A DNA stretch of 64,000 nucleotides from Gammaproteobacteria bacterium (GTDB lineage: Bacteria > Pseudomonadota > Gammaproteobacteria > CAJXQU01): NCBI GenBank assembly GCA_965238175.1, contig CBDEGZ010000003.1, positions 2,848,001 through 2,912,000 of the forward strand, given 5' to 3'. The notes below the pieces were generated by a model. That model was given only the letters and a program-made list of their open reading frames with translations. It was not told where the DNA came from and searched no databases. This document shows positions 1 through 64,000 of this stretch, piece after piece. How positions within the stretch are numbered: position 1 is the stretch's first letter; each line of letters starts with the position of its first letter. The position numbers were made by a program, and so were the translations under genes.

Positions 1-258
1 TTATAAACCTAACTTAGATAATTATTCCGTAATAAATTTTCCGAATCTATCACTTGATCCTAAATTTCTATGTCCCTACGAACTGGCTATCCACTCATAA
101 GAAGCGCTTTGGCCGGAAGGGGTTGTGCGCTTGGCGAGCAGGTTGGTCTCGGAGTCGTAGTAGCGGTAAAAGTGGTAGTAAAGCGGGTATCGGATGCATT
201 ACACGTTGGAAAAGTTTAATTTTCAACCCAACTCTTTTGGGAAATTACCACTCTATAA

Positions 259-642
259 CTATATCCGCAAAAAATCATCCAAATCAGTTGTTTTCTCGTT
301 GACTTCGAGCTGCCATTTTTCGTTGGAAATACTATGAATTTGAACTTTTTTTGGAAAAATTTCTAAATCAGATTCAAAGTATAATGTGCAGTATATATAA
401 TTCAATTTTAATTTTTGTAAAAAATAATAATAATCTCGAATATACTCATTCTTATCTGATTCGTAATATTCTTTAAATTCCGCACATATAGCATAGTTGT
501 GAAATCCACTGCTTCTACATTTGTAAGGATCAAATATTGTATTTTTCAAATAGGAGGTATGACATTCAATATAATTTTCGAATTCTTCCACATCTAAGTG
601 ATGAATTCTAATGTAGCCAGTTATTATTGTGTGGGAAGACAT
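259..642 (-). CDS. Hypothetical protein, possible immunity protein of the upstream Rhs tip
   Basis: 127-aa low-GC ORF directly downstream of an Rhs C-terminal fragment; no recognisable motif. Confidence 0.5.
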   Translation of the reverse strand: MSSHTIITGYIRIHHLDVEEFENYIECHTSYLKNTIFDPYKCRSSGFHNYAICAEFKEYYESDKNEYIRDYYYFLQKLKLNYIYCTLYFESDLEIFPKKVQIHSISNEKWQLEVNEKTTDLDDFLRI

Positions 643-713
643 TTTCTAATAAATTAAATCTACAACTTTAAAAACACGATATGTACTGGAATTAGGAATC
701 AAAATTTTATCTC

Positions 714-1010
714 TCATAACATCTTTTTAACCAATTTGTTTACAAAATCAGTAACCACAGTTCCGTGAACCATACTGGTATCAAGCAAAAGTCTCCAGTT
801 ATCGCTTCGTTGGTTGGCTAAGTACTCTCCAAGTTTTTTTTGACTGACCTCATCCGCTGCCAATATATTGGCTAGTGATATTTTTTTATTTGCGGACAAA
901 GTTTCTTTAATAACGTGGACAATTTTACAGCCAGCCAATCCCAGTTTATCCATCTAGACGATTGGGTCAAGCACATAGGCTCGCGGCCTTTCACCGCCCG
1001 CCAGATCTAT
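714..1010 (-). pseudogene. Orphan Rhs C-terminal toxin cassette remnant
   Basis: Minus frame reads IDLAGGERPRAYVLDPIV*MDKLGLAGC, resembling the Rhs core end (GLAGGxNxYAYVxNPxxWIDPLGL), with TAG at 954-956 in the Trp position. Confidence 0.75.
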
Positions 1011-1154
1011 CACAAAGCCGCTTCGCAAGAGGCTACTAAGCCCCAAGGCCAGACCACAACGGCCAAGCTTCACCGACTAAGATAGCCCGGAGACAGACCA
1101 AGGACAAACCGTTTCTTGCCGCCGGGGGTAAAGGGGGGGAAGTGGCATTAAGAT

Positions 1155-1499
1155 TCAAAGCTCAACAGAGGAAAGATCAACATCAAAACTTTGCTCATCC
1201 CATTGCTTAACCTGCGCAATAAAATCTTCTGGCAGTTCAACGTTGTACTTCTTAACATAGGTGCTTAGATCACTTCCCCAAACCCAAAAACCATCAGTCA
1301 GCATGGATTGTGGGCCAATCACCTCGCCGGAAATGATATCCTTTATAAGGCCAAAGGCAGCGGCACAAACCACCCCACTGCTAAGATAAGATATTATCTT
1401 TTCTTTATAGGCGTGCGCTTCATCACGTTTGGCCTCATAGATGCTTCCGCAATTTCCATAAGGCGTTTCTTCAAAAAAGCAGAGTGCTTTCAACTTCAT
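1155..1499 (-). CDS. Hypothetical protein, polymorphic-toxin immunity-like
   Basis: 114 aa with TDGxWVWxxDLxxYVxxYNVxLPxDF motif; toxin/immunity context. Confidence 0.6.
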   Translation of the reverse strand: MKLKALCFFEETPYGNCGSIYEAKRDEAHAYKEKIISYLSSGVVCAAAFGLIKDIISGEVIGPQSMLTDGFWVWGSDLSTYVKKYNVELPEDFIAQVKQWDEQSFDVDLSSVEL

Positions 1500-1540
1500 A
1501 ATTAGTTACCTGTGACCGTAACTTATTGTAATTCAAGTCG

Positions 1541-1758
1541 TCAGTCTAATCCCTTTTTTTGCTTAGGTATCTTTCGAATGGCGGGAGAAAAACAGGCACC
1601 AGTGAATTCACTTCTCTCAAATGTGTTTTTAAAGTGCTCCGTACAAAATATGGACATCTGTGAAGATTTTTTATCACGAAAAACATGAATACCTGGAGGA
1701 ACAGGTTTGGTGAATTCCTTTATCGAGAAATCTGGATCCTTCTTTGTCTGGGACACGG
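1541..1758 (-). pseudogene. 3' fragment of an Imm11/DUF1629-like immunity gene cut by IS3
   Basis: HVFR...IFCTEHFK...EFTGACF C-terminal pattern; the first codons of the listed ORF come from the IS3 inverted repeat. Confidence 0.5.
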
Positions 1759-1821
1759 TGAACCTGCTACATTTTAACGGATACATTAAATAGGCGACAA
1801 TATGCCTTTAGGAGTATCCAA

Positions 1822-2133
1822 ATGACCAGCAACAGAAAACCATACAAAACCTATACCCGAGAATTCAAACTAGAAGCGTTACGCTTGATGGAGCAATCAG
1901 ATAAACCGTCATCTGAGATTGCCGCTGAACTTGGTATACGGCGTAATCAGCTCTATAAATGGAAAGAACAACTGACCGACAAAGGTGATACTGCATTCCC
2001 AGAACAACGTGGAAGGCCTAAGAAAGAAGCACAAAGTGAACTCACCACCTTACGCCAAGATAATGCACGGCTGAAGGAGGAAGTTGAGATATTAAAAAAG
2101 GCCGCGGTGTACTTTGCAGGCGAACTCAAGTGA
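1822..2133 (+). CDS. IS3 transposase OrfA (HTH)
   Basis: YTREFKLEA...IAAELGI...LKKAAVYFA. Confidence 0.92.
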   Translation: MTSNRKPYKTYTREFKLEALRLMEQSDKPSSEIAAELGIRRNQLYKWKEQLTDKGDTAFPEQRGRPKKEAQSELTTLRQDNARLKEEVEILKKAAVYFAGELK

Positions 2134-2990
2134 AGTACGCCTTTATTAAAATACAACGTCGCCATCACTCTGTGTCGTTATTATGTCGCACCCTGACTGT
2201 CTCAGTCAGTGGTTATTATGATTGGTTAGACAGGCCTCAAAGTAAGACACACTCAACGAATCAACGGTTACTGACGAAAATAAGATGTTTTCATCAAGCT
2301 AGTTTTAAGCGTTATGGTTCACCTCGGATACATCGAGACCTACTCGATTCAGGTGAAAAAGTAAGTCGACCGCGTGTTGCACGTTTGATGAAGACTGCTG
2401 GCATTCAATCGAAGATGGCCAAACGGTTTGTGATTACAACCAATTCAAAAAATACCACAGCACCTGCACCCGATAGGCTCAAACGTGAATTTCGTGTCAA
2501 TGAAACAAATAAAGCCTGGGTAGCTGACACGACCTTTATTCGTACTCGGCAAGGTTGGTTATATTTGGCTACCATGATGGACTTGTATTCACGGCAAATT
2601 ATTGGCTGGGCGATGTCTGAGCGTAATGACACCAAGCTAGTCACTGATGCGTTAACGATGTCGCTGTCACGCAGAGACAAGGCAAAAGATGTGATTGTCC
2701 ATTCCGACCAAGGCAGCACTTATGCCTCGGGTGATTATCGAAAGCTCATTAAAGATAATGGCTTCCTTTGTAGTATGAGCCGAAAAGGTGAATGCCATGA
2801 TAATGCGGTCGCTGAAAGTTTCTTCGGCAGCCTCAAAACAGAGTTGGTTGATGATGAGGATTATCGAACACGTAGCGATGCCAAACAAAGCCTATTTCAC
2901 TATATTGAAGTGTTTTATAATCGAAGACGGAGGCATTCTTATTTAGGCTATGTTAGCCCTGTAGAATTTGAGCGGGCAAATGCCCCTTAG
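2130..2990 (+). CDS. IS3 transposase OrfB (DDE core)
   Basis: WVADTT, HSDQGSTY and DNAVAESFF motifs. Confidence 0.93.
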   Translation: MKYAFIKIQRRHHSVSLLCRTLTVSVSGYYDWLDRPQSKTHSTNQRLLTKIRCFHQASFKRYGSPRIHRDLLDSGEKVSRPRVARLMKTAGIQSKMAKRFVITTNSKNTTAPAPDRLKREFRVNETNKAWVADTTFIRTRQGWLYLATMMDLYSRQIIGWAMSERNDTKLVTDALTMSLSRRDKAKDVIVHSDQGSTYASGDYRKLIKDNGFLCSMSRKGECHDNAVAESFFGSLKTELVDDEDYRTRSDAKQSLFHYIEVFYNRRRRHSYLGYVSPVEFERANAP

Positions 2991-3038
2991 TTATTTGCTC
3001 CGTTAAAGTGTTGCAACCTCAATTCCGGACGGTTTAGT

Positions 3039-4264
3039 TGTAGAAATTCAGATTTGATCTGACAGTTACCCAATTATCAGTAACCGACTGTCAGGTTAAG
3101 TTTAATTCACAAACTTTTCCTTCCAGATAGCTTGTCCGTCGATGAGTGTTTCCATCGGCGTCCTCCCGCAGCACATTTTGCCTTGGTGAGTTCGTTGAGT
3201 ATTGTATTTGAGCAACCATTCGTCAAGGTCGAGTTGCAGTTCATCAATCGATTGGTAAATTTTCTTACGCAAAGCGACTTGATAAAACTCATTGAGGATC
3301 GTCTTATGGAATCGCTCACAAATACCATTCGTCTGAGGTGATTTGACCTTGGTTTTGGTGTGTTCGATATTGTTCAACGCCATATAAAGCTGATAATCAT
3401 GCTGGTCAGCTCGCCCACAATACTCCGTCCCTCTATCTGTCAAAATGCGCAACATAGGCAAACGTTGTTCTTCGTAGAATGGGAGGACGCGGTCATTGAG
3501 CATGTCAGCTGCCGTAATCGGTGTTTTAGTCGGGTACAGTTTCGCGTGAGCGACCTTGCTGTAAGTATCAACAAACGTTTGTTGATAAACCCGACCAATG
3601 CCTTTGAAAGTACCGACATAGTAAGTATCTTGCGAGCCAAGATAACCAGGGTGTGCCGTTTCTATCTCGCCACAAGCCTCATCGTCGTCTTTTTTGCGTT
3701 CCATCGCCGCGACTTGAGACTCAGTGAGGATCAAGCCTTCACCAGCTACCTTATCAGACAATGCCTTCAGGCGATCTTTAAAGCAAGCAAGACCATGACG
3801 AAGCCAGATACAACGAACGCCACTGGGTGAGACAAATGTTCCCCGTTTGCGCAGCTCGTTACTGGTGCGCGTTTGACCATGTGCGGGCTCTTCCAGTGCA
3901 TACTCGAGCACAACGGTTTCAATAGCCGGGTCGATTCTGTTTTTAAGATTTGGGGTACGCCGATTACGATCAAACAAGGCTTCTACACCGCCTTCATCAG
4001 CCGCTTCTTTGTAGCGATAAAATGTATCTCTGGACAAACCCATCATCTTGCAGGCTTTTGAGACATTGCCGAGTTCTTCAGCGAGATTGAGTAGACCAAC
4101 TTTATGTTTTATAACTTTGTCATTAGTATGAATCATGAGAGTTACCTCTTTGTGTTTTGATGTTTACGTTGCAGTTACATCAAAGCGGGTAACTCTCACT
4201 AAATCAAGCGTCGCTACGCTCCGCTTGATTTAGTGATGTGTCAGATTGGGTCTAAACTTCTACA
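3039..4264 (-). mobile_element. IS481-family element copy 1 (1226 bp; transposase 3102-4136)
   Basis: TGTAGAA...TTCTACA termini, 344-aa HTH+DDE transposase, near-identical to four other copies; no TSD. Confidence 0.95.
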
Positions 4265-4564
4265 AATTAAAGAACTTAATGCTCTTAAACAACGTTCAGA
4301 AAAAAATAGAACGGGGCCAGTACCAACACACAAATCAACAGGCTTGTCAGAGGGAAGTCCCTCTTCGCCACCAACTATCTCTACGTCAAAAGGTTGATTT
4401 TTATTTATAAAGCTACGTCTGTCATCAACTTCTTGTTTTTTTTGCTCTAGGAGTTTCCAAGCGGCACTTTGAAAATAGTCGTCATCCTCAAAGACAAAAA
4501 GAATTTCAGAAGATTCTTCTTCCGTTTCAATTCCATAAATCATAGCCCTGTCACCTCCGTTCAT
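4265..4564 (-). pseudogene. 5' fragment of an immunity-like gene truncated by IS481
   Basis: ORF reads into the IS end (CRSLDPI*); D...LFFSERC pattern resembles the Imm11 N-terminal half. Confidence 0.5.
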
Positions 4565-4850
4565 AACAAATTCAATATAACAAATTTAAATTTTTTGCCA
4601 CCTCAGCCGTGACTTTTGCGTACCTATCTTTTGAAGCAAGGTTAGCCAAGTTTTGCGAATTTGCCATCTTTCTAGAAAGAGAATTGAGGGTGGAAACCAC
4701 TTGTTTCGCTCCCCCTTAGTTTATACGCATTGAAGATCATTTTATTTGCGATTTTGGAATACACTTTACCGTGTGATCTGTTGTGTAGCAGTTCGTTTTG
4801 TCCACCTGTGAAGCGCTTTGGCCGGAAGGTGTTGTGCGCTTGTTTGAAAA

Positions 4851-5331
4851 CTATCGATTTGCCAGAAGAAGACCTATTTCTGCTGCAATCGCAGGCGCGC
4901 TGGTAAATACATGATCCCCACAGGGCTCAAAATAATCCACTTCCACACCGTATTGATCTATGTAGACATTTAGTAGGTTATTATGAAAACAATGCCGATC
5001 ATAAAGATCAGCATCAGGCAGATTCCCCAAGTAAACAAAATCTCCTCCAGACCAGTTCAAATTGTTTACAATTTGGGGGGGGGAGTAACAAATTATATTT
5101 GGAAATATTGAGATCCTTTAGTTCAGGTAAGGTCGAGAATTTATCCTTGAAAATGTAAATAATATTTAGTAATTCGTCAGGAGGGCTATTCTCCGAATAA
5201 AGGGCATCAATTTTAGCGACAATACCAAAAAAATAGCCAATGCTTTTGATTTGAAGACTAAAAACATCACCCACAACAGGTTTTTTTCGCCTTGCTTTGC
5301 CTCTTACCACATCAAAATTCATGATATCCAT
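4851..5331 (-). pseudogene. Imm26-like immunity gene frameshifted at a C9 tract
   Basis: KPVVGDVFSLQI..GYFFGIV N-terminus; removing one C from the tract at 5075-5083 joins ORFs 5014-5331 and 4851-5060. Confidence 0.65.
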
Positions 5332-5614
5332 TATTTAAAAAGACCTCCAAATCCATTGCTGTTAAGCCAATCTTCTCCCCATTTTACTGCTGCATCAAAG
5401 TGGGCATGATTGGCGTCAATAGGGTTGTTAACATTAGGCTTATTGACCGCTTTTATACCCTTTTTCTTCATTCGGTTATAAACGGCCTGTTCTATGGCAC
5501 GAGCCTGGTTTCGCATTAGCAGGCCAGATTTCCGTGTCAAGCGATCCAGTTTATAAACTCCCTTCGGATACCTAGTCAAATAGTTTTTGCTAATCTCTTT
5601 TTTTAGAAATGCCA
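5331..5614 (-). pseudogene. Orphan toxin C-terminal tip (Rhs-CT-like)
   Basis: QARAIEQA...NNPID...AVKWGEDWLNSNG; stop overlaps the immunity start (TAATG); no delivery domain. Confidence 0.55.
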
Positions 5615-5627
5615 TTTTTTTAGATTG

Positions 5628-5718
5628 CTGCCAACGGTTTGTATAAGAATAGTAGGGGATTAAAATGTACTTGCTTTTCGGTTTAGCACTTAGCCAAATA
5701 TACAATTTTACTGTTATT
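5628..5718 (-). repeat. attC-like intergenic element A
   Basis: Follows the stop of 5719-6360 and ends TATACAAACCGTTGGCAG; 33/35 identical to element B. Confidence 0.55.
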
Positions 5719-6360
5719 TTATCTTTTAAAGTATTTTTTTAATCTAAGATTAATTTCTTCTTTATCATTTGAAAATGAAGCATTGGGATATTTTATCCAG
5801 TATTCTAATCCTTTTTCGAGAGCCCAAAGAGCTTTGTCTTTATTGTTTTCTATTAAAAAAAAATCACAAGCAACAGAATGTCTACCTCCGTGTTCCTCTT
5901 CAATAATTCTGTTCGCTGACTTTTCCCAACTTGATAAATTATTCAAATATGGTATTCCCACAGTTAATAAATTTTCTTTGAGAGTTGTCATAACATTAGC
6001 ACGGTATTTAACGTTTATTATTTCAAAATGTAATTGTTCTTCATTGTCAATAACAGCTTTTTTCCAATTTGGAATATTCCAACAGGAAACTCCTCCCATA
6101 GAATAATTTACAGGCTTTTTTCTATATTCTTTTTCATACCATTTACTATATGCTTTAGATTCAACACCTAGTAATGTCCAAAATTCAGCATTTACATTTT
6201 CTTGATTATGCCTATTAAGTTGAAAATGTATTTTTTGTTCAAAATCTCCTGTTTTTCTTTTGAATGATAAAGAACTTTTTAAAAACCTAAATCCTGTTTC
6301 CAATAAAGGCTCAGAAAGATGCTCAAGTATATTTTCTGTAATTAATTCTCTTGGTTTCAT
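5719..6360 (-). CDS. Hypothetical cassette protein (DUF4304-like)
   Basis: 213-aa low-GC ORF starting LSEPLLETGFRF...FKRK. Confidence 0.6.
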   Translation of the reverse strand: MKPRELITENILEHLSEPLLETGFRFLKSSLSFKRKTGDFEQKIHFQLNRHNQENVNAEFWTLLGVESKAYSKWYEKEYRKKPVNYSMGGVSCWNIPNWKKAVIDNEEQLHFEIINVKYRANVMTTLKENLLTVGIPYLNNLSSWEKSANRIIEEEHGGRHSVACDFFLIENNKDKALWALEKGLEYWIKYPNASFSNDKEEINLRLKKYFKR

Positions 6361-6373
6361 TTTGTTCTTATTA

Positions 6374-6510
6374 CTGCCAACGGTTCGTGTAAGAATAGTA
6401 GGGGATTACGGACTTCATTCTTGTCAAGTTACAAGAAAATTGAAGCGGGCTACAACTCTTGAATTTACCACTTTCCCAGCTATGTGTTTTTACACATTAT
6501 TTTGTTTCAT
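6374..6510 (-). repeat. attC-like intergenic element B
   Basis: Imperfect palindrome GTGTAAAAA...TTCTTACAC ending CCGTTGGCAG just before the next start codon. Confidence 0.55.
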
Positions 6511-6523
6511 ACATTGGTATCAA

Positions 6524-7243
6524 TTATTTAATTCTTAAGACTCCCGTAACTTCGCTAGTCTCAAAGCCAATATTTACGGTTTTACCCTCATCATTTGTCC
6601 ACGGATTAAAATAATCAAAATCAGCGCCTTTTGAGTCTCTATATTCATTATTCACATTTATCATATTTTCCAATATCACTACATGACCAAAATCATACAG
6701 GATATGAATCTTCTTATTATCATAATAATCAGTACTTTTTGCTCCATTTAGGGCCAATTGAGGCGTGATACTTAAGTCAATTTTTTTGTTGTTTTCAAAC
6801 TCGGATATCGACTGAACTGTGTCTATTTTATAGGGTGAAATATTACATAAATCAAAATGGTATTGGCTTTTAATTCTATCTCCAATTGCACTTAAATGGT
6901 CTTTGTCGAAACAACTATTAAAAATTGAATCCCAATAGTCAGTAGATTTTGAAAAAGTATCATGATCTGGAAATCCATCCGGTTCAATCTCTTGTGTTAT
7001 GTATTGAATAATCGAACCTGCTGTTATAACGCAGTATCCATACGTAATTTTCTTTGCTGCATGCGAACCCATCTCATTCTTTGAGAATCTCGTTCTACAT
7101 AATATCTCTCCTTTCTCATTTATTGAGATCGGGATAATTTTTGACTCTATGTATGATGGTCCAGTCGCACAAACATTCCCATACAAAATCATACCCAAGA
7201 GAATGAGGATGAAGTATCTTTTATTGTTCACAAATTTTTTCAT
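6524..7243 (-). CDS. Hypothetical exported protein
   Basis: 239 aa with an N-terminal signal-peptide-like segment. Confidence 0.7.
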   Translation of the reverse strand: MKKFVNNKRYFILILLGMILYGNVCATGPSYIESKIIPISINEKGEILCRTRFSKNEMGSHAAKKITYGYCVITAGSIIQYITQEIEPDGFPDHDTFSKSTDYWDSIFNSCFDKDHLSAIGDRIKSQYHFDLCNISPYKIDTVQSISEFENNKKIDLSITPQLALNGAKSTDYYDNKKIHILYDFGHVVILENMINVNNEYRDSKGADFDYFNPWTNDEGKTVNIGFETSEVTGVLRIK

Positions 7244-7273
7244 GTTGATATTTTAATGTAGGATGCTCTTTTT

Positions 7274-7428
7274 ATACAACGATTTTGTGTATAAAACGTA
7301 GCGTGTAAAAAGAGCTAATTTTTTCGATTAAACACAGAGCGGAATTTTTAAATTTGCCGGTCTTTGCAAATAAGCACTAGCCTTTGGTTTAGCACTTACT
7401 AGCTTATGTTTAATATACTTTGTCACCA
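7274..7428 (-). repeat. attC-like intergenic element C
   Basis: Imperfect palindrome GGTGAC-AAAGTATATTAAACATAAGC...GCTACGTTTTATACAC-AAAATC-GTTGTAT overlapping the upstream stop; shares GGTTTAGCACTTA with element A. Confidence 0.55.
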
Positions 7429-8136
7429 AACGTTTTTCATTAATTCTAAATCTTTAATATAGTCATTGTCGTGTACAGTTGTATAAGCAATAAAATCATC
7501 GGTTTTGTTTAAATCTTTAAATTGATTGTTTGCTTTTAATTCTAAAAAATGACTATTTGAAATTGTTATCAATTTATTCTTAAATAATTCAAAACCTTGG
7601 TTATTCAATATGCTTTCATGAACTTCACTTGAAATTCTAATTCGTTTAAACAAAGAGTGTTCTTTATGAAAGATTTTATCAATTTTTTTAAATTGTGAAC
7701 TCAGGGTATTATATTTCCAATCGCCACTATCAAATTTATTAAACATCTGATAACAATAATTTATTTCATTTAATTTTTCTTGTTTCCTTTCATTCATCAT
7801 AGCTACAATTTGATCAACAGAATATTGTAGACTTTCAGCTTTAATTTTAATTTCTTTTTGTTTCTCTTCATCAAGAATCTCAAAATACAAAGGCTCATTT
7901 TCTGATTTTTCTTTCTGGTATCTTTTTTCTCGCGCTTTTTTATATTCTTCCAGACCTTCAACAGTATTAGCGCAAATATCAATTTCAATATGATCTTGAA
8001 TATCTATGTGTATTGCTAAGACATAAAGGGTTTCATTTTTTAACAACGAGGGTAACTCTCTAACTGATTTTTCAATCATTGATTTTGTTCTTTTATCAAA
8101 TTTTCTATATATCGTGTTAATTTTATTTTGAGTCAT
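7423..8136 (-). CDS. Hypothetical protein (DUF4303-like, immunity-associated)
   Basis: ETLYVLAI...CANTVEGL...SGDWKY pattern. Confidence 0.6.
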   Translation of the reverse strand: MTQNKINTIYRKFDKRTKSMIEKSVRELPSLLKNETLYVLAIHIDIQDHIEIDICANTVEGLEEYKKAREKRYQKEKSENEPLYFEILDEEKQKEIKIKAESLQYSVDQIVAMMNERKQEKLNEINYCYQMFNKFDSGDWKYNTLSSQFKKIDKIFHKEHSLFKRIRISSEVHESILNNQGFELFKNKLITISNSHFLELKANNQFKDLNKTDDFIAYTTVHDNDYIKDLELMKNVW

Positions 8137-8964
8137 AATATTTAGTAGCGAAGTTGTATAGGGATAGGGATCCCTCAGGGCCTCAGTATCTTGCTATTGA
8201 AAAGGAATCAATAGAGTCAACAGGGTTAGAGTGGATTGATTGCAATCACAATTTTCTATTTTACTTATGCAATAATTAGATTTATCAAAGCTAAACCTCT
8301 TACTCAAAAGACGGGATGGCACATTTATTTCTGATAACAACAGCACGATGAATTGAACAAATTATGATTCGTGGTCGATTCTATCTTGATCAAATTTATT
8401 GTTATATAAAATAAGTAATTCTTTATACTTTTGATGTGATGCATATTCGAATACATTCCTATATTCAACAAAAATATTCCTTGGCAAATATTTAATTATG
8501 TAAATTTCTATACCCTTCAATGCAAGTAATTTTCTGGCAAACGCTATAACAACTGACGTGTAATAGTCATATTCTGCATTCTTCTACAATTCAAGTAGAA
8601 AATCATTTCCGGGGAAATTTTTCTAAAGAATTCATCCCCATTCTGTCTTACTTAATTTCCAGGTTGATCGTATAACTCCATCCACATTTGCATCAGATTT
8701 TCAATATCTTCCAAATTCATGTTTGGGAATATGTTTTTTATTCGCGTTTTCCAATATTGCATAGCTCTTATAAGCGTTCATTACATAGAAGTTCTATTTT
8801 AGCGAACTACGTTTGGTCAAAGTGTTCTTAATATTAATGCCTGATGGTATTTACCTATATATTTACTTTTATAAATTTTCTTTTTTTAATTATTTCATAA
8901 TCCATTCAATGTATTAATAACCTACATATAATAGTTTAATCCATTTTCAATTAATGTCTTGGCA

Positions 8965-10254
8965 TCACACCGTTTCAGTATATCCTTTTGCTGTTTTTTG
9001 ACTAATGAGTTTATCATAATGCTTTGTGGCTAATTCTTTGGTGTCGAATGTTTTCGTTTTACTTGTACCGTTTGTTCCTAGACGCCCATAGCGTACGGTA
9101 ACATTAGTGTTGTCTAACGAGATTTCCCAAAATTTGTTTGATTTTTCATCGGAAAATTCAAAGCGGCGCAGATTGGCTTGATTGTTTGTGTTTTCTATTT
9201 TCATATTTTGTTCCTCAGGAGGTGATTTTTGTTTGCTGATGTTTATTTTGATATCCTCTCGAATTCTAAGAAATGAAGGAAATCGAGGCACTCCATCATC
9301 TGATAGTTCTTGATATCGAAAGCTTATGGTACTGCCTATTTCAGGGGGATTGGCACGTTGATGATCTGAAAAACCTGTGCCAATGGAAAATAACGTGCCG
9401 TTATCTAATTGTACGCTAAGTGCTCCCATTTTTCCTTTGTGTTTTCCTTTGCCTGGTTGGTATTCTAGTACAACGGCTTCTGCATCAATGAAGCTTTTAA
9501 TTTTCAACAAAGTGTTGGAGCGCCCAATTTCATATAAGGATTTTGGTTGACGAAGCATAAGTCCTTCACCCCCCAATGCTTCTACTCGTTGTAATTCTTC
9601 TTTTAGGTGAACACTACTTTCACAGGGTATATGCGAAAGCTGTTCTATATATGTGTTTTTTGAATTAAGGTGAGTGCGTATAATTTCCAGACGTTCTTCA
9701 AAGCTGCCTTTTTCTGCGGGAGCATCAAATACTAGAAAACGAATATTTTTCCAATGTTCGCTTTTATCTTGCCGGCGAACAATGCTTACGGTTTTTTGAA
9801 ACATTTTACGATCCATCCACAGCTCACCATCTAAAGGAAAAGCGGGAAGTTTATCAACAAACCAATCGGGAGCGTGGTATTCATTTCCTTGGCGGGATAA
9901 AAATTTTTCGCCTGTCCAATAGGCTCTTACACCATCGAGTTTTTCGCTCATCCACCAACCGGTTATATCCTGTTGACCATCCCAAGCGGTAGCAAGCAAC
10001 AGAGGAGGAGTATCTTTTTTTATGTTACTTTTTTTAATTGTTTTGGTGGGTAGTATTCCGCCTAGCCTATCTTTTTCAGCTTGTTCCCCTCGATATTGTC
10101 TGAGGTGTTTGCAGGTACGCTGTTCAATAGGTGCAGATTGATTGCGCCAAGCTGGGCAGGAGCAGGAATAAACGCCGCCCACATTTTTTAATAGATAGGG
10201 TTTAACAGCTGAGCCTTTTACTTCTACTGTTTCATTATCGGCTATATCTGACAT
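8965..10254 (-). CDS. ATP-dependent DNA ligase with N-terminal SWIM zinc finger and C-terminal WGR domain
   Basis: YSCSCPAW...TCKH (SWIM); SEKLDGVRA (KxDG), LDGEL, EGLMLR, LLKIK; SNKFWEI...YGRLGT...KGY (WGR). Confidence 0.9.
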   Translation of the reverse strand: MSDIADNETVEVKGSAVKPYLLKNVGGVYSCSCPAWRNQSAPIEQRTCKHLRQYRGEQAEKDRLGGILPTKTIKKSNIKKDTPPLLLATAWDGQQDITGWWMSEKLDGVRAYWTGEKFLSRQGNEYHAPDWFVDKLPAFPLDGELWMDRKMFQKTVSIVRRQDKSEHWKNIRFLVFDAPAEKGSFEERLEIIRTHLNSKNTYIEQLSHIPCESSVHLKEELQRVEALGGEGLMLRQPKSLYEIGRSNTLLKIKSFIDAEAVVLEYQPGKGKHKGKMGALSVQLDNGTLFSIGTGFSDHQRANPPEIGSTISFRYQELSDDGVPRFPSFLRIREDIKINISKQKSPPEEQNMKIENTNNQANLRRFEFSDEKSNKFWEISLDNTNVTVRYGRLGTNGTSKTKTFDTKELATKHYDKLISQKTAKGYTETV

Positions 10255-10484
10255 AGAAAATGGTGTTTGTTAAAAAATTTATTCCTAATACTATATTTAT
10301 TTAAATGAACAAGAAAGTCACTCCTGTTTTCTTAATTTTAAGTAAATTCGTTATTTCTTTTTTTTCAAAAAAAAATTCCATCTAAATATTTTCTCTTTTT
10401 ATAACAAAAACCAATTGATAAGCGTAGGGAACCCTTGGATTAACGCAGGCAAATAACTGTTAGATTAAGCCTGTGCTTCTACAC

Positions 10485-11639
10485 CTATTCCTCACCAAAA
10501 GCGCCAGGGCGATGATAAATTTTGATTGATTCAAACAACGCTCGATAATGCGTCAGCTCCTCCTCATCAATCTCGCCTGCATGCCCCATTTTTAAGGAAG
10601 GTTGAGCTTGCGACTGAAAATCACCGGAGTGATATTGGTGTAATTCAAATCTTTTTTCATTACCCACTCCCCGGGTGATTAGGTAGATGGCTTTCTTTGC
10701 ATAACCGATATCACGTTCTTCGTCGTGAAATATCCTATTTCGAAATTCCCATATGACATATTTGATAGCTTCCGAGAGAGAGCCTGAAAGCAGCCAATAA
10801 CCGAAGAACGATTCGTAGCCATAGGTGTTTCGCTCTTTCCAGACTCTTTTCTCAATTAATTCTTGTAGGACTTTGTCATGAGTTGTGAGATCAATCCAAA
10901 ACCAGCGCGGTTCGTTTTTCTTTTGGTCCCACAGATCCTTATTGTGAAATATAATACTTATACCCTCTTCGCCCAGAGATGGCAGAGCCAGAATGACATC
11001 ATCAAAACAAAAACCCTCCTCTTTAGACCCCACCTCCATAGGCTTGAGGTGTTGCATAGACAGGATGAGTTTATCGAGGTCACGCTTATAATATTCCTTA
11101 CCATGAGGTCCAACCCGGAACTCGAAAATCTTACCGTTAACGTATTTAAAACCTCGGAGCTCATGCAGATCATGCAGATCATGCAGATCATGCAGATCAT
11201 GATCAATATTAAAGCTGAACAGAGCCGTCATCGCACCAAGATCAAACCGTTTCTGCGGCGGCCCATAAAGCTCAAGCCCCCAGTCATTTTCGTAGATCGC
11301 CCTAATTTCAGTCTCAAAGCGCACTTTCGTCATGACACCATCGCGCACGTGCACTTTGATGGACTGGTTTTGAAATTGTTGTCGCTCATGATAAGCAGAT
11401 TTACTTTCTTCAGGTATTTGAAACAATAGCGTCAAGCGAGGATCGTAGCTCATGGTGAAACGCCCCAGACACGCGGTTGCTCTCTTTTCATTCATGGTCA
11501 TGCTTTTTTCCGTAAGGTAGTGAAACCGTTCTGGCCCTGGTGGTAAGACCCCTTCTAATAAACCTCGTCCAAAAACAAGGGCGATGATGAGTCCCATAAA
11601 TAGCGTCGCAATGGCTGCAATCCATAGTTTTGCTTTCAT
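10485..11639 (-). CDS. Membrane-anchored protein resembling Tli4-type T6SS immunity proteins
   Basis: N-terminal TM helix, TACLGRF and GFCFD motifs; internal HDL repeat. Confidence 0.5.
   Translation of the reverse strand: MKAKLWIAAIATLFMGLIIALVFGRGLLEGVLPPGPERFHYLTEKSMTMNEKRATACLGRFTMSYDPRLTLLFQIPEESKSAYHERQQFQNQSIKVHVRDGVMTKVRFETEIRAIYENDWGLELYGPPQKRFDLGAMTALFSFNIDHDLHDLHDLHDLHELRGFKYVNGKIFEFRVGPHGKEYYKRDLDKLILSMQHLKPMEVGSKEEGFCFDDVILALPSLGEEGISIIFHNKDLWDQKKNEPRWFWIDLTTHDKVLQELIEKRVWKERNTYGYESFFGYWLLSGSLSEAIKYVIWEFRNRIFHDEERDIGYAKKAIYLITRGVGNEKRFELHQYHSGDFQSQAQPSLKMGHAGEIDEEELTHYRALFESIKIYHRPGAFGEE
11161..11201. repeat. 9-bp tandem repeat TCATGCAGA x4.6
   Basis: Directly visible; encodes HDL repeats in the minus-strand ORF. 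Confidence 0.95.
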
Positions 11640-11823
11640 ATGTTTTTTCTAATCAAGATTGTTATCCATCTATAGAGTTAAAAATACTCATTTCAACGTA
11701 TTACATCAACCAATTGTTAAGCGTAGAGAGTGAATTGATATACTCTGTTTTTAAATGTTAAGAAATACTCATTACAAACGAGCGCCAGAGGAGAAACTTT
11801 ATCCGACGACTGTTTCTTTTTAG

Positions 11824-12309
11824 TCAAGATTTTTTCTTAAGGTTACCAAATGAATTCAGATCAGGGCAATCAACGTTATAACGCGCATAATATTGAAAAG
11901 TTCTTGACTGCTCGTAAAAGGGGTAAGAACAAAGCCGATACCCGTGGGCTTCTGCAAAATCGGCAAGCCGATTTGAAACCACGTAGCCACAAATTATCAG
12001 CCCAACAGCCAGAGCAATGAAAGTTGGCATAAGGTATTTTTTCAACAATCGATTGCCGCGCTCTGTGAATATAAGATGAAAAAACCAAATCGAGGGACCG
12101 ACAAATAGAGCTGCACGTGTCCGAGGAACATCGAAGAAAGCAGCCTCTTTCTCGATTAATTGATAGGCTGTCCAATAATCCTTCAGCAAGAATAGCAGCA
12201 AAACAAATGCGAAAAGATCGAATATAGCCATCATGACATGAAACCTGCGCATATCAGCACCAATCCAATGCGCTACCCTGACCAATTGATCAAAACTGCG
12301 GTCAAACAA
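11824..12309 (-). CDS. Membrane protein, DUF1240-like (T6SS-associated)
   Basis: Three hydrophobic segments followed by GYRLC...YY...DC. Confidence 0.5.
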   Translation of the reverse strand: MFDRSFDQLVRVAHWIGADMRRFHVMMAIFDLFAFVLLLFLLKDYWTAYQLIEKEAAFFDVPRTRAALFVGPSIWFFHLIFTERGNRLLKKYLMPTFIALAVGLIICGYVVSNRLADFAEAHGYRLCSYPFYEQSRTFQYYARYNVDCPDLNSFGNLKKKS

Positions 12310-12330
12310 GTTATCTACCCGAAAAAATCA

Positions 12331-12472
12331 AGGGACTAGCCAGCCTGATATTTAGCCATTAGAATTTATGGCAATGAGCAGTTTCATCAAGAAATTGCAG
12401 ACAAGTAACAAGGCCAAAAAAATTAATGTCGCACAGTGGGATATTGGGCAAAAATCAAGCTGGCTACCCCTT
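12331..12472. mobile_element. Small MITE or internally deleted IS
   Basis: Imperfect ~28-bp TIRs AGGGACTAGCCAGCCTGATATTTAGCC and GGGCAAAAATCAAGCTGGCTACCCCTT. Confidence 0.55.
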
Positions 12473-12517
12473 AATATTTTTTTATTTTTCAAAATTAAAG
12501 TCAAAATATTTTAGATT

Positions 12518-13489
12518 TTAAAATTTATCATTGTCCCACCATTTTTCAAATGTCTTAGGGCAAACTTTTTTCAAAGAGGCCTTATTATCTTCATCCCATT
12601 CAAAATCAATTTCTTTATTTTGAAATTCAAAATTATATTTTGACTCTTCATCATCCCAACTATCACCGCCATATTTTTTGTTAAAAACTTCATTAGGAAT
12701 GTAACTAATTCCCTCCAAAGAAGGATAGTCAACCGTATCAAATTCTTGACAGAGAGAATCTGGGTTTTGTATTGCTAACGTAAATATGTCTTTACCTCTT
12801 GAAATTAGCCAGTACCTAAAATCCATAAAACCATCATCACTACACCCCCCTAATACTATATAAGCAACAGCCCAAAGATTTCCTAGATATGCTTCATTAT
12901 GTGATTTTAAAAATTGATAATAGTAACCCATTAACTCCTCAGTGCTTAAACCATCTAATATTGATGTAAGTTTTTCTAATTGCTCCTCTGCAGATCCGGC
13001 TGCCTTTTTTGAGATTTCAATAACATCCCAAAATTGTACTTCACTAAACAAGTTTGCTGGATTGATTAATGACTTTTTTATTTCATTTTGTTTTTTATCG
13101 TCTATAAATATCACATTGTCATCTATCCAACTTTGCACCCTTTTCCCATTTTGATTTTCTTTATCTATCTTCAGACATTCGTTTATATATTTTTGTGCAT
13201 TGCCGGTATCATTTAACCTGTAATAAGAAAACGCAACTCTGTATTTTGTCTCGGCATTACTGTCAGATTCTGTTTCATCTACCTCTAAAAGATATTTCAA
13301 GGCTTCTTTAAACTTATCAGGATCATTTTTTTCGTTGCCTATATTATTTAATGCTCTCCCTATTTCTGATTTGAGATATAATTCATTCTCAGGGTTCATA
13401 ACTTCTTTTGAAAATTCTATTATTTCCTGGTGTTTTTCAGCATCATAAAATTCTTCAACTGTATCGATAATTGTTTGTAAATTTGTCAT
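12518..13489 (-). CDS. TPR plus DUF4240 domain protein
   Basis: TPR-like N-half; FWDVIE...LWAVAYIVLGGCSDDGFMDFRYWLISRG. Confidence 0.85.
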   Translation of the reverse strand: MTNLQTIIDTVEEFYDAEKHQEIIEFSKEVMNPENELYLKSEIGRALNNIGNEKNDPDKFKEALKYLLEVDETESDSNAETKYRVAFSYYRLNDTGNAQKYINECLKIDKENQNGKRVQSWIDDNVIFIDDKKQNEIKKSLINPANLFSEVQFWDVIEISKKAAGSAEEQLEKLTSILDGLSTEELMGYYYQFLKSHNEAYLGNLWAVAYIVLGGCSDDGFMDFRYWLISRGKDIFTLAIQNPDSLCQEFDTVDYPSLEGISYIPNEVFNKKYGGDSWDDEESKYNFEFQNKEIDFEWDEDNKASLKKVCPKTFEKWWDNDKF

Positions 13490-13508
13490 ATTAGATTATT
13501 AAATTTTA

Positions 13509-13653
13509 ATGGTTATTAACATCCTACTAAACGAGGTTATCTGTTGAGGTTCTTTTTAATAAGTAACTTATTGGCTTCATTTATTTCCAATTATAATACT
13601 AATCTGTTCAATTCATTTCACTTAATGAATATGTTCAGCACATCAGTAACCAT
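13509..13653 (-). repeat. attC-like intergenic element D
   Basis: Ends ATGGTTATTAAC (13509-13520) and ATCAGTAACCAT (13642-13653) are near-complementary and overlap the kptA stop. Confidence 0.45.
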
Positions 13654-14200
13654 TGTTTTTATCATTAATTGTTAAATATTTTACTGGAACACTATCAGTA
13701 AGCCAGATCTCATTTTCAGATTTGAAAAATTCAAAGCCATCCTTGTCCATTTCTTTAGCAAATATTTTAAGAACGATTGGTTTGCCGTGCCGTTGTCCAA
13801 CTTTAATTGCAGTATCAATATCCTTGCTTAAATGGACATGATGTCTTTTTCTTCTCTCCAGTCCAACTTTGAAGATGTTATCAATATTTTTTTGGGCTGT
13901 ACCGTGAAACAAAACTTCAGGAGGTGTTTTTGGAGTATAGCCTAAATCCAAATTTATTGAGTGTCCCTGATTGGCTCTTATTTTTGATTTGTCTTCATTA
14001 AAGCTAAATCGTTTTTTACTGTTTGTGTCTACAATTATAGTCAAGGTTTCAATATCAATTGCCTTTCCATAATCATTCATTTTTTCAATAAGCATTTTTG
14101 TGTCCGTCCAACCACTATCAGAAAGTTTGATTTCGATAGTCTCAGGCTTATGTCTAAGAACTAAACTTAGAAACTTACTCAGTCTGGTATATCTTTGAGT
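13643..14200 (-). CDS. kptA: RNA 2'-phosphotransferase (KptA/Tpt1); start codon apparently lost
   Basis: LSKFLSLVLRHKPE in frame upstream of the listed ORF; IRANQGHS, LFHGT, RHHVHLS; in-frame TGA at 14204-14206 with no ATG before the N-terminal motif. Confidence 0.85.
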   Translation of the reverse strand, partial: TQRYTRLSKFLSLVLRHKPETIEIKLSDSGWTDTKMLIEKMNDYGKAIDIETLTIIVDTNSKKRFSFNEDKSKIRANQGHSINLDLGYTPKTPPEVLFHGTAQKNIDNIFKVGLERRKRHHVHLSKDIDTAIKVGQRHGKPIVLKIFAKEMDKDGFEFFKSENEIWLTDSVPVKYLTINDKNNGY

Positions 14201-14277
14201 TAATCACTATTCGTAAATTCTTCCATTTTCCAATAATTCACCAAAGAAATGACTAATCTAATGAGTTAAAATCGGTT

Positions 14278-14679
14278 TCATTGTCTTTCATGCATCTTGC
14301 TCCACATTCCAAATTTCCAAAAGGGATCAAAGTTGTACCAATAATTTTCTGTTTCCGATTGGACACCAAAATATCGATATCCATTTTTCAACTGTTTGTC
14401 TTTCATTCGATAAAGTTCCGCGATTTGAAATTTTAAAACTTCAATCGTAAAGTCATAAGGATTTAATTCAGATACATTGATTTTATCAATGGTTTGTCTA
14501 ATCACTCGATTTGTAAATTTTTTACTCATTAGATTTTTGTCAGGTGCAATTTTACATTCTAACCATTCCCTTTGAAATTCAATTGATTCACTCACAAATG
14601 CGTTTTTAATTATCTCCATAATAAAGCTACAGGTTAACTCCTTCGCCTTATTCTGTTCAACTGTTTTATATAGTACCAA
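14278..14679 (-). pseudogene. Hypothetical gene fragment next to the IS4 end
   Basis: Begins immediately at the IS4 terminus; low GC. Confidence 0.4.
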
Positions 14680-14680
14680 T

Positions 14681-15800
14681 CACTGCTGTCCCGTTAACTT
14701 TCAAACCAATACCAATTGCTGAACTGTATTTATCTCATCGGGTAACGGGTCGTCTTGCAACAACGCTAACAACGACCGTTTATCAAAGAGATTACGTTGC
14801 AATACACGTAAGATTTGTTGCATGCTCTTCTTGAGTCTGGACTGAAATTTGATGAATACCATCAGTAAGTAAATGCACATTGCTATCCATACCTGTGTCA
14901 TCACCGCATTCTTACTTGTGCCGATGAATGATTTGATTTTAAGGTTTTGTTTTATCCATTTAAAAAATAATTACACTTGCCAACGTGCTTTATAAATATC
15001 AGCAATCGTTTTCGCTGCAAGTGTAAAATTATTGGTGAGAAACACATCGTGTTTCCCTGTTTTCGGGTCACGATAACCAATACGACGTAACTGAGCAGGG
15101 CATTTTTTTGCGGTTTGGAACCCGGTGAATTCAATGGTTTGGTCACACGTCAGTCCTTTGCTTTTCAAAACATCGCTCCGACCTATCACACGATATTTAG
15201 CATGCGTTTTGAGGCGCGTTACAAAGAATATCCCCTTGTCTGTCAATTGCTTATACCAGGCATCGTCATTGTACGCTCTATCAATAGCGACAATACTTCC
15301 CTTGGGAAAAGACAGTGTGCGACCCACCGTCACGTCATGTGTTTTCCCTTCCGTTACCGGGACAAACTCGGGTAAATAACCTGAATGGTTCAATTCAACA
15401 TGCAGCTTTATCGCGCCTTTCGTTGTACGAAAGTCAGCCCACGGGAAAACGGATAAACACAGGTCAATCGTAGAGGCATCCAATGAATACAATGTGTTTT
15501 TAAAACGGAAAGATTGTCCTGGCGTTAACCCCTGACAACGTGCTAACAATTTACCAAACAAGGCCTCATAAAGTGTGTAAGGTTTATCTTCATTGATACG
15601 GGACAAATTGGAGCGAGATAATTTTACACTACCCAAATGATACAGACGATGCGCTTGAGCTGACAGGTTCTCGACAATATCTCGCAAGCTGTTTCGAACC
15701 GACAATTGTGCCATTGCCAGTGTCACAAACTGAGACCAACGTGAAGCTGTTCGAAACGAACGACCACGGTGATGCTGATTTGCCAAGGGCTCAAACTCAT
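14681..15800 (-). mobile_element. IS4-family (DUF4372-type) element, 5'-truncated, transposase pseudogene
   Basis: SLDASTIDLC, IKLH, IDRAY, YKARWQV*LFFKWIKQNLKIKSF with a nonsense codon at 14971-14973; end GGGACAGCAGTG. Confidence 0.88.
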
Positions 15801-16977
15801 ATAAAGAGCTATTTGTAAAAGATCCCCCGTTTGGAAAACCTATTTCTACTCCCCAAACGGAGCTTTAAACTACGGTGATTTGTTCGAATTGTATGCCAAG
15901 CACCCGAACTTGAATTCATAGGATGTAAGAAAAAATCAGAAGCAGGATAGACCTTACGAAGTGCTACATACAAGGTTTCAGGTAAAGATGTGGTTAAAAT
16001 ATGGAATGGATGAATTCAGGTTTGTTTGTTGTGGTTGGAAACCAGAAAATGCTAAGAACGATAGTATTTATTCTGATGATTTGAAAACAATCAATCCCAA
16101 TTTATGAATTGTCCGTTTCAATGTAGGGTGCAATGAATTTTGATAATCAAGAAAGGGACTCCTTGCCGGAGTTTCATAGATCCAAGGGTGAGTTTTATGT
16201 GATCGTAAAAATACTAGATATATAAAAAACGACATACAGCAACGAATAAAGTCGCGCTGCTTTCTAGCAAGTGCTTCTTAACATTAAAAAACAGACTCTA
16301 TCAACGCTTATCGAATAAATTAATAATAGAATCATTAAGTGATGTATCCATTAAAAACAACTCAAAAAACGAACGCTATACCATTAGAATAAAAGAAACT
16401 ATTAACATAGAAGAAAGGAAATTTATTTGGATGGCTTATCTGAACTTTATCTTGATACTGAACTTCAGGAATCATACTTTAAGCATTTTGCTTTTAAAAT
16501 AATTGGAAGCTCTTACATTTTAACTGAAGTGAAAGAAATTAATAGGCATAAAGTCTTTGCTATTCTCCAAGCAAATTTAATGAGCGTAGCAGGTGAATAG
16601 ACAGGAGTTGATGAAAAATGGCTGGTTAAAAATATAATCGACTCATTTGAAAAACGAAATATCTTATTTGATGTATAAGTCGATATTTGAGGATTATTTG
16701 GAGGAAAGGTCAGGAAAGGCACCACAGGCTATTATACTTATACCTTACCCTCCTTCCATAATTAATAGATTCCATATCTAAAATTTTGATAATTTAATTT
16801 TTAGAGACTATTCAAGATAACGCAACTTAAAGTATTATCTAAAGATGAGAAGAGTCGATTAATTGAGTTATTTATTGCAGACTTAACCGCTCGAATAGCT
16901 GCCTCATTAGTCGATGTGAATGTATTAGATAGCGAATTCAAGACAATAAGTTAGATGAAAACACGGTGACTGTTTTG

Positions 16978-17110
16978 TCCAGTGGACTTCTTTTAGTCGC
17001 TATCAAAGCGGAGTTGCGTAGCAATAGCGGGCTATTGAAAACGACTCAACGCACAGAGGCGCTAAAAGAAGTCTGCTGGATGGGTATTTCTTATCCCGAG
17101 TTCAGGTTAT
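16978..17110. repeat. Palindromic MITE/REP-like element, one terminus preserved
   Basis: TCCAGTGGACTTCTTTTAG pairs with CTAAAAGAAGTCTGCTGGA; inner CAATAGC/GCTATTG; terminus CCCGAGTTCAGGTTA. Confidence 0.7.
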
Positions 17111-17131
17111 TTAGTTAACAGAGTATTCTAG

Positions 17132-17749
17132 ATGTATGGCAGCTTAAAAGCTAATCATGGGGTCAAACCATTGGGAAACAAAAATACAGACGCTGTCATT
17201 TTTCTGCTTATGCAAGAGGCTGATGCGGCATTTTTCATACAAAAGTTACAAGAACATGCACCGTTTACGGCTTTAGAACATATAGTGTCCATTCAAGCTC
17301 TTGAACAACGCATCGAACACTATACCAATACAACGACATGCCCAGCACGTATTATCTCATTCTGTTCACCCCTCATTGTACCGCAAACCATTTTAGAGCG
17401 ACTACAGTTTAATGCCTATAATTTCCATCCCGGCCCGCCAGAGCGCCCTGGCTTTCACCCAACAGAATTTGCTATTCATGAAAAAGCTGAAAAATTCGGT
17501 ATCACTTTTCATCAGATGTATGCAAAGGTCGACTCAGGGCCAATCATTGATGTGCTACGTTTTCCTATCACGCCAGAAATGAACGTTGAGACACTTGAGG
17601 CTGAATGCTATAAAGCTCTTTTAAGTATTATAGTAAATCGAGCTGCTGAACTTGCCAACGTCAGCTTTCATTTTGAACCAATGCGTGAAGATTGGTCGGG
17701 CATAAAAACAACCCGCAAAGATCTCGAACGAATATATAAATATGGGTAG
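17132..17749 (+). CDS. Formyltransferase-family protein
   Basis: YNFHPGPP, GITFH and VDSGPII motifs. Confidence 0.8.
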   Translation: MYGSLKANHGVKPLGNKNTDAVIFLLMQEADAAFFIQKLQEHAPFTALEHIVSIQALEQRIEHYTNTTTCPARIISFCSPLIVPQTILERLQFNAYNFHPGPPERPGFHPTEFAIHEKAEKFGITFHQMYAKVDSGPIIDVLRFPITPEMNVETLEAECYKALLSIIVNRAAELANVSFHFEPMREDWSGIKTTRKDLERIYKYG

Positions 17750-18074
17750 AGCTTATGATTAGAAAATAAATAGTCAGAGCCTGAGGGATCCCATGAAATT
17801 GGTATAAATAATCAAGCATACAACGGCTCTCTCATGGGTTGTTATATGTGCTCAGAGGCTCTTGTCCAATCTTTCTCTTTGAGTTTTAACGTTCTATCTT
17901 TGAAACGCTCTCAATTTTCACCGAGGAAATATTTCCTAATTTATAATGTCGTCTTTTTTGATTGTAAAACGGGCTCTATGTAATTAACCTGATGTGATGG
18001 TCTCCTCCCCCTAACGGCATCTAGGTGCCATGATTGAACTGACATACACACAATCAAAAGAGGAGAAGACCAAA

Positions 18075-19088
18075 ATGAAGACTACAACAATCGGGTTAGA
18101 CATAGCAAAAAACGTATTTCATGCTGTCTGCTGTAATCAACAAGGGCGTATAATCAAAAAGAAAATGTTAAAGCGAGCGCAGGTACTCTCCTTTTTTCAA
18201 TCTCAACCTCCTTGTTTAGTCGCAATAGAATCTTGTGCAACGTCACAGTATTGGGCCCGAGCGATACAACAACAGGGACATCAGGTGAAATTACTACCAC
18301 CTCAGCATGTTAACGCATTTCTAATCGGCAATAAGAATGATTATAACGATGCCTTGGCCATCGCCGTTGCTGCGAAACAACCTCATTTAAAAAGTGTGGG
18401 CATTAAATCAGTTGAGCAACAAGACAACCAGGCACAACATAAAGCAAGAGACTTAGCGGTCAGACAAAGAACCGCATTATGTAACCAAATGAGAGCGCTT
18501 GTTGCAGAATATGGCATTAGCCTTCGTCCCGGCCTAAATACCCTACGTCAATCTATCCCGTTGCTATTAAGTGATGAGAACGAACGGTTGTCCGTTACTT
18601 TCAAAAGGATACTGCGCCAGCTAAAGGAACAATGGCAATCACTTGATGCCTGTATTGCGACATTTGACCAATTGATCATTCAATCGGCAAAAAACAATGC
18701 GATTTGCCAACGCTTACAAACTATTCCAGGGTTTGGGCCGATGGTCTCGAGCGCGTATTTTAATGAAGTGGGAAACGGCGCTCATTATCACAAAGGGCGC
18801 GATGTGTCCGCCTCATTAGGACTTGTTCCACGACAGTACAGTAGTGGTGGTAAAGAGGTGCTACTGGGGATCAGTAAACGCGGCAATAAATACCTTCGTT
18901 GTTTGTTAATTCTAGGCGCGAAGGCCGTGGTATCAAGAGCCAAAACGAAAGGCGATAAACTGAGTCAATGGATTAATCGTTTAGTTGAGACGCGGGGGCA
19001 TAATCGAGCGTGTGTGGCGTATGCCAACAAAATGGCAAGAATGGCCTGGGCTATAACGGTTTCTGGTGATGACTACTCACCGGCCTAA
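18075..19088 (+). CDS. IS110-family recombinase/transposase
   Basis: IGLDIAK, AIESC and KNDYNDA (DEDD); GLVPRQYSSGG and ISKRGN; AGGAG RBS before the 18075 ATG. Confidence 0.93.
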   Translation: MKTTTIGLDIAKNVFHAVCCNQQGRIIKKKMLKRAQVLSFFQSQPPCLVAIESCATSQYWARAIQQQGHQVKLLPPQHVNAFLIGNKNDYNDALAIAVAAKQPHLKSVGIKSVEQQDNQAQHKARDLAVRQRTALCNQMRALVAEYGISLRPGLNTLRQSIPLLLSDENERLSVTFKRILRQLKEQWQSLDACIATFDQLIIQSAKNNAICQRLQTIPGFGPMVSSAYFNEVGNGAHYHKGRDVSASLGLVPRQYSSGGKEVLLGISKRGNKYLRCLLILGAKAVVSRAKTKGDKLSQWINRLVETRGHNRACVAYANKMARMAWAITVSGDDYSPA

Positions 19089-19318
19089 ATAGAGAGAACA
19101 AATCATTTCAACGAATTGCGAAGGTAAAACTAAAGATGGCATAACAGGTCAAACCAGCCTATTGAAAACCTGTCGAGCTCAGGGGTAACTAATACCGATA
19201 ACCTGATAAGGAAAATAGGCGCGTAATACATCCAGGTCAGAAGTTGAAAACTTCATTGAAGGCCGTATATATGACAGCAATCCTGTCCCTGTTATCTGAA
19301 TGTTTTATCTTGCAATAC
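19089..19318 (+). ncRNA. Predicted bridge/seek RNA of the IS1111-type element
   Basis: Nested stems ATAACAGG/CCTGTTAT, GCCTATT/AATAGGC, GGTA/TACC, GAAGTT/AACTTC; loop segments match the target and the circle junction. Confidence 0.75.
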
Positions 19319-19339
19319 GGGAGGAGACCATATATGAAC

Positions 19340-20565
19340 TGTAGAAGTTTAGACCCAATCTGACACATCACTAAATCAAGCGGAGCGTAGCGACGCTTGA
19401 TTTAGTGAGAGTTACCCGCTTTGATGTAACTGCAACGTAAACATCAAAACACAAAGAGGTAACTCTCATGATTCATACTAATGACAAAGTTATAAAACAT
19501 AAAGTTGGTCTACTCAATCTCGCTGAAGAACTCGGCAATGTCTCAAAAGCCTGCAAGATGATGGGTTTGTCCAGAGATACATTTTATCGCTACAAAGAAG
19601 CGGCTGATGAAGGCGGTGTAGAAGCCTTGTTTGATCGTAATCGGCGTACCCCAAATCTTAAAAACAGAATCGACCCGGCTATTGAAACCGTTGTGCTCGA
19701 GTATGCACTGGAAGAGCCCGCACATGGTCAAACGCGCACCAGTAACGAGCTGCGCAAACGGGGAACATTTGTCTCACCCAGTGGCGTTCGTTGTATCTGG
19801 CTTCGTCATGGTCTTGCTTGCTTTAAAGATCGCCTGAAGGCATTGTCTGATAAGGTAGCTGGTGAAGGCTTGATCCTCACTGAGTCTCAAGTCGCGGCGA
19901 TGGAACGCAAAAAAGACGACGATGAGGCTTGTGGCGAGATAGAAACGGCACACCCTGGTTATCTTGGCTCGCAAGATACTTACTATGTCGGTACTTTCAA
20001 AGGCATTGGTCGGGTTTATCAACAAACGTTTGTTGATACTTACAGCAAGGTCGCTCACGCGAAACTGTACCCGACTAAAACACCGATTACGGCAGCTGAC
20101 ATGCTCAATGACCGCGTCCTCCCATTCTACGAAGAACAACGTTTGCCTATGTTGCGCATTTTGACAGATAGAGGGACGGAGTATTGTGGGCGAGCTGACC
20201 AGCATGATTATCAGCTTTATATGGCGTTGAACAATATCGAACACACCAAAACCAAGGTCAAATCACCTCAGACGAATGGTATTTGTGAGCGATTCCATAA
20301 GACGATCCTCAATGAGTTTTATCAAGTCGCTTTGCGTAAGAAAATTTACCAATCGATTGATGAACTGCAACTCGACCTTGACGAATGGTTGCTCAAATAC
20401 AATACTCAACGAACTCACCAAGGCAAAATGTGCTGCGGGAGGACGCCGATGGAAACACTCATCGACGGACAAGCTATCTGGAAGGAAAAGTTTTTGAACT
20501 AAACTTAACCTGACAGTCAGTTACAGAAAAAGGGGTAACTGTCAGATCAAGTCTGAATTTCTACA
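19340..20565 (+). mobile_element. IS481-family element copy 2 (transposase 19468-20502)
   Basis: Same termini and ORF; no TSD; joins the accessory island to a truncated backbone gene. Confidence 0.95.
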
Positions 20566-21439
20566 CATAAGTCACTGCTTCAAGAATCGACAGACCTTGA
20601 AAATCATGTAATGCACTAGAGACAGCCACATCTGAGTTGATCATAATTGATCTATATTCATCTTCGTCCTCAACATATCCCCAATTTAAAATATGATCCG
20701 ATAACGGCACTTTCATTTGATCAAAAACAACCGGCATTTGACGAAACTGCTGTCCAAGCATATTCAATTTAAAATCAACTTTACGTTCTTTAAGCTTAAC
20801 TAAAGCTTGCAAAAAACGTTCAGGTGCTTTGTCATATTCCCAACGATGATTCCACAAAATGGTGAGTGATGATGGCCTCTTTTTAGAATACTTATTTTCG
20901 TTTGGACTATTTATTGGTTTATTCAAAGGCACGGAAAGCACGATCGACTTTTGAGATATTTGATCAACAATTCCGACAGGAACACCGTCTGGCATTTTTT
21001 CTAAAAACAAAGTAGAACCTTGAAGAAAAGTTTGCCGATTATAATCTGAGTTAAACACCAATCTATCGGCTGCTAATGCTGAATAAAGCGTCACCATTTT
21101 TGCTTCTACATTAAGCTGTTTATGATCACCTTCAGGATACGTAAATTGATTTTCATGAAAATAAACAATGGATGGAATTTGCGCTAGCGAAGGAACCAAA
21201 CCACGCAAAGTTGCAAAATCCGTCATCGATGTCGCAATAACCAGATCATAAGATTGACTTAAGATCGCCTGCTCAGAAAATGCCCAGGTTAAACTATTGC
21301 CACGGATCCGCCATCTGAAATAGCGAGCGGGTAGCGTTAAGATTGTCCAATCGTGTTCTGGAAAGTTTGCTACCAACCCCTCCCGCCAATAGCGATGACT
21401 GATCGCATCATAAGCAGAAAGTAGTAGAATTTTTTTCAC
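20566..21439 (-). pseudogene. DUF3524/GT-B glycosyltransferase (tRNA-queuosine mannosyltransferase-like), 3'-truncated by IS481
   Basis: LPARYFRWRIRG, YFHENQ, LWNHRWEYDK, HDFQGLSILEA then a stop inside the IS end. Confidence 0.8.
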
Positions 21440-21650
21440 AATTTATTAACCTGGGGCTGGAAAAAGTTCGTCTCAAATTGACTACATAAAACATGAGGTT
21501 TATAGACTTCGACAATAAGATCCTTCCAACTATCGCTGTCAGAATACATAGAACTTCATCCTGAGCTGCACGAAAGATCTCACTGTCGAAGCCACGGAAT
21601 TAATTGTTGACTCTCTATCCCAATGGAGCAAACCATCCTCTCAAATTAAA

Positions 21651-21986
21651 TCAGTGCAACGAGTCCGGTACTTCAACTTCCTGAACTAACACCCAAGGAG
21701 CGACAACCGTCGCCCAAAATAAAGGATCTTCCTCGTTCCAACGACGTGCATCCTCTTCCATCACCCGCTCCACCTCACCACTGGTTAACCATCGCTCAAC
21801 AGACTCCTTGTTATCTTCCGCAAAAGACATCGCCACTTCAACTAAATCAAGCCCCTGCTCAACCTTGATAAGCACACCGCGTGCATAATGCCGCTCTAAC
21901 TCCTTCCAGACAACCTTACCTGTCTCGGCATTTAGTTTGTCTTTCATGTCTATTTCTGGGTCTACTTGTTGATTTTGATCTGTCAT
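21651..21986 (-). CDS. DUF2288 family protein
   Basis: KLNAETGKVVWKELERHYARG...WATVVAPWVLVQ. Confidence 0.85.
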   Translation of the reverse strand: MTDQNQQVDPEIDMKDKLNAETGKVVWKELERHYARGVLIKVEQGLDLVEVAMSFAEDNKESVERWLTSGEVERVMEEDARRWNEEDPLFWATVVAPWVLVQEVEVPDSLH

Positions 21987-22220
21987 AACAATCTCGGTGG
22001 TTATACTATTGATAGATCATAACATTCTGAAGGTAGCGTGGATCATTACTGTCAGATCTCTTGATGCGGCACATCGGGGTTTTCTGATTAGCACAAAATA
22101 AAACCACCAGTGATTAAGCTGGGTCTTTCGGCTGCTTTCGGACGATAAGGTTAAAATAAACTTCAGAGACTGCACAGGAGTCTATCTTAGTGTGCATCAT
22201 GAGATGAAATTCATGATTAT

Positions 22221-22236
22221 TGTGATAAAAATCACA
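22221..22236. promoter_or_regulatory. CRP-like palindrome
   Basis: TGTGA-TAAAAA-TCACA, an exact TGTGA-N6-TCACA match. Confidence 0.4.
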
Positions 22237-22389
22237 TTCCAATCATAATAATTTTGGTATAAATAAACCTTAGGAAAAAGACTCACTAGTTAACTTATAA
22301 AAACAAAAATTTAAAAAAATAATTATGAAAAAACCAGATACATCTATACAAATGAATATTTCATGAAGGGACTAAAATTTTAGCTGGCC

Positions 22390-22505
22390 AAAAAGTAATA
22401 AGCCCCCACGAAGAGGGCTTTGGTCGCATAGAAGCGTTGCCTACGAAAAATTCATTTCATTGGTATGAAAAGACAATCAATAGACCTTAGTCGGTTACAC
22501 TAAGG
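22390..22505 (-). ncRNA. tracrRNA
   Basis: Anti-repeat 22481-22501 matches the repeat 20/21; minus-strand TATAAT at 22511-22516; 3' hairpins including a terminator at 22400-22420 with a U-tract. Confidence 0.85.
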
Positions 22506-22532
22506 CTAACATTATACATGAGGAGATCAGCA

Positions 22533-25500
22533 ATGAGCAAGAAAGTTCTCGGCCTTGATTTAGGCAGTAACTCAATAGGATGGGCTTTACTAGAGGAAGA
22601 AAATAGTAAGTTGAACAACATTATCGCTCTAGGAAGCAGAATCTTTACCAAAGCAGTTGAAGAAAAAACACCCACACCAAAAAATGTTAAAAGACGTGAT
22701 GCAAGGTTAGCCAGACGAGTGATTCAACGCCGCTCACACCGCAAGCAACGGATGCTGAATTATTTGGTTAAGCTTGACTTGTTACCCAGTGAAATACAAG
22801 GACACAGTCAACCCGAAATTATTTTAAACGATCTGGGCGACCCTTATTTATTACGTGCTAAAGCACTTGACCATCGTCTTGAGTCACATGAACTAGGACG
22901 GGTACTACTCCATCTGGTTCAGCGTCGTGGCTTTTTGAGCAATCGCAAAACATTATTAGGTGACATGGTTAATGATCCAGATGTTCTCGAAATTCTCACG
23001 GAATTGGAAGCTGACGACGATAACTCATCAGAAAAAGCAAAAGAAGAAACTGCATTCAAGAAAGATATTAGTGAGCTTAGAAATACTATTTCCGAAGAAG
23101 GTTATCGGACTCTAGGTGAATACTTAGCATCATTAAATAAACATGACTGTAAAAGAAATCGCAGCCGTGAAGGGGGGCATCTAAGAACAGATCGCCAAAT
23201 GTATCGCGAAGAACTGGATCTGATATGGAAAAAACAAAAGTTATCTCATTCGCTCTTATCAAATGCTATTAAAGAACAAATTGAGAAAATTATTTTCTAC
23301 CAGCGCCCGCTTAAATTACGATCTGACAGAATAGGGAAATGTTCTCTGGAACCCACAAGAAAACGTGCAAACATTGCTCGATTAGAAGTTCAAAGATTTC
23401 GTTATCTTCAAGATATTAACAACCTGACTTATTTCGATCCATGGGATGAAACAGAAAAAAACTTAAGCTCCGAACAAAAAGAAAAAATGGTTGACCTATT
23501 CGAAAGCCAACCCACTATAACATTTCCAAAAATAAGAAAAACGCTGGGTTTTGATAAAAAACATGAGTTTAATTGTAGAAGTTTAGACCCAATCTGACAC
23601 ATCACTAAATCAAGCGGAGCGTAGCGACGCTTGATTTAGTGAGAGTTACCCGCTTTGATGTAACTGCAACGTAAACATCAAAACACAAAGAGGTAACTCT
23701 CATGATTCATACTAATGACAAAGTTATAAAACATAAAGTTGGTCTACTCAATCTCGCTGAAGAACTCGGCAATGTCTCAAAAGCCTGCAAGATGATGGGT
23801 TTGTCCAGAGATACATTTTATCGCTACAAAGAAGCGGCTGATGAAGGCGGTGTAGAAGCCTTGTTTGATCGTAATCGGCGTACCCCAAATCTTAAAAACA
23901 GAATCGACCCGGCTATTGAAACCGTTGTGCTCGAGTATGCACTGGAAGAGCCCGCACATGGTCAAACGCGCACCAGTAACGAGCTGCGCAAACGGGGAAC
24001 ATTTGTCTCACCCAGTGGCGTTCGTTGTATCTGGCTTCGTCATGGTCTTGCTTGCTTTAAAGATCGCCTGAAGGCATTGTCTGATAAGGTAGCTGGTGAA
24101 GGCTTGATCCTCACTGAGTCTCAAGTCGCGGCGATGGAACGCAAGAAAGACGACGATGAGGCTTGTGGCGAGATAGAGACGGCACACCCTGGTTATCTTG
24201 GCTCGCAAGATACTTACTATGTCGGTACTTTCAAAGGCATTGGTCGGGTTTATCAACAAACGTTTGTTGATACTTACAGCAAGGTCGCTCACGCGAAACT
24301 GTACCCGACTAAAACACCGATTACGGCAGCTGACATGCTCAATGACCGCGTCCTCCCATTCTACGAACAACAACGTTTGCCTATGTTGCGCATTTTGACA
24401 GATAGAGGGACGGAGTATTGTGGGCGAGCTGACCAGCATGATTATCAGCTTTATATGGCGTTGAACAATATCGAACACACCAAAACCAAGGTCAAATCAC
24501 CTCAGACGAATGGTATTTGTGAGCGATTCCATAAGACGATCCTCAATGAGTTTTATCAAGTCGCTTTGCGTAAGAAAATTTACCAATCGATTGATGAACT
24601 GCAACTCGACCTTGACGAATGGTTGCTCAAATACAATACTCAACGAACTCACCAAGGCAAAATGTGCTGCGGGAGGACGCCGATGGAAACACTCATCGAC
24701 GGACAAGCTATCTGGAAGGAAAAGTTTTTGAACTAAACTTAACCTGACAGTCGGTTACAGAAAAAGGGGTAACTGTCAGATCAAGTCTGAATTTCTACAG
24801 TTTAATCTTGAAAATGGGAATAAAAAACTTAAGGGCAATATTACTGCTTGTGAATTGAAAAAAGTTATATCCGATTGGAATGATCTTGGTTCTGACTCTC
24901 AGTATAAACTTGTTGAAGATCTTCTAACTATTCAGAAGAAATCCACTCTGAAAAAACGACTTTTAGATCACTGGGGTTTTGATCCAAAAATTGCTGTAGA
25001 ACTTTGTTTACTTGAGTTTGAACCTGGCCACAGTAGCCACTCAATTAAAGCCATCAATAAACTTCTTCCTTTCCTTAAGGAAGGGGAAATCTATTCCAAT
25101 GCCAGAATCAAAGCAGGATATGGTTATGAAATAAAAGAGATAGATCTTATGGAGCGTCTGGGCATACCTCCTGAAATAGCCAATCCTATTGTTCAAAAAG
25201 GGCTGCACGAGCTTCGTCGATTGGTTAATGCCATTATTGCCGAATATGGCAGACCAGATGCTATTCGTATTGAAATGGCCAGAGATCTGGAAATGAATGC
25301 CAAACGCTATAAAGACTTTCTCAAACAACAAAAGACTAACACTCAAGCTAATGATAAAGCCACTGAGAAGTTTCAAGAAATGGGACGGAAATCTCCACAT
25401 CTCAAACTTTCAAAATACCCCAGCCATTCTGACAAAATAAAGTATCGGTTATGGAAAGATCAAGATCAGCGCTGTGCTTATAGTGGTAATTCCATTGATC

Positions 25501-26864
25501 TGGCAACGCTGTTTAGTGCTGAAATAGATATTGATCATATTCTTCCCTATAGCCAATCACTTGATGATTCATACATGAATAAAGTTGTTTGTTATACAGG
25601 AGAAAATCGCTACAAAGGCCAACGTACTCCTATAGATGCCTTCGGCGGAAATGAAGAAAAGTGGGAACAAATTTTTCAACGAATTAATCGATGGGATAAA
25701 AGATTCAAAAGTAAAAAAGCACGTTTTTTTCAAACAGCAGCAGATCTTCAACAACGTGATTTCATCAGTAGCCAACTCAATGATACTCGCTACATGAGTC
25801 GAGTTGCGCAAGACTATTTAAAACAACTAGGTGCAGACATTAGTGTGAGTAAAGGAATAACAACCTCATGGTTGAGACATCAATGGGGATTAAATAACCT
25901 CATAGGAGAAACCAATAAAAAAGACCGAAACGATCATCGTCATCATGCAATTGATGCTGTAGTTATTGCCTGTGTTGACAGAAGCTTCTATCAGAAGTTA
26001 ATAAAAGAAGCCAAAGATTTGGAGCGAACACATTCATCATTGCACATGAAAGATCTCCATTTTGATCCTCCATGGCCACATCTGCGAGATGAACTAAATC
26101 AAAAGCTAAGCAATGTCATCATTTCTCATGCACCACAACGTAAACTTAGTGGTGCTTTACATGAAGAAACGGGCGTCGGATTTATCGAGTCAAAAGGCGC
26201 TGTCTATCGGGCAAATCTGAATAGTGATTTTAAAGAAAAACAGATTGATAAAATTATAGATGATGAAGTCAGGGAAATTATACGAAACCATTTAGGTAAA
26301 TATAACAATAATCCCAAGGAAGCTTTTGCTGAAAGGCAACCTGTTTTACATAAAGATGGTAAAACACCGATCAAACGGGTACGCATTTTGCAATCTAAAA
26401 CTACACGAGAAAAACTTGATGAAACAAAATTTGGTGTAAAAAACAAAGACGGCAAAGTTTTTAAATGGCTTGCTTATGGAAATTTGCACCATGTCGAAAT
26501 TATCAAGAATAAAAAGACTGGAAAATATAAGGGTGAATTTGTAACAACAATGGAAGCCCATCACAGAGCAAAAGGAATCGGTATGCAAAAGCAAAAAGTA
26601 ATCAAAACTGATCATGGCAGTGATTATGAGTTCTTAATGGCCTTGCATATTAATGACCTGGTAAGTGTAGAAAAGGATAGCGAACAGATTTTTTATCGAA
26701 TTCAAAAATTAGATTCAGGTTCAAATAGAATGGTTTTGAGGTTACATACTGCATCAACACTTGGTAATAAAGATGAAGAGATATATGTTTCAATTAATGA
26801 AAAGTCATTTACGGATTGGAATTTAAAAAAACTACAGATAAATGTCATAGGAAAGATTTTCTAG
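22533..26864 (+). pseudogene. cas9: Type II-C Cas9 interrupted by IS481 (1032 aa when rejoined)
   Basis: RuvC-I LGLDLG, Arg-rich bridge helix, RIEMARD, HNH DIDHILP, HHAIDA; halves rejoin in frame as HEFNLENGNKKLKGN. Confidence 0.96.
23574..24799 (+). mobile_element. IS481-family element copy 3 (transposase 23702-24736)
   Basis: 7-bp TSD GTTTAAT at 23567-23573 and 24800-24806. Confidence 0.96.
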
Positions 26865-27766
26865 TGATCAAACGCATTATCGACATCAGCGAACAAGCCT
26901 ATATTCATATGAAACACAGGCAGCTTCTGATCGATAAAGAAGGTGAAACTATCGGGCAGATCCCGATAGAAGATTTGGGTGTTCTAATTTTGCAACACAC
27001 TGCAATAGTCATAACCCAGGCAGTGATCATCGCTTGTCAGGAAAATAATGTAGTACTAGTTTTTTGTGACTCTCGACATCTGCCCTATTCTGTAGTCTTG
27101 CCTATTAGTGAGGGACATACACTACATACAAAAGTACTACGACAACAACTAACCGTAACCCTGCCAACAAAAAAACGTTTATGGCAGCAAATTGTAAAAT
27201 CCAAGATAAAAGAACAAGCCAACACTCTGAGTCTAGCGAGTAAAGATAATAAAGTATTATTACGACTGACAGAAAAAGTAAAAACTGGCGATTCAGAGAA
27301 TCATGAAGCCCAGGCGGCTAAAGTATATTGGCGGCTATTGTTTGGAGATGAGTTTCGACGCAATGTGGATGCTGAGGGACTAAATAGCGTATTAAATTAC
27401 GGCTATGCAATTATGCGTGCAATGGTAGCAAGGGCATTGGTTGGCAGTGGCTTACACCCTGCGATTGGGTTGCATCATCGCAATCAGTACAATGGTCTTT
27501 GTCTTGCTGATGACATTATGGAGCCGTTCAGGCCTTGGGTTGACCTGGCTGTTTACAAGCTATTTGTAGATAACAAACAACTGGAGATCAATACTGAAAT
27601 AAAGCAAGCACTGTTAGGCATGTTGAGTGAAAAAGTGATCTGGAAAGGGGAAAGCCTGCCTTTGATGGTCGCTTGTCATTCTTTGACTGCCGATCTGAAA
27701 AGAGCTTATCAAAACTCAAAAGAAAAACTTTGTTTTCCTCAATTGGAAAACAGGATCGCAGCTTGA
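26864..27766 (+). CDS. cas1: Type II Cas1
   Basis: GTG start overlaps the cas9 stop; IPIEDL, NHEAQAA, LNYGYAIMR, GLHH, LADDIMEPFRP. Confidence 0.95.
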   Translation: MIKRIIDISEQAYIHMKHRQLLIDKEGETIGQIPIEDLGVLILQHTAIVITQAVIIACQENNVVLVFCDSRHLPYSVVLPISEGHTLHTKVLRQQLTVTLPTKKRLWQQIVKSKIKEQANTLSLASKDNKVLLRLTEKVKTGDSENHEAQAAKVYWRLLFGDEFRRNVDAEGLNSVLNYGYAIMRAMVARALVGSGLHPAIGLHHRNQYNGLCLADDIMEPFRPWVDLAVYKLFVDNKQLEINTEIKQALLGMLSEKVIWKGESLPLMVACHSLTADLKRAYQNSKEKLCFPQLENRIAA

Positions 27767-28090
27767 ACTTTGGTGGACTGAATACCATGTGGGTTACCGT
27801 ACTTTTTGATCTCCCCACCGACACAAAAGAAGCACGAAAACAATACACAATTTCGGAAATTTTTACTTGATGATGGCTTCACCATGATGCAATACTCAGT
27901 CTATATTCGACATAGCGCCAGCGAAGAGAATGCACAGGTTCATATCAAGCGTGTAAAAGCAGCATTGCCTGCTGATGGTGAGGTTCGAATCTTCAAAATT
28001 ACCGATAAACAGTTTGGAAAAATAGAAGTGTTCTATGGAAAAAGACAGCAAACTATCGAAGAAACCCCGAAACAACTCCTGTTTTTCTGA
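27763..28090 (+). pseudogene. cas2: Cas2, frameshifted
   Basis: MWVTVLFDLPT...RKQYT and QFRKFLLDDGFTMMQYSVY lie in different frames; break at 27841-27851. Confidence 0.9.
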
Positions 28091-28139
28091 ACAAAGAAAC
28101 AGGAGTTTCTCTTTTGGATCAATCAATTACTTGCATGGT

Positions 28140-29606
28140 AGTGTAACCGACTAAGGTGTAGAAGTTTAGACCCAATCTGACACATCACTAAATCAAGCGG
28201 AGCGTAGCGACGCTTGATTTAGTGAGAGTTACCCGCTTTGATGTAACTGCAACGTAAACATCAAAACACAAAGAGGTAACTCTCATGATTCATACTAATG
28301 ACAAAGTTATAAAACATAAAGTTGGTCTACTCAATCTCGCTGAAGAACTCGGCAATGTCTCAAAAGCCTGCAAGATGATGGGTTTGTCCAGAGATACATT
28401 TTATCGCTACAAAGAAGCGGCTGATGAAGGCGGTGTAGAAGCCTTGTTTGATCGTAATCGGCGTACCCCAAATCTTAAAAACAGAATCGACCCGGCTATT
28501 GAAACCGTTGTGCTCGAGTATGCACTGGAAGAGCCCGCACATGGTCAAACGCGCACCAGTAACGAGCTGCGCAAACGGGGAACATTTGTCTCACCCAGTG
28601 GCGTTCGTTGTATCTGGCTTCGTCATGGTCTTGCTTGCTTTAAAGATCGCCTGAAGGCATTGTCTGATAAGGTAGCTGGTGAAGGCTTGATCCTCACTGA
28701 GTCTCAAGTCGCGGCGATGGAACGCAAGAAAGACGACGATGAGGCTTGTGGCGAGATAGAGACGGCACACCCTGGTTATCTTGGCTCGCAAGATACTTAC
28801 TATGTCGGTACTTTCAAAGGCATTGGTCGGGTTTATCAACAAACGTTTGTTGATACTTACAGCAAGGTCGCTCACGCGAAACTGTACCCGACTAAAACAC
28901 CGATTACGGCAGCTGACATGCTCAATGACCGCGTCCTCCCATTCTACGAAGAACAACGTTTGCCTATGTTGCGCATTTTGACAGATAGAGGGACGGAGTA
29001 TTGTGGGCGAGCTGACCAGCATGATTATCAGCTTTATATGGCGTTGAACAATATCGAACACACCAAAACCAAGGTCAAATCACCTCAGACGAATGGTATT
29101 TGTGAGCGATTCCATAAGACGATCCTCAATGAGTTTTATCAAGTCGCTTTGCGTAAGAAAATTTACCAATCGATTGATGAACTGCAACTCGACCTTGACG
29201 AATGGTTGCTCAAATACAATACTCAACGAACTCACCAAGGCAAAATGTGCTGCGGGAGGACGCCGATGGAAACACTCATCGACGGACAAGCTATCTGGAA
29301 GGAAAAGTTTTTGAACTAAACTTAACCTGACAGTCAGTTACAGAAAAAGGGGTAACTGTCAGATCAAGTCTGAATTTCTACAACTAAGGCCTACATGCAA
29401 TTCACAACTGAATCCCTCTTCTAACTGACCATCTGGAAAGTGTAACCGACTAAGGCCTACATGCAATTCACAACATCTCATGCTGCACATCGACAACCAT
29501 ATTCAGTGTAACCGACTAAGGCCTACATGCAATTCACAACCCTTCAAGGTGTAGTTGAACCGGGTATTCTAGTGTAACCGACTAAGGCCTACATGCAGTT
29601 CACTAC
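28140..29606 (-). CRISPR. CRISPR array: four 36-bp repeats, three 30-bp spacers; first repeat split by IS481
   Basis: Repeat AGTGTAACCGACTAAGGCCTACATGCAATTCACAAC at 28140-28156+29390-29408, 29439-29474, 29505-29540 and degenerate 29571-29606; strand inferred from the anti-repeat and the GTTG start. Confidence 0.95.
28157..29382 (+). mobile_element. IS481-family element copy 4 (transposase 28285-29319)
   Basis: 7-bp TSD ACTAAGG inside the CRISPR repeat. Confidence 0.96.
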
Positions 29607-29614
29607 TAGTACAC

Positions 29615-29640
29615 CAAACAACGTTTCCCTTCAAATCACA
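29615..29640. repeat. 26-bp direct repeat, left copy
   Basis: CAAACAACGTTTCCCTTCAAATCACA; 23/26 identical to 31375-31400. Confidence 0.7.
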
Positions 29641-29661
29641 GCGGATTGACTAATAGCATTA

Positions 29662-29868
29662 TTAATCGCTAGCCTGATCTATTTTTATTTGCGATTCTGG
29701 CGATAACTTGAGCACACCTGTTCTTACGGCAGCACCAACTACGCGATCACCAATTGATTGTGGCAGATCATCCGGCCAGTTCGATACAGCTTGCTTAGTT
29801 ACCCCGACTGCTGACGCGACTGATCTATATGTTGAGCCGAACAATCCCCTTGCCCTTTTCTTCTTCAT
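29662..29868 (-). CDS. Cro-like HTH protein
   Basis: 68 aa, FGS...VASAVGVTKQAVSNWP; divergent from an XRE repressor. Confidence 0.8.
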   Translation of the reverse strand: MKKKRARGLFGSTYRSVASAVGVTKQAVSNWPDDLPQSIGDRVVGAAVRTGVLKLSPESQIKIDQASD

Positions 29869-29876
29869 AGATCAAG

Positions 29877-29934
29877 TAAATCATTATTGACTATTTCTGT
29901 CAATTTGCATTGATAGAAAATCAAGTATTCTTTA
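29877..29934. promoter_or_regulatory. Three operator-like boxes (OR-like)
   Basis: TAAA-N6-TTGA 29877-29890, TCAA-N6-TTGA 29900-29913, TCAA-N6-TTTA 29921-29934. Confidence 0.65.
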
Positions 29935-29950
29935 CTTTTAGCAGGACAGG

Positions 29951-30394
29951 ATGTTAATTATGAGCGATGTCGCGGAAAGAATTCTAAAAATAAGGAAGTA
30001 CATGAAGTTGACACAACCTCAATTTGGTAAGCGTGCTGGTGTGTCAAAGCAAGCTGTTTCACATTGGGAAAATGGTTTAGCGAAGCCCGACCATGAGTCG
30101 CTAAGAAATCTGGAAAAAAATTCTTACATTAACCCAGATTACATCACCGATGGCACCGGGGAAATCTTTAAATATCTGCAAGGATCTCCCGAGAGTTTTG
30201 CATTAAAAAATCCTGTTAAAGATTCTGCACAACTGGAAAACATGAACACAGCTGATTGGCTATGCAGAAGATGGCTTGACTTACCACTATCTGCGCGCAA
30301 GTGTATTTGGGAAATATGCAGATCTCATGTTGGCGAAACTATTGAGCGTCGTTTTGAAGTCAAATACGTTAAAGATGATAAACGAAGTACTTAA
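29951..30394 (+). CDS. CI-like XRE-family repressor with no evident S24 peptidase domain
   Basis: RILKIRKYMKLTQPQFGKRAGVSKQAVSHWENG...INPDYITDGTG. Confidence 0.85.
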   Translation: MLIMSDVAERILKIRKYMKLTQPQFGKRAGVSKQAVSHWENGLAKPDHESLRNLEKNSYINPDYITDGTGEIFKYLQGSPESFALKNPVKDSAQLENMNTADWLCRRWLDLPLSARKCIWEICRSHVGETIERRFEVKYVKDDKRST

Positions 30395-30794
30395 ATCACC
30401 TTTTACTTCTATAGAAAAAACAGCACTTTTGAGTAGCCACCAAGATTAATTGACATAGTCTGTCCATCTTCAGTACGGCCGGTGATATCCTCTAATAGTT
30501 AATTCATCCCACTTAGCCAACTGATTATTAATTTTTGCGGTTATTCAGGCACAACCGTCTTTAGTTGTTTTAATTGGAGTTTTTTTATCCACCTTTATTG
30601 TTGTTGTTTTATTTGGGAAATCGTGACCCAAACGCAAAAAAATTCTTTACCCTCTTCTGATAAATATATCAATAATGAAATATCTGATTCCAATGTTATT
30701 AAGATCAAATTCTTCAATGTAAGTATACGCCTGTCATTCAACCTCAATTATCTTTTGATCAGTTATCTCAATTAAAACCGACATAATCGCAGAG

Positions 30795-30861
30795 TCAAAA
30801 ATGCTTGACTCGCAATCAATTATTATTTACCTTAATGGTCAATCAAGTCAACTTAAATTGA
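30795..30861 (+). promoter_or_regulatory. Three operator-like boxes (OL-like) overlapping a sigma70-like promoter
   Basis: TCAA-N6-TTGA 30795-30808 and 30848-30861, TCAA-N6-TTTA 30816-30829; TTGACT-17-TACCTT. Confidence 0.65.
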
Positions 30862-30874
30862 TAATAGAGAACAC

Positions 30875-31189
30875 ATGGCTGACAACAAGTTACAGATACA
30901 AATTGAATCGAACGAAATAAAACAAATGTTCGACGAAGTAGAAATCAACATGATCCGTGCTGGTCAAGGATCTGAATTATGGAACGCGATGGTGAAAATA
31001 TTTAGTCTTCCCAGCTTTATCGATCCGCTTATTAAAAGCAAATTCATAACCCACGCCAATGGTAAGACAGAATTATTGACTTGGCCATCCGCTGCATTTA
31101 AACGCATACACGCTGCAGTCATCACAAGTAATATCGATGTCCTTCACCACGAGCATCAAGACCTGCTCAAAAAAGCAGCTAGACACTGA
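30875..31189 (+). CDS. Hypothetical protein downstream of the OL-like operators
   Basis: 104-aa ORF with promoter-like and operator-like sites upstream. Confidence 0.65.
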   Translation: MADNKLQIQIESNEIKQMFDEVEINMIRAGQGSELWNAMVKIFSLPSFIDPLIKSKFITHANGKTELLTWPSAAFKRIHAAVITSNIDVLHHEHQDLLKKAARH

Positions 31190-31259
31190 GCATGCAACGC
31201 TTGAACACAAGTCACTTAAAGATATCTAAACCAGCCAAATGAAGAGCATCATTAGCAAT

Positions 31260-31385
31260 ATAAGCGCACTGACGGGTTGACTCAGAATGACGCTTGAGCC
31301 AACCGACTATTTTCAGTGATCCACGCCGCAGTTCTCACAGGTGATGTCGATACTTTGCTCGTCGAAAGTGTAAGCAAACAACAAT
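31260..31385 (-). pseudogene. Phage-type zinc-ribbon protein remnant
   Basis: FDEQSIDITCENCG then a stop and frameshift, followed by VGWLKR. Confidence 0.35.
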
Positions 31386-31400
31386 TTCCTTCAAATCACA
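31375..31400. repeat. 26-bp direct repeat, right copy
   Basis: CAAACAACAATTTCCTTCAAATCACA. Confidence 0.7.
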
Positions 31401-31470
31401 ATTTTGTGATTTCACAAAAAATCGTGAACCGATATACTTCCAAGATAATTTTCAATTAACGATCAATATC

Positions 31471-31611
31471 ATGCACAACAAAAACAAATGTAAGCGTTGT
31501 CAACAGACCCGTATGGTACTAACGGCGATGATTGTGGTTATCGTTCTTGCCGTTGTTTTTCTGGGTATAGAATCGAATACGTTTTTCTCAAAAATTTTCT
31601 CGACTCCCTAA
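31471..31611 (+). CDS. 46-aa CxxC plus single-TM small protein (not in the ORF track)
   Basis: MHNKNKCKRCQQTRMVLTAMIVVIVLAVVFLGIESNTFFSKIFSTP. Confidence 0.45.
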   Translation: MHNKNKCKRCQQTRMVLTAMIVVIVLAVVFLGIESNTFFSKIFSTP

Positions 31612-31922
31612 ATACAACTTGGAGGTTTAGGAAGACCCGCTATGCGCGCAGATTGCCTGACCGGTGCATCTGGAAATAATTTATACAAATAACGACTTTT
31701 GCCTTTATCTTCACCCAGTTTTTTTCCTATCGCTTTACCTAAAATTCGCATGATGGGTGTGATGCTATATTGTTGATAATAGTTCTGCACAAAATGAATG
31801 ATTTCCCAGTGATCTTCCGTTAATTTGATCTCTTCTTGCTGAGCAATTTTTTCAGCAACTGCAGGAGTCCAATCCTGTTGATTGATCAAAAAACCATCTT
31901 TTGTTGTTTTTACTAACTCCAT
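31608..31922 (-). CDS. tusE: Sulfur-relay protein TusE (DsrC family)
   Basis: DGFL...WT...LTEDHW...LFP...AGLPKPPSCI with a single C-terminal Cys. Confidence 0.88.
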   Translation of the reverse strand: MELVKTTKDGFLINQQDWTPAVAEKIAQQEEIKLTEDHWEIIHFVQNYYQQYSITPIMRILGKAIGKKLGEDKGKSRYLYKLFPDAPVRQSARIAGLPKPPSCI

Positions 31923-32212
31923 GTCAATGTGTTGTTATATTTGACGGTTAATTTTACAAAATCAGAATAATCAACGAGTTCTACATTGTTGATAATTTGG
32001 TCAGCTTTTATTGCTCTTGCTTTTAAATCTGCCTGAAGCACAAACACATTTTCTGTCGCCTTGATCAAATCTTCGTTTTGATTATTTTTTTTCGCAGCAA
32101 TAACTGCATTTTCGATCAAAATTATTGCATCGTTTTTTTGTAATACAGACAGACTCGTTTGCAGAGAGGATCGCATCATGGGTGAGCTATTAATAATATG
32201 CAGTGTAGACAT
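31913..32212 (-). CDS. tusB: TusB/DsrH
   Basis: LHIINSSP...DLKAR...VDYSDFVKLT...W. Confidence 0.88.
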   Translation of the reverse strand: MSTLHIINSSPMMRSSLQTSLSVLQKNDAIILIENAVIAAKKNNQNEDLIKATENVFVLQADLKARAIKADQIINNVELVDYSDFVKLTVKYNNTLTWS

Positions 32213-32227
32213 GATCAGTATTAAAAG

Positions 32228-32620
32228 TTAATCGTTAAAAACAAAGTCTTGTTGGTTAATTATTTTGCCTAATTGATCAGTATTTATTAATTTAACGGTG
32301 ACTAATAAATCTGACGTTTTTATTGCTCTTTTTTTCAGTGATTCTTCCTCGACATAAAGTTGATCAATTTCATAATCTTGCCAGGCATGAAATGCAGGTG
32401 AGAAATTTTTTATTCCAATTTCCGCAGGGTCCTGATCACGCATAATCTCTAATACGCCTTCATCCATAAACACTAAACTAACCTTATGTTCAAATGCTGA
32501 AAGCGCATAAGCCATGTCCAATGCTTCTTGCGCATGACTGCTTTGGTAAGCTGATTTACGATTAATAAACAAACAGGTTTTTTGTTGGTTCATTTCATGC
32601 TCACTCATCTTAGGCACCAA
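32228..32620 (-). CDS. tusC: TusC/DsrF
   Basis: AQEALD...VFMDEGV...YVEEESL; operon position. Confidence 0.88.
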   Translation of the reverse strand: MVPKMSEHEMNQQKTCLFINRKSAYQSSHAQEALDMAYALSAFEHKVSLVFMDEGVLEIMRDQDPAEIGIKNFSPAFHAWQDYEIDQLYVEEESLKKRAIKTSDLLVTVKLINTDQLGKIINQQDFVFND

Positions 32621-32966
32621 AGGTAATCACGCGATCAGAAACGGTAACCGCTTCGCTCAAGCGGCCAAGTGTGTCGATTTTAAATCCTGGCGCGAGTCTC
32701 GTTCCGACACCTCTTTTTTTTGCGACAGTAGAGCAGATGATCAAATCCAGATTATTATCGGTTGCAAGCATTGACCAATTTTTGATCACATCTCGATCAT
32801 CCTGTGGTGGCTCCGCTGTATCAACACCATGCCATGCACCATCAAAATAAAAAAACACCTGGACAAGATCGTGCCCCTCTTTTATGAGTGCATTGGCAAA
32901 TTTACAAGCTGTATCAGACGACTGTGATTGATACGGGCCATTGTTGACTATGATGGTGAATTTCAT
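32610..32966 (-). CDS. tusD: TusD/DsrE
   Basis: GPY...VFFYFDG...ICSTVAKKRG with the conserved Cys. Confidence 0.88.
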   Translation of the reverse strand: MKFTIIVNNGPYQSQSSDTACKFANALIKEGHDLVQVFFYFDGAWHGVDTAEPPQDDRDVIKNWSMLATDNNLDLIICSTVAKKRGVGTRLAPGFKIDTLGRLSEAVTVSDRVITFGA

Positions 32967-32983
32967 GCGTATAATATGATCAA

Positions 32984-33511
32984 ATGCTTAATACTTTGAA
33001 AACCCTATTTACCTCGTTTATGGAAATTTGCCTGTTTCGTAGCCAACCACAAGATCTCCCAGCTTCCAATTTTTTTCTTGGAATGCTGGTGCTACTTTCA
33101 ATCGTCTTTGGTTTGTTAATCAATCTGATCAACTTACCATTCGAACACGCGATGTTAGCGGTGATCTTAAATCTGTCTGTGATCGCCATTATCACCCAGT
33201 TAGTTCTTAGACTCTACAATAAATCCTTGCGCTTCAATCAGACACTTATTGCTCAATTAGGCACTGGGATCGTAATAGCAGTCATTGCTATGCCTGTCAT
33301 TGTTATGCTGCAATATGCTGAGGATAACAATGTAAATATGGCTCCAGGAGCGATTCTATGGCTGATTCTTTTTACCTGGGAGCTCTCAGTCAATGCACAT
33401 ATTCTACGTCATGCACTTTCCACCAGCTTCGTACATGGGTTTGTGATATCAGTATTATATCCTTTGATCTATTTTCGACTGTTTGAGTTTCTAATTCCTG
33501 CACAACCATGA
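32984..33511 (+). CDS. Conserved membrane protein
   Basis: Multiple TM helices, PQDLP motif; overlaps the mpl start. Confidence 0.75.
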   Translation: MLNTLKTLFTSFMEICLFRSQPQDLPASNFFLGMLVLLSIVFGLLINLINLPFEHAMLAVILNLSVIAIITQLVLRLYNKSLRFNQTLIAQLGTGIVIAVIAMPVIVMLQYAEDNNVNMAPGAILWLILFTWELSVNAHILRHALSTSFVHGFVISVLYPLIYFRLFEFLIPAQP

Positions 33512-34875
33512 AAAAAATTCACATCCTTGGAATTTGCGGCACCTTTATGGGTGGCCTTGCACTGATCGCACGCGAAATTGGTTTTGAAATCAGCGGCACT
33601 GACGCAAATGTCTACCCGCCAATGAGCACTCAACTTGAAGAAAGTGGGATCACACTTTTTCAGGGCTACAAGGCTGAACACCTTGACCCCGTACCCGATT
33701 TAGTCATCGTAGGAAATGCGATGTCTCGGGGTAATTCGATGGTTGAAGCGGTGCTTGATCGCGGGATCCCTTATACTTCTGGACCACAATGGCTGGCCGA
33801 TAATGTTCTGCAAGATCGTTGGGTTCTCGGTGTCGCTGGCACACACGGCAAAACCACAACCACCAGTATGCTCGCCTGGATTCTGGAAGATGCAAAACTC
33901 AACCCTGGATTTTTGATCGGTGGTGTAGCTGAAAATTTTGGTCTCTCTGCACGGCTTGGTGAACATCCTTTTTTTGTCATTGAGGCCGATGAATACGACA
34001 CGGCTTTTTTCGACAAACGATCTAAATTTGTTCACTATCGACCACGAACCGCAATCTTAAATAATCTTGAGTTTGATCATGCAGATATTTTTGATGATCT
34101 CGATGCGATCAAAAAACAGTTCCATCATCTGGTTCGAACCGTTCCTGCAACAGGTTTGATCATTCATCCACAGAATGACGAAAATATTGACGACGTGCTT
34201 GACCAAGGATGTTGGTCCGAAAGGCAATCTATTAGTCAAAAAGCAAATGACTCCGCCTGGTCGATCCAACCTATCTCAGCAGATTATGGAAAATTTCAAA
34301 TTTCCCATAATACTTCAACTAATAATGCATCATATGAAATTAATTGGTCTTTGATCGGCGAGCATAATGCCATGAATGCCGCTGCCGCGATTATTGCTGC
34401 CCAACACGTGGGCGTAACCCCACAAATTGCATGTGAAGCTTTATCTACTTTCAAAAGTGTAAAACGCCGTATGGAATGTTTAGGAGTGATCAATAACATC
34501 ACCGTTTATGATGACTTCGCCCACCATCCAACCGCCATTGAAAAAACACTGGAAGCACTGCGCCAGCATGTTGGTAATGCACGCATCATCAGTATTCTTG
34601 AACCAAGATCAAATACAATGCGGATGGGTATTCATAAAGATTCGTTAGAAAATTCACTGAATAATTCTGATCATAGTTTTATTTTTCAACCTCCTAATTT
34701 TGATTGGGATATTGAATCAATGATTCAAAACAATCATAAAAATAACATCTGCGATAATATTGATTCCATCATTAGTTCGGCTGTTGAGTTAGCAAAATCA
34801 GGTGATCATATTTTAATCATGAGTAATGGTAGTTTTGCTGGAATTCATACCAAACTGGTAGATGCTCTAAAGTAA
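33508..34875 (+). CDS. mpl: Murein peptide ligase
   Basis: IHILGICGTFMG, AGTHGKTTT, EADEYDTAFFDKRSKF, DDFAHHPTAI. Confidence 0.96.
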   Translation: MKKIHILGICGTFMGGLALIAREIGFEISGTDANVYPPMSTQLEESGITLFQGYKAEHLDPVPDLVIVGNAMSRGNSMVEAVLDRGIPYTSGPQWLADNVLQDRWVLGVAGTHGKTTTTSMLAWILEDAKLNPGFLIGGVAENFGLSARLGEHPFFVIEADEYDTAFFDKRSKFVHYRPRTAILNNLEFDHADIFDDLDAIKKQFHHLVRTVPATGLIIHPQNDENIDDVLDQGCWSERQSISQKANDSAWSIQPISADYGKFQISHNTSTNNASYEINWSLIGEHNAMNAAAAIIAAQHVGVTPQIACEALSTFKSVKRRMECLGVINNITVYDDFAHHPTAIEKTLEALRQHVGNARIISILEPRSNTMRMGIHKDSLENSLNNSDHSFIFQPPNFDWDIESMIQNNHKNNICDNIDSIISSAVELAKSGDHILIMSNGSFAGIHTKLVDALK

Positions 34876-34994
34876 TCTCTATTTTAAGAAAACCAATTCC
34901 AAATCAAAGCTTTAATCTTTACAAAACATCAAGTTCTTTTTCAATCTGTCGCTAACATTGTAACTACTCACAACATATAAGAGGAACGGCGACA

Positions 34995-35333
34995 ATGGCT
35001 AAACCAAGAATCTCAGACGATCCTTTATTTGCCTTATTGCGTACCGGAAAAATCTCGGAATTTAATTCTTCTATTGCAGCGGGCTCAAGCTGTGATCTGA
35101 CAGGATCGGATTTAAGTCGAACTGATTTACGCGGACTTGTTACTGAGGGTTTGGATTTCAGCAATTGTTATTTCCGTATGTCGGATCTACGTGGTATTGA
35201 TTTCAGAAACTGTAAACTTGAAGGTGCCAGTTTTGCCGATGCTAATATTTCCGGTACTTATTTTCCAAAAGAAATTGCCGCTGAAGAAATCAACATGGCC
35301 TTGGCTCATGGAACGCGAGTCCGTTATCGTTAA
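34995..35333 (+). CDS. Pentapeptide-repeat protein
   Basis: DLSRT-DLRGL...DLRGI-DFRNC-KLEGA-SFADA. Confidence 0.85.
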   Translation: MAKPRISDDPLFALLRTGKISEFNSSIAAGSSCDLTGSDLSRTDLRGLVTEGLDFSNCYFRMSDLRGIDFRNCKLEGASFADANISGTYFPKEIAAEEINMALAHGTRVRYR

Positions 35334-35370
35334 TTTAAATTAGCAATACAATTCGTAAGCCTGTAAAACG

Positions 35371-36243
35371 CTAATATAAAATCGTATCCTCCGGTTCATC
35401 AATCACTGTATTTTCAATCGTTCCAATACCTTCTATCTCAATTCGACAAACCTGTCCCGCCTTCATGTAACCACGCGGTTTCATTTTCACCCCAACCCCT
35501 GCTCCGGTTCCGGTTGAAATAATATCTCCGGGCATTAATGTAAAAGCGGTGGAAAGCGTTTTGATCATATCGTAGCAATCAAAAATCATTTCGCTGGTAT
35601 TTATCTTCTGGCGCTGTTCATCATCAACCCAGACATTAATATTCAAATTATGCGGATCCGAAATTTCATCTGAAGTCACTATCCAGGGTCCAACGGGTCC
35701 GTGGGTATCGAATGATTTTCCTAGTGTCATCGTTTGCGCCCAAAACTGCCAATCGCGAACTGAAACATCATTTACAATAGTGAATCCAGCGATCACTTTA
35801 TGGGCTTTTTCTTTCGGTACATGACGACATTTTTTGCCAATCACAAATGCGAGCTCTCCTTCATAATCGAGTTTGTCAGAGACTTTAGGTAGATGGATTG
35901 GTTCAAAAGGCCCATTCACGCAACTTGATTGCTTATTAAAAAAAGTCGGAAATGCAGGTTTATCCATTCCCGTTTCAACAATATGTTTTCCATAGTTCAA
36001 ACCGATGGCCAAAAACTTTTGTGGGTTTTGGATCGGTGCTTCAAGATGAACTTCATTCAGAGGAATTCGATCAGAATTTACGTCAATTAAATTTTGTAGT
36101 TTTTCCATCGCAACCGATCCTTCAGCTAAAAAACTAATCATGTCCATGGGTAAATTTTGATCTTGTGATGCATCAACAATTTGATCGTCAACAATCGCAC
36201 CAACTTTCATTTTGTTATTATGCGTGAAAGTTACTAATTTCAT
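35371..36243 (-). CDS. Fumarylacetoacetate hydrolase-family protein
   Basis: IGLNY, LDYEGEL, NDVSVRD, GKSFDT, PGDIISTGT. Confidence 0.92.
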   Translation of the reverse strand: MKLVTFTHNNKMKVGAIVDDQIVDASQDQNLPMDMISFLAEGSVAMEKLQNLIDVNSDRIPLNEVHLEAPIQNPQKFLAIGLNYGKHIVETGMDKPAFPTFFNKQSSCVNGPFEPIHLPKVSDKLDYEGELAFVIGKKCRHVPKEKAHKVIAGFTIVNDVSVRDWQFWAQTMTLGKSFDTHGPVGPWIVTSDEISDPHNLNINVWVDDEQRQKINTSEMIFDCYDMIKTLSTAFTLMPGDIISTGTGAGVGVKMKPRGYMKAGQVCRIEIEGIGTIENTVIDEPEDTILY

Positions 36244-36287
36244 TTTTATGCCTTCGTGATTTTTTATGATTTCGATCTATTTAATTT

Positions 36288-37124
36288 TTATATTTTTGAC
36301 AATATTTTTTGCAACATTCTATCCGGTAATATTCTTCTTAAAAAAGCAAAAAAATGCGTTGGGAAAGTAACGAAATAGTGATTTTTAGGTCGAGAACTTT
36401 CTAATGCGTGGATCACTTTTTTTAATACCGCCTCTGGTGGCAAGGTAAACGGGACTGCAGGACCCTCTGTTTCTAATCGATCCATTGTTTTTTGATACGC
36501 CTCTTTATGAACACTATTTTCCACATCGATATGCCGAAGAAATGCCCGTGTCGCATTTGCTCGAAATTGACTTTCTATCGGGCCTGGTTCTACTAAAGAA
36601 ACAAAAATACCACTGTCGTGCAATTCCATTCTTAACGTTTCACTTAAACCGTTCAAGGCAAATTTAGTCGCGTTATAAGCACCTCGATGAGCAAGTGCGA
36701 CTAAGCCCAACACCGAACTATTTTGAATAATTCGTCCTTGTTTTTGTTGTCGCATAACTGGAATGATCAAATTAGTCAACTCATGTGTACCGAATAAATT
36801 AACTTCAAATTGTTCGCGTAAAGCCTCTCGTGTTAGATCCTCAACAGCACCAGGTTGGCCATAAGCTCCGTTATTAAAAAGCGCAAACAAATTACCGCCC
36901 GTAAGTTTCAACGTTTGATCAACACAACTCTGAATCGAGCTGCTGCTTGCCAGATCTAACATAACAACTTCTAAACCTTGTTTATTTAGTTGCTCCCGAT
37001 CAACTTGTTTCCTCACCGTTGCAATGACCTGATAACCTCTTTCTTTCAGGCCAAGCGCAACGCAATGTCCAATGCCTGACGATGCGCCGGTGACAAGAAT
37101 GGATTTTTTCGAATTATTTTTCAT
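36288..37124 (-). CDS. Short-chain dehydrogenase (YbbO-like)
   Basis: TGASSGIG, NNG, YNATK. Confidence 0.92.
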   Translation of the reverse strand: MKNNSKKSILVTGASSGIGHCVALGLKERGYQVIATVRKQVDREQLNKQGLEVVMLDLASSSSIQSCVDQTLKLTGGNLFALFNNGAYGQPGAVEDLTREALREQFEVNLFGTHELTNLIIPVMRQQKQGRIIQNSSVLGLVALAHRGAYNATKFALNGLSETLRMELHDSGIFVSLVEPGPIESQFRANATRAFLRHIDVENSVHKEAYQKTMDRLETEGPAVPFTLPPEAVLKKVIHALESSRPKNHYFVTFPTHFFAFLRRILPDRMLQKILSKI

Positions 37125-37186
37125 ATACAGGTTTATCTTCTTGGGAGGACATATTATTATCCTGCGGTTCCTTCACTTATGATCAT

Positions 37187-38221
37187 ATGAAAATACTCAT
37201 TTCGTTAACCCTGCTGGTTATTTCGTTTCAGTGTTGGGGTGAATCCTTTAATTTTGATAAAAGAATACCATTTCAACAACCTTTAGGGGCAAATGAACTC
37301 GCAGTCATCATCAATAAAGCCGATCCCTTAAGTGCAACTCTTGGGGAATATTATGTCGCCAAGCGAAAAATCCCTCGCAAGAATGTTATCTATATTCATT
37401 TTGCACCCAATAAAAATGTCATGTCGAAAGAGGAGTTTTCAGTTCTCAAACGTCAAGTTGATGAAGCCACGCCCTTTAACGTACAAGCATATGCCTTAAC
37501 CTGGGTTGCGCCTTTCCGAGTTGACTGCATGTCAATCACAACTGCGTTTGCAATGGGTTTTGATCCGGCATTTTGTGCCGAAGGTTGCAAACCCACTCGT
37601 GAGAATCCTTATTTCAACTCTCTTAGTCGCAGGCCTTGGTCTGACTTTGGGATCCGACCAACAATGTCAATTGCAGCGACGTCGCTACAAAATGGCATTT
37701 CTTTGATCAGAAATGGCGTCGCCGCCGATTTTTCTTATCCGGCTGGAACTGCCTATCTGGTTAGTACCAGTGACAAGTACCGTAATGTGCGATCGCGATT
37801 TTATCCGGATTTGATCAAACGAATAGGTCCAATTTTTAACCTTGAAACAATTAAAACCAATACTCTGGAAGATAAGCATGATGTTTTTTTCTATTTTACC
37901 GGCCTAACAAAAGTAAAGAAGTTAGATACGCTAACCTTTCTTCCTGGTGCGATTGCTGATCATTTAACCTCTGCCGGTGGTGCTTTGACAGGAAGTGGCC
38001 AGATGAGTGCTCTGCGTTGGTTGGAAGCCGGTGCAACGGGGAGCTACGGTGCGGTTGTTGAGCCTTGTAATTTTATACAGAAATTCCCACTCCCCACGGT
38101 TGTCATGCAACATTATCTCTATGGCAATACCTTAATCGAAGCCTATTGGAAAAGTGTCGTCTGGCCAGGCCAGGGCATTTTTATTGGTGAACCTTTAGCG
38201 AAACCTTTTAGCTTGTTCTAG
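37187..38221 (+). CDS. TIGR03790-family exported protein
   Basis: Signal peptide; PGAIADHLTS, GATGSYGAVVEP, IGEPLA. Confidence 0.8.
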   Translation: MKILISLTLLVISFQCWGESFNFDKRIPFQQPLGANELAVIINKADPLSATLGEYYVAKRKIPRKNVIYIHFAPNKNVMSKEEFSVLKRQVDEATPFNVQAYALTWVAPFRVDCMSITTAFAMGFDPAFCAEGCKPTRENPYFNSLSRRPWSDFGIRPTMSIAATSLQNGISLIRNGVAADFSYPAGTAYLVSTSDKYRNVRSRFYPDLIKRIGPIFNLETIKTNTLEDKHDVFFYFTGLTKVKKLDTLTFLPGAIADHLTSAGGALTGSGQMSALRWLEAGATGSYGAVVEPCNFIQKFPLPTVVMQHYLYGNTLIEAYWKSVVWPGQGIFIGEPLAKPFSLF

Positions 38222-38316
38222 CACTATCTTTTAACCTCATCTTTTGGATTCCAGTTCTTTCTATGGCATGAATTCTGCGTATTAAACTTGATTACCCTAA
38301 ATCGATAAATATTAAT

Positions 38317-39771
38317 ATGGCGATTAAAACTCAAATCGATCTACTAAACCAACGACGTACAAAAATCATTGCAACATTAGGACCCTCTTCTAATGATGAA
38401 TACACCATTCGGCATCTTTTAGAAGCCGGCGTCGATGTGATTCGACTGAACATGTCACACGGTACACATGAGGATCACGAAGCAAGCTATCAGTGTGTGC
38501 GAAAACTGTCATCCGAATTAAATCGTCCTGTGGCTATTTTTGCGGATCTATGTGGCCCAAAGATTCGTACCGGCAAGTTCAAAGACGATCAAATTGAGAT
38601 TACTAATGGCGAGGAAGTCACAATAACGACTCGCGATATTCTTGGTGAATCAGGACTTATCCCCTCGCAGTACAAAGCACTTGCGCAAGACGTAATGGCC
38701 AATGACCGTATCTTAATGGACGATGGCAAACTCGAACTGCGCGTCGAATCCGTCGCTGGAGAAGATATTTCCTGTCGAGTCATACAAGGCGGCACGCTAA
38801 AAAATCACAAAGGGATCAACTTACCCGGTGTTAACGTAACAGCCCCTTCTTTAACTGAAAAAGATGAGAAAGACGCCGTATTTGCACTCAATCTTGGTGT
38901 TGATTTTCTTGCATTATCATTCGTTCGTAGGGCTGCAGATATCCACAAACTTCGCGATCTGATGGATGAACAAAAACTAGATGCCGGCATTATTGCGAAA
39001 TTTGAAAAGCCCGAAGCGCTGGAAAATGCACCTGAAATTATCCATGCTGTAAATGCGATCATGGTTGCACGAGGCGATCTCGGTGTAGAACTCACGCCTG
39101 AAGAAGTCCCAATTGCACAACGAAAATTGATCACCATGGCTAGAGATCTAAATTGCCCAGTGATCGTCGCTACACAAATGTTGGAATCCATGATCGAAAT
39201 TGCGCAACCAACACGCGCCGAAGTTTCAGATATTTCACAAGCCGTTTTCACAGGTGCAGATGCGGTTATGTTATCGGGTGAAACCGCTGCCGGAAAACAT
39301 CCTATACAAGCCGTTCGCATGATGTCACGGATTATTCACCAAACAGAAGCCTATATGTGGCAAGAAAACAGGTTCTCTGCGCTGGAGCGAGATCTAAATG
39401 AATTTGACGAGTCACCTTTTGGGCATGCAGTTGCTCACATTACTGCTGAACTAGCGCAACACCTGCAAATTAAAGCCATCCTTACACTCTCACAGTCGGG
39501 CATGTCTGCCGTTACCATTAGCTCTGCAAGACCCGCTGCACATATGATCGCGATATCCTCTGACGAACGTGTTTATCGCCGCACGAATATGCTTTGGGGA
39601 ACATTGCCAATTCTTGCTAAAGATGCAGGTTCAAAACATCCTAACGTGCTTGCACGCCAGGTTGCTAAAGATGCAGGGTTTGCAAATGAGGGTGAATATA
39701 TCGTTCTGATCCGCGGTTTCCATGCAGAAACTGAATTGAATACACCCTCAGTTACACTTCTAACAGTCTAG
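38317..39771 (+). CDS. pyk: Pyruvate kinase
   Basis: RTKIIATLGP, MVARGDLGVE, ATQMLESM, DAVMLSGE. Confidence 0.96.
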   Translation: MAIKTQIDLLNQRRTKIIATLGPSSNDEYTIRHLLEAGVDVIRLNMSHGTHEDHEASYQCVRKLSSELNRPVAIFADLCGPKIRTGKFKDDQIEITNGEEVTITTRDILGESGLIPSQYKALAQDVMANDRILMDDGKLELRVESVAGEDISCRVIQGGTLKNHKGINLPGVNVTAPSLTEKDEKDAVFALNLGVDFLALSFVRRAADIHKLRDLMDEQKLDAGIIAKFEKPEALENAPEIIHAVNAIMVARGDLGVELTPEEVPIAQRKLITMARDLNCPVIVATQMLESMIEIAQPTRAEVSDISQAVFTGADAVMLSGETAAGKHPIQAVRMMSRIIHQTEAYMWQENRFSALERDLNEFDESPFGHAVAHITAELAQHLQIKAILTLSQSGMSAVTISSARPAAHMIAISSDERVYRRTNMLWGTLPILAKDAGSKHPNVLARQVAKDAGFANEGEYIVLIRGFHAETELNTPSVTLLTV

Positions 39772-39875
39772 TCTTTCCTATAAATCTGATCTTTATCAGG
39801 TTGATCTAGCTTAGAATGAACTTTTTGTTGATATACTAGAAATTAGTTAATTCTATTCTGTAGGAGATTTTTATC

Positions 39876-40751
39876 ATGATGCGAATTGCATTATTTCTCG
39901 GCACCAATATGGCGATCATGTTGGTACTTTCTATCGTCATGAGATTGTTTGGTGTTGACCGAATGATGGCGGGTAATGGTATCCCTTATCAAGGTTTATT
40001 GATTATGTCTGCGGTCATCGGCATTACTGGTGCTTTTATTTCACTCGCCATGTCAAAAATGATGGCGAAAAAATCGGTTGCTGCGCAAGTCATTGATCAA
40101 GCTTCCAGCGAGCAAGAAATCTGGCTGGTCGAGACCGTCACACGACAAGCACGTGATGCGGGCATCGGTATGCCAGAAGTGGCGATTTTTAATTCACCGA
40201 CTCCTAATGCGTTTGCGACTGGAATGAACAAAAATAATGCGCTGGTGGCTGTCAGTACAGGGCTTTTAGACGAAATGACACGTGATGAAGCTGAAGCCGT
40301 GATGGGTCATGAAATTGCTCATGTCGCGAATGGCGATATGATCACCATGGCATTAATCCAGGGCGTAGTGAACACCTTTGTTATCTTCCTTGCCAGAGTC
40401 GCTGGTTATGTTGTCGATGGTATGCTTTCCAAAGGTGAGCAGCGTGGTAGACCGGGGTTTGGTTATTACATTTCCAGCTTCATCTTTGAAATGATCTTCG
40501 GTTTTCTGGCGAGTATGATCGTCATGTGGTTCAGTCGACAACGTGAGTTTCGAGCCGATCAAGGTGGTGCAGATCTGGCTGGTCGTCAAAAAATGATCGC
40601 AGCTTTACAACGGCTACAATCATTACAGAATCCACAACCATTACCAGAATCGTTAACTGCGTTCGGCTTTATTGGTGGCAAATTTGGAAAATTATTCTCC
40701 AGTCATCCACCGCTTGAAGTTCGTATCGCTACATTGCAAGGTCATAGCTAA
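39876..40751 (+). CDS. htpX: Protease HtpX
   Basis: [27 protein letters not shown]. Confidence 0.95.
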
Positions 40752-40768
40752 AGCTAGTCTGATCAAAA

Positions 40769-41554
40769 GTGGAGCTTAATTATTCACTCCTGAATGAAGG
40801 TAGTGAACACACGCCTATTTTTATCTTACATGGCTTGCTTGGTTCTCTGAAAAACTGGGGAGCTATCGCCCGAAAGCTGTCTGATAAATACACGGTGGTA
40901 AGTGTCGATCTCAGAAATCATGGCCGATCTCCACATACCAAGACTATGTCATATCCAGAAATGGCTGAAGATATAATTCAGCTTGTGGATAGTTTGGGCT
41001 ACCAATCGATCAACATACTTGGCCATAGCATGGGTGGAAAAGTCGCTATGAGTTGCGCGCTTGAATATCCCAATCGCATTAAAACTTTATGTGTGGCCGA
41101 TATCTCACCCGTTACTTATCAGCCTAAATTTGATGACATCATTTCTGCTTTGAAAGCACTTCCGTTAGTTCAGGTAGACAATCGAGCAAACGCAGATCAA
41201 CTATTGTCTGAAACAATAGAACAACCTCAGTTACGTCAATTCTTTTTACAAAATTTGATCAAAGAAAACGATCACTACAACTGGCGTATCAGCCTTGATG
41301 TTATTGAAAAAGCCATGCCGGTTATTTCAGGATTTCCAGACTACGCTGAAAATCGCACTTTCAACAAAGGCGCAATTTTCCTACGTGGCGCGAATTCTGA
41401 TTATATCGTTCCAGAACATCATTCCACGATCAGAAAACGTTTCCCTCAAGCTAAAATCCAGACTTTAACCCATAGTGGTCATTGGCTACATGCAGAACAA
41501 CCTGATCTTTTTTACCAATCCCTGACTGAATTTCTGGACGAAAACGCCAACTAA
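40769..41554 (+). CDS. Alpha/beta hydrolase (YbfF-like esterase)
   Basis: HGLLGS, DLRNHG, GHSMGG, GHWLHAEQP. Confidence 0.9.
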   Translation: MELNYSLLNEGSEHTPIFILHGLLGSLKNWGAIARKLSDKYTVVSVDLRNHGRSPHTKTMSYPEMAEDIIQLVDSLGYQSINILGHSMGGKVAMSCALEYPNRIKTLCVADISPVTYQPKFDDIISALKALPLVQVDNRANADQLLSETIEQPQLRQFFLQNLIKENDHYNWRISLDVIEKAMPVISGFPDYAENRTFNKGAIFLRGANSDYIVPEHHSTIRKRFPQAKIQTLTHSGHWLHAEQPDLFYQSLTEFLDENAN

Positions 41555-41602
41555 AGGCAGAATGCAGCATTCTCGTAATGTGCATCTCAGGAAACAAATA
41601 AA

Positions 41603-42817
41603 ATGTCAGAAAATTCAGTCGATAAAGTCGTTCTCGCCTACTCTGGTGGTTTAGATACCTCCGTCATTCTGAAATGGTTAGAAGATGAATACCAATGTGA
41701 GGTTGTCACGTTCACCGCTGATTTAGGCCAGGGTGAAGAAGTTGAGCCGGCGCGTGAAAAAGCCAAACAAATGGGTATTAAAGAGATCTATATTGATGAT
41801 CTCAAAGAAGAGTTTGTACGCGATTTTGTTTTCCCTATGTTTCGAGCGAATACCATCTACGAAGGTGAGTATCTACTCGGCACTTCAATAGCCAGACCTT
41901 TAATCTCAAAACGACTGATCGAGATTGCAAATGAAACCGGTGCTGATGCCGTTTCACATGGCGCAACAGGTAAGGGAAATGATCAAGTTCGTTTCGAACT
42001 GGGTGCTTATGCGCTGAAACCTGATATCAAAATTATCGCGCCATGGCGTGAGTGGGATCTCTTATCACGCGAGAAATTATTGACCTACGCAGAAAAACAC
42101 AATATCCCTATTGAAATGAAGCAGGGCAAAAAATCACCTTACTCGATGGATGCGAATTTACTGCACATCTCATATGAAGGTGGGATTTTGGAAGATCCAT
42201 GGAATGAGTCTGAAGAATCCATGTGGCGCTGGTCAGTATCACCTGAAAATGCACCAGATAAAGCTCAATATCTTGAACTCACCTACGAGAAAGGTGATAT
42301 CACAGAAATTGATGGTGAAGCAATGTCTCCAGCAACTGTTTTGACTGAGTTAAATCGCATTGGTGGAGAACATGGAATTGGCCGTCTTGATATTGTTGAG
42401 AACCGTTATGTGGGCATGAAATCACGTGGTTGTTACGAAACACCGGGCGGTACCATCATGTTAAAAGGACATCGTGCCATCGAATCGATCACACTCGATC
42501 GAGAAGTTGCACATCTTAAAGATGAGCTGATGCCACGTTATGCGAAGATAATCTATAACGGATACTGGTGGAGCCCTGAACGCGAAATGATGCAACAAAT
42601 GATCGATGCTTCGCAGATGATCGTAAATGGTATCGTTCGATTAAAACTCTACAAGGGAAATATTGAAGTTGCTGGTCGAAAATCTGATGACAGTCTATTT
42701 GATGAAAACATTGCAACCTTCGAAGATGATGCTGGTGCTTATGATCAAAAAGATGCTGAGGGCTTTATCAAATTGAATGCTTTACGCTTACGTATTGCCG
42801 GTAAAAAAGGTCGGTAA
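41603..42817 (+). CDS. argG: Argininosuccinate synthase
   Basis: [31 protein letters not shown]. Confidence 0.97.
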
Positions 42818-42860
42818 AATAATAAGTATAAGTTACATTCCTACACAACCAAACTTAACC

Positions 42861-44086
42861 TGTAGAAATTCAGATTTGATCTGACAGTTACCCAATTATC
42901 AGTAACCGACTGTCAGGTTAAGTTTAATTCACAAACTTTTCCTTCCAGATAGCTTGTCCGTCGATGAGTGTTTCCATCGGCGTCCTCCCGCAGCACATTT
43001 TGCCTTGGTGAGTTCGTTGAGTATTGTATTTGAGCAACCATTCGTCAAGGTCGAGTTGCAGTTCATCAATCGATTGGTAAATTTTCTTACGCAAAGCGAC
43101 TTGATAAAACTCATTGAGGATCGTCTTATGGAATCGCTCACAAATACCATTCGTCTGAGGTGATTTGACCTTGGTTTTGGTGTGTTCGATATTGTTCAAC
43201 GCCATATAAAGCTGATAATCATGCTGGTCAGCTCGCCCACAATACTCCGTCCCTCTATCTGTCAAAATGCGCAACATAGGCAAACGTTGTTCTTCGTAGA
43301 ATGGGAGGACGCGGTCATTGAGCATGTCAGCTGCCGTAATCGGTGTTTTAGTCGGGTACAGTTTCGCGTGAGCGACCTTGCTGTAAGTATCAACAAACGT
43401 TTGTTGATAAACCCGACCAATGCCTTTGAAAGTACCGACATAGTAAGTATCTTGCGAGCCAAGATAACCAGGGTGTGCCGTCTCTATCTCGCCACAAGCC
43501 TCATCGTCGTCTTTTTTGCGTTCCATCGCCGCGACTTGAGACTCAGTGAGGATCAAGCCTTCACCAGCTACCTTATCAGACAATGCCTTCAGGCGATCTT
43601 TAAAGCAAGCAAGACCATGACGAAGCCAGATACAACGAACGCCACTGGGTGAGACAAATGTTCCCCGTTTGCGCAGCTCGTTACTGGTGCGCGTTTGACC
43701 ATGTGCGGGCTCTTCCAGTGCATACTCGAGCACAACGGTTTCAATAGCCGGGTCGATTCTGTTTTTAAGATTTGGGGTACGCCGATTACGATCAAACAAG
43801 GCTTCTACACCGCCTTCATCAGCCGCTTCTTTGTAGCGATAAAATGTATCTCTGGACAAACCCATCATCTTGCAGGCTTTTGAGACATTGCCGAGTTCTT
43901 CAGCGAGATTGAGTAGACCAACTTTATGTTTTATAACTTTGTCATTAGTATGAATCATGAGAGTTACCTCTTTGTGTTTTGATGTTTACGTTGCAGTTAC
44001 ATCAAAGCGGGTAACTCTCACTAAATCAAGCGTCGCTACGCTCCGCTTGATTTAGTGATGTGTCAGATTGGGTCTAAACTTCTACA
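42861..44086 (-). mobile_element. IS481-family element copy 5 (transposase 42924-43958)
   Basis: 7-bp TSD CTTAACC at 42854-42860 and 44087-44093. Confidence 0.96.
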
Positions 44087-44148
44087 CTTAACCTGACAGT
44101 TGGTTGCTGATAAACGAGCAACCGTCAGATCGAGTCTGAACTCCTAGA
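44087..44148 (+). mobile_element. Solo right end of an older, diverged IS481 relative
   Basis: CTTAACCTGACAGTTGGTT...CCGTCAGATCGAGTCTGAACTCCTAGA resembles the right end of the active copies. Confidence 0.7.
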
Positions 44149-44198
44149 CCTGATCTTAGCCAGTCTCTCGGCTTAGCGATCTCTTAACTCAACTATGA

Positions 44199-45134
44199 CT
44201 ATGGTTTGTCGATAGCGTCAGCCAATAACTTCCTTTCAGAGGTTTCCTCGTTATCTTCAGCAATAATGACTCGGTTGCGTCCTTGCTCCTTTGCTTGATA
44301 GACAGCAATATCTGCTCTTTTTAACAACTCTTCAAAAGTTTCCTTACCAGAACTATATTGTGCTAAACCTATGCTTACTGTCACCAAAATATTTTCTGGG
44401 GTTAACTCCTCAATTGCTCGGCGAATATTCTCTGCTTTTAATTTAGCGCCATCGGCTTCTGTATGATCAAGGACAACCACAAATTCTTCCCCACCAAAAC
44501 GAGCAACGATATCTTCAGTACGAGTTACCTCCATCAATAACTTTGCAACTGCTTTTAGAACCTCATCCCCGATTAGGTGCCCATGCTGATCATTAATCAA
44601 TTTAAAGTAATCAATGTCCATCATTAATAAACTAAGTTCATGCTTATGCCGCTTGGCAAAAGCAATTTTATGATGTGCCTCTTCAAGTAAGTAGAACCTG
44701 TTATATAGATCTGTCAGTTGATCGCGTAAAGCCATTGTCTTCAACTTATCACGCTGTTGCTTCAGAGTGACGTGTGTATCCACTCGAGCCAATACAATCG
44801 CTGGTCGAACAGGTTTAGTAATATAATCTACCGCCCCAAGTTGCAACCCTTTTTCTTCATCAGCATCCCCATCTTTTCCGGTGACGAATATTATTGGGGT
44901 CAACTCCGTTTTGCTATAACTCTTTAAACTTCGACAAACGGTGTAACCATCCATATTTGGCATTTCAATATCGAGCAAAATCAAATCAGGTATGAACTGG
45001 TTTTGGATCAAATCCAGGCATTGCTGCCCAGAAGTCGCAACTTTGATCACATACTTTTGTTTCAAACAAGCTGCGAGTAGTTGGATGTTTGTAGACTCAT
45101 CATCAACGATAAGTACTGTAGGCTTATCTGTCAC
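44199..45134 (-). CDS. Response regulator-diguanylate cyclase (REC-GGDEF)
   Basis: LIVDD, LLDIEMP, ARFGGEEF, RTED I-site. Confidence 0.93.
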   Translation of the reverse strand: MTDKPTVLIVDDESTNIQLLAACLKQKYVIKVATSGQQCLDLIQNQFIPDLILLDIEMPNMDGYTVCRSLKSYSKTELTPIIFVTGKDGDADEEKGLQLGAVDYITKPVRPAIVLARVDTHVTLKQQRDKLKTMALRDQLTDLYNRFYLLEEAHHKIAFAKRHKHELSLLMMDIDYFKLINDQHGHLIGDEVLKAVAKLLMEVTRTEDIVARFGGEEFVVVLDHTEADGAKLKAENIRRAIEELTPENILVTVSIGLAQYSSGKETFEELLKRADIAVYQAKEQGRNRVIIAEDNEETSERKLLADAIDKP

Positions 45135-45150
45135 TTGGATAGCTCCATAT

Positions 45151-48100
45151 TTAAGTTTGTTCGTTTGATGTATTTATACTGAGCTCGAAGTTTTCTAGCT
45201 CGGCAATTTCATTTAACGTATCTAATGCATCGCTGTTTTTAAATTGATTAATTTGATTTACTAACTGTTCTAATAGACTTCTTAAAATAGGGCTACCATT
45301 AACCTTTCCAAGTGATTCCAGCTCTTGTGGATCAATATAATCACTCGATTCCAATCGATTCCCTAACTGTTGGAGCAAAGGCACGCACTCACTAATACTG
45401 ATCGTTAATGCTTTCACTGATGTATTATCGGTGCGCTCCATTTTATAACGCATGAAATGACTCAAGAGTTGCTCGCACGCTTGATCCATTTCAGGAAGTA
45501 AACTTAATATCTGGGCTTTATCTTCCTTCTCTGCAGCAGACTCCATATTAGCCGCATGATATTGCAACGATACACCACCGACATTACCCGTCACACCCTT
45601 TATAGAATGTGCGAGGCGTCGTAGATGATCAAAATCATTATCATCTACTGCTTGTTTAATTTCCTCAAATTGTACTGGCAGATCATTTAGACAAGCATTT
45701 ACTACCCTATTTAAAAGTTCTTCATCTCCCAACAGACGTTTAAGTGCTGCATCACTATCCCATACAACAATAGTTTGATCAGACGTTTTTTGTTCCATAT
45801 TTGATGCTATTTTTTCAACCGTTTCTGACGATTTATTTACTAAGTAACTTTGAATTTTCGTTAGTAATTTCTCAGGTTCAATTGGCTTAGCCAAATAATC
45901 ATCCATACCTGCATTAATACATTTTTCACGAATACCTGTCATTACATTAGCAGTCATCGCAATGATTGGAATATTCTTATTGAATTCACCCGCATCACCA
46001 GAACGAATTATTCGAGTTGCTTCATAGCCATCCATTTCGGGCATTTCACAATCCATTAACACCAAGCTATAGGGCTGCTTTTTAGTTGTCTGATGTAGAC
46101 AATCAACTGCTTCCAGGCCATTAATAGCAATATCTGCATGCAAACCCATTTGCGTTAACAATCCTGTTGCAACCAATTGATTTATTTTATTATCTTCGAC
46201 CAATAACACCCTCGTGTTTAAAGGCCAGTTTACTTTTTCCTCACTTTTATCAGTTTCTTTACCGTGTGCTAAGGATTTAAGATAATGCCTGGTCACCAGT
46301 GGTTGAGCATTTTTTAGCGCATCCCCACCTTCAGCGACAACTGACAGTGCATCGAATAGATCGGCTGTTGTTGCAGGTTTAGGAAAATAAATGCTGAAAC
46401 CTATTTCTGCAAATTCACGTGCATCACCTTGACGTCCTATTGACGTCATAATCGCTAGCTTCATATCGTTGAACCGAGGATCAGCCCTAAGTTGTCTACC
46501 TAATTCATCGCCGTTCATATCAACCATATGCATATCTAAAAATGCAATGTCGAAAAACTTCATATCTGTCCGCCGAAATCGCTCATCGCAAATAACGAGT
46601 GCCTGTTTCGCACTATCGGCTTCTACAACATTGGCTCCCCAGTGTTCAAGTTGGTGCCGTAGTACATGTCGATTAGTCACATTATCATCAACCACTAACA
46701 AGGTTAAGGATTTCATATCTACTTGAGGGATTACTTGAACTGACTGGTCACTTTTTTCCAACACCACGTTAAATTCAAAGCAACTGCCTTTTCCAACTTC
46801 ACTACTTGCCTTGACATCCCCTCCCATTACACAACAAAGCTTTTTGACAATTGACAACCCTAACCCTGTACCACCAAACTTACGCGTTGTTGAAGCATCA
46901 ACCTGACTAAACGATTCAAATAAATATGGTATTTTATCTGCTGGGATGCCAATACCAGTATCTGAAACTTCACAATTTAGATTCCAAAATATCCCTTCAG
47001 AATCATCTAAAGTCTCTTTTAAAGATATCCGGATTAGTACTTCGCCGCCTTCTGCTGTGAACTTAATCGCATTGCTAACAAGGTTAGTTAATACTTGTCT
47101 TATACGACCGGGATCGCCCTTGACCATCATTTGATCAATGTCAGTCAAATCGAGTATCAATTCCAGGTCTTTGTTTTGCGCCTGAAACGCCATTGCTTCA
47201 GCAAAACTCCCAAGCATATCGGATAAGTTAAAATCGATCATCTCTAGATCTAACTTACCAGCTTCAACCTTGGAAAAATCAAGAATGTCGTTGATCAAAC
47301 CCAGTAAAGACTCAGCGCTCTTTTGAGCAATACTTGCCCGATAGTGTTGCTCATGATCTAATTCAGAACTTAGTAAAAGACCCAACATCCCCAACACACC
47401 ATTCATAGGGGTTCGAATTTCATGACTCATACTGGCCAAAAATTCGCTTTTTGCCTGTACTGCTTGCTCAGCCTCAACTTTAGCCTCAATCAACGCATCT
47501 TCATTCAATTTGCTTTGGGTAATATCAGTACGAATTGAAATATATCTTTCAGGTCCATCGTCTCCTATAAATGGAACAATGGTGGTGTCTACCCAATAAA
47601 TTTCCCCGGCCTTGTTATGGTTACAGATCTCACTGTGCCAGGTCTCACCGTTTGCTATCTTTTGGAACATATTCGAGAAAAAAGTTTTATCATGGTAGCC
47701 AGAATTAAGTATGCGATGATTTTGACCTAGTAACTCTTCTCGACTATAACCACTGATATCACAGAATTTGTCATTCACAAAAGTGATCGCACCCTTACCA
47801 TCCGTCACTGCAACGATTGCATGCTGGTCGATGGCAAATTTTTGATCTGCTAGCTCCATTAATGCCTGACGTGATTCTAGCTCACTATTTTTCAGCGATT
47901 TTTCATAAATCTGACGAGTTTCTAGCATGCGATTGAATGACAATGCTAACTGCCCGATTTCATCATTTGTTCTTACTTTTAGAATCGGCCAACTATCACC
48001 CGACGCCGCCTTATCACTAGCACTGGCTAATTCTATAATTGGTAGCGTAATTCGACGAGATAGATAAATGGCCAAACAGATTAGAGCACAGGTTAATAAA

Positions 48101-49131
48101 ACCACAGAAAAGAAAATATCTCTCTGCAGCAAACGAATAAGTGCTAATGCCTCACTCTTATTTACTTCGGTAACTAGTAACCATTTAGTATCAAGAAAGT
48201 TCAATCTTTCCTGCATACCCAGTACTAAGTCACCTCTTGGGCCGATATACTCATAGATATTGGACTTAGCTTCAGACCTGTTTGTTTGTTCTACCTGTTG
48301 AAAATAATCTAATTTGATAGTTTTCTTCAACACTTCATTCCTAAATTGATTACCAATAGGTGAGAGTAGAAGACCATTTTCATCGACTAAATAATGAGCG
48401 AGAGACGTCGTCTCTGTGGTTTGGGTCTCTAATAACTCATTTATTCGATCTATTCGTAACTGGATTGCGTAAACCCCGATCTTTTCTCCTGCCGCACTTC
48501 GAAGTAAGCCCGTGATGAACCCAGCGATGATGTTGTCAGAAGGTGCATAACGCTCCAGGCCAGAAAATTGCGTCTTCCCCGTTTCTTGTGTCAAACGAAC
48601 AGCTGAGGCAAAAGCCGTTTGTGAGTATGGACCATTCTGAAGATTCGTGCCCAAATCATCTTCTTTAGCCTCGCTATATAGGATATTGCTCTCATTGTCG
48701 ATCAAAAACAGATCATAGATGTAGTCATAATCACGAATCAAATTAGCCAAATTATTTGCTGAACTCTCCATCCGTTTTGCCCAATCATAACTTTTCACAT
48801 ATTGCGAAATCGGTCGCTGGCTCTGCTTTAATCCTTCAGCAAGTTTCATTAATAGTGCTGCATTACTTTTTGATTCTACCTGAACTTGCATATCCATTAG
48901 ACGGTAATCGAACCAGCTTCTTATGAAATTAACACTTAATTTCGATGTATTATTCACTTCATCTTGAGCAATTTTGATCAGATTATCACGAGTCTGGTAA
49001 TAGCTACTAAATGACATCAAGCCAAGTGGCATTAATCCCATCATGAGAAACCACAAAATCAAACTTTTGCGTATTGAAGTTGGTTTTTTATTAAATCCAG
49101 CCTCTATATCGACGATGTCAATATTATTCAT
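45151..49131 (-). CDS. Hybrid sensor histidine kinase (periplasmic sensor, HAMP, PAS, HisKA, HATPase, 2 REC, Hpt)
   Basis: SHEIRTPMNG, NLVSNAIKFT, GGTGLGL, two receiver domains, AHSIKG. Confidence 0.93.
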   Translation of the reverse strand: MNNIDIVDIEAGFNKKPTSIRKSLILWFLMMGLMPLGLMSFSSYYQTRDNLIKIAQDEVNNTSKLSVNFIRSWFDYRLMDMQVQVESKSNAALLMKLAEGLKQSQRPISQYVKSYDWAKRMESSANNLANLIRDYDYIYDLFLIDNESNILYSEAKEDDLGTNLQNGPYSQTAFASAVRLTQETGKTQFSGLERYAPSDNIIAGFITGLLRSAAGEKIGVYAIQLRIDRINELLETQTTETTSLAHYLVDENGLLLSPIGNQFRNEVLKKTIKLDYFQQVEQTNRSEAKSNIYEYIGPRGDLVLGMQERLNFLDTKWLLVTEVNKSEALALIRLLQRDIFFSVVLLTCALICLAIYLSRRITLPIIELASASDKAASGDSWPILKVRTNDEIGQLALSFNRMLETRQIYEKSLKNSELESRQALMELADQKFAIDQHAIVAVTDGKGAITFVNDKFCDISGYSREELLGQNHRILNSGYHDKTFFSNMFQKIANGETWHSEICNHNKAGEIYWVDTTIVPFIGDDGPERYISIRTDITQSKLNEDALIEAKVEAEQAVQAKSEFLASMSHEIRTPMNGVLGMLGLLLSSELDHEQHYRASIAQKSAESLLGLINDILDFSKVEAGKLDLEMIDFNLSDMLGSFAEAMAFQAQNKDLELILDLTDIDQMMVKGDPGRIRQVLTNLVSNAIKFTAEGGEVLIRISLKETLDDSEGIFWNLNCEVSDTGIGIPADKIPYLFESFSQVDASTTRKFGGTGLGLSIVKKLCCVMGGDVKASSEVGKGSCFEFNVVLEKSDQSVQVIPQVDMKSLTLLVVDDNVTNRHVLRHQLEHWGANVVEADSAKQALVICDERFRRTDMKFFDIAFLDMHMVDMNGDELGRQLRADPRFNDMKLAIMTSIGRQGDAREFAEIGFSIYFPKPATTADLFDALSVVAEGGDALKNAQPLVTRHYLKSLAHGKETDKSEEKVNWPLNTRVLLVEDNKINQLVATGLLTQMGLHADIAINGLEAVDCLHQTTKKQPYSLVLMDCEMPEMDGYEATRIIRSGDAGEFNKNIPIIAMTANVMTGIREKCINAGMDDYLAKPIEPEKLLTKIQSYLVNKSSETVEKIASNMEQKTSDQTIVVWDSDAALKRLLGDEELLNRVVNACLNDLPVQFEEIKQAVDDNDFDHLRRLAHSIKGVTGNVGGVSLQYHAANMESAAEKEDKAQILSLLPEMDQACEQLLSHFMRYKMERTDNTSVKALTISISECVPLLQQLGNRLESSDYIDPQELESLGKVNGSPILRSLLEQLVNQINQFKNSDALDTLNEIAELENFELSINTSNEQT

Positions 49132-49430
49132 CGTGAAACAAACCGATTATGTTCAAAAGGCAGATATAAAGGATGACGTTTTTGATCAGATCTAGTTAAA
49201 TGCAAGCATCTTTTATAACAACTAGATAAGGTTGCATCATGGGAAAGAAGGCTTGGACAGTACGAAAGAACTAACAAGACTACACTTTGAAAGCGTCTAT
49301 AGATAACAAGCTGTATTAGAAGAACATTAGTGTCGTACATAATTCCCCACATGGTCGTTTGCTGTTTTCAAGTCTAAAATGAATTGAATAGCATAAAACA
49401 TGCCTAAGGGAGCAACAAAACTACTTAATC

Positions 49431-49510
49431 TGATGTGATGGTCTCCTCACTTACGACATCTTGGTGCCATAATTGAACTGCTATAAACACAATCACAATA
49501 GGATGTACAC
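49431..49510 (+). mobile_element. Left-end remnant of a relative of the 17990 IS1111 element
   Basis: TGATGTGATGGTCTCCTC...GGTGCCATAATTGAACTG, similar to 17990-18041. Confidence 0.8.
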
Positions 49511-50310
49511 AGACGCGTATCTGCCATTGTGGAAGCCTGAGCTATCGCCCAAGCGACAAAACAACCCCGCCGCACCAATTTCACCGACGCCTTCAAGTGC
49601 CATCAAACGGCGACAGGGATCAGAGTGGGTAGCTTGCTGGCGGAGTAATTTATCAACGGCATTAAGTTGTCTTTCTGTCCCCAACCATTGTGTCCCAAGC
49701 AGTTCAAACAGTGTTTTGTTCACCTTGGGTAAGGCTTCATTATCAGGTACTAACAAGAGGTCTATTCCCTAGCGTAAAGATTTCTTGCCCACCCCAAGTA
49801 CAAAACCATACTCATACAACAATGCATGAAGATGATTACTCATTTGGGTCAAGGATTTGTCCAGAAGGCGTCTTGATGTCTGTAATGCTTGTAGGTTTTG
49901 TTGCTCAACCGTCATTACCCGGCAGAAAGTCATGTTCGGTTGACGAACCGCCACGGCGATACCGATGGCGTCATTGGCATCCGTTTTTTGTTTACCGATA
50001 AAGGGTTTTACTTTCTTGGGTGGCATACCACGAACAATATGGCCGTGTTTTCGTGCAATGCGTCCCCAGTAATGAAAACTACCACAGTCTTCCATGGCCA
50101 CAATACAGGGGGAGAGTTGGCCAATATTTCTTTAGCCTTGGCAGGTAAGACTGGCTTGTTGAAAAATATTTCGCCGACAGGACTGACTTTACTGATTTGA
50201 ATAACACGTTTTGCAAGATCCAGTGAAATAACATTATGCTTGATCATGTATGGGCTCCTTTGGTTACTCCACGCTACTTCTTCGGTAGGGTGGTGGTGTC
50301 CATACATCGA
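49511..50310 (-). pseudogene. Degraded second IS110/IS1111-type element (ATG at 50247)
   Basis: ISLDLAK, MAMEDC, KTDANDA and EGVGEI in frameshifted pieces; sub-terminal IR-like ATGGACACC. Confidence 0.85.
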
Positions 50311-50440
50311 GTTCGGATTACTTAAGAATCGTATAAATATTCGATCCGAACCTTGAGATATCAAGATCCGGATCGATTGGATTTTTCTAGCATTTACGGT
50401 TTTTGATTAAAAGATCAAAAATAAAAACCTTTGGTGACTA

Positions 50441-50944
50441 TCAATCAGAATGATTTCCACAGCGCTTCATTAGTAAGTGATCAAGACTCAACTTACCACC
50501 GCCTCTAAATAATAGTGGTAAGAACATCACCAAGTATAATAAGGGAAGCTTATAATTTCCGAAACCCTTATTTGAGATTGAATAGCCTTGTAATAATTCA
50601 GAAAAAGTTGTCCATTGTTCTGGCCAATGAACACTGGCAATTGCAATAATCGTTACTACGATCAATGAAACACTCGCAAACCTTGTGAACAAACCAAATA
50701 ACAAAAGCACTGCACCAATTAGTTCGCCCCACATTGCTAGATTCCAGTTAACCTCTGCGGAAAGTATGCTAAAAGGAAATGGGAACATATCGGCAGAAAA
50801 CCAGTTCTCACCTTTATATTTCATCACCCCAGCTTCCCAAAACTCCCATGCCAGAATGATCCGTAAAGCCAGCTGTGGTAACCAATCCCCAAACCAGTTA
50901 AGTAGTCGTATAACGCTACACCCTATGGACATGATCGCTTTCAT
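50441..50944 (-). CDS. DoxX-family membrane protein (HvfX-like)
   Basis: LRIILAWEFWEAG, FPFPF, GLFTRF, VHWP, GNYKLPL, GKLSLD. Confidence 0.85.
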   Translation of the reverse strand: MKAIMSIGCSVIRLLNWFGDWLPQLALRIILAWEFWEAGVMKYKGENWFSADMFPFPFSILSAEVNWNLAMWGELIGAVLLLFGLFTRFASVSLIVVTIIAIASVHWPEQWTTFSELLQGYSISNKGFGNYKLPLLYLVMFLPLLFRGGGKLSLDHLLMKRCGNHSD

Positions 50945-51048
50945 TATTACCCTCCTATTATTCAGTTATTTTTTATTAGAGAACAAACCAATTTTCTTAA
51001 CACCCTAGTTCATTCAGCATCAGTAGACAACTGTCAGGAGGTTTGGTT

Positions 51049-52545
51049 TCAAATTGGTTTTTTTATTGGTACAACTTCAGGAAATAACTCATTCAATGGT
51101 TTCGAATATCCACTCGGCATAACGATCCGTGCATGGTGACGTTGGAACTGTCTTGGTGCTTTTACGCCACAAGCATGTGCGATCATTCCTACTTCGTGAA
51201 CCATATTACTCGCATAACTACAAACACGTTCAGCTTTATCCGACGGAACAAGTCCACGTTGTAATTTTTTATCATGCGTTGTGATACCTGTTGGGCATGT
51301 GTTCTTATTACATTGAAGTGCTTGAATACAACCGAGTGCAAACATAAACCCACGTGCTGAAGTAATAAAATCCGCACCTGCACAGAGCGCCCAGGCAACA
51401 TCTGCGGGAGTGATCAATTTACCAGAAGCAATAACTCTTATTCGTCCACGTAGACCATAAGTATTCAACTTATCGACGACTAATGGTAATGACTCTCGTA
51501 AAGGCATGCCCATATCATCGATAAGCGGTAACGGAGCGGCACCTGTACCGCCTTCAGCTCCATCAACAGTAATAAAATCTGGTGCAAATTCTACACCACG
51601 TTTTCTTATCTTGATAAATAATGAATCCAGCCAACCTGCCTCACCAATCACGGCTTTAAAACCGACAGGTTTACCCGTCACTTCTCGGATATGTTGAATA
51701 ACATCTAATAGCTCTTCATCATTTCGAATATCCTGATGACGATTAGGACTAATTGCATCTTTGCCTTTTTCTACACCTCGAACCGCGGCAATCTCAGCGG
51801 TGATCTTCGCACCGGGAACAATCCCACCTTTTCCTGGTTTCGCGCCCTGACTTAATTTGATCTCAAACATTCGTACTTGTTCATGAGCTGCTACTTCTCG
51901 CAACTTCTGATCAGACAAATTTCCTTGCGTATCACGAACACCATTTTTTGCCGTCCCTATCTGAAAAACCAGATCTGCATTTCCGGAAAGGTGATGTTCA
52001 AATAAACCACCCTCCCCTGTATTCATCCAGCATCCTGCCAGCGCAGCACCTTTTGAAAGCGCACGTACTGCAGGTTTTGATAATGCACCATAACTCATTC
52101 CCGAGATATTAAATAACGAGGCTGTTTTGTACGGTGTTCTGCAATCTTCCCCAATGACAACAACCTCTGGTTCAACCGCATCTTCTTTTAATGTTGGATA
52201 GGGACAGTTAGTAAAAAGTACCGTTCCTGGAATTTGTAGATCTCTTGATGAACCAAAAGCCACTGTTGTATCAACATTTTTAGCAGATCGATAACACCAG
52301 GAACGTTGTGTTCGATTGAAAGGCATTTCTTCGCGATCCATCGAGAAAAAATATTGTCGAAAGAATTCACCCATATGTTCGAAAAAATATCGGAAACGAC
52401 CAACAACGGGATAATTTCGACGAATTGCCTGTTTGGTTTGAGTTATGTCGGATATGTACATCACAACAACTGAAACGATTACAAATACGATCAAAAATAG
52501 AATCAAACCAACGGAAATTTGAAGGAAAGTGTTCATCAAGTCCAT
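51049..52545 (-). CDS. FMN-binding glutamate synthase-family protein
   Basis: SGMSYGALS, NTGEGG, EIKLSQGAKPGKGG, GCIQALQCNKNTCPTG. Confidence 0.9.
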   Translation of the reverse strand: MDLMNTFLQISVGLILFLIVFVIVSVVVMYISDITQTKQAIRRNYPVVGRFRYFFEHMGEFFRQYFFSMDREEMPFNRTQRSWCYRSAKNVDTTVAFGSSRDLQIPGTVLFTNCPYPTLKEDAVEPEVVVIGEDCRTPYKTASLFNISGMSYGALSKPAVRALSKGAALAGCWMNTGEGGLFEHHLSGNADLVFQIGTAKNGVRDTQGNLSDQKLREVAAHEQVRMFEIKLSQGAKPGKGGIVPGAKITAEIAAVRGVEKGKDAISPNRHQDIRNDEELLDVIQHIREVTGKPVGFKAVIGEAGWLDSLFIKIRKRGVEFAPDFITVDGAEGGTGAAPLPLIDDMGMPLRESLPLVVDKLNTYGLRGRIRVIASGKLITPADVAWALCAGADFITSARGFMFALGCIQALQCNKNTCPTGITTHDKKLQRGLVPSDKAERVCSYASNMVHEVGMIAHACGVKAPRQFQRHHARIVMPSGYSKPLNELFPEVVPIKKPI

Positions 52546-52592
52546 AATACTTTTCTCTGTAATTAAGTGCTATCTATAACTTCTAATTTTTT

Positions 52593-54032
52593 CTAAACTT
52601 CTGAGGATCGAACCACCATCATTTTTTTGATCTGCATATCGTGCATAGTGTGTGGAATTCCCCCGACACCAAGACCAGACTGTTTCAAACCTGCAAATGG
52701 CATCCAATCAACGCGAAAAGCCGTGTGATCATTAACCATCACTGCAGACGCATCCAAATTTGAATAGGCTCTTAAGGCAGTATCGATGTCCTTCGTGAAA
52801 ACAGATGCCTGGAAAGCAACTGGCAAAGAATTCGCGCGTTCAATTGCATTGTCCATATCTGAATAAGAATAAACACAAACGACAGGACCAAATATTTCAG
52901 CGTTGGAAACACGGACATTATCTGGTGGGTTAAGTAAAACTGTCGGCGCGTAACAAGTGTCAGATAACTTTTCACCACCACAAAGCAGCTCGGCTCCTGC
53001 ATCAACGGCCTCGGTCACCCACTCATGAACACGATCAACTTCATTTGGCCTAATAAGAGGTCCGATATCAGTCTCGACTAATACAGGATTGCCGACGTTC
53101 AAGTTTTTAGCCTCAACAACTAAACGATCAGCGACTTTTTTAGCAATAGTTTCATAAACAAATACACGTTGAACTGAGACGCAAACCTGGCCTGCGTGAT
53201 AGAAACCACCTTTGGCCATCACAGGAATACCGGCCTCCAAATCCGCATCTTCTGCAACAATTACCGGTGCTGCGCCACCGTGCTCTAGAGCACAACGTGT
53301 TCCAGGAGCCAATTGCGATCGCAACATCCAACCGACGCGCGCACTGCCGATAAAAGTAAAAAATCCTACACGTTCATCCGTTACCAGTTTCGTGGCCACA
53401 TCAAGATTATTAACAGTTAATGCCTGACACCACTCATCTGGCAATCCTGCTTCGCGTAAAATTTCGACAAATCGAAAACATGAAATAGGCGTATCTTCCG
53501 CCGGTTTGACGATCACCGGACAACCTGTCGCAATTGCTGGCGCAACCTGGTGAACAATTAAATTCAGAGGATGATTGAAGGCACTAACCGCGACAACAAC
53601 ACCAATGGGTTCAGATCGAGTAAAGGCCATGCGTCCGCTAGATGCGGCATTAAGGCCCATTGGGATTTCTTCCCCGGCTTCAGTTCTTAGTGTTTCAACA
53701 CACAGTTTCATCCCATCAATTGCACGTATAACTTCAACACGAGAATCATTAAGCGGTTTGCCACCTTCTCGGGCAGCTTCAACAACCAGATCATCAAAAC
53801 GATGCTGCATAATCTCTGCAGCTCGCTCTAGAATTTCAATCCGTTCAGGAGGAGATAACCAACGACTTCGGTCACGATATAAGGCATAAGCCGTAGACAA
53901 TGCGATCTCAACAGCCGCTGCATCAGCCGTATCAGTCGTTGCAATAAGACTACGATCAAAAGGTGCAAAAATTTCCAACAAGCCATCTGTTGTAGTGGCG
54001 CCTGGAATCATTAAAGAAAAGTGCAACGTCAT
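52593..54032 (-). CDS. Aldehyde dehydrogenase-family protein
   Basis: AFNHP, FIGS, LEHGG, AGQVCVS, EIFGPV. Confidence 0.92.
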   Translation of the reverse strand: MTLHFSLMIPGATTTDGLLEIFAPFDRSLIATTDTADAAAVEIALSTAYALYRDRSRWLSPPERIEILERAAEIMQHRFDDLVVEAAREGGKPLNDSRVEVIRAIDGMKLCVETLRTEAGEEIPMGLNAASSGRMAFTRSEPIGVVVAVSAFNHPLNLIVHQVAPAIATGCPVIVKPAEDTPISCFRFVEILREAGLPDEWCQALTVNNLDVATKLVTDERVGFFTFIGSARVGWMLRSQLAPGTRCALEHGGAAPVIVAEDADLEAGIPVMAKGGFYHAGQVCVSVQRVFVYETIAKKVADRLVVEAKNLNVGNPVLVETDIGPLIRPNEVDRVHEWVTEAVDAGAELLCGGEKLSDTCYAPTVLLNPPDNVRVSNAEIFGPVVCVYSYSDMDNAIERANSLPVAFQASVFTKDIDTALRAYSNLDASAVMVNDHTAFRVDWMPFAGLKQSGLGVGGIPHTMHDMQIKKMMVVRSSEV

Positions 54033-54200
54033 AAATACCCCTCAGTAGCTATTCTTGTTTGTTAAGCAATGAACGTGCCTTGTCTCAATAGAAAAAATAT
54101 TGAGGCAAATCATCATATTACATTTGAGTAGACTACGGCTAACCCGACAAGTTTAAAAATGCGAAATACTGCTTTTTATCATCCGGTTAAACCGGTTGCT

Positions 54201-55187
54201 TTAGAAAGAAGTTTTGAGGTGATTAAGAGAATCAACCATTGAATATGATAGAGATACGCGATCACTAATTTGGTTTGGAATAGACTTCAACTTTTCGATC
54301 TTTTCTAATCTTTTCAATAAGCCACATTGATTAGCAATCTGGATACTCAGTCCAGGACGGGCATTCATTTCGAGCATCAAAGGGCCATGAGTTCGATCAA
54401 GAACAATATCGACGCCAAGATAGCCAAGTTCTGCCAAGTCGTAACATTGTGCCGTTAGATGGAGAATTTTATCCCATTCAGGAATTTTTAAGCCGATAAT
54501 AGAAACACCTGTATCTGGATGTCGATCAATAATCTGTTCATGCCAAACGCCTGAAGACGTTACACCTGTTTTCAGATCAATTCCCACACCAATTGCGCCT
54601 TGATGCAAATTTGCTTTTCCATCAGACATGCGTGTGGGCAATCGGATCATTGCCATCACTGGCACTCCACGAAAGACGATCGTTCGAATATCAGGAACCC
54701 CCTGGTAACTAACATCGGAAAAAATGGGATCAAATTCTACTCGCTGCTCAATTAAAGCAGTGTCTGACAAACCACCCAAACTATACATACCACTGAGAAT
54801 ATTCGAGATATGATATGCAAGCTCCTGCGTTGAGATCAGCTGTCCATTACTTTTCCTGAATCCATGCGAAGTGCGAGCTGTGATCACAAGAATTCCTTCT
54901 CCACCACTACCATGTGAAGATTTTACGACAAAATCCTGATATTGCTCCAACTGCTCAGAAATTGTTCTGATCTGTTTTTCTATCTCAACAACTGCGTAAA
55001 GTTTCGGAACGGTAACACCCGCAGCTTCCGCCAGGCGCTTAGTCTTCACCTTGTCATCAACAAGAGGATAACGAGAACGTTGGTTATATACGGCAATAAA
55101 ATCACCATTACGTTTATTCATTCCCAAGATACCCTGGGCTTTTAAACGTCGCCAGGGAAGAAAATGATCTAAGTTAAGTGCCGTCAT
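54201..55187 (-). CDS. Alpha-L-glutamate ligase-like ATP-grasp protein
   Basis: GILGMNKRN, VDDKVKTK, GSGGEGI, ANLHQG, LEMNARPGLSIQ. Confidence 0.88.
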   Translation of the reverse strand: MTALNLDHFLPWRRLKAQGILGMNKRNGDFIAVYNQRSRYPLVDDKVKTKRLAEAAGVTVPKLYAVVEIEKQIRTISEQLEQYQDFVVKSSHGSGGEGILVITARTSHGFRKSNGQLISTQELAYHISNILSGMYSLGGLSDTALIEQRVEFDPIFSDVSYQGVPDIRTIVFRGVPVMAMIRLPTRMSDGKANLHQGAIGVGIDLKTGVTSSGVWHEQIIDRHPDTGVSIIGLKIPEWDKILHLTAQCYDLAELGYLGVDIVLDRTHGPLMLEMNARPGLSIQIANQCGLLKRLEKIEKLKSIPNQISDRVSLSYSMVDSLNHLKTSF

Positions 55188-56731
55188 TAAATCGTCGCCC
55201 TAAATCGCCAAAGTTCAGTCAAGCGATAGCCTGTATATCGGCCTAATAACAAAGTCGCAGCAAGTATGATCAAAAGTATTTCAGGGAATACAAATATCTG
55301 ATGATTCAGTGTCTCATTACTCATCACTAAAAAACCAAGCGAAGCAACGACCATACTTCCGATCCCTTGTTGTAGCGCTTCCCCTGGCCCATGCTCTTCC
55401 CAAACCAGCGACATACGCTCTATGGTCATGGCTAAAATAACCATTGGAAATAAAGCCACTGACAAACCATGTTCGAAACCCAATTTATAGCTAATAACTG
55501 TCACAATCGTCATTAATATGATCACAATAATCAAAACTGCGGCAAGTCTCGGTACCAGTAAAAGTTTTAAATATTCCATATAAAATCTGATTGCTAGCCC
55601 AAGCGCGACAATGAGAGTAAAAAGTGCAATTCCCCAAATTAGATCTGTTTCTCGAAAAGCAAGCGCGATCAAAATCGGCATAAAAGTACCAAAGGTTTTT
55701 ATACCAATGATGTTGCGTAGAAATACGATCAAAAAAGCACCTAACGGCACCATTAACAAAATGCGGTAGACATTCTGCGTTTCAATTGGAAGACTGAAAA
55801 GTGAAAACTCCACTGCCCGCGAACCCAATTTTCGAGCTCTTTGCTCGGCAAGCCTTAAAGGCTCTTGTGTATGACGACTAATCGAAAATTCCAGATCAGA
55901 TTTTTTACCACCATCGACATTAAATATTGGCGTGTCACCGATTTGCCAGATAACGGCATTTTTGGGGATTTCGGTTTCACTGTTTTGTGGATTAAATGAA
56001 AGCCACTGTTTTTCATTGTGCACTTGCAACCAAGGCATTAGTTTTCCATGCCTGAGCCCTTCCTTTAGAACGAGTATGTAGACTGTTCTTGAGGGAATTC
56101 TTGCACCAGCAAGTACTTCACGTATCAAACCAACACGTTCCTTTTTTGTGTTAACTTCGCTTAAAAGCAGTTGTACATTTTCGTCCGGCGTCTCAGAATT
56201 AAATCTGCTCAATAACTCACGTGTAAAGGTTTTAATATCGGCAGATTTTTGACGTACTTCTTCTAACAGTGCATTAACTGCCGTAGCTTTCCCTTCTGAA
56301 TATTCTGGGACTTTAGGATATGAAACTTCTTCTTTATTACTTTTTTGATCTTCTTTTTTTTGTCCGGCTAACTCTTCATTGGTGTCACGCGCGAGTTGCA
56401 ATTGATAATAAAGAACTTGTTCATTTGATGCCCGTCTAACCGCCCACTCAGCAATGCGGTTTTCTTTATCATCCTCTACTGCAAGACCATATTTTCCCGA
56501 GACATAATTTTCATCAACAATAACATAACCTGAGGGTAATCTTGGCAAGGTGAGTTGCGCCTTAATCGGGCCTTCTTTCGCTTCAAAAGCCAACCTCGCT
56601 TCTACGCTCCAAACTTCAATTTCTTCACTTGGAAACAAAGGTAAACCAAGTTTTGTTACTTTAAAATAAATTAAAGATACAGCGATCAAAAACAACGCCA
56701 GTGCGAGTAACCTTACGTGCAGATTCCTCAA
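55187..56731 (-). CDS. Inactive transglutaminase fused to 7 TM helices
   Basis: FSLFSLP...GIKTFGTFMPILIALAF...LFPMVILAMTIER...GYRLTELWRF. Confidence 0.85.
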   Translation of the reverse strand: MRNLHVRLLALALFLIAVSLIYFKVTKLGLPLFPSEEIEVWSVEARLAFEAKEGPIKAQLTLPRLPSGYVIVDENYVSGKYGLAVEDDKENRIAEWAVRRASNEQVLYYQLQLARDTNEELAGQKKEDQKSNKEEVSYPKVPEYSEGKATAVNALLEEVRQKSADIKTFTRELLSRFNSETPDENVQLLLSEVNTKKERVGLIREVLAGARIPSRTVYILVLKEGLRHGKLMPWLQVHNEKQWLSFNPQNSETEIPKNAVIWQIGDTPIFNVDGGKKSDLEFSISRHTQEPLRLAEQRARKLGSRAVEFSLFSLPIETQNVYRILLMVPLGAFLIVFLRNIIGIKTFGTFMPILIALAFRETDLIWGIALFTLIVALGLAIRFYMEYLKLLLVPRLAAVLIIVIILMTIVTVISYKLGFEHGLSVALFPMVILAMTIERMSLVWEEHGPGEALQQGIGSMVVASLGFLVMSNETLNHQIFVFPEILLIILAATLLLGRYTGYRLTELWRFRATI

Positions 56732-57327
56732 GGTTCATTCTCCAACGTTCCTTTTTCACCTGGTAACTCTTTCACACTATTTTTCTCATGATTCTGCAAA
56801 AGTTTTCTGCATTTTTTTGGAGTGATTTTAGTCGTGAAAGTAGATGATGGATCAACAATAATCCCTTGCTGCATCATCCGACGACCAAGTAAAACATGAT
56901 AGTTAAAACGACTACGATCTATCAAACTAAATTCGCTAGTATAGACATGCCCATCGAGACAGAATGTCATTTCTACAACCGGACGAATTTGTGCTGCTTC
57001 TTTATGTCTTTTTATTTTAACTTCGCGAACAAGAGGAACCTCTATGAGTTTTAGACTACTTTGATCTTCGGGATCTGTTGTACTAAAACGCACCCACTCC
57101 TTATCGTCACGTTTAAAGCGCTTAATATCAACGGCATGTAATGATGATGTTTTTGCACCTGTATCAAGCTTAGCCCGAAATTTAATATCCCACGGCGCAA
57201 AGATAACACTTTCAAGCCAGCCGATTGTAATCGGTTCTTTATCCGTTTTAGCAAATAAACTGATCGGAACTATGCTCAAAAACAAGAATAGAATAATGAA
57301 GTTACAACGTATATGATTTAAATACAT
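56728..57327 (-). CDS. Retropepsin-like putative protease (RimB/Zn_protease family), exported
   Basis: Signal peptide; IGWLE, AKLDTGAKTSSL, RPVV, LLGR. Confidence 0.85.
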   Translation of the reverse strand: MYLNHIRCNFIILFLFLSIVPISLFAKTDKEPITIGWLESVIFAPWDIKFRAKLDTGAKTSSLHAVDIKRFKRDDKEWVRFSTTDPEDQSSLKLIEVPLVREVKIKRHKEAAQIRPVVEMTFCLDGHVYTSEFSLIDRSRFNYHVLLGRRMMQQGIIVDPSSTFTTKITPKKCRKLLQNHEKNSVKELPGEKGTLENEP

Positions 57328-57489
57328 GTTTTTATAAGTTAGAAATTTTTTTTAATTAGTTGCTAACCACTTAGAAACAATCTTCAATTACTTAGTTCCA
57401 CTAGAATATACTTTCTTAAATAAACTGACGACGAGTTCACAAAGACGGCAATTTTTAAGGGAATCTAATACTACAGGAAGGTAATAGTT

Positions 57490-58254
57490 TTAAGGATTTT
57501 TAGCGCCGAGAATAATGTCACATTGTTGCATTTGTTGCAGAATTTCTAAACCACCTTGTATGACTATTTCCGGTTGCGGATGCTGAAGTTCTTCAACAAT
57601 GGCCTGCAAGTGTTGTTGACCCGTTTGGTCAAAAATATCACACATTCTTTCGAGCAGCCTCGCCGTCACTGGATTTAACTCCATGAAACCAATTTCGTCG
57701 TGTCGATCACGATAAACAACGAGATAGGTTTGTTGATCAGGTTTTTCCGTGGGTAAATAACTTTTTCCAATCTTTTGTACTGGATAATCGTAGGCTAGCC
57801 GCAAAATCAAATTATTGACTAATGGAATACCTGTGAGAATCTCAGCATTTTGATCAACCTCAGAATCGTCAATTTCTCGTGTATCTATGCCAAGTGCAGA
57901 CTCGACCCATTCATAATGAGCAAGCTCGATCAAATATGGCCATTTCTCATTTTGATCAAATTCATTTTCTAAAAAACTCAAAAATTCTGTCGGTAACTTG
58001 GGGAAAAGCGGTGTGCTTGCATTATGATTGACAAAATAATTTCTAACCAGCTCATGCCATTCATCATCCATCATGATTTCACGAATAACTGGGAAATTAC
58101 TCGACATAAATCCTTCGATATTGTTGTAAAGCAAATCACGATAGATCGCCATACGCCGATCTTCGATATTGTCTGGAGCAGGATTGTTTTCTGGATCCCG
58201 ACAGTGTCGAGTGAACTCATATTGTTTTTGAATAAACTCAGGCGTGGCGGACAT
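57490..58254 (-). CDS. DUF2063 MNIO partner protein (HvfC-like)
   Basis: RRMAIYRDL, FPV, ELAHYEWVE, YDYPV. Confidence 0.88.
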   Translation of the reverse strand: MSATPEFIQKQYEFTRHCRDPENNPAPDNIEDRRMAIYRDLLYNNIEGFMSSNFPVIREIMMDDEWHELVRNYFVNHNASTPLFPKLPTEFLSFLENEFDQNEKWPYLIELAHYEWVESALGIDTREIDDSEVDQNAEILTGIPLVNNLILRLAYDYPVQKIGKSYLPTEKPDQQTYLVVYRDRHDEIGFMELNPVTARLLERMCDIFDQTGQQHLQAIVEELQHPQPEIVIQGGLEILQQMQQCDIILGAKNP

Positions 58255-59098
58255 TTTTTTGTGGATCTACATTTAAATACCGTTGTTGAATTGCTAAAAT
58301 TTGATCAACTTCGTTTAGTAATTCATTCATCGGTGGGATATTAAAATCACGTTCTAAAAGTGTCGGAAAAACACCAAAATGATCATAAGCCACATCGAGT
58401 AATTTCCAAACTGGGTCAATAACGTCAGCACCATGTGTGTCGATGATCAAATCTTCATATTCATTATAGTGACCAGCAATATGCGCGTACGCAATCCGTT
58501 CACCCGGCAGTGATTTTAAAAATTCTTCTGCGTCATAACGATGGTTGACACTGTTTACATAAATATTGTTGATATCAATCAAAAACTGACAATCGGCTTC
58601 TTTCAAAACAGCACGAATAAATTCTATTTCAGTAAGCTCACTTGAAGGGGCTGCATAATAAGACGCGTTTTCAATGACAAATGGACGTTCGATAATTTCT
58701 TCTACTCGATGGATCCGCTTAACGACATGTTCAACGGCGTCTTCAGTAAAAGGGATTGGCATCAGATCATAAAGATGACCATCATCCGCACAATAAGTCA
58801 GGTGATCGCTATATACACGGACATTAAATCGATCAAGAAATTCTTTAATTTGCTGAAGAAAGGCTTCATCTAATGGCGCTGGACCACCGATGTTGAGTGA
58901 TAGTCCATGGCAAGTAACAGGAAGTTGATCCGCAATTGACGCAAACTTTCTACCCACAGCCCCACCAAAATCAATCCAATTTTCTGGCGCAACTTCAACA
59001 AAACCAATCTGCTCTGGAATTTGATCCTTCAGCGAGTCCAGATGAACTCGCCGAAGGCCTAATCCGGCACCTTGAACTTTATATGAATTAATCTTCAT
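58238..59098 (-). CDS. DUF692 multinuclear non-heme iron oxidative enzyme (HvfB-like)
   Basis: GLGLR, EVAPENW, HGLSL, YSDHL, IEN, DINNIYV, HIAGH, DTHG, LLERD. Confidence 0.93.
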   Translation of the reverse strand: MKINSYKVQGAGLGLRRVHLDSLKDQIPEQIGFVEVAPENWIDFGGAVGRKFASIADQLPVTCHGLSLNIGGPAPLDEAFLQQIKEFLDRFNVRVYSDHLTYCADDGHLYDLMPIPFTEDAVEHVVKRIHRVEEIIERPFVIENASYYAAPSSELTEIEFIRAVLKEADCQFLIDINNIYVNSVNHRYDAEEFLKSLPGERIAYAHIAGHYNEYEDLIIDTHGADVIDPVWKLLDVAYDHFGVFPTLLERDFNIPPMNELLNEVDQILAIQQRYLNVDPQKNVRHA

Positions 59099-59130
59099 TT
59101 AAAAAATGCCTTTTTGACTTCTGAACAAGT

Positions 59131-59553
59131 TTATTTCAGATGGCCAACACTGCACTTAGCTGCAGAGAAACTCCCGCAAACCGCCGGATCTTTCTTACCA
59201 GTAGCTATTTTACCACCGGCATATTTAGCCATGTTATCGCCGCCGTATTGGAAGTTTCCTAATTCGACAACATTACCTTGCATGTCTACACCCTTACCAC
59301 CACATTTTCCTTCGCCACATTTGCTTGCAGCTTTCTTCTCCCCGCATTTACCTTCGCCACATTTGCCTTCAGCTTTCTTCTCTCCGCATTTGCCTTCACC
59401 GCATTTGCCTTCAGCAACTTGGTAACCTGTAGAAAGATCATTTAATGAGAAAGGATTTGTTTCAGCATTTGTTACAGGTGAAAAAGCCAGTGATACCGCA
59501 AAGGCAGTTCCAAACATTCCTACAACAGGTTTAACAGAATTCTTTTTAGACAT
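59131..59553 (-). CDS. EGKCG-repeat RiPP precursor 2 (HvfA-like) with a C-terminal extension
   Basis: Signal peptide, NPF...GY, five EGKCG plus ASKCG, ~50-aa tail with two more Cys. Confidence 0.85.
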   Translation of the reverse strand: MSKKNSVKPVVGMFGTAFAVSLAFSPVTNAETNPFSLNDLSTGYQVAEGKCGEGKCGEKKAEGKCGEGKCGEKKAASKCGEGKCGGKGVDMQGNVVELGNFQYGGDNMAKYAGGKIATGKKDPAVCGSFSAAKCSVGHLK

Positions 59554-59902
59554 TTTTATATTCTCCGCAATAAAATAACTATATTAAGTATGTGGTGTGC
59601 CTTCAGTATTAAAGTAACTATCAGAACACAGCCCTTTTTTAGGATAACCGTCCCCAGGCTAGAAATCCAGAACTGAATAAGCTATACCTTAACGTCCGAC
59701 TTGTTACTGACTATAGAGTTCCATACTATTATGAACGAGCGTAATTATGCCAAATCGTTTCAAGGCTTTTCGACGAGAATACGAGGGGAAATTACGGCGT
59801 TAACTATCTTTCAGTGGTTCAATAAACAGAACAGGAATAGCATAAATCATCTGAAAATCATGATTACCTAAATGCACAACGGGTGTTATTTTTCTTTAGG
59901 TA

Positions 59903-59940
59903 TAAAAAACGGACATGCTTTTTCAAACATATCCGTTCTT
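59903..59940 (-). terminator. Probable intrinsic terminator after precursor 1
   Basis: ACGGATATG...CATGTCCGT hairpin followed by a T-run on the minus strand. Confidence 0.55.
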
Positions 59941-59978
59941 GTTTTTACGGAATAGCTAAGTAATGAAAATCAGGACGA

Positions 59979-60485
59979 TTACTTACTATCTCCACATTTA
60001 CCTTCACCACATTTGCCTTCAGCTTTTTTTGCTTTTTTAGCTTCGCCGCACTTACCTTCACCACATTTGCCTTCAGCTTTTTTTGCTTTTTTAGCTTCGC
60101 CGCACTTACCTTCACCACATTTGCCTTCAGCTTTTTTTGCTTTTTTAGCTTCGCCGCACTTACCTTCACCACATTTGCCTTCAGCTTTTTTTGCTTTTTT
60201 AGCTTCGCCGCACTTACCTTCACCACATTTGCCTTCAGCTTTTTTTGCTTTTTTAGCTTCGCCGCACTTACCTTCACCACATTTGCCTTCAGCTTTTTTT
60301 GCTTTTTTAGCTTCGCCGCACTTACCTTCACCACATTTGCCTTCAGCAACCATATATCCATTGGAGAGTTCGGACATTCCAAACGGATTTTCAGCAGCAT
60401 TTGCAAGCGGAGAAGCTGCCAATGTAACAACGAAAGCTGTACCCATGATTGCAGAAACAGGTTTAAGTGCATTTTTCTTTAACAT
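59979..60485 (-). CDS. EGKCG-repeat RiPP precursor 1 (HvfA-like), 14 EGKCG motifs
   Basis: Signal peptide, NPF...GY, six 54-bp units EGKCGEGKCGEAKKAKKA plus a terminal pair. Confidence 0.92.
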   Translation of the reverse strand: MLKKNALKPVSAIMGTAFVVTLAASPLANAAENPFGMSELSNGYMVAEGKCGEGKCGEAKKAKKAEGKCGEGKCGEAKKAKKAEGKCGEGKCGEAKKAKKAEGKCGEGKCGEAKKAKKAEGKCGEGKCGEAKKAKKAEGKCGEGKCGEAKKAKKAEGKCGEGKCGDSK

Positions 60486-60551
60486 TATAAATTCCTCATT
60501 AAGATATTAATTGGTTACTAGTCTGATTAGATATTTCCTAGTTGCAACCTT

Positions 60552-60578
60552 ATTGACTTGGAGATACTTAAAAAGTTC
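60552..60578 (-). promoter_or_regulatory. Sigma-E/ECF-type promoter candidate
   Basis: GAACTT-N16-TCAAT upstream of precursor 1. Confidence 0.45.
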
Positions 60579-60700
60579 TCAGCAGCTGTCAAAAGACATT
60601 TAATCTATGGCATAACCTTTGCATTATTAACCTAACAATTGATCAGATGTAAGAACTGATTTTTACAAAATGTACAATTAAAAGATACGGAAATAACAAA

Positions 60701-61225
60701 ATGCTGAATATTCATCCCTACCAGGAATCTCAAAAACTAATTCGTTGCAAAGTGTCTTCTGAAAAAAATTCATCGAGCATTCGTTACATAGAGTTAGAAA
60801 ATTACAAAATGTGGGAATATATGGTATCAACTAAGCATGGACTTATCATTGAGACAGATCTATCACTATGTTTATGGGTGCATGAGGAAGAGTATCTTCG
60901 AAATGAGGATGTTTATAGTCGTGCTGGAAATGTGTCAGCCGTCAATAGGTTGATGATAATGATCAACGATGAAAACCATGGTTATTATTATTCAGCCAGT
61001 CGTTTCGTTGCTTCAAAAGAAACAGAGATGGTAAAAAATATCTTGTTATCACACAAAACTAATAAAAATGGTGATGAAATGACCGATATCGAAGTCATTC
61101 CTGGCTATACTGTTGAGCAAAAAGAGCATATGGAAGAAACAATAACATCAGGTTTATCGACTGCCCCTCTACAAACAGCCAGAGCTGAAGCTAAAATTGA
61201 GATATTAGAAGAAATACTAGATTAA
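60701..61225 (+). CDS. Hypothetical protein
   Basis: 174-aa ORF filling the interval; no recognised motif. Confidence 0.65.
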   Translation: MLNIHPYQESQKLIRCKVSSEKNSSSIRYIELENYKMWEYMVSTKHGLIIETDLSLCLWVHEEEYLRNEDVYSRAGNVSAVNRLMIMINDENHGYYYSASRFVASKETEMVKNILLSHKTNKNGDEMTDIEVIPGYTVEQKEHMEETITSGLSTAPLQTARAEAKIEILEEILD

Positions 61226-61250
61226 TTAAACAGAACTAACGGGAACTTTC

Positions 61251-62780
61251 CTACTCTTGTTCTACTTTGGGCCGCATATGAGGGAAAAGTAATACATCCC
61301 GGATCGAAGGTGAATCAGTTAAGAACATAACCAATCGATCAATCCCGATCCCTTCCCCAGCTGTTGGTGGTAAACCATGTTCTAGTGCACGAATGTAGTC
61401 TGCATCAAAATGCATTGCTTCATCATCACCAGCTTCCATTTCTTCCACTTGCTTTTTGAACCGTTCGGCTTGATCTTCCGCGTCATTTAATTCGGAAAAA
61501 CCATTTGCAATCTCACGGCCACCAATAAAAAATTCAAATCGATCAGTGACAAAAGGATCGTCATCATTCCGACGTGCTAGTGGTGAAACTTCTGTAGGAT
61601 AAGCAGTAATAAAGGTAGGCTGATCAAGATTAGCCTCAACTGTTTTCTCGAATATTTCGATCTGTACTTTTCCTAACCCATAACTATCTTTAATCGGAAT
61701 ACCCAGGTTTTCAGCGATCCGTCTCGCCAATTCCAGCTCCTCAAGTTGTTCCATATTGAGATCAGAGTTGAAAGCCAAGATTGATTCTTTAACAGTCATA
61801 CGTTGGAAAGGCTGAGCCAAATCATACTCTTTTCCTTCGGTGTTCACTGTTGTTGATCCCAATACATCTTTCGCCAGGCAGCGCAGCATATCCTCTGTCA
61901 GATCCATCAAATCGCGGTAATCAGAATATGCTTGATACCACTCTAGCATAGTGAATTCTGGATTATGTCGGGTTGATAAACCCTCATTTCTGAAATTACG
62001 ATTGATCTCGAAGACTTTTTCAAATCCACCAACCACTAAACGCTTTAAATACAACTCTGGTGCAATTCTCAAATAAAGCTGCATATCTAAAGCATTATGA
62101 TGCGTCGTAAAAGGCCGAGCCGTGGCACCACCAGGAATGACTTGCATCATCGGCGTCTCCACTTCCATAAAGTCTTTTGCCATCAAGTAGCGACGAATGT
62201 AATCAATAATTGCAGATCGTTTTTTAAATGTTTCGCGCGCTTCCTCGTTCATAATCAAATCAAGATAACGTTGGCGATAACGCGTTTCTTGATCCGTCAG
62301 ACCATGAAATTTTTCCGGTAAAGGATGTAATGCCTTGGTAAGAATATGAATATCATCGAGCATAACCGACAACTCGCCCTTATTGGTTTTGAACATCACG
62401 CCTTCAGCACCAAGAATGTCGCCAATATCCCAACGTTTGAATTCGGCATATCGACCTTCCGGCAAATCATCACGTTTGACGTACAATTGGATCTGACCCG
62501 ACATATCTTGAAGATGTGCAAAAGAGGCTTTTCCCATCACTCGTCGCGTCATCATACGTCCCGCAACTTTTACCCTGACTGGGTTCTCGGCAAGTTCATC
62601 TTTGGAAAGCTCTTCGTAACGCGCGATCAATTCTGCTGATAAGGAATCGCGACGAAAATCATTTCGGAACGGATTACCGTTTTCACGTAATTCGGCCAAC
62701 TTTGCTCGGCGCTGGGCGATCTGATCGCTATCATCAATTTCATTGTTCGCTTCGTTATTGTTTTCTTTATTGTCGCTCAT
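61251..62780 (-). CDS. lysS: Lysine--tRNA ligase
   Basis: [36 protein letters not shown]. Confidence 0.97.
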
Positions 62781-62801
62781 AATCTGTTATGTCACCCGCT
62801 G

Positions 62802-63900
62802 CTAAAGTCCGCTCTTGAGGCTTGCTTCGATAAATTTATCCAGATCACCATCAAGTACGGCTTGAGTATTGCCCGTTTCTACACCGGTTCGCAGATCTTT
62901 AATTCTTGATTGATCAAGAACATAAGATCGTATTTGACTGCCCCAACCAATGTCCGATTTACCTTCTTCTAACACTTGCTGATCGGCATTACGCTTTTGG
63001 ATCTCCAATTCATATAACCGAGATTTGAGTTGCTTCATGGCATTCGCACGATTCTTATGTTGCGATCGATCATTTTGACATTGGACTACAATACCCGTTG
63101 GCTCATGAGTAAGTCTAATCGCAGAATCGGTTTTATTGACGTGCTGTCCACCGGCACCACTGGCACGATATGTATCTACTCGTAAATCGGCAGGGTTAAT
63201 CTCGATCTCAATTTCATCATCAATTTCGGGAGATACAAAAACCGACGCAAATGAAGTATGACGGCGGTTACCCGAATCAAAAGGTGATTTACGTACCAAT
63301 CGATGCACACCCGTTTCAGTCCTTAACCAACCAAACGCATATTCACCTTGGTAACGGATCGTTGCGCTTTTGATCCCCGCAACATCACCTGGTGAAACTT
63401 CCATCAGTTCTGTTTTAAAGCCATGACGTTCACCCCAACGCAGAAACATTCGCAACAACATTTCAGCCCAATCCTGCGCTTCAGTCCCACCTGATCCAGA
63501 CTGGATATCCAAAAAGGCACTGCACTCATCCGTCTCGCCAGAAAACATCCGACGAAACTCCAATTCTGCCAATCCTTTTTCTATTTGTTCAAGATCTTGA
63601 ACAACTTCGTTGACGGTATCTTCGTCATTCTCTTCTTTAGCAATTTCGAGAAATTCCGCTCCATCACTGAGGCCGTTATCCAGCGTCTTTACAGTCTCAA
63701 CAATTTTTTCTAAAGAAGCTCTTTCCTTACCTAACGCTTGTGCCTGAGCCGGGTCGTCCCAAACCGTCGGCTCTTCTAATTCACGCTCAACTTCTGTAAG
63801 TTTTTCACACTTAAGATCGTAGTCAAAGATACCCCCTGAGCGCATCAACACGCTCTTGCATCCCTTTGATGCGGGCAAATAGACTATTTAGTTCTATCAT
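62802..63900 (-). CDS. prfB: Peptide chain release factor 2 with programmed +1 frameshift
   Basis: ATG at 63900; AGGGGG-TAT-CTT-TGA-C with TGA at 63823-63825; SPF and GGQ motifs. Confidence 0.97.
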
Positions 63901-64000
63901 CACCGTTGTTCCGTGGCTGAAAAGCGTCGGATCCTACTATAAATGGATAAAGAAAACGATTTATAGATTTGCTGAGATAGCGCCTACATCATTTAGAATC

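Follow-up and report, generated by a model that had tools for sequence, protein, structure and literature searches.

A predicted RNA-guided IS1111 element whose target guides match the terminal repeat of a MITE family

IS4321/IS5075 reportedly lie in the terminal repeats of Tn21-family transposons. Bridge or seek RNAs encoded in the 3' non-coding region of IS1111 elements were described in 2024 (PMC11187229, PMC11208160), and the account of the seekRNAs reports the top-strand match 5' of the bottom-strand match (PMC11187229). Insertion of IS1111 into a MITE was described earlier, in 2018, for QMITE2 of Coxiella burnetii, with which 20 of 21 IS1111 copies are reported to be associated (PMC5896051). 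Judged from the published descriptions of ISEc11, ISPa11 and ISKpn4 (Siddiquee et al. 2024, PMC11187229; Durrant et al. 2024, PMC11208160), the element presented here has the same DEDD transposase of 330-350 aa with a GL-P----S(t)G motif, the same subterminal inverted repeats and long non-coding region 3' of the gene, the same guide order, with the top-strand match 5' and both matches overlapping at the insertion point, and a similar, here predicted, circle-junction promoter; it differs in its target, TAACC-TG-AACTCG, which is a MITE terminal repeat, and in being known from sequence alone. As described for C. burnetii (PMC5896051), both elements prefer a site within another mobile or repeated element, but in C. 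burnetii that site is a GTAG REP within the MITE, whereas here it lies 4 bp inside the MITE terminal inverted repeat, and the host lineage and MITE family differ. The present element involves no new principle and is an ordinary but unusually clean case of the known IS1111 guide-RNA elements; its subfamily may already appear in Supplementary Table 5 or Extended Data Fig. 10 of PMC11208160, or in the supplementary figures of PMC11187229.

The window, that is the whole stretch of 64,000 nucleotides analysed, carries an IS1111-type element of 1345 bp on the plus strand at 17990-19334, with a TG core at either junction and 13-bp subterminal inverted repeats. The first-pass annotation had given the element as 17984-19339; it is indeed there, but this range takes in six and five target bases at its two ends. 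The element starts with the left-junction copy of the core (17990-17991), which is present at both junctions in 24/24 copies and reads YG across 57 homologous elements. It continues with the left terminal extension ATGTG (17992-17996), which is the right donor (RD), and with the left subterminal repeat ATGGTCTCCTCCC (17997-18009). The exact 13-nt partner of this repeat, GGGAGGAGACCAT, lies at 19319-19331, and is followed by the right terminal extension ATA, the final bases of the element (19332-19334), then by the right-junction core TG (19335-19336). The core is TG and not TGA: only YG is common across the subfamily, and the A after TG is shared in this genome by coincidence. The repeats lie 7 nt (left) and 3 nt plus core (right) from the element ends, as in the IS1111 group, where they measure 7-17 bp and are followed by short extensions. 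The longer non-coding region is 3' of the transposase gene (246 nt, 19089-19334, versus 85 nt 5', 17990-18074), also as in this group.

The transposase gene (18075-19088, plus strand) encodes 337 aa and a stop; an in-frame ATG is present upstream at 18030, and alignments with homologues begin at the first residue encoded from 18075. The protein matches PF01548 (DEDD_Tnp_IS110, E 3.6e-16) and PF02371 (Transposase_20, E 6.4e-20), and scores 302.9 bits with NCBIfam NF033542, 'IS110 family RNA-guided transposase', for a cut-off of 140. It thus has the domain order of the IS1111 group, an N-terminal DEDD (RuvC-like) and a C-terminal Transposase_20 domain with the Ser/Thr-Gly conserved. The motif GLVPRQYSSG is kept, and D9, E52, D89, D92 and G258 (of the YSSGG motif) were invariant or had one exception among 64 aligned homologues, in agreement with the first reading of the DEDD residues and SSGG motif as intact. 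Towards its C terminus the protein matches the structures of IS621 and ISCro4 (E 2e-4); in the comparison with IS621, an IS110-group element (8wt6 and others; PMC11208158), the C-terminal Ser domains align with E 2e-4 and the Ser-Gly of SSGG falls over the Ser-Gly of the IS621 ESG, and the sequence alignment is limited to the C-terminal 120 residues. Because of the Pfam and NCBIfam matches, the 13-bp subterminal repeats, the 246-nt 3' versus 85-nt 5' non-coding regions and the invariant catalytic residues and motif, the element at 17990-19334 is placed in the IS110 family, as a member of its IS1111 group.

The 3' non-coding region (19089-19318, plus strand) contains the structured core of a predicted bridge/seek RNA at 19134-19297, found in single-sequence and consensus folds (single-sequence z = -2.7; consensus from 9 sequences). 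In a comparative fold of 48 sequences, 38 pairs in 8 helices were 94.9% paired, compared with 29-38% in slid controls; 21 of the 38 pairs changed on both sides, and 0/500 shuffles reached the observed result. The predicted fold with two internal loops is thus kept by compensatory changes. The target-binding loop (19157-19220) has a basal stem (19157-19164/19213-19220), in which GCCTATT (19157-19163) pairs with AATAGGC (19214-19220) as first proposed, a stem at 19169-19171/19209-19211 and a distal hairpin at 19184-19187/19193-19196; of these, helix 3 is 99.5% paired and has 6 pairs altered on both sides, helix 4 is 99.3% paired and has 1 such pair, and helix 5 is 97.4% paired and has 4. The donor-binding loop (19221-19278) consists of a basal stem (19221-19222/19277-19278), a stem (19235-19238/19261-19264) and a distal hairpin (19240-19243/19251-19254); pairing in these helices, 6, 7 and 8, is 97.9%, 100% and 92.2%, and all four pairs of helix 8 changed on both sides. 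A hairpin CCTG...CAGG (19169-19183) of the single-sequence fold was dropped, being absent from the conserved structure of the homologues, and one sequence, L065, was excluded from alignment A2 because of an internal deletion. Rfam 15, which may hold no bridge RNA family, gave no match to the non-coding region, only two sub-threshold chance matches outside its core.

The first loop is predicted to carry two target guides and the second two guides for the joined element ends. In the target loop, the segments first noticed, CGAGCTCAGG (19174-19183) and ATAACCTGA (19198-19206), are present as claimed. The right target guide (RTG, 19174-19182) is read as CGAGCT, the core complement CA and a G; the left target guide (LTG, 19199-19205) is read as TAACC plus TG, in top-strand sense, and would pair with the bottom strand. 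The top-strand match is therefore encoded 5' of the bottom-strand match. In the donor loop, ACATC (19228-19232) and ATATATGA (19267-19274) match the strands of the predicted circle junction, as had been pointed out. The right donor guide (RDG, 19228-19233), ACAT plus CC, is complementary to RD1-4 (ATGT) and to the core G, the C facing the core T being a mismatch, so that ACAT-C would pair with G plus ATGT of the left end; the left donor guide (LDG, 19267-19273), ATATA plus TG, reads in the sense of the right end and core and would match both. Two internal loops, a left guide for the bottom strand, a right guide for the top strand and a shared core dinucleotide are also found in IS621. In contrast with IS621, the right end instead of the left encodes the RNA, the guides follow each other in the opposite order inside a loop, TG/CG replaces CT as the core, and the subterminal repeats are long.

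The genome contains 24 complete copies of the element in 24 different places, defined by 24 distinct flank pairs. Insertion is sequence-specific and occurs without target duplication: the 24 sites have TAACC-TG-A.CT.., with only the 2-nt core on both sides. The left flank is TAACC in 23/24 copies and AACC in all 24. On the right, RT1 is A in 24 copies, RT2 is A in 19 (G in 3), and the next positions are C in 16, T in 22, C in 17 and G in 14, giving the consensus AACTCG. The target, TAACC-TG-A(A/G)CTCG, corresponds to the terminal inverted repeat that a MITE family of about 210 bp carries, and to look-alike ends. The insertion point is 4 bp inside the MITE terminus, and duplication is limited to the shared TG. 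Insertion is precise, since the 4-bp duplications of the MITEs span the IS-occupied ends in 5/6 MITEs. The window holds an unoccupied MITE end, AACCTGAACTCGGGATAAG (17095-17113, minus strand), which represents the empty target and belongs to a MITE copy (16940-17113) devoid of its other end; the sequence of an empty target site is AACCTGAACTCGGG, and the minus strand of 17095-17110 reads ATAACCTGAACTCGGG, the terminus to which the flanks had been matched at the outset.

The flanks of the window copy are, as reported before, TAATTAACC ahead of 17990 and TGAAC at 19335-19339. Its left target (LT), TAACC (17985-17989, plus strand), ends with AACC, the MITE terminus, preceded by a T that is the last base of the 4-bp target duplication of the MITE. 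Its right target, AACTGT (19337-19342, plus strand), consists of AAC followed by the bases with which the left end of an IS481-family element begins, and matches the guide at 3/6 positions. The MITE target proposed from this copy holds for the genome, where TAACC-TG (23/24) and the AACTCG consensus are shared, but the right flank of the window copy itself is not an intact MITE. When insertion sites were collected genome-wide, the other copies occupied the same target rather than unrelated ones. The window copy lies 3 nt from the IS481-family element, and three identical IS1111/AAC/IS481-family junctions are present in the genome; for the reading of these junctions as a moving composite, the flanks past the IS481-family element showed no matching duplication. 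In sequencing run X1, unique sequence had a contig depth of about 2, the IS one of 37.8 and the IS481-family element one of 116, values that only echo copy numbers. The element is present in three sequencing runs of one study, probably made from the same sample as the genome assembly; the runs listed as containing it included none of RNA.

The fit of RT1-6 to the guide was scored at the 24 occupied sites and at the 491 empty TAACCTG sites of the genome. At least 5 of the 6 bases match at 10 occupied and 4 empty sites, 4 match at 7 and 13, 3 match at 5 and 34, and at most 2 match at 2 and 440, respectively. RT2 is A at 19/24 occupied sites, although C at 19178 in the guide would require a G there, and a 6/6 match occurs at none of the occupied sites; the single perfect target site of the genome, C3:393937, is empty. 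The predicted left guide requires a strict match over 5 nt plus core, and one or two mismatches are tolerated by the right one. With 24 independent insertions of a single clone and the empty sites alongside them, this one genome provides what amounts to a natural specificity profile.

Very probably, taken as a whole, this is an RNA-guided IS1111 element in which the guides of a bridge/seek RNA steer insertion into MITE-end targets. By analogy with tested relatives, the element would excise as a circle, and the joined ends would form a promoter. From this promoter the DEDD/Ser transposase gene would be transcribed along with the downstream 3' non-coding region, and that region would fold into the RNA with two internal loops. 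Joining the right to the left end in silico produced TTGCAA, 17 nt and TATGAT, confirming the junction sequence TTGCAA-17-TATGAT predicted earlier; the -35 half (19311-19316, plus strand) is completed only on joined ends, where the -10 TATGAT arises from ATA, TG and AT.... TTGCA is invariant in 48 homologues, and in the linear element a promoter-like site was not found on the plus strand. Among the 24 copies, 22 are identical over 1347 bp, two have one substitution each, and the ORFs are intact in 24/24, which argues for very recent copying. We infer from these identical copies and intact ORFs that the element is active. It is unlikely that the machinery is real but that the element is the fossil of a past burst, no longer mobile in this genome. 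Four good target sites are still empty, and neither a circle joint nor a joint across the element was seen when contigs of runs X1 and X4-X6 were compared with 16500-21500, as a fossil would predict; however, X4-X6, which carry the same species label, do not cover this locus, rare circles are invisible in contigs, and 22 identical copies with all ORFs open speak against a fossil. The first-pass annotation had spoken of an active RNA-guided recombinase specialised on a repeat family; the guidance and the specialisation are supported by guide covariation and by the shared MITE-end target, whereas 'active' keeps the status of a deduction from the copies and their ORFs.

Covariation between guides and flanks was measured in 49 homologues with distinct guide pairs, derived from 57 elements (56 loci plus the window element). 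The best 80 of 386 confirmed loci were considered; 5 without a subterminal repeat in the contig and 7 with a spurious repeat were discarded, leaving 68. Of these, 7 whose repeat anchor was shifted or different and 5 with short flanks were removed, leaving 56. One locus, L057, was put back by means of subterminal-repeat coordinates. The close homologues are each single-copy in their own genome. Nearly identical guides occur in relatives such as the Shewanella frigidimarina KCTC 23109 element (L033) and the Paraglaciecola algarum element (L037). RT1-6 are complementary to the guide in 42, 44, 42, 39, 34 and 34 of the 49 homologues and the next two positions in 15 and 14; LT1-5 are identical to the guide in 48, 46, 46, 43 and 38, and the next two in 11 and 6. 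The signal therefore ends sharply past RT6 and LT5. In addition, the base after the RTG core complement pairs with LT-1 in 37/49 homologues. Cognate guide-flank matches average 5.10 (RT) and 4.86 (LT) of 7, compared with 2.19 and 1.87 for non-cognate pairs, and the observed sums were reached in 0/10,000 permutations. RT matches the guide at no more than 2 of 7 positions in 6/49 homologues, one of which, L043, looks by eye like a 1-nt register shift. In the sister species G008, the guide CGAATTCAG is found next to the flank TGAATTCG, with TG-AATTCG matching at 6/6, so that in this relative the predicted guide changed together with its MITE end. The IS lineage and the MITE family have stayed together over two sister species, the guide shifting along with the MITE end. 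The loop segments thus covary with their targets, in the homologues as in the sister species, which agrees with the guide role first attributed to them.

These results make it very improbable that target recognition is a matter of the transposase alone, which might for instance sense the shape of the MITE inverted repeat, and that the 3' non-coding region is no more than an untranslated tail with accidental matches to the target. Two of the 24 insertions fit the right guide at no more than 2 of 6 bases, the best-fitting genomic site is empty and the non-coding region has no Rfam match, all of which would suit recognition by protein. However, guides change with flanks among 49 homologues of very different targets, to an extent that no permutation reached; the match is confined to RT1-6 and LT1-5, inside the loops of a fold kept by compensation; and the RNA is reported to be required in the tested relatives (PMC11187229). 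Guidance by the RNA is also far preferable to the notion that the target-like segments are copies from earlier insertion sites without a guiding role, which would likewise produce a loop-flank correlation but is extremely improbable, as one segment complements the target while the other has the same sense, the two overlap at the core and occupy fixed positions of a conserved fold, the donor loop has the same geometry, and the architecture is that described for tested bridge RNAs (PMC11208160).

The corresponding test of the donor guides is weaker than that of the target guides because the element ends vary little. The RDG complements RD1-4 in 48, 48, 48 and 47 of 48 homologues, and RD4 covaries with the guide, as T:A in 10 and A:T in 37 of the 48; the core positions of this guide are matched in just 36 and 23 of 48. 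LD1-5 are identical to the LDG in 49/49 homologues and LD6-8 in 0/49; the first core base covaries as well, the LDG agreeing with the right junction in 46/48 (T/T in 18, C/C in 28). Guide lengths read from the 49-member covariation are 5+2 for the LTG, 2+6(+1) for the RTG, 5+2 for the LDG and about 1-2+4 for the RDG; they may help in programming IS1111-type recombinases, a group that has received less study than IS621.

It is conceivable, if rather doubtful, that in this IS1111 subfamily both bottom-strand guides read past the core into sequence met only after strand exchange. If so, the geometry of the handshake would differ from that of IS621, as would the inheritance of the core, which would be one-sided, and a natural handle on the directionality of insertion and excision by IS1111-type recombinases could follow. 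The AT that follows the left target guide agrees with RD1-2 in 42 and 41 of the 49 homologues, and with RT1-2 in only 12 and 4. Next to the left donor guide, the following base is the same as RT1 in 28/49, compared with a shuffle mean of 19.7; 82/20,000 shuffles reached the observed 28. The reverse core asymmetry, C at the left and T at the right junction, was not seen among the 49 homologues. In 12/49, the first core base is T at the left junction and C at the right junction, as well as in the LTG and LDG, and the RTG core complement is CG in 11 of these 12.

The IS1111-group element occupies 17990–19334 (1345 bp), with a TG dinucleotide core at both junctions (17990–17991 and 19335–19336). 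The first-pass annotation had placed it at 17984–19339, a range that contains the element but wrongly counts in 6 and 5 target bases. TGA, the core it had read, was rejected in favour of TG, since across 57 related elements the two junctions share no more than YG. The subterminal inverted repeats, 13 bp and exact, are ATGGTCTCCTCCC at 17997–18009 and its complement at 19319–19331; the short terminal extensions outside them are ATGTG (left end) and ATA (right end), and the non-coding regions measure 85 nt at the 5' side and 246 nt at the 3' side. All strings quoted in the annotation were found where it had put them, and joining the element ends produces TTGCAA, 17 nt and TATGAT, as it had predicted. 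No promoter-like site was found on the + strand of the linear window element, in agreement with the remark, in section 8 of PMC11187229, that the junction promoter of ISEc11 was the only one seen.

The transposase ORF (18075–19088, 337 aa) is preceded by GAGGAG 8 nt upstream of the start, and homologues align with its product from residue 1. The protein hits two Pfam families, DEDD_Tnp_IS110 and Transposase_20, and scores 302.9 bits (cut-off 140) against NCBIfam NF033542, "IS110 family RNA-guided transposase". The DEDD residues, already described as intact together with the SSGG serine, are indeed conserved: across 64 homologues, D9, E52, D89 and D92 show little or no variation, as does the Gly of YSSGG. 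An alignment with the solved structures of the IS621 and ISCro4 recombinases covers the C-terminal 120 residues (E ~2e-4), and the Ser-Gly of the query is aligned to that of the IS621 ESG motif. On this alignment, the Ser would correspond to S241, given as the catalytic Ser of IS621 in the relevant passage of PMC11208158.

The 3' non-coding region folds better than its shuffles (z = -2.7). Forty-eight homologous regions were aligned without reference to structure, and pairs were counted on that alignment. The fold comprises 38 pairs in 8 helices, arranged as outer stems and two internal loops, each with a basal stem at its base and a hairpin cap; the GCCTATT/AATAGGC pairing noticed previously is the basal stem of loop 1. 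In all, 94.9% of cells are paired, compared with 29–38% when partners are slid, both sides have changed in 21 of the 38 pairs, and none of 500 shuffles reached any of the five pairing measures. Folding this region, a check that the annotation had named, gave a two-loop structure conserved across the 48 regions.

Guides were compared with flanks in relatives of the element (386 confirmed, of which the best 80 were retained, 68 with the subterminal repeats of the family). Flanks were excised by the subterminal-repeat anchors only (56 loci and the window) and loop columns were taken from the alignment, yielding 49 distinct guide pairs. Positions in the left and right target flanks (LT, RT) are numbered outward from the core. 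In loop 1, the 5' segment complements RT1–6 in 42, 44, 42, 39, 34 and 34 of the 49 pairs, dropping to 15 and 14 past RT6; the 3' segment is identical to LT1–5 in 48, 46, 46, 43 and 38, dropping to 11 and 6 past LT5. Mean matches over 7 positions were 5.10 (RT) and 4.86 (LT) for cognate pairs, and 2.19 and 1.87 for non-cognate ones; none of 10,000 permutations reached the observed cognate sums. For example, locus L031 has flanks GATC-TG-AGGTTA and guides TAACCTCA and GATCTG, and locus L042 has flanks TTCGC-CG-CAATGA and guides TCATTGCG and TTCGCCG. Six of the 49 match RT at two or fewer of the 7 positions; in one of these, L043, the register may be shifted by one base. This covariation supports the proposal that the guide segments specify the target. 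Close marine relatives, like the window element, are inserted in ends starting AACC-TG-A. Many distant members of the subfamily (L048, L050, L053, L055, L079, L093, L094, L096, L097, L100 and L108) have REP-like targets of the GTAGG(N)-YG-G(A/G)TTAGC type.

Loop 2 was compared in the same way with the left and right donor positions (LD, RD), that is, the element ends. Its 3' segment is identical to the right end at LD1–5 in 49 of 49 and at LD6–8 in none. The core base of this segment tracks that of the right junction, both being T in 18 of 48 cases and both C in 28. Its 5' segment is complementary to RD1–4 in 48, 48, 48 and 47 of 48, and RD4 covaries with the guide (T:A in 10, A:T in 37). Twelve of the 49 guide pairs (L056, L058, L059, L065, L077, L083, L086, L088, L093, L094, L100 and L108) have TG at the left junction and CG at the right junction, in the left target guide and in the left donor guide; the core complement of the right target guide reads CG in 11 of them, and the reverse pattern (left CG, right TG) occurs in none of the 49. 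This one-sided pattern suggests that core base 1 of the left junction is inherited with the element. Past the core, the left target guide continues with AT (19206–19207 in the window), equal to bases 1–2 of the element left end in 42 and 41 of 49, and the base after the left donor guide (19274) agrees with RT1 in 28 of 49, a count that 82 of 20,000 shuffles reached (mean 19.7); these matches of the bottom-strand guides may be handshake-like contacts, the independence of the counts being overstated because the homologues share kinship.

The host genome holds 25 element copies by BLAST, one of them cut by a contig start. The 24 complete copies (1347 bp with both cores counted) are identical in 22 cases and carry one substitution each in the other two, and the ORF is open in all. 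Collecting their insertion sites, as the first-pass annotation had advised, gave 24 different flank pairs, with TAACC on the left in 23, AACC in all and a variable position -6. On the right, RT1 is A in all 24; RT2–6 are A in 19 (G in 3, the base called for by guide base C at 19178), C in 16, T in 22, C in 17 and G in 14. TAACCTG heptamers were found empty at 491 places and followed by the left end of the element at 28. Matches of RT1–6 to the guide numbered at least 5 in 10 of the complete copies, 4 in 7, 3 in 5 and 2 or fewer in 2; the same classes held 4, 13, 34 and 440 of the empty sites. Occupancy thus climbs steeply with complementarity to the right guide. The relation is not absolute: none of the 24 occupied sites has a 6/6 match, and the single genome site fitting the guides perfectly, C3:393937 (TAACC-TG-AGCTCG), is empty, about 20 bp from an oppositely oriented copy (C3:393963–395307) in a poorer site (RT AATTCT).

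Most right flanks run on into a ~210-bp non-coding repeat, whose terminal inverted repeat reads TGAACTCGGGATAAG. This repeat is a MITE, with nine near-full-length copies in the genome and termini AACCTGAACTCGGGATAAG... and ...CTTATCCCGAGTTCAGGTT. Five of the six copies examined have a 4-bp duplication, which in four spans an IS-occupied end; the MITEs therefore predate the insertion of the IS, which took place exactly at the AACC/TG boundary. Insertions also occur in other repeats that share this terminal sequence, and in a second end type (TGAGATCGGTTTAAGCC). Empty ends occur: the window MITE copy at 16940–17113 lacks ~40 bp of one end, including the inverted repeat, and its opposite end (17095–17113, minus strand) is a perfect, unoccupied target. 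The observation of the first-pass annotation is confirmed, and its interpretation, an RNA-guided element targeting a repeat family, is supported by these comparisons.

Among 26 genomes searched (its own, six congeneric ones and 19 from the same class), the element was matched only in its own and in the sister species G008, as a piece at a contig end. This piece is 84% identical across the RNA region; its guide segment reads CGAATTCAG, versus CGAGCTCAG in the window, and it adjoins TG-AATTCGGGATAAG, a perfect 6/6 guide match, at a MITE end of the same family. Of the seven genomes of the genus, only these two have near-full-length MITE copies; G007, G009 and G011 have one partial match each, and G006 and G010 none.

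Comparison of sequences thus establishes family membership, target preference, the fold, and covariation of the four guide segments with target and ends. By analogy with the systems described in PMC11187229 (abstract and sections 6, 8, 9 and 13) and in parts of PMC11208160 and PMC11208158, a circular intermediate would create a junction promoter driving transcription, the transposase would bind the guide RNA, and strands would be exchanged at the TG core. The guide order, top-strand match 5' of bottom-strand match, is that of IS1111 seekRNAs (PMC11187229, section 9) and opposite to that of the IS110 group. For 93% of IS1111 elements, Durrant et al. (PMC11208160) predicted a bridge RNA in the right end, and Siddiquee et al. 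(PMC11187229) showed that the RNA co-purifies with the transposase in four IS1111 members and that ISEc11 and others require it and can be reprogrammed through it. IS1111 itself is reported in the QMITE2 repeat of Coxiella burnetii in a passage of PMC5896051. The type is therefore already known, and the window element is a further case of it. A literature search covering IS1111 with MITEs, seekRNA and bridge RNA turned up no account of this element or of the marine relatives; an existing catalogue entry for it is quite likely.

The window copy itself does not lie in an intact MITE: on its right come AAC and then TGTAGAAGTTTAGACCC. The latter is the left end of an IS481-family element (19340–20565, ~1226 bp; ORF 19468–20502; NF033577, 279 bits) with ends TGTAGAAGTTTAGACCC... 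and ...TCTGAATTTCTACA; the genome has nearly 60 copies of full length, and five or more of these fall in the window. An identical junction, in which TGAAC links the right end of IS1111 to the left end of IS481, occurs at three loci with different outer flanks; past the right end of IS481, all three lack a matching duplication. At 49425–49503 lies a lone, diverged left end belonging to an IS1111-type relative (84% identity to the first 81 nt), preceded by CTTAATC-TG and with no transposase gene after it. Beside its 3.33-Mb contig (40.4% G+C), the assembly has C2 (8,481 bp, 43.9% G+C) and C1 (10,967 bp, 55.8% G+C); C1 has a composition foreign to that of the chromosome and could be either a plasmid or contamination.

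Follow-up and report, generated by a model that had tools for sequence, protein, structure and literature searches.

How, how recently and why did this bacterium lose its CRISPR immunity? The locus in question lies in a 64-kb window (the whole stretch of DNA that was analysed; coordinates are positions in it unless prefixed C3: or L009:), and it is an ordinary Neisseria-style type II-C CRISPR-Cas9 immune locus that was disabled recently. Only cas1 and cas2 accompany cas9, with neither csn2 nor cas4, in agreement with the definition of type II-C by cas9, cas1 and cas2 alone in PMC5965381. The cas1 gene (26864-27766, plus strand, 300 aa) is intact, starts with a GTG that overlaps the cas9 stop, matches the profile TIGR03639 cas1_NMENI with 297 bits, and is 92% identical to cas1 of a sister species (genome G003) and 83% identical to that of genome G006. 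No second cas1 was found in the genome, hence this is its sole cas1-bearing locus. Functional interference and adaptation, which also characterize type II-C, are no longer supported here, as cas9 is split, cas2 is frameshifted and the first repeat is split. Genes for a glycosyltransferase, a DUF2288 protein, an HTH protein and DsrC/DsrH-like proteins neighbor the locus.

The cas9 gene is present in two parts. The 5' part (22533-23573, plus strand, codons 1-347), with a ribosome-binding site GAGGAG at 22520-22525, encodes RuvC-I and the start of the helical lobe and matches positions 2-342 of TIGR01865 (E = 6e-77). The 3' part (24807-26864, plus strand) encodes RuvC-II, HNH, RuvC-III and the C-terminal domains, matches positions 352-1070 of the same profile (E = 4e-130) and is also recognized by Pfam HNH_4 and RuvC_III. 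Between the two parts lies one copy of an IS481-family element (copy A, 23574-24799, plus strand, 1226 bp, transposase at 23702-24736), flanked by the 7-bp duplication GTTTAAT at 23567-23573 and 24800-24806. This copy cuts Cas9 after residue 347 and thereby ended interference. Once rejoined, the two parts form an open frame of 3099 nt (1032 aa) with no additional stop or frameshift, which aligns over its full length with the intact orthologues (1022 and 1042 aa) and preserves the GLDLG, IEMAR, DIDH and HHAIDA motifs. Among 343 highly conserved columns the rejoined protein deviates at 7, the median being 5 among 110 intact homologues; changes at conserved positions are not in excess.

A second copy of the element (copy B, 28157-29382, 1226 bp, transposase at 28285-29319) is located inside the cas2-proximal repeat, with the 7-bp duplication ACTAAGG at 28150-28156 and 29383-29389. 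The array begins 49 nt beyond the cas2 stop, downstream of the cas genes, and comprises four 36-nt repeats and three 30-nt spacers, all assigned to the minus strand: repeat 1 (28140-28156 and 29390-29408, split by copy B), spacer 1 (29409-29438), repeat 2 (29439-29474), spacer 2 (29475-29504), repeat 3 (29505-29540), spacer 3 (29541-29570) and repeat 4 (29571-29606), the last with 2 changes. Since the degenerate repeat is at the opposite end, we take spacer uptake to occur at the cas2-proximal repeat.

The third lesion is in cas2 (27763-28090, plus strand), where 2 bp are missing between 27848 and 27849 and the first frame stops at 27868-27870. The loss is evident when the DNA is aligned with three orthologues (those of G006, G003 and Methylovulum), and the Pfam and TIGR Cas2 matches fall on the second frame. 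Together with the split repeat, this frameshift would have ended spacer uptake. An earlier note on this DNA had described a II-C locus inactivated in three ways, namely by IS481 insertions in cas9 (GTTTAAT) and in the cas2-proximal repeat (ACTAAGG) and by the loss of one CA from cas2, with a cas9 that rejoins to an open 1032-aa frame with intact RuvC and HNH motifs, and with cas1, the tracrRNA and the repeats kept. The three lesions, the element's family, ends and duplications, the rejoined frame and its motifs were all confirmed, as were the whole cas1, the anti-repeat and the four repeats, repeat 1 being split. The cas2 deletion is indeed 2 bp long, whichever dinucleotide was lost; a CA dropped from an AC run is a plausible candidate, as G003 reads TACACAA at this place.

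Could these lesions be artefacts of assembly, given that IS copies are difficult to place in assemblies? The earlier note had suggested examining reads for the cas2 indel and for IS-free alleles, and contigs from two sequencing runs of one sample, possibly the source sample of the genome assembly, were compared. A separately built contig of 3407 bp, which reaches from the end of copy A to the start of copy B, covers 24775-28181 with 0 differences, the cas2 deletion included, and the contigs of the second run agree, also in the cas2 letters. No IS-free allele was present among these contigs; being from one sample, they give no independent view on other alleles. Contig joints between 24799-24806 and 28157 were set aside: their sides are short (22-27 letters) and derive from other IS copies. 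Only stretches covered by contigs count as evidence here. Clean 7-bp duplications at both insertions also speak against misassembly. A related proposal is that the lesion in cas9 is real and the two pieces still work as a split Cas9, the 3' part having a possible TTG start at 24855; against this, the cut falls within the helical lobe, and the 3' part has no evident ribosome-binding site or promoter. Taken as one alternative, artefact or working split Cas9 is barely credible.

The tracrRNA gene (22392-22502, minus strand) is situated immediately upstream of cas9, in divergent orientation. It starts at the 5' end with an anti-repeat (22502-22481); two small hairpins come next, then a terminator hairpin (22421-22405) and a U run. 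A -10-like box (TGTATAAT, 22511-22518, minus strand) belongs to its putative promoter; the box is kept in Methylovulum and reads TATACT in G006. The anti-repeat matches the repeat over 21-22 nt, as is characteristic of a II-C tracrRNA. When 42 sequences from related loci are aligned, 93.6% of cells in the minus-strand fold are paired, compared with 43-58% in slid controls, and compensatory changes occur at 9 of 18 pairs, which was matched by 0 of 500 shuffles. This covariation supports a reading in which both the tracrRNA and the crRNAs would be transcribed from the minus strand, opposite in direction to cas9-cas1-cas2; the strand of the array follows from that of the tracrRNA. The earlier note had missed the minus-strand reading of the two RNAs. 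A plus-strand tracrRNA, with the anti-repeat followed by AAGGCT, was rejected, as it is the minus strand that carries the conserved body, -10 box and terminator, with covariation there. In the RNA sense, the 3' end of the repeat contains a -10-like hexamer, TACACT (TACAAT or TATACT in relatives), which would fit the repeat-embedded promoters described for type II-C in PMC5965381.

The locus resembles those of Neisseria meningitidis and Campylobacter jejuni in having only cas9, cas1 and cas2 plus a tracrRNA, and in an array antisense to the cas genes. Its 36-nt repeats and 30-nt spacers presumably have the same lengths as in the Neisseria locus. It differs from these systems in the position of its tracrRNA gene upstream of cas9, in a repeat:anti-repeat duplex that is predicted to take in almost the full repeat, interrupted by an internal loop, and in being broken. 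The closest solved structures are Cas9 chains of 1082-1095 aa (E = 4e-69 to 6e-50), which we take to be the Geobacillus and Neisseria II-C enzymes; they are distant in sequence, and only the central 380 residues align. Much closer is a large clade of Cas9 proteins of about 1030 aa, already annotated in public records, to which this Cas9 belongs. The clade is found in Methylococcales, Thiotrichales, Binatia, Nitrospiria and sponge symbionts, e.g., in Methylovulum miyakonense HT12 (L001) and Candidatus Methylobacter favarea (P0008), and shares with the present locus 60-70% identity over the whole protein, the gene order, the tracrRNA and the repeat family AGTGTAAC...ATCACAAC (plus strand). The present copy is set apart by its interruption and by a best non-self Cas9 match of only 70% identity, and its identity with the Methylovulum enzyme (67.5%) exceeds that with the enzyme from its own genus (65.2%). 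Where the earlier note had spoken of a compact Cas9 with its own repeat/tracr pair, the pair is real, but 1032 aa is an ordinary size for type II-C.

The agent of two of the lesions can be followed across the genome. The DDE transposase matches the NCBIfam IS481 profile NF033577 with 278.4 bits (cut-off 224), and the element has imperfect terminal inverted repeats, its ends being TGTAGAAGTTTAGACC... and ...GTCTGAATTTCTACA. The transposase, the terminal inverted repeats and the short target duplications agree with the IS481 family, whereas the 7-bp duplication and the copy number describe one genome only. The transposase frame is open in all 57 full copies, among which just 16 sites vary. A target duplication of 7-8 bp is found at 40 of the 57, so the flanks of copies A and B are typical of the element; its absence at the other 17 suggests recombination between copies. 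Copies A and B differ at 2 of 1226 positions and are almost identical to sibling copies. The near-identity of the insertions, the lack of any further cas9 lesion and the near-median number of changes in conserved columns all bear out the earlier suggestion that the loss is recent. An Rfam search returned psRNA2 and L20-leader at the IS ends only, both sub-threshold (best 30.6 bits, gathering score 65).

With so many active-looking copies, the locus might have been struck without any selection for its loss. On such an account, a dispensable locus under relaxed selection was hit during a genome-wide burst of the element. The open frames and few variable sites of the 57 copies and the 17 copies without duplication are in line with this, and so is local clustering: the window holds 5 full copies, and of a minor subfamily of 12 copies, 3 lie inside 10 kb at the CRISPR locus, so that local hopping without selection could account for two insertions. 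Moreover, 7 other ORFs of at least 150 aa are also interrupted. Loss is not confined to this genome either; in the syntenic locus of the sister species G003, cas9 and the tracrRNA have been deleted, with cas1, cas2 and 4 repeats left in place, and 3 of the 6 other genomes of the order gave no match to this Cas9. Against neutral decay stand three independent lesions in a single 4.8-kb locus, where two IS insertions have a probability of P = 0.003 under uniform insertion, and the tendency of the element to avoid genes elsewhere: 8 of 39 duplication-flanked copies lie in a reconstructable ORF of at least 150 aa, as compared with 82% of 1000 random positions, and cas9 is the longest ORF hit.

Further evidence comes from the array. 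The earlier note had proposed searching the spacers against the host genome for self-matches, and spacer 3 proved positive, being identical at 29 of 30 bases to C3:2266840-2266869; spacers 1 and 2 had at most 15 matching bases elsewhere in the genome. Spacer 3 is thus self-targeting by the threshold of at least 90% identity within the same genome that is given in PMC7708048. It targets the last gene of a Mu-like prophage resident in this genome; the gene is present in 1 of 7 genomes of the order and has spacer 3 as its sole other match in its own genome. The prophage encodes MuA-/MuB-like transposition proteins, Gam, lysis proteins, terminase, portal, head and tail proteins and a tape measure; its Mu-like nature is evident from the phrog_310 transposase, the phrog_296 transposition protein, the Gam-like protein, a Mu F-like minor head protein and a FluMu_N domain. 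The one mismatch is a synonymous third-position change (CTC vs CTT), at position 6 from the PAM side, with a predicted rU:dG wobble, and the 3' flank of the site is TGAAACAG.

Protospacers were also sought more widely. The array gave 14 matches to phage records, all with E of at least 2, and 16 to plasmid records, the 15 listed having E = 8. Searched against the 7 genomes of the order, the G006 array returned repeat or anti-repeat matches only, plus two at E > 0.2, while 663 spacers from 48 clade arrays, searched against this genome and all the loci compared here, gave 64 rows that were all intra-array duplicates or same-record copies. The prophage target protein had 12 pattern matches among viral contigs, with no relative among them. 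As these searches yielded no clade protospacers, a PAM cannot be deduced from them.

We favor, with moderate confidence, the reading that the recent loss of the locus is tied to its incompatibility with the resident Mu-like prophage. A working Cas9 guided by spacer 3 is predicted to cut the chromosome in the prophage's last gene, and the conflict could have been settled in either order: Cas9 may have been lost first, so that the phage could settle, or a lysogen carrying the near-match may have selected against Cas9. The mutations would have come from the IS481-family element, whose burst is ongoing. The rarity of its insertions in genes, the two hits within 4.8 kb and the deletion of cas9 in G003 are also counted in favor of this reading. 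Resolution of prophage self-targeting through loss of cas function has reportedly been described by Wimmer and Beisel in 2020. Nobrega et al. 2020 (PMC7708048) report prophages as the target of self-targeting spacers in over half of cases, with mutation of cas genes among the ways of escape. The present case is like those of that survey in having a spacer at least 90% identical to a resident prophage beside a non-functional cas set; it differs in that deterioration, rare in the survey (which omitted type II-C from its PAM analysis), is here threefold and IS-driven.

Should the decay have been neutral, the prophage match would be incidental, a leftover from an old encounter with a related phage that had already escaped by a mismatch in the seed or by an unsuitable PAM. 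The one mismatch falls within the seed region, where it may already shield the prophage. Spacer 3, which adjoins the degenerate repeat 4, is probably the oldest, and the other two were probably added later, which counts against an immediate lethal autoimmunity. On the other side, a 29/30 match to a prophage gene carried by only 1 of 7 genomes is an odd coincidence for an array of three spacers. Neutral decay is a serious possibility, though a less probable one than conflict with the prophage.

The locus leaves our knowledge of CRISPR biology unchanged, yet it is a clean natural example of the loss of CRISPR immunity in a bacterium, with both a visible mutational agent (the bursting IS) and a plausible reason (a resident phage with a spacer match). 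It also supplies parts for testing one more II-C Cas9: the coordinates of both protein halves, the repeat, a tracrRNA for which 42 sequences back the strand, ends and fold, and one natural protospacer with its flank.

Finally, the prophage may have inhibited Cas9 before the locus decayed, an unrecognised anti-Cas9 gene having made the locus useless. Between its G-like and protease genes (L009:17454-18135), the prophage has three orphan small ORFs of 93 aa (acidic), 81 aa and 55 aa (basic) that match no Pfam or PHROGs family. This position is, we assume, the site of anti-CRISPR genes in Pseudomonas Mu-like phages. A Lar-like anti-restriction gene elsewhere in the prophage and the enrichment of anti-CRISPRs in genomes with self-targeting spacers, stated in PMC7708048, point the same way. 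However, no similarity to known anti-CRISPRs was found, none of the scanned prophage ORFs matched a PHROG labelled as anti-CRISPR, and an Atlas look-up with the 93-aa ORF gave no usable match. Inhibition as the first step is very improbable. A combined reading, in which the genome records a resolved conflict between Cas9 and a Mu-like phage and the three orphan ORFs form a new anti-Cas9 locus, is likewise unlikely, if slightly less so; were it true, the spacer 3 protospacer and its flank would give the PAM of the whole Cas9 clade, and the locus would be a ready-made pair of an enzyme and its natural inhibitor.

In the CRISPR-Cas region an anti-repeat (22481-22502) lies left of the cas genes, the array ends at 29606, and cas9 is interrupted. 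On the plus strand, cas9 starts with an ATG at 22533, is broken at 23574 by a 1226-bp insertion sequence (IS; 23574-24799) flanked by GTTTAAT, and continues after the IS to a TAG at 26862-26864. The cas1 gene (26864-27766, plus strand) is complete: its GTG start codon overlaps the stop of cas9, and its product has 300 aa, as in two relatives. The cas2 gene (27763-28090, plus strand) is frameshifted. A second copy of the same IS (28157-29382, flanked by ACTAAGG) splits repeat 1 into 17 nt directly before it and 19 nt after it, and the rest of the array consists of three 30-nt spacers between 36-nt repeats. The two copies differ from each other at 2 of 1226 positions, and the transposase scores 278 bits against the NCBIfam IS481 cut-off of 224; both insertions and their target duplications are as the earlier note had written.

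In the Cas9 model TIGR01865, the two parts of cas9 cover positions 2-342 and 352-1070. When they were rejoined by coordinates, with one copy of the target duplication taken out, an open frame of 3099 nt (1032 aa) was obtained, which can be aligned over its full length with intact orthologues and retains the RuvC-I, RuvC-II, HNH and RuvC-III motifs, as had been proposed. The cas2 frameshift had been ascribed to loss of one CA; a 2-base deletion between 27848 and 27849 is indeed seen relative to all three alignable orthologues, whereas the exact dinucleotide lost cannot be fixed, a slip in an AC run being plausible. Because Cas9 is truncated after residue 347, interference by the locus is dead. 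With cas2 frameshifted and the cas2-proximal repeat split, we infer that spacer uptake is dead as well, the cas2-adjacent repeat being taken as the uptake site because a degenerate repeat lies at the opposite end. With the array transcribed from the minus strand, the first 26 nt of repeat 1 stay joined to spacer 1 despite the IS. The finding is real, was well read in the earlier note, and is ordinary in kind.

The gene set, cas9, cas1 and cas2 only, together with the neighbours, places the locus in type II-C. Among solved structures, the closest matches are Cas9 chains 1082-1095 aa long (E = 4e-69 to 6e-50), which we take to be Geobacillus and Neisseria enzymes. The best non-self match in a large protein collection is 70% identical; the best 120 matches listed share 60-70% identity and are mostly about 1030 aa, and the few named relatives among them are Methylobacter, Methylomonas, Methylomicrobium, Nitrospiria and Desulfobulbaceae. 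Among the best 15 papers listed on type II-C Cas9 and Methylococcales, none was a study of this Cas9 clade, a weak negative. The Cas9 of the window (22533-26864) shares 67.5% identity with that of Methylovulum miyakonense but only 65.2% with the one in its own genus, whereas Cas1 is 83-92% identical within the genus; this contrast suggests cas9 exchange or very fast divergence.

The anti-repeat (21-22 nt) is by itself uninformative on strand, and the upstream region was compared with the intact same-genus locus of genome G006 and with M. miyakonense. In this comparison, a conserved block left of the anti-repeat ends in a G+C-rich hairpin with a variable loop, followed by a T run on the minus strand only, and a -10-like box lies on the minus strand directly right of the anti-repeat block. 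With the N-terminal third of the protein as query, 80 related loci were found; of the 82 loci examined (including those of G006 and M. miyakonense, the latter duplicated as L024), 49 have, downstream of cas2, an array whose 36-nt repeats belong to the same family. In 44 of 46 rows, an anti-repeat differing from the first 14 bases of the repeat at no more than 2 positions was found upstream of cas9, and on the minus strand it is followed by the same RNA body; the exceptions are the window itself, where the IS lengthens the search distance, and one short contig. The tracrRNA alignment comprised 42 sequences, the window and 41 loci, leaving out M. miyakonense (L001; 28-nt insertion), two loci too divergent (L083 and L086), one with no upstream DNA (L085) and the duplicate L024. 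Across these 42 sequences, the proposed structure of two small hairpins and a terminator has 93.6% of cells paired and compensatory changes in 9 of 18 pairs; none of 500 shuffles reached these values, and sliding the partners by 1-3 columns lowered pairing to 43-58%. Of the compact Cas9 with its own repeat/tracr pair that had been described, the pair is real, while the size is ordinary for the subtype.

Since the tracrRNA is on the minus strand, the crRNAs are minus-strand too. In co-folding, the first repeat bases (GUUGUGAA) pair with the tracrRNA's conserved UUUUCAUACC, its 5' end takes up the last 21 repeat bases, and the predicted fold is of the usual topology. In the RNA sense every repeat ends in TACACT (TACAAT or TATACT in relatives), which would fit the repeat-embedded promoters reported for type II-C in Neisseria and Campylobacter (PMC5965381). 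RNAalifold also predicts a pairing within the tracrRNA itself, between the GGYCUA segment of the anti-repeat and a UAGGC further downstream (alignment columns 17-21 and 63-67; minus strand of the window, about 22485-22481 and 22443-22439). This pairing changes jointly from A-U to G-C in four sequences, the internal element copies the matching repeat piece, and the pairing may reflect either free tracrRNA folding on itself or contact of three strands within the complex. The 28-nt insertion in the M. miyakonense tracrRNA (L001:6822-6939, minus strand) duplicates the CAUACCAAUG motif and holds a stretch like the 5' half of the repeat.

The age of the lesions was approached by aligning the rejoined Cas9 with 110 intact homologues, which gave 343 columns at least 95% conserved. 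The rejoined protein departs from the majority at 7 of these columns, and the homologues at a median of 5 (range 0-14; 29 of the 110 at 7 or more). This is within the homologue range, thus nothing apart from the three lesions points to decay, in keeping with the recent loss that had been suggested. A public 3407-bp contig, independently built from one sample's run, covers 24775-28181 with 0 differences, a stretch that begins at the end of the first IS copy, takes in the cas2 deletion and closes at the start of the second copy; over the cas2 site, contigs from a second run of that sample are in agreement, with no insertion or deletion listed. cas2 is accordingly not intact in the contigs of either run, and no IS-free allele was seen in them. 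As the sample may be the genome's own source, they argue against assembly error and are silent on other alleles. That the lesions are an artefact, or that the cas9 parts form a working split enzyme, is exceedingly improbable.

A search of the host genome (3.35 Mb, 3 contigs, one cas1 only) for the self-targeting that the earlier note had raised gave a self-match. Spacer 3 matches contig 3 at 2266840-2266869 in 29 of 30 bases, within a Mu-like prophage; spacers 1 and 2 match nothing longer than 15 bases elsewhere in the genome and nothing significant in phage or plasmid records. The target is the last gene of the prophage, encoding 458 aa with no Pfam family; it is present in one of seven genomes of the order (one genus), its only other match in its own genome is the spacer, and no relatives of the protein were found in a viral contig collection. 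Guide 3 in the crRNA sense has the polarity of the target's coding strand, with the 3' flank TGAAACAG. The single mismatch, at the sixth base from this flank, is a synonymous third-position difference (CTC vs CTT) and would give an rU:dG wobble. Among the products of the prophage are transposition proteins resembling MuA and MuB, Gam, and Kil-like and late-activator proteins; it also has lysis genes and genes for terminase, portal, a Mu F-like protein, protease, major head, a protein with a FluMu_N domain, tail proteins and tape measure, and it apparently ends beside a tRNA-Leu gene. A tRNA-Met gene directly follows the major head gene (L008:994-1068), and among the structural genes lies one for a protein of 1079 aa that has cadherin-like and Big_9 domains (L008:1768-5007; L008 and L009 are prophage stretches). 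Three small family-less ORFs (93 aa, acidic; 81 aa; 55 aa, basic) between the Mu G-like and protease genes (L009:17454-18135; contig 3, 2247454-2248135) are candidate anti-defence genes.

Active Cas9 loaded with guide 3 would attack the host chromosome at the prophage site, PAM compatibility being presumed, and for this reason we infer, as the rather more probable account, a link between the knockout and the prophage. Since the matching spacer is probably the oldest, the locus probably remained active once it had gained this spacer. Cas9 might then have been lost first and the phage settled afterwards, or an escape variant might have settled and residual targeting favoured the knockout; the spacer's age favours either history and argues against a self-spacer picked up from the resident prophage. 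Prophage-directed self-targeting spacers are well described, with escape by mutated cas genes, mutated targets or anti-CRISPRs, and in the survey describing this (PMC7708048) cas deterioration is rare and II-C is left out of the PAM analysis. An inhibitor borne by the prophage, the last of these routes, is a far-fetched explanation here. Against this background, the case is a tidy example rather than a new principle.

The main rival account, neutral decay during an IS burst with the prophage match a bystander, is tenable though less probable. BLAST of the IS against the genome gave 62 matches, including 57 full copies (99.1-100% identity), all 57 with an open 344-codon frame and with 16 variable sites only. 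The major form has 45 copies and the minor form 12; the two insertions in the CRISPR locus are of the minor form, as is a third copy lying 2 kb upstream of the tracrRNA. A 7-8-bp duplication flanks 40 of the 57; among the 39 whose duplication is 7 bp, only 8 break a reconstructable ORF of at least 150 aa, as against 82% of 1000 random positions that lie in such an ORF, and cas9 is the longest ORF interrupted by duplication-flanked copies. Two insertions in the 4765-bp locus have P = 0.003 under uniform insertion, which is only suggestive, as it ignores target preference, local hopping and the purging of harmful insertions.

For a housekeeping protein of the host, the best named record is 96% identical and belongs to a gammaproteobacterial metagenome-assembled genome (MAG), and the next, at no more than 84%, are in Methylophaga, Cycloclasticus and Thiotrichaceae MAGs; the host is therefore an uncultured environmental gammaproteobacterium. 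Among the six other genomes, the locus of G006 is intact and differently flanked (Cas9 65%, Cas1 83% identical), G004 has an unrelated Cas9 (30% identity), and the window Cas9 found no match in the remaining three. G003 carries the syntenic locus (flanking genes 77-91%, Cas1 92% identical), in which cas9 is cut to its last ~113 codons with one stop and the tracrRNA is deleted too (L007:8378-10198), while cas1, cas2 and four repeats remain and look intact. Together with the lesions of the window, this deletion indicates loss at the site at least twice.

Several of the 17 full IS copies without a duplication have flanks identical to those of other copies, suggesting that copies recombined with each other or inserted into another repeat. 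The third minor-form copy (19340-20565) likewise has no target duplication and abuts a QTMAN_N-type glycosyltransferase gene, which it has apparently truncated (292 aa vs a 369-aa ORF in G003). Directly before it lies an IS110-family transposase gene (18030-19088), thus this stretch collects mobile elements.

Follow-up and report, generated by a model that had tools for sequence, protein, structure and literature searches.

A 1.8-kb regulatory island beside a decaying type II-C CRISPR locus is probably a stranded immunity region of a P22/Qin-type phage

We find that a 1786-bp island beside a type II-C CRISPR array (29615-31400 of the 64-kb window, the whole stretch of DNA that was analysed) is probably the stranded immunity region of a lambdoid temperate phage of the P22/Qin type, or of a phage-like element, lodged in a hypervariable interval together with a decaying II-C locus. 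Since the cas9 gene of that locus is already broken by an insertion sequence (IS), the island most likely represents a common kind of prophage relic rather than a novel mode of CRISPR control. Within 1.8 kb it holds two opposed DNA-binding genes, clusters of operator-like boxes and one orphan gene. An earlier sequence-only reading had described this stretch as a divergent cro/cI pair set 8 bp from the last repeat and bounded by 26-bp direct repeats; its sequence-level claims were re-read here and hold. The degenerate final repeat of the array extends to 29606, leaving 8 bp before the left direct repeat at 29615; the two direct repeats agree at 23 of 26 positions. Along the window, the features are:

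29571..29606, minus strand: final (cas-distal) repeat of the CRISPR array, with 2 degenerate positions; a cro-derived transcript would reach it before any other array element
29615..29640, plus strand: left 26-bp direct repeat, 23/26 against the right copy (88%)
29662..29868, minus strand: Cro-like gene, 68 aa, with Pfam P22_Cro, PF14549 label, phrog_409, PDB 1rzs and Ralstonia phage matches
29877..29934, no strand: predicted OR-like operator cluster, one perfect box (29900) between two with 1 mismatch each (29877 and 29921)
29960..30394, plus strand: cI/DicA-like repressor gene with an N-terminal HTH_3 domain, 144 aa or, if read from the ATG at 29951, 147 aa
30395..30794, no strand: AT-rich spacer (GC about 0.33) in which the ORFs on either strand are only 50 aa long, with a lone 1-mismatch box at 30440
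30795..30861, no strand: predicted OL-like operator cluster, boxes at 30795 (perfect), 30816 and 30843 (1 mismatch each) and 30848 (perfect)
30875..31189, plus strand: ORF104, a 104-aa orphan gene placed where a PL operon would have its first gene
31283..31351, plus strand: decayed ORF104-like fragment corresponding to 31068-31138, with indels and an in-frame stop upstream
31375..31400, plus strand: right 26-bp direct repeat; sequence shared with G002, the nearest relative, begins again at about 31409

The two regulator genes diverge across a gap of 82-91 bp (29662-29868 on the minus strand; 29951 or 29960 to 30394 on the plus strand). The Cro-like protein matches Pfam P22_Cro at E 9.4e-7 with 29.0 bits, 1.2 under the curated cut-off of 30.2, and its precomputed Pfam label in the collection is PF14549. 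It also falls in phrog_409, a transcriptional regulator in PHROGs, and PDB entry 1rzs, "Regulatory protein cro", matches it at E 0.0054. The closest Cro relatives in the phage collection belong to the Ralstonia phages YO158_1 and YO105_4 (Dinavirus; 49% identity, residues 1-49), where the ORF in the Cro position diverges from a 186-aa cI-type ORF as an ordinary pair; these records are unannotated and GC-rich and, unlike the island, have a full phage context.

The opposed protein matches Pfam HTH_3 at 32.4 bits (cut-off 23), and the best solved-structure relatives of its N-terminal domain are chains of the C2 repressor from P22 immC (E 3.2e-8 in PDB). NCBIfam RstR and DicA match it in the HTH part only. 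The phage collection yielded 117 matching records, led by organism name by Salmonella (34), Escherichia (22) and Enterobacteria (13); P22 c2 is among the matches listed (41.9% identity, residues 4-65), and none of the 117 covers at least 80% of the protein. As in immunity regions such as that of P22, the two island proteins carry closely similar recognition helices, with 9 of 14 residues identical in our alignment, in agreement with the near-identity reported earlier. The 75-80 residues of the repressor C-terminal part found no relatives in the collections searched, phages included, and its ESM Atlas matches all lay below 0.9 and belonged to no family. An AF2 model of the whole protein reached a mean pLDDT of 49.1, with only the HTH part above 70 and residues 54-144 below 50. 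Pfam returned no Peptidase_S24 match at E up to 0.1, so the repressor does lack an evident autocleavage domain, as had been said, and the island falls into the DicA-like, non-cleavable subclass.

Searches for closer kin gave little. Pattern scans of viral contigs with all three island proteins, and of genome and metagenome contigs with the cI-like protein, returned short, HTH-limited or N-terminal matches only; no orthologues of the island genes were found, and PADLOC gave HTH-level matches only on the island. A tblastn search of the island proteins against their own genome found no paralogues, indicating that the resident prophage is not homo-immune by sequence.

The closest match to the island layout is the dicC-dicA-dicBp region of the Qin cryptic prophage of E. 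coli K-12, which has the same order and strands: dicC (minus), a short gap, dicA (plus), a second gap and the ydfA operon (plus). In bioRxiv 10.1101/2023.04.14.536235, Qin is described as having three operators in each of its two intergenic regions and a short DicA without an Ala-Gly cleavage site, with DicA analogous to P22 C2 and DicC to P22 Cro. DicA has 135 aa and the island repressor 144 aa, and neither has an autocleavage site. More broadly, the island copies the lambdoid order in which cro and cI diverge from OR and an early gene follows OL. The likeness has limits. Identity between the island repressor and E. coli DicA is 35% and is confined to 62 HTH residues, and BLASTP found no alignment between the Cro-like protein and DicC. 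The annotated Qin prophage still spans about 20 kb, against the 1.8 kb left in the island; the second gap measures 480 bp in the island against 166 bp in Qin; ORF104 is unrelated to ydfA-dicF-dicB; and the island, unlike the Qin locus, is flanked by 26-bp direct repeats. Compared with P22 and 434, it has neither an S24 peptidase/RecA-cleavage domain nor a surrounding phage genome.

The boxes reported between the regulators and before 30875 are present at 29877, 29900 and 29921 and at 30795, 30816, 30843 and 30848. They share the 4-N6-4 palindrome geometry of phage 434 operators (given in the sequence-only reading as ACAA-N6-TTGT) and differ from them in the half-site, TCAA. Those of the OR-like cluster are spaced 23 and 21 bp from start to start within the gap between the divergent genes; the OL-like cluster, in which the 30843 and 30848 boxes overlap, ends 14 bp before ORF104. 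Three of the window's four perfect TCAA-N6-TTGA sites lie in the island (29900, 30795 and 30848), as do 9 of its 60 boxes with at most one mismatch, where about 1.7 would be expected pro rata. The whole 3.33-Mb chromosome has 157 perfect sites, and only in the island are two of them no more than 80 bp apart and three within 1.1 kb; by a rough Poisson estimate, the chance of one such triple somewhere in the genome is ~0.2. What strength the case for these predicted operators has comes from where they lie, at intervals of 21-23 bp within the two regulatory gaps. The island shows no enrichment of promoter-like hexamers (6 found, 7.0 expected from shuffles), and the best promoter candidates in the OR region score only 8/12, so the assignment of boxes to promoters is guesswork.

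Between the repressor gene and the OL-like cluster, we found no established gene at 30395-30794, and no Rfam family reached its gathering score there. The reading frame of ORF104 is supported by the decayed fragment downstream, which aligns to it with a score of 47 (shuffles: mean 18.4, sd 2.8, maximum 29); of 18 aligned codons, 9 encode the same residue, 4 of these with synonymous differences. A word search with ORF104 found itself only, and HMMER against 1.84 billion representatives returned the query and three repetitive proteins, none a true relative. These three are long, with 5-10 matched stretches each and no coherent Pfam family, and were set aside as spurious. Nothing matched ORF104 in the phage collection, in Pfam, PHROGs, NCBIfam or PADLOC, or in PDB below E 0.8; the ESM Atlas gave no usable match, and the AF2 model (mean pLDDT 50.0), like that of the cI-like protein, was too poor for a fold search.

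A foreign origin for the island is indicated by its own sequence and by its surroundings. Its DNA found no match in the 40 relatives searched, and the interval between a 118-aa gene and tusE is hypervariable, with different cargo in G002, G003, G005 and G006 and a difference in every species of the genus. A blastn search of the island DNA against phages and plasmids likewise found no match. The neighbouring lipoprotein gene is truncated, which together with the decayed ORF104 paralogue points to erosion around the island. The CRISPR-Cas locus has suffered as well: a 1226-bp IS flanked by a 7-bp target duplication has inserted at about codon 352 of cas9, leaving ORFs of 359 aa and 669 aa where the G006 orthologue is a single 1022-aa ORF, and a second copy of this IS, of which the genome holds 57 near-identical copies, splits repeat 1 of the array. 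A 13,372-nt contig from run X1 spans 29511-33000 with zero differences, and the island junctions are therefore not peculiar to this assembly; runs X1 and X2 are one sample, possibly the source itself. Runs X3-X5 covered little of 27000-33000 beyond relatives of the IS and offered no other strain, empty site or joint across the island.

Together, the P22 c2 match, the P22_Cro and Ralstonia phage Cro matches and the dicC-dicA-dicBp order support the earlier suggestion of a retained prophage immunity module. Such homologues as were found occur only in ordinary prophages, an outcome that the sequence-only reading had itself listed among those that would refute its proposal. No island ORF matches integrase, replication or structural families in Pfam, PHROGs or NCBIfam, as had been claimed, and since lysis families are missing too from these 1786 bp, we file the island as a remnant and not as a prophage. 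With no integrase, excisionase, replication or late gene left, the word "prophage" rests on about 130 residues of HTH similarity plus the layout; the C-terminal half of the repressor and all of ORF104 lack relatives, so a mobile origin other than a phage is possible.

If the island is such a stranded immunity region, a dimer of the cI/DicA-like protein would bind palindromes of 14-18 bp with the core TCAA-N6-TTGA, shutting off the cro-like promoter from the OR-like cluster and ORF104 from the OL-like cluster. The Cro-like protein would bind the same boxes in another order of preference and shut off the repressor gene, and the two proteins together would form a bistable switch. As the repressor has no RecA-cleavable domain, derepression would, as with DicA, require an antirepressor, instability of the repressor or its dilution. 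The host would gain immunity to phages of the same operator specificity, the module would keep ORF104 silent, and any transcription from the cro-like gene into the array would be a by-product of position. On this reading the island would be another cryptic immunity module that has outlived its phage, as dicA/dicC has in E. coli. Its use would then lie mainly in being a very compact, sequence-orphan example (1.8 kb, two regulators, six boxes, one payload) and could serve as a small orthogonal bistable switch.

Alternatively, the island could be inert debris, with genes intact only because the fragment is young and with both repressors unexpressed and dispensable, which we consider unlikely. The 57 IS copies, the split cas9, the truncated lipoprotein gene and the decayed paralogue would suit it, and there is no orthologue with which to show selection. 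Yet ORFs of 68, 144 and 104 codons have all stayed open, and of the boxes, three have kept a perfect palindrome and the rest deviate from it at one position. The codon-usage log-odds of the three ORFs (0.07-0.13) also lie near that of cas2 (0.12), on a score that failed to separate real genes from antisense ORFs of similar length.

The direct repeats raise a different possibility, that of a small integrative or cis-mobilisable element in which they are attL and attR and a 1.76-kb unit moves, or once moved, by means of a recombinase acting in trans. They mark both borders precisely, the left copy 8 bp from the array and the right copy about 9 bp short of the point where G002 homology resumes. 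With up to 3 mismatches allowed, the 26-mer occurs at only these two places in the 3.35-Mb genome, and the local alignment of the two flanks scores 43, above every one of 500 shuffles (mean 20.2, sd 3.2, maximum 35). The right copy also belongs to a perfect palindrome (31393-31412; arms of 9 bp), a common property of recombinase core sites; the left copy has no matching palindrome. Against the reading as a stranded phage region, keeping both repeats beside surviving genes would need two deletions that each ended at an attachment site, which is awkward for simple decay. We nevertheless regard such an element as rather improbable, because the island has no recombinase and a search for empty sites with the 26-bp repeat found neither a third copy in its own genome nor any copy in the 40 other genomes, and G002 lacks such a sequence at the corresponding position. 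No contig of run X1 joins across the island, a weak argument in a run kept as contigs only. Three other accounts of the repeats were considered and set aside. As a relic CRISPR repeat, the best site was 23/37 at 31368, where chance sites in the window reach 22 (not significant); a longer duplication was not convincing, with identity falling to ~55% with gaps beyond the 26 bp; and for an Xer/dif-type (IMEX) element, prompted by weak NCBIfam RstR and VC1465 matches, the repeat looks unlike a dif site and is not a single chromosomal site.

The remaining readings turn on the CRISPR neighbour, to which the link of the island is geometric only. The sequence-only reading had proposed a co-opted switch, in which the phage-derived pair acts as a conditional upstream promoter for a leaderless II-C array and also controls ORF104 as an effector; we consider this very unlikely. 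Its geometry is right. A conserved tracrRNA candidate at 22385-22505 on the minus strand carries the anti-repeat, which places the crRNA on the minus strand and confirms that the cro-like gene lies on the crRNA strand, so that transcripts reading through from this gene would cross the array in the sense orientation. The last repeat lies only 55 nt beyond the cro stop codon, and no intrinsic terminator was found between them (folding z +0.66, not significant); transcription could therefore run on into the array. Spacer 3, the first that such a transcript would meet, matches the resident prophage at 29/30 positions; the single mismatch lies 6 nt in from the protospacer's repeat-proximal end, which in the usual type II arrangement is the PAM side.

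With cas9 and repeat 1 split by the IS, however, there is no functional effector to regulate, and the island is unique to this genome. Nor is the adjacency conserved: relatives of the island proteins stand beside neither of the two arrays in the genus, those of G002 and G006, and no cro/cI pair lies within 3 kb after the array at any of the 13 examinable II-C loci from other families in the class (16 fetched). As a separate observation, one of these 13 loci has a lone HTH_3 ORF beside toxin-antitoxin genes. The type II-C crRNAs of N. meningitidis and C. jejuni start at promoters inside the repeats, according to the review PMC5965381, and the repeat here ends, in the crRNA sense, with a -10-like TACACT. 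Still fainter is the prospect that, before the IS burst killed cas9, a switch captured at the cas-distal, transcription-upstream end served the leaderless array as a conditional promoter, and that lifting of the repressor, for example by the antirepressor of an infecting homo-immune phage, would have let cro read-through flood the cell with pre-crRNA, the prophage-matching spacer first. Were that so, phage components would have been assembled into a device that senses phages and raises CRISPR output. The island cautions that gene pairs found beside CRISPR arrays are often no more than hotspot neighbours; it would carry more weight only with demonstrated read-through into the array or a demonstrated anti-Cas9 action of ORF104, and nothing we found points that way.

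In the known acr-aca cassettes, an acr gene immediately precedes aca and is co-transcribed with it. It is barely credible that ORF104 encodes an anti-Cas9 protein that has escaped recognition, regulated by an HTH protein in the manner of Aca and left by a mobile element surviving beside a II-C system: the island does resemble such cassettes in its small orphan gene with palindromic predicted operators in front, its putative HTH control and its place directly beside a II-C locus, and a prophage matched 29/30 by spacer 3 would be tolerable if interference were blocked, but its gene order and operon structure differ, with two opposed regulators and with ORF104 480 bp downstream of the HTH gene behind boxes of its own, ORF104 shows no similarity to solved proteins below E 0.8, to PHROGs or to PADLOC families, and the IS in cas9 together with the protospacer mismatch near the PAM side already explain why the prophage is tolerated.

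Each sequence-level statement of the sequence-only reading held up. The island at window positions 29615-31400 carries the divergent pair that the sequence-only reading had described, a 68-aa ORF (−) and a 144/147-aa ORF (+). Their recognition helices had been called near-identical, and our alignment agrees (9 of 14 residues identical). The 68-aa protein matches Pfam P22_Cro (E 9.4e-7; 29.0 bits, 1.2 bits below the curated cut-off), PHROG 409, 'transcriptional regulator', and, among solved structures, 1rzs, 'Regulatory protein cro' (E 0.0054), which we take to be P22 Cro. In the protein collection it bears the label PF14549 and has one relative (64 aa, 52% identity, on a 934-bp contig). Only two records match in the phage collection, both from Ralstonia phages (49% identity over residues 1-49); in one of these, a 186-aa cI-type ORF lies divergent to the matching ORF, which has more ORFs behind it on its own strand, and this is an ordinary immunity region. 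The larger protein contains an HTH_3 domain (32.4 bits; cut-off 23). Among solved structures the N-domain of the P22 C2 repressor comes closest to it (E 3.2e-8), and the protein's NCBIfam matches, to RstR and DicA, are sub-threshold and confined to the HTH. Although 117 phage records match, none covers at least 80% of its length, and its last ~80 residues have no relatives in the collections searched. We found no S24 peptidase domain, in keeping with the earlier remark that the repressor lacks an evident autocleavage domain.

The putative operators, TCAA-N6-TTGA boxes, cluster strongly, in two places. Three of the four perfect boxes in the 64-kb window fall inside the island, as do 9 of the 60 with at most one mismatch, within only 1786 bp. 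Among the chromosome's 157 perfect boxes, a pair within 80 bp of each other and a triple within 1.1 kb occur nowhere but in the island. The motif was picked after inspecting the region, which we allowed for in weighing the clustering, and by a rough Poisson estimate the chance of such a perfect triple anywhere in the genome is not small, about 0.2. The weight of the case lies in the positions of the boxes in two regulatory gaps, their 21-23 bp spacing and the one-mismatch copies. The features of the island are as follows.

Features of the island, in order
29662-29868 (−), Cro-like gene, 68 aa
29877, 29900, 29921, first box cluster, three boxes between the divergent genes
29951/29960-30394 (+), cI-like gene, 144/147 aa
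480-bp AT-rich gap, from the repressor gene to the second box cluster
30795, 30816, 30843, 30848, second box cluster, three or four boxes immediately before ORF104
30875-31189 (+), ORF104

This order, Cro-like gene (−), three boxes, cI-like gene (+), gap, three boxes and first payload gene (+), mirrors that of lambda (cro-OR-cI...OL-N) and exactly equals that of the Qin cryptic prophage of E. coli K-12 (dicC (−), dicA (+), ydfA... (+)). In bioRxiv 10.1101/2023.04.14.536235, P22 C2 and P22 Cro are given as the analogues of DicA and DicC, respectively; DicA is described as short (135 aa) and without the Ala-Gly cleavage bond, each intergenic region as holding three operators, and the pair as a bistable switch silencing the toxic dicBF operon. 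The formal features set out there for dicA/dicC all appear to be common to the island. The two loci are nevertheless not orthologous: DicA shows 35% identity over 62 HTH residues only, and the 68-aa protein does not align with DicC. Together, the Cro/C2-type affinities, the boxes and the Qin-like layout support the earlier proposal of a retained prophage immunity module; judged by its sequence, the island is most likely a lambdoid immunity module, cryptic and of the putatively non-cleavable DicA type, known in kind and an orphan in sequence.

ORF104 has no credible relative in any collection searched. It is probably a real gene, since 31283-31351 holds a decayed copy of its 3′ part (31068-31138), with a score of 47 where no shuffle exceeded 29. 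In 18 aligned codons 9 residues agree, four of them through codons that differ only synonymously. The 480-bp gap contains no recognisable gene or RNA. A promoter-like site on the minus strand, from 30851 to 30822 (TTGACT, 18 nt, AATAAT; 10/12, the best inside the island), is directed leftward from the second box cluster into this gap, and an antisense or small RNA from it is possible where no gene is established.

At the borders, re-reading the sequence confirmed that the left copy of the 26-bp direct repeat begins 8 bp past the last CRISPR repeat and that the two copies are identical at 23 of 26 positions. Allowing up to 3 mismatches, the 26-mer occurs at these two sites only in the whole genome, and the empty-site search that had been proposed returned nothing, with 0 of 40 other genomes carrying it (6 of the genus and 34 from other families of the class). 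The two flanks align with a score of 43, versus a maximum of 35 among 500 shuffles. In sequence the repeats look like attL and attR; for this reading we found no recombinase, empty site or third copy, and simple decay of a 40-kb prophage to the island would need two deletions, each ending at an attachment site. A perfect palindrome (31393-31412; 9-bp arms, 2-nt centre) extends from within the right repeat into the −35 hexamer of the region's best promoter-like site (31411-31438; 10/12), which lies ahead of the truncated lipoprotein gene; its counterpart in the nearest relative, G002, is not palindromic.

Locus map around the island, in positions of the window (G000:C3:2848001-2912000)
21654-22010 (−), conserved 118-aa gene
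22518-23597, cas9 N-part
23574-24799, IS inside cas9, 1226 bp
24855-26864, cas9 C-part
26816-27766, cas1
27806-28090, cas2
from 28140, first CRISPR repeat, split by second IS copy
28157-29382, second IS copy, 99.8% identical to the first
29440, 29506, 29572, further CRISPR repeats, the last degenerate at two positions
29615-31400, island
31471-31611, lipoprotein gene remnant, first ~46 codons (278 codons long in G002)
31608-31922 (−), tusE, then tusB, tusC, tusD and mpl

From the 118-aa gene to tusE (21654-31922) the chromosome is hypervariable in this genus: set against the corresponding stretches L014, L016, L025 and L026, the interval carries different cargo in each species examined.

Interval cargo by genome
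G000 (source genome): broken cas locus, array, island
G002: cas9 stub, cas1, cas2, four repeats, IS3-like element, 118-aa gene fragment, katG, lipoprotein
G003: same WYL/262-aa pair as G006, next to tusE; the 5145-bp contig ends inside the WYL gene, before any 118-aa gene
G005: WYL, lipoprotein, 166-aa ORF, 339-aa protein with TIR-like start by eye
G006: WYL regulator (PADLOC WYL, E 9e-39) and 262-aa protein, non-specific endonuclease-like by eye

In G004 other genes follow tusE, and the stretch examined there showed no 118-aa gene. The source genome's katG lies 1.7 Mb from the interval, and the intact cas locus of G006 is situated elsewhere, outside it. Because cargo differs in every species examined, the island is further cargo of a recombination hotspot, and the simplest account of its contact with the array is that the intervening sequence was lost. 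Relative to the 278-codon G002 gene, the lipoprotein remnant has lost ~890 bp, the deletion reaching right to the tusE stop codon. In G002 (stretch L014, contig C28), the 118-aa gene stands on one side of the cas remnant, array and IS3-like element, and a 126-nt fragment of it (73% identical; sites 7006-7131 and 10527-10652) on the other, the trace expected of an integrating element that brings along a copy of its target.

The other proposal, a co-opted switch controlling crRNA output and one effector gene, is not supported: cas9 is broken, and no such pair lies beside the 2 arrays of the genus or the 13 II-C arrays surveyed in other families. The geometry behind it is sound. A tracrRNA candidate, a 120-nt unit (~22385-22505, −) upstream of and divergent from cas9, comprises a −10 box, a 21-nt anti-repeat of which 20 positions match the repeat's plus strand, and a terminator hairpin with a T-run; the unit folds with z −2.6 and is conserved in G006, where the hairpin loop is altered, and Rfam gave no tracrRNA match. 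Its anti-repeat places the crRNA on the minus strand, that of the cro-like gene, as had been claimed. The stretch from the cro stop codon (29662) to the last repeat (29606) showed no terminator-like site and no significant structure (z +0.66), so read-through into the array is possible from the sequence; nothing suggests a function for it. Type II-C crRNAs of N. meningitidis and C. jejuni begin at promoters within the repeats, according to the review PMC5965381.

The type II-C cas9 gene is split at ~codon 352 by the 1226-bp IS; the G006 orthologue is a single ORF of 1022 aa. The IS encodes one rve-type transposase of 344 aa and is present in 57 full-length genome copies at ≥99% identity, which points to a recent burst, with 7-bp target duplications at both local insertions. 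The island DNA has no match in 40 relatives; after the arrays of G002 and G006 come other genes, none of which encodes a relative of the island's proteins. We also surveyed Cas2, taking the best 16 of 36 matching genomes (source genome included; 400 scored) from other families and with usable contigs; an array follows cas2 in 15 of the 16, with at least 1.5 kb beyond it in 13. Scanning 3 kb after these 13 arrays yielded 53 non-nested ORFs of ≥55 aa with ATG starts (73 of 126 ORFs were left out as nested, along with GTG and TTG starts). No synteny of cro/cI with II-C arrays appeared in these 13, as none of the 53 matched a Cro family; one ORF, which neighbours Fic and PIN/MazE genes, matched HTH_3, and another matched HTH_17.

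Spacer 3 (29541-29571) matches its own chromosome at 29 of 30 positions (G000:C3:2266840-2266869; L019 10841-10870), the single mismatch lying 6 nt from the protospacer's repeat-proximal end. The target falls in a 458-aa ORF ~5.6 kb downstream of a tape-measure gene, which puts it in the tail region of a prophage resident next to uvrC.
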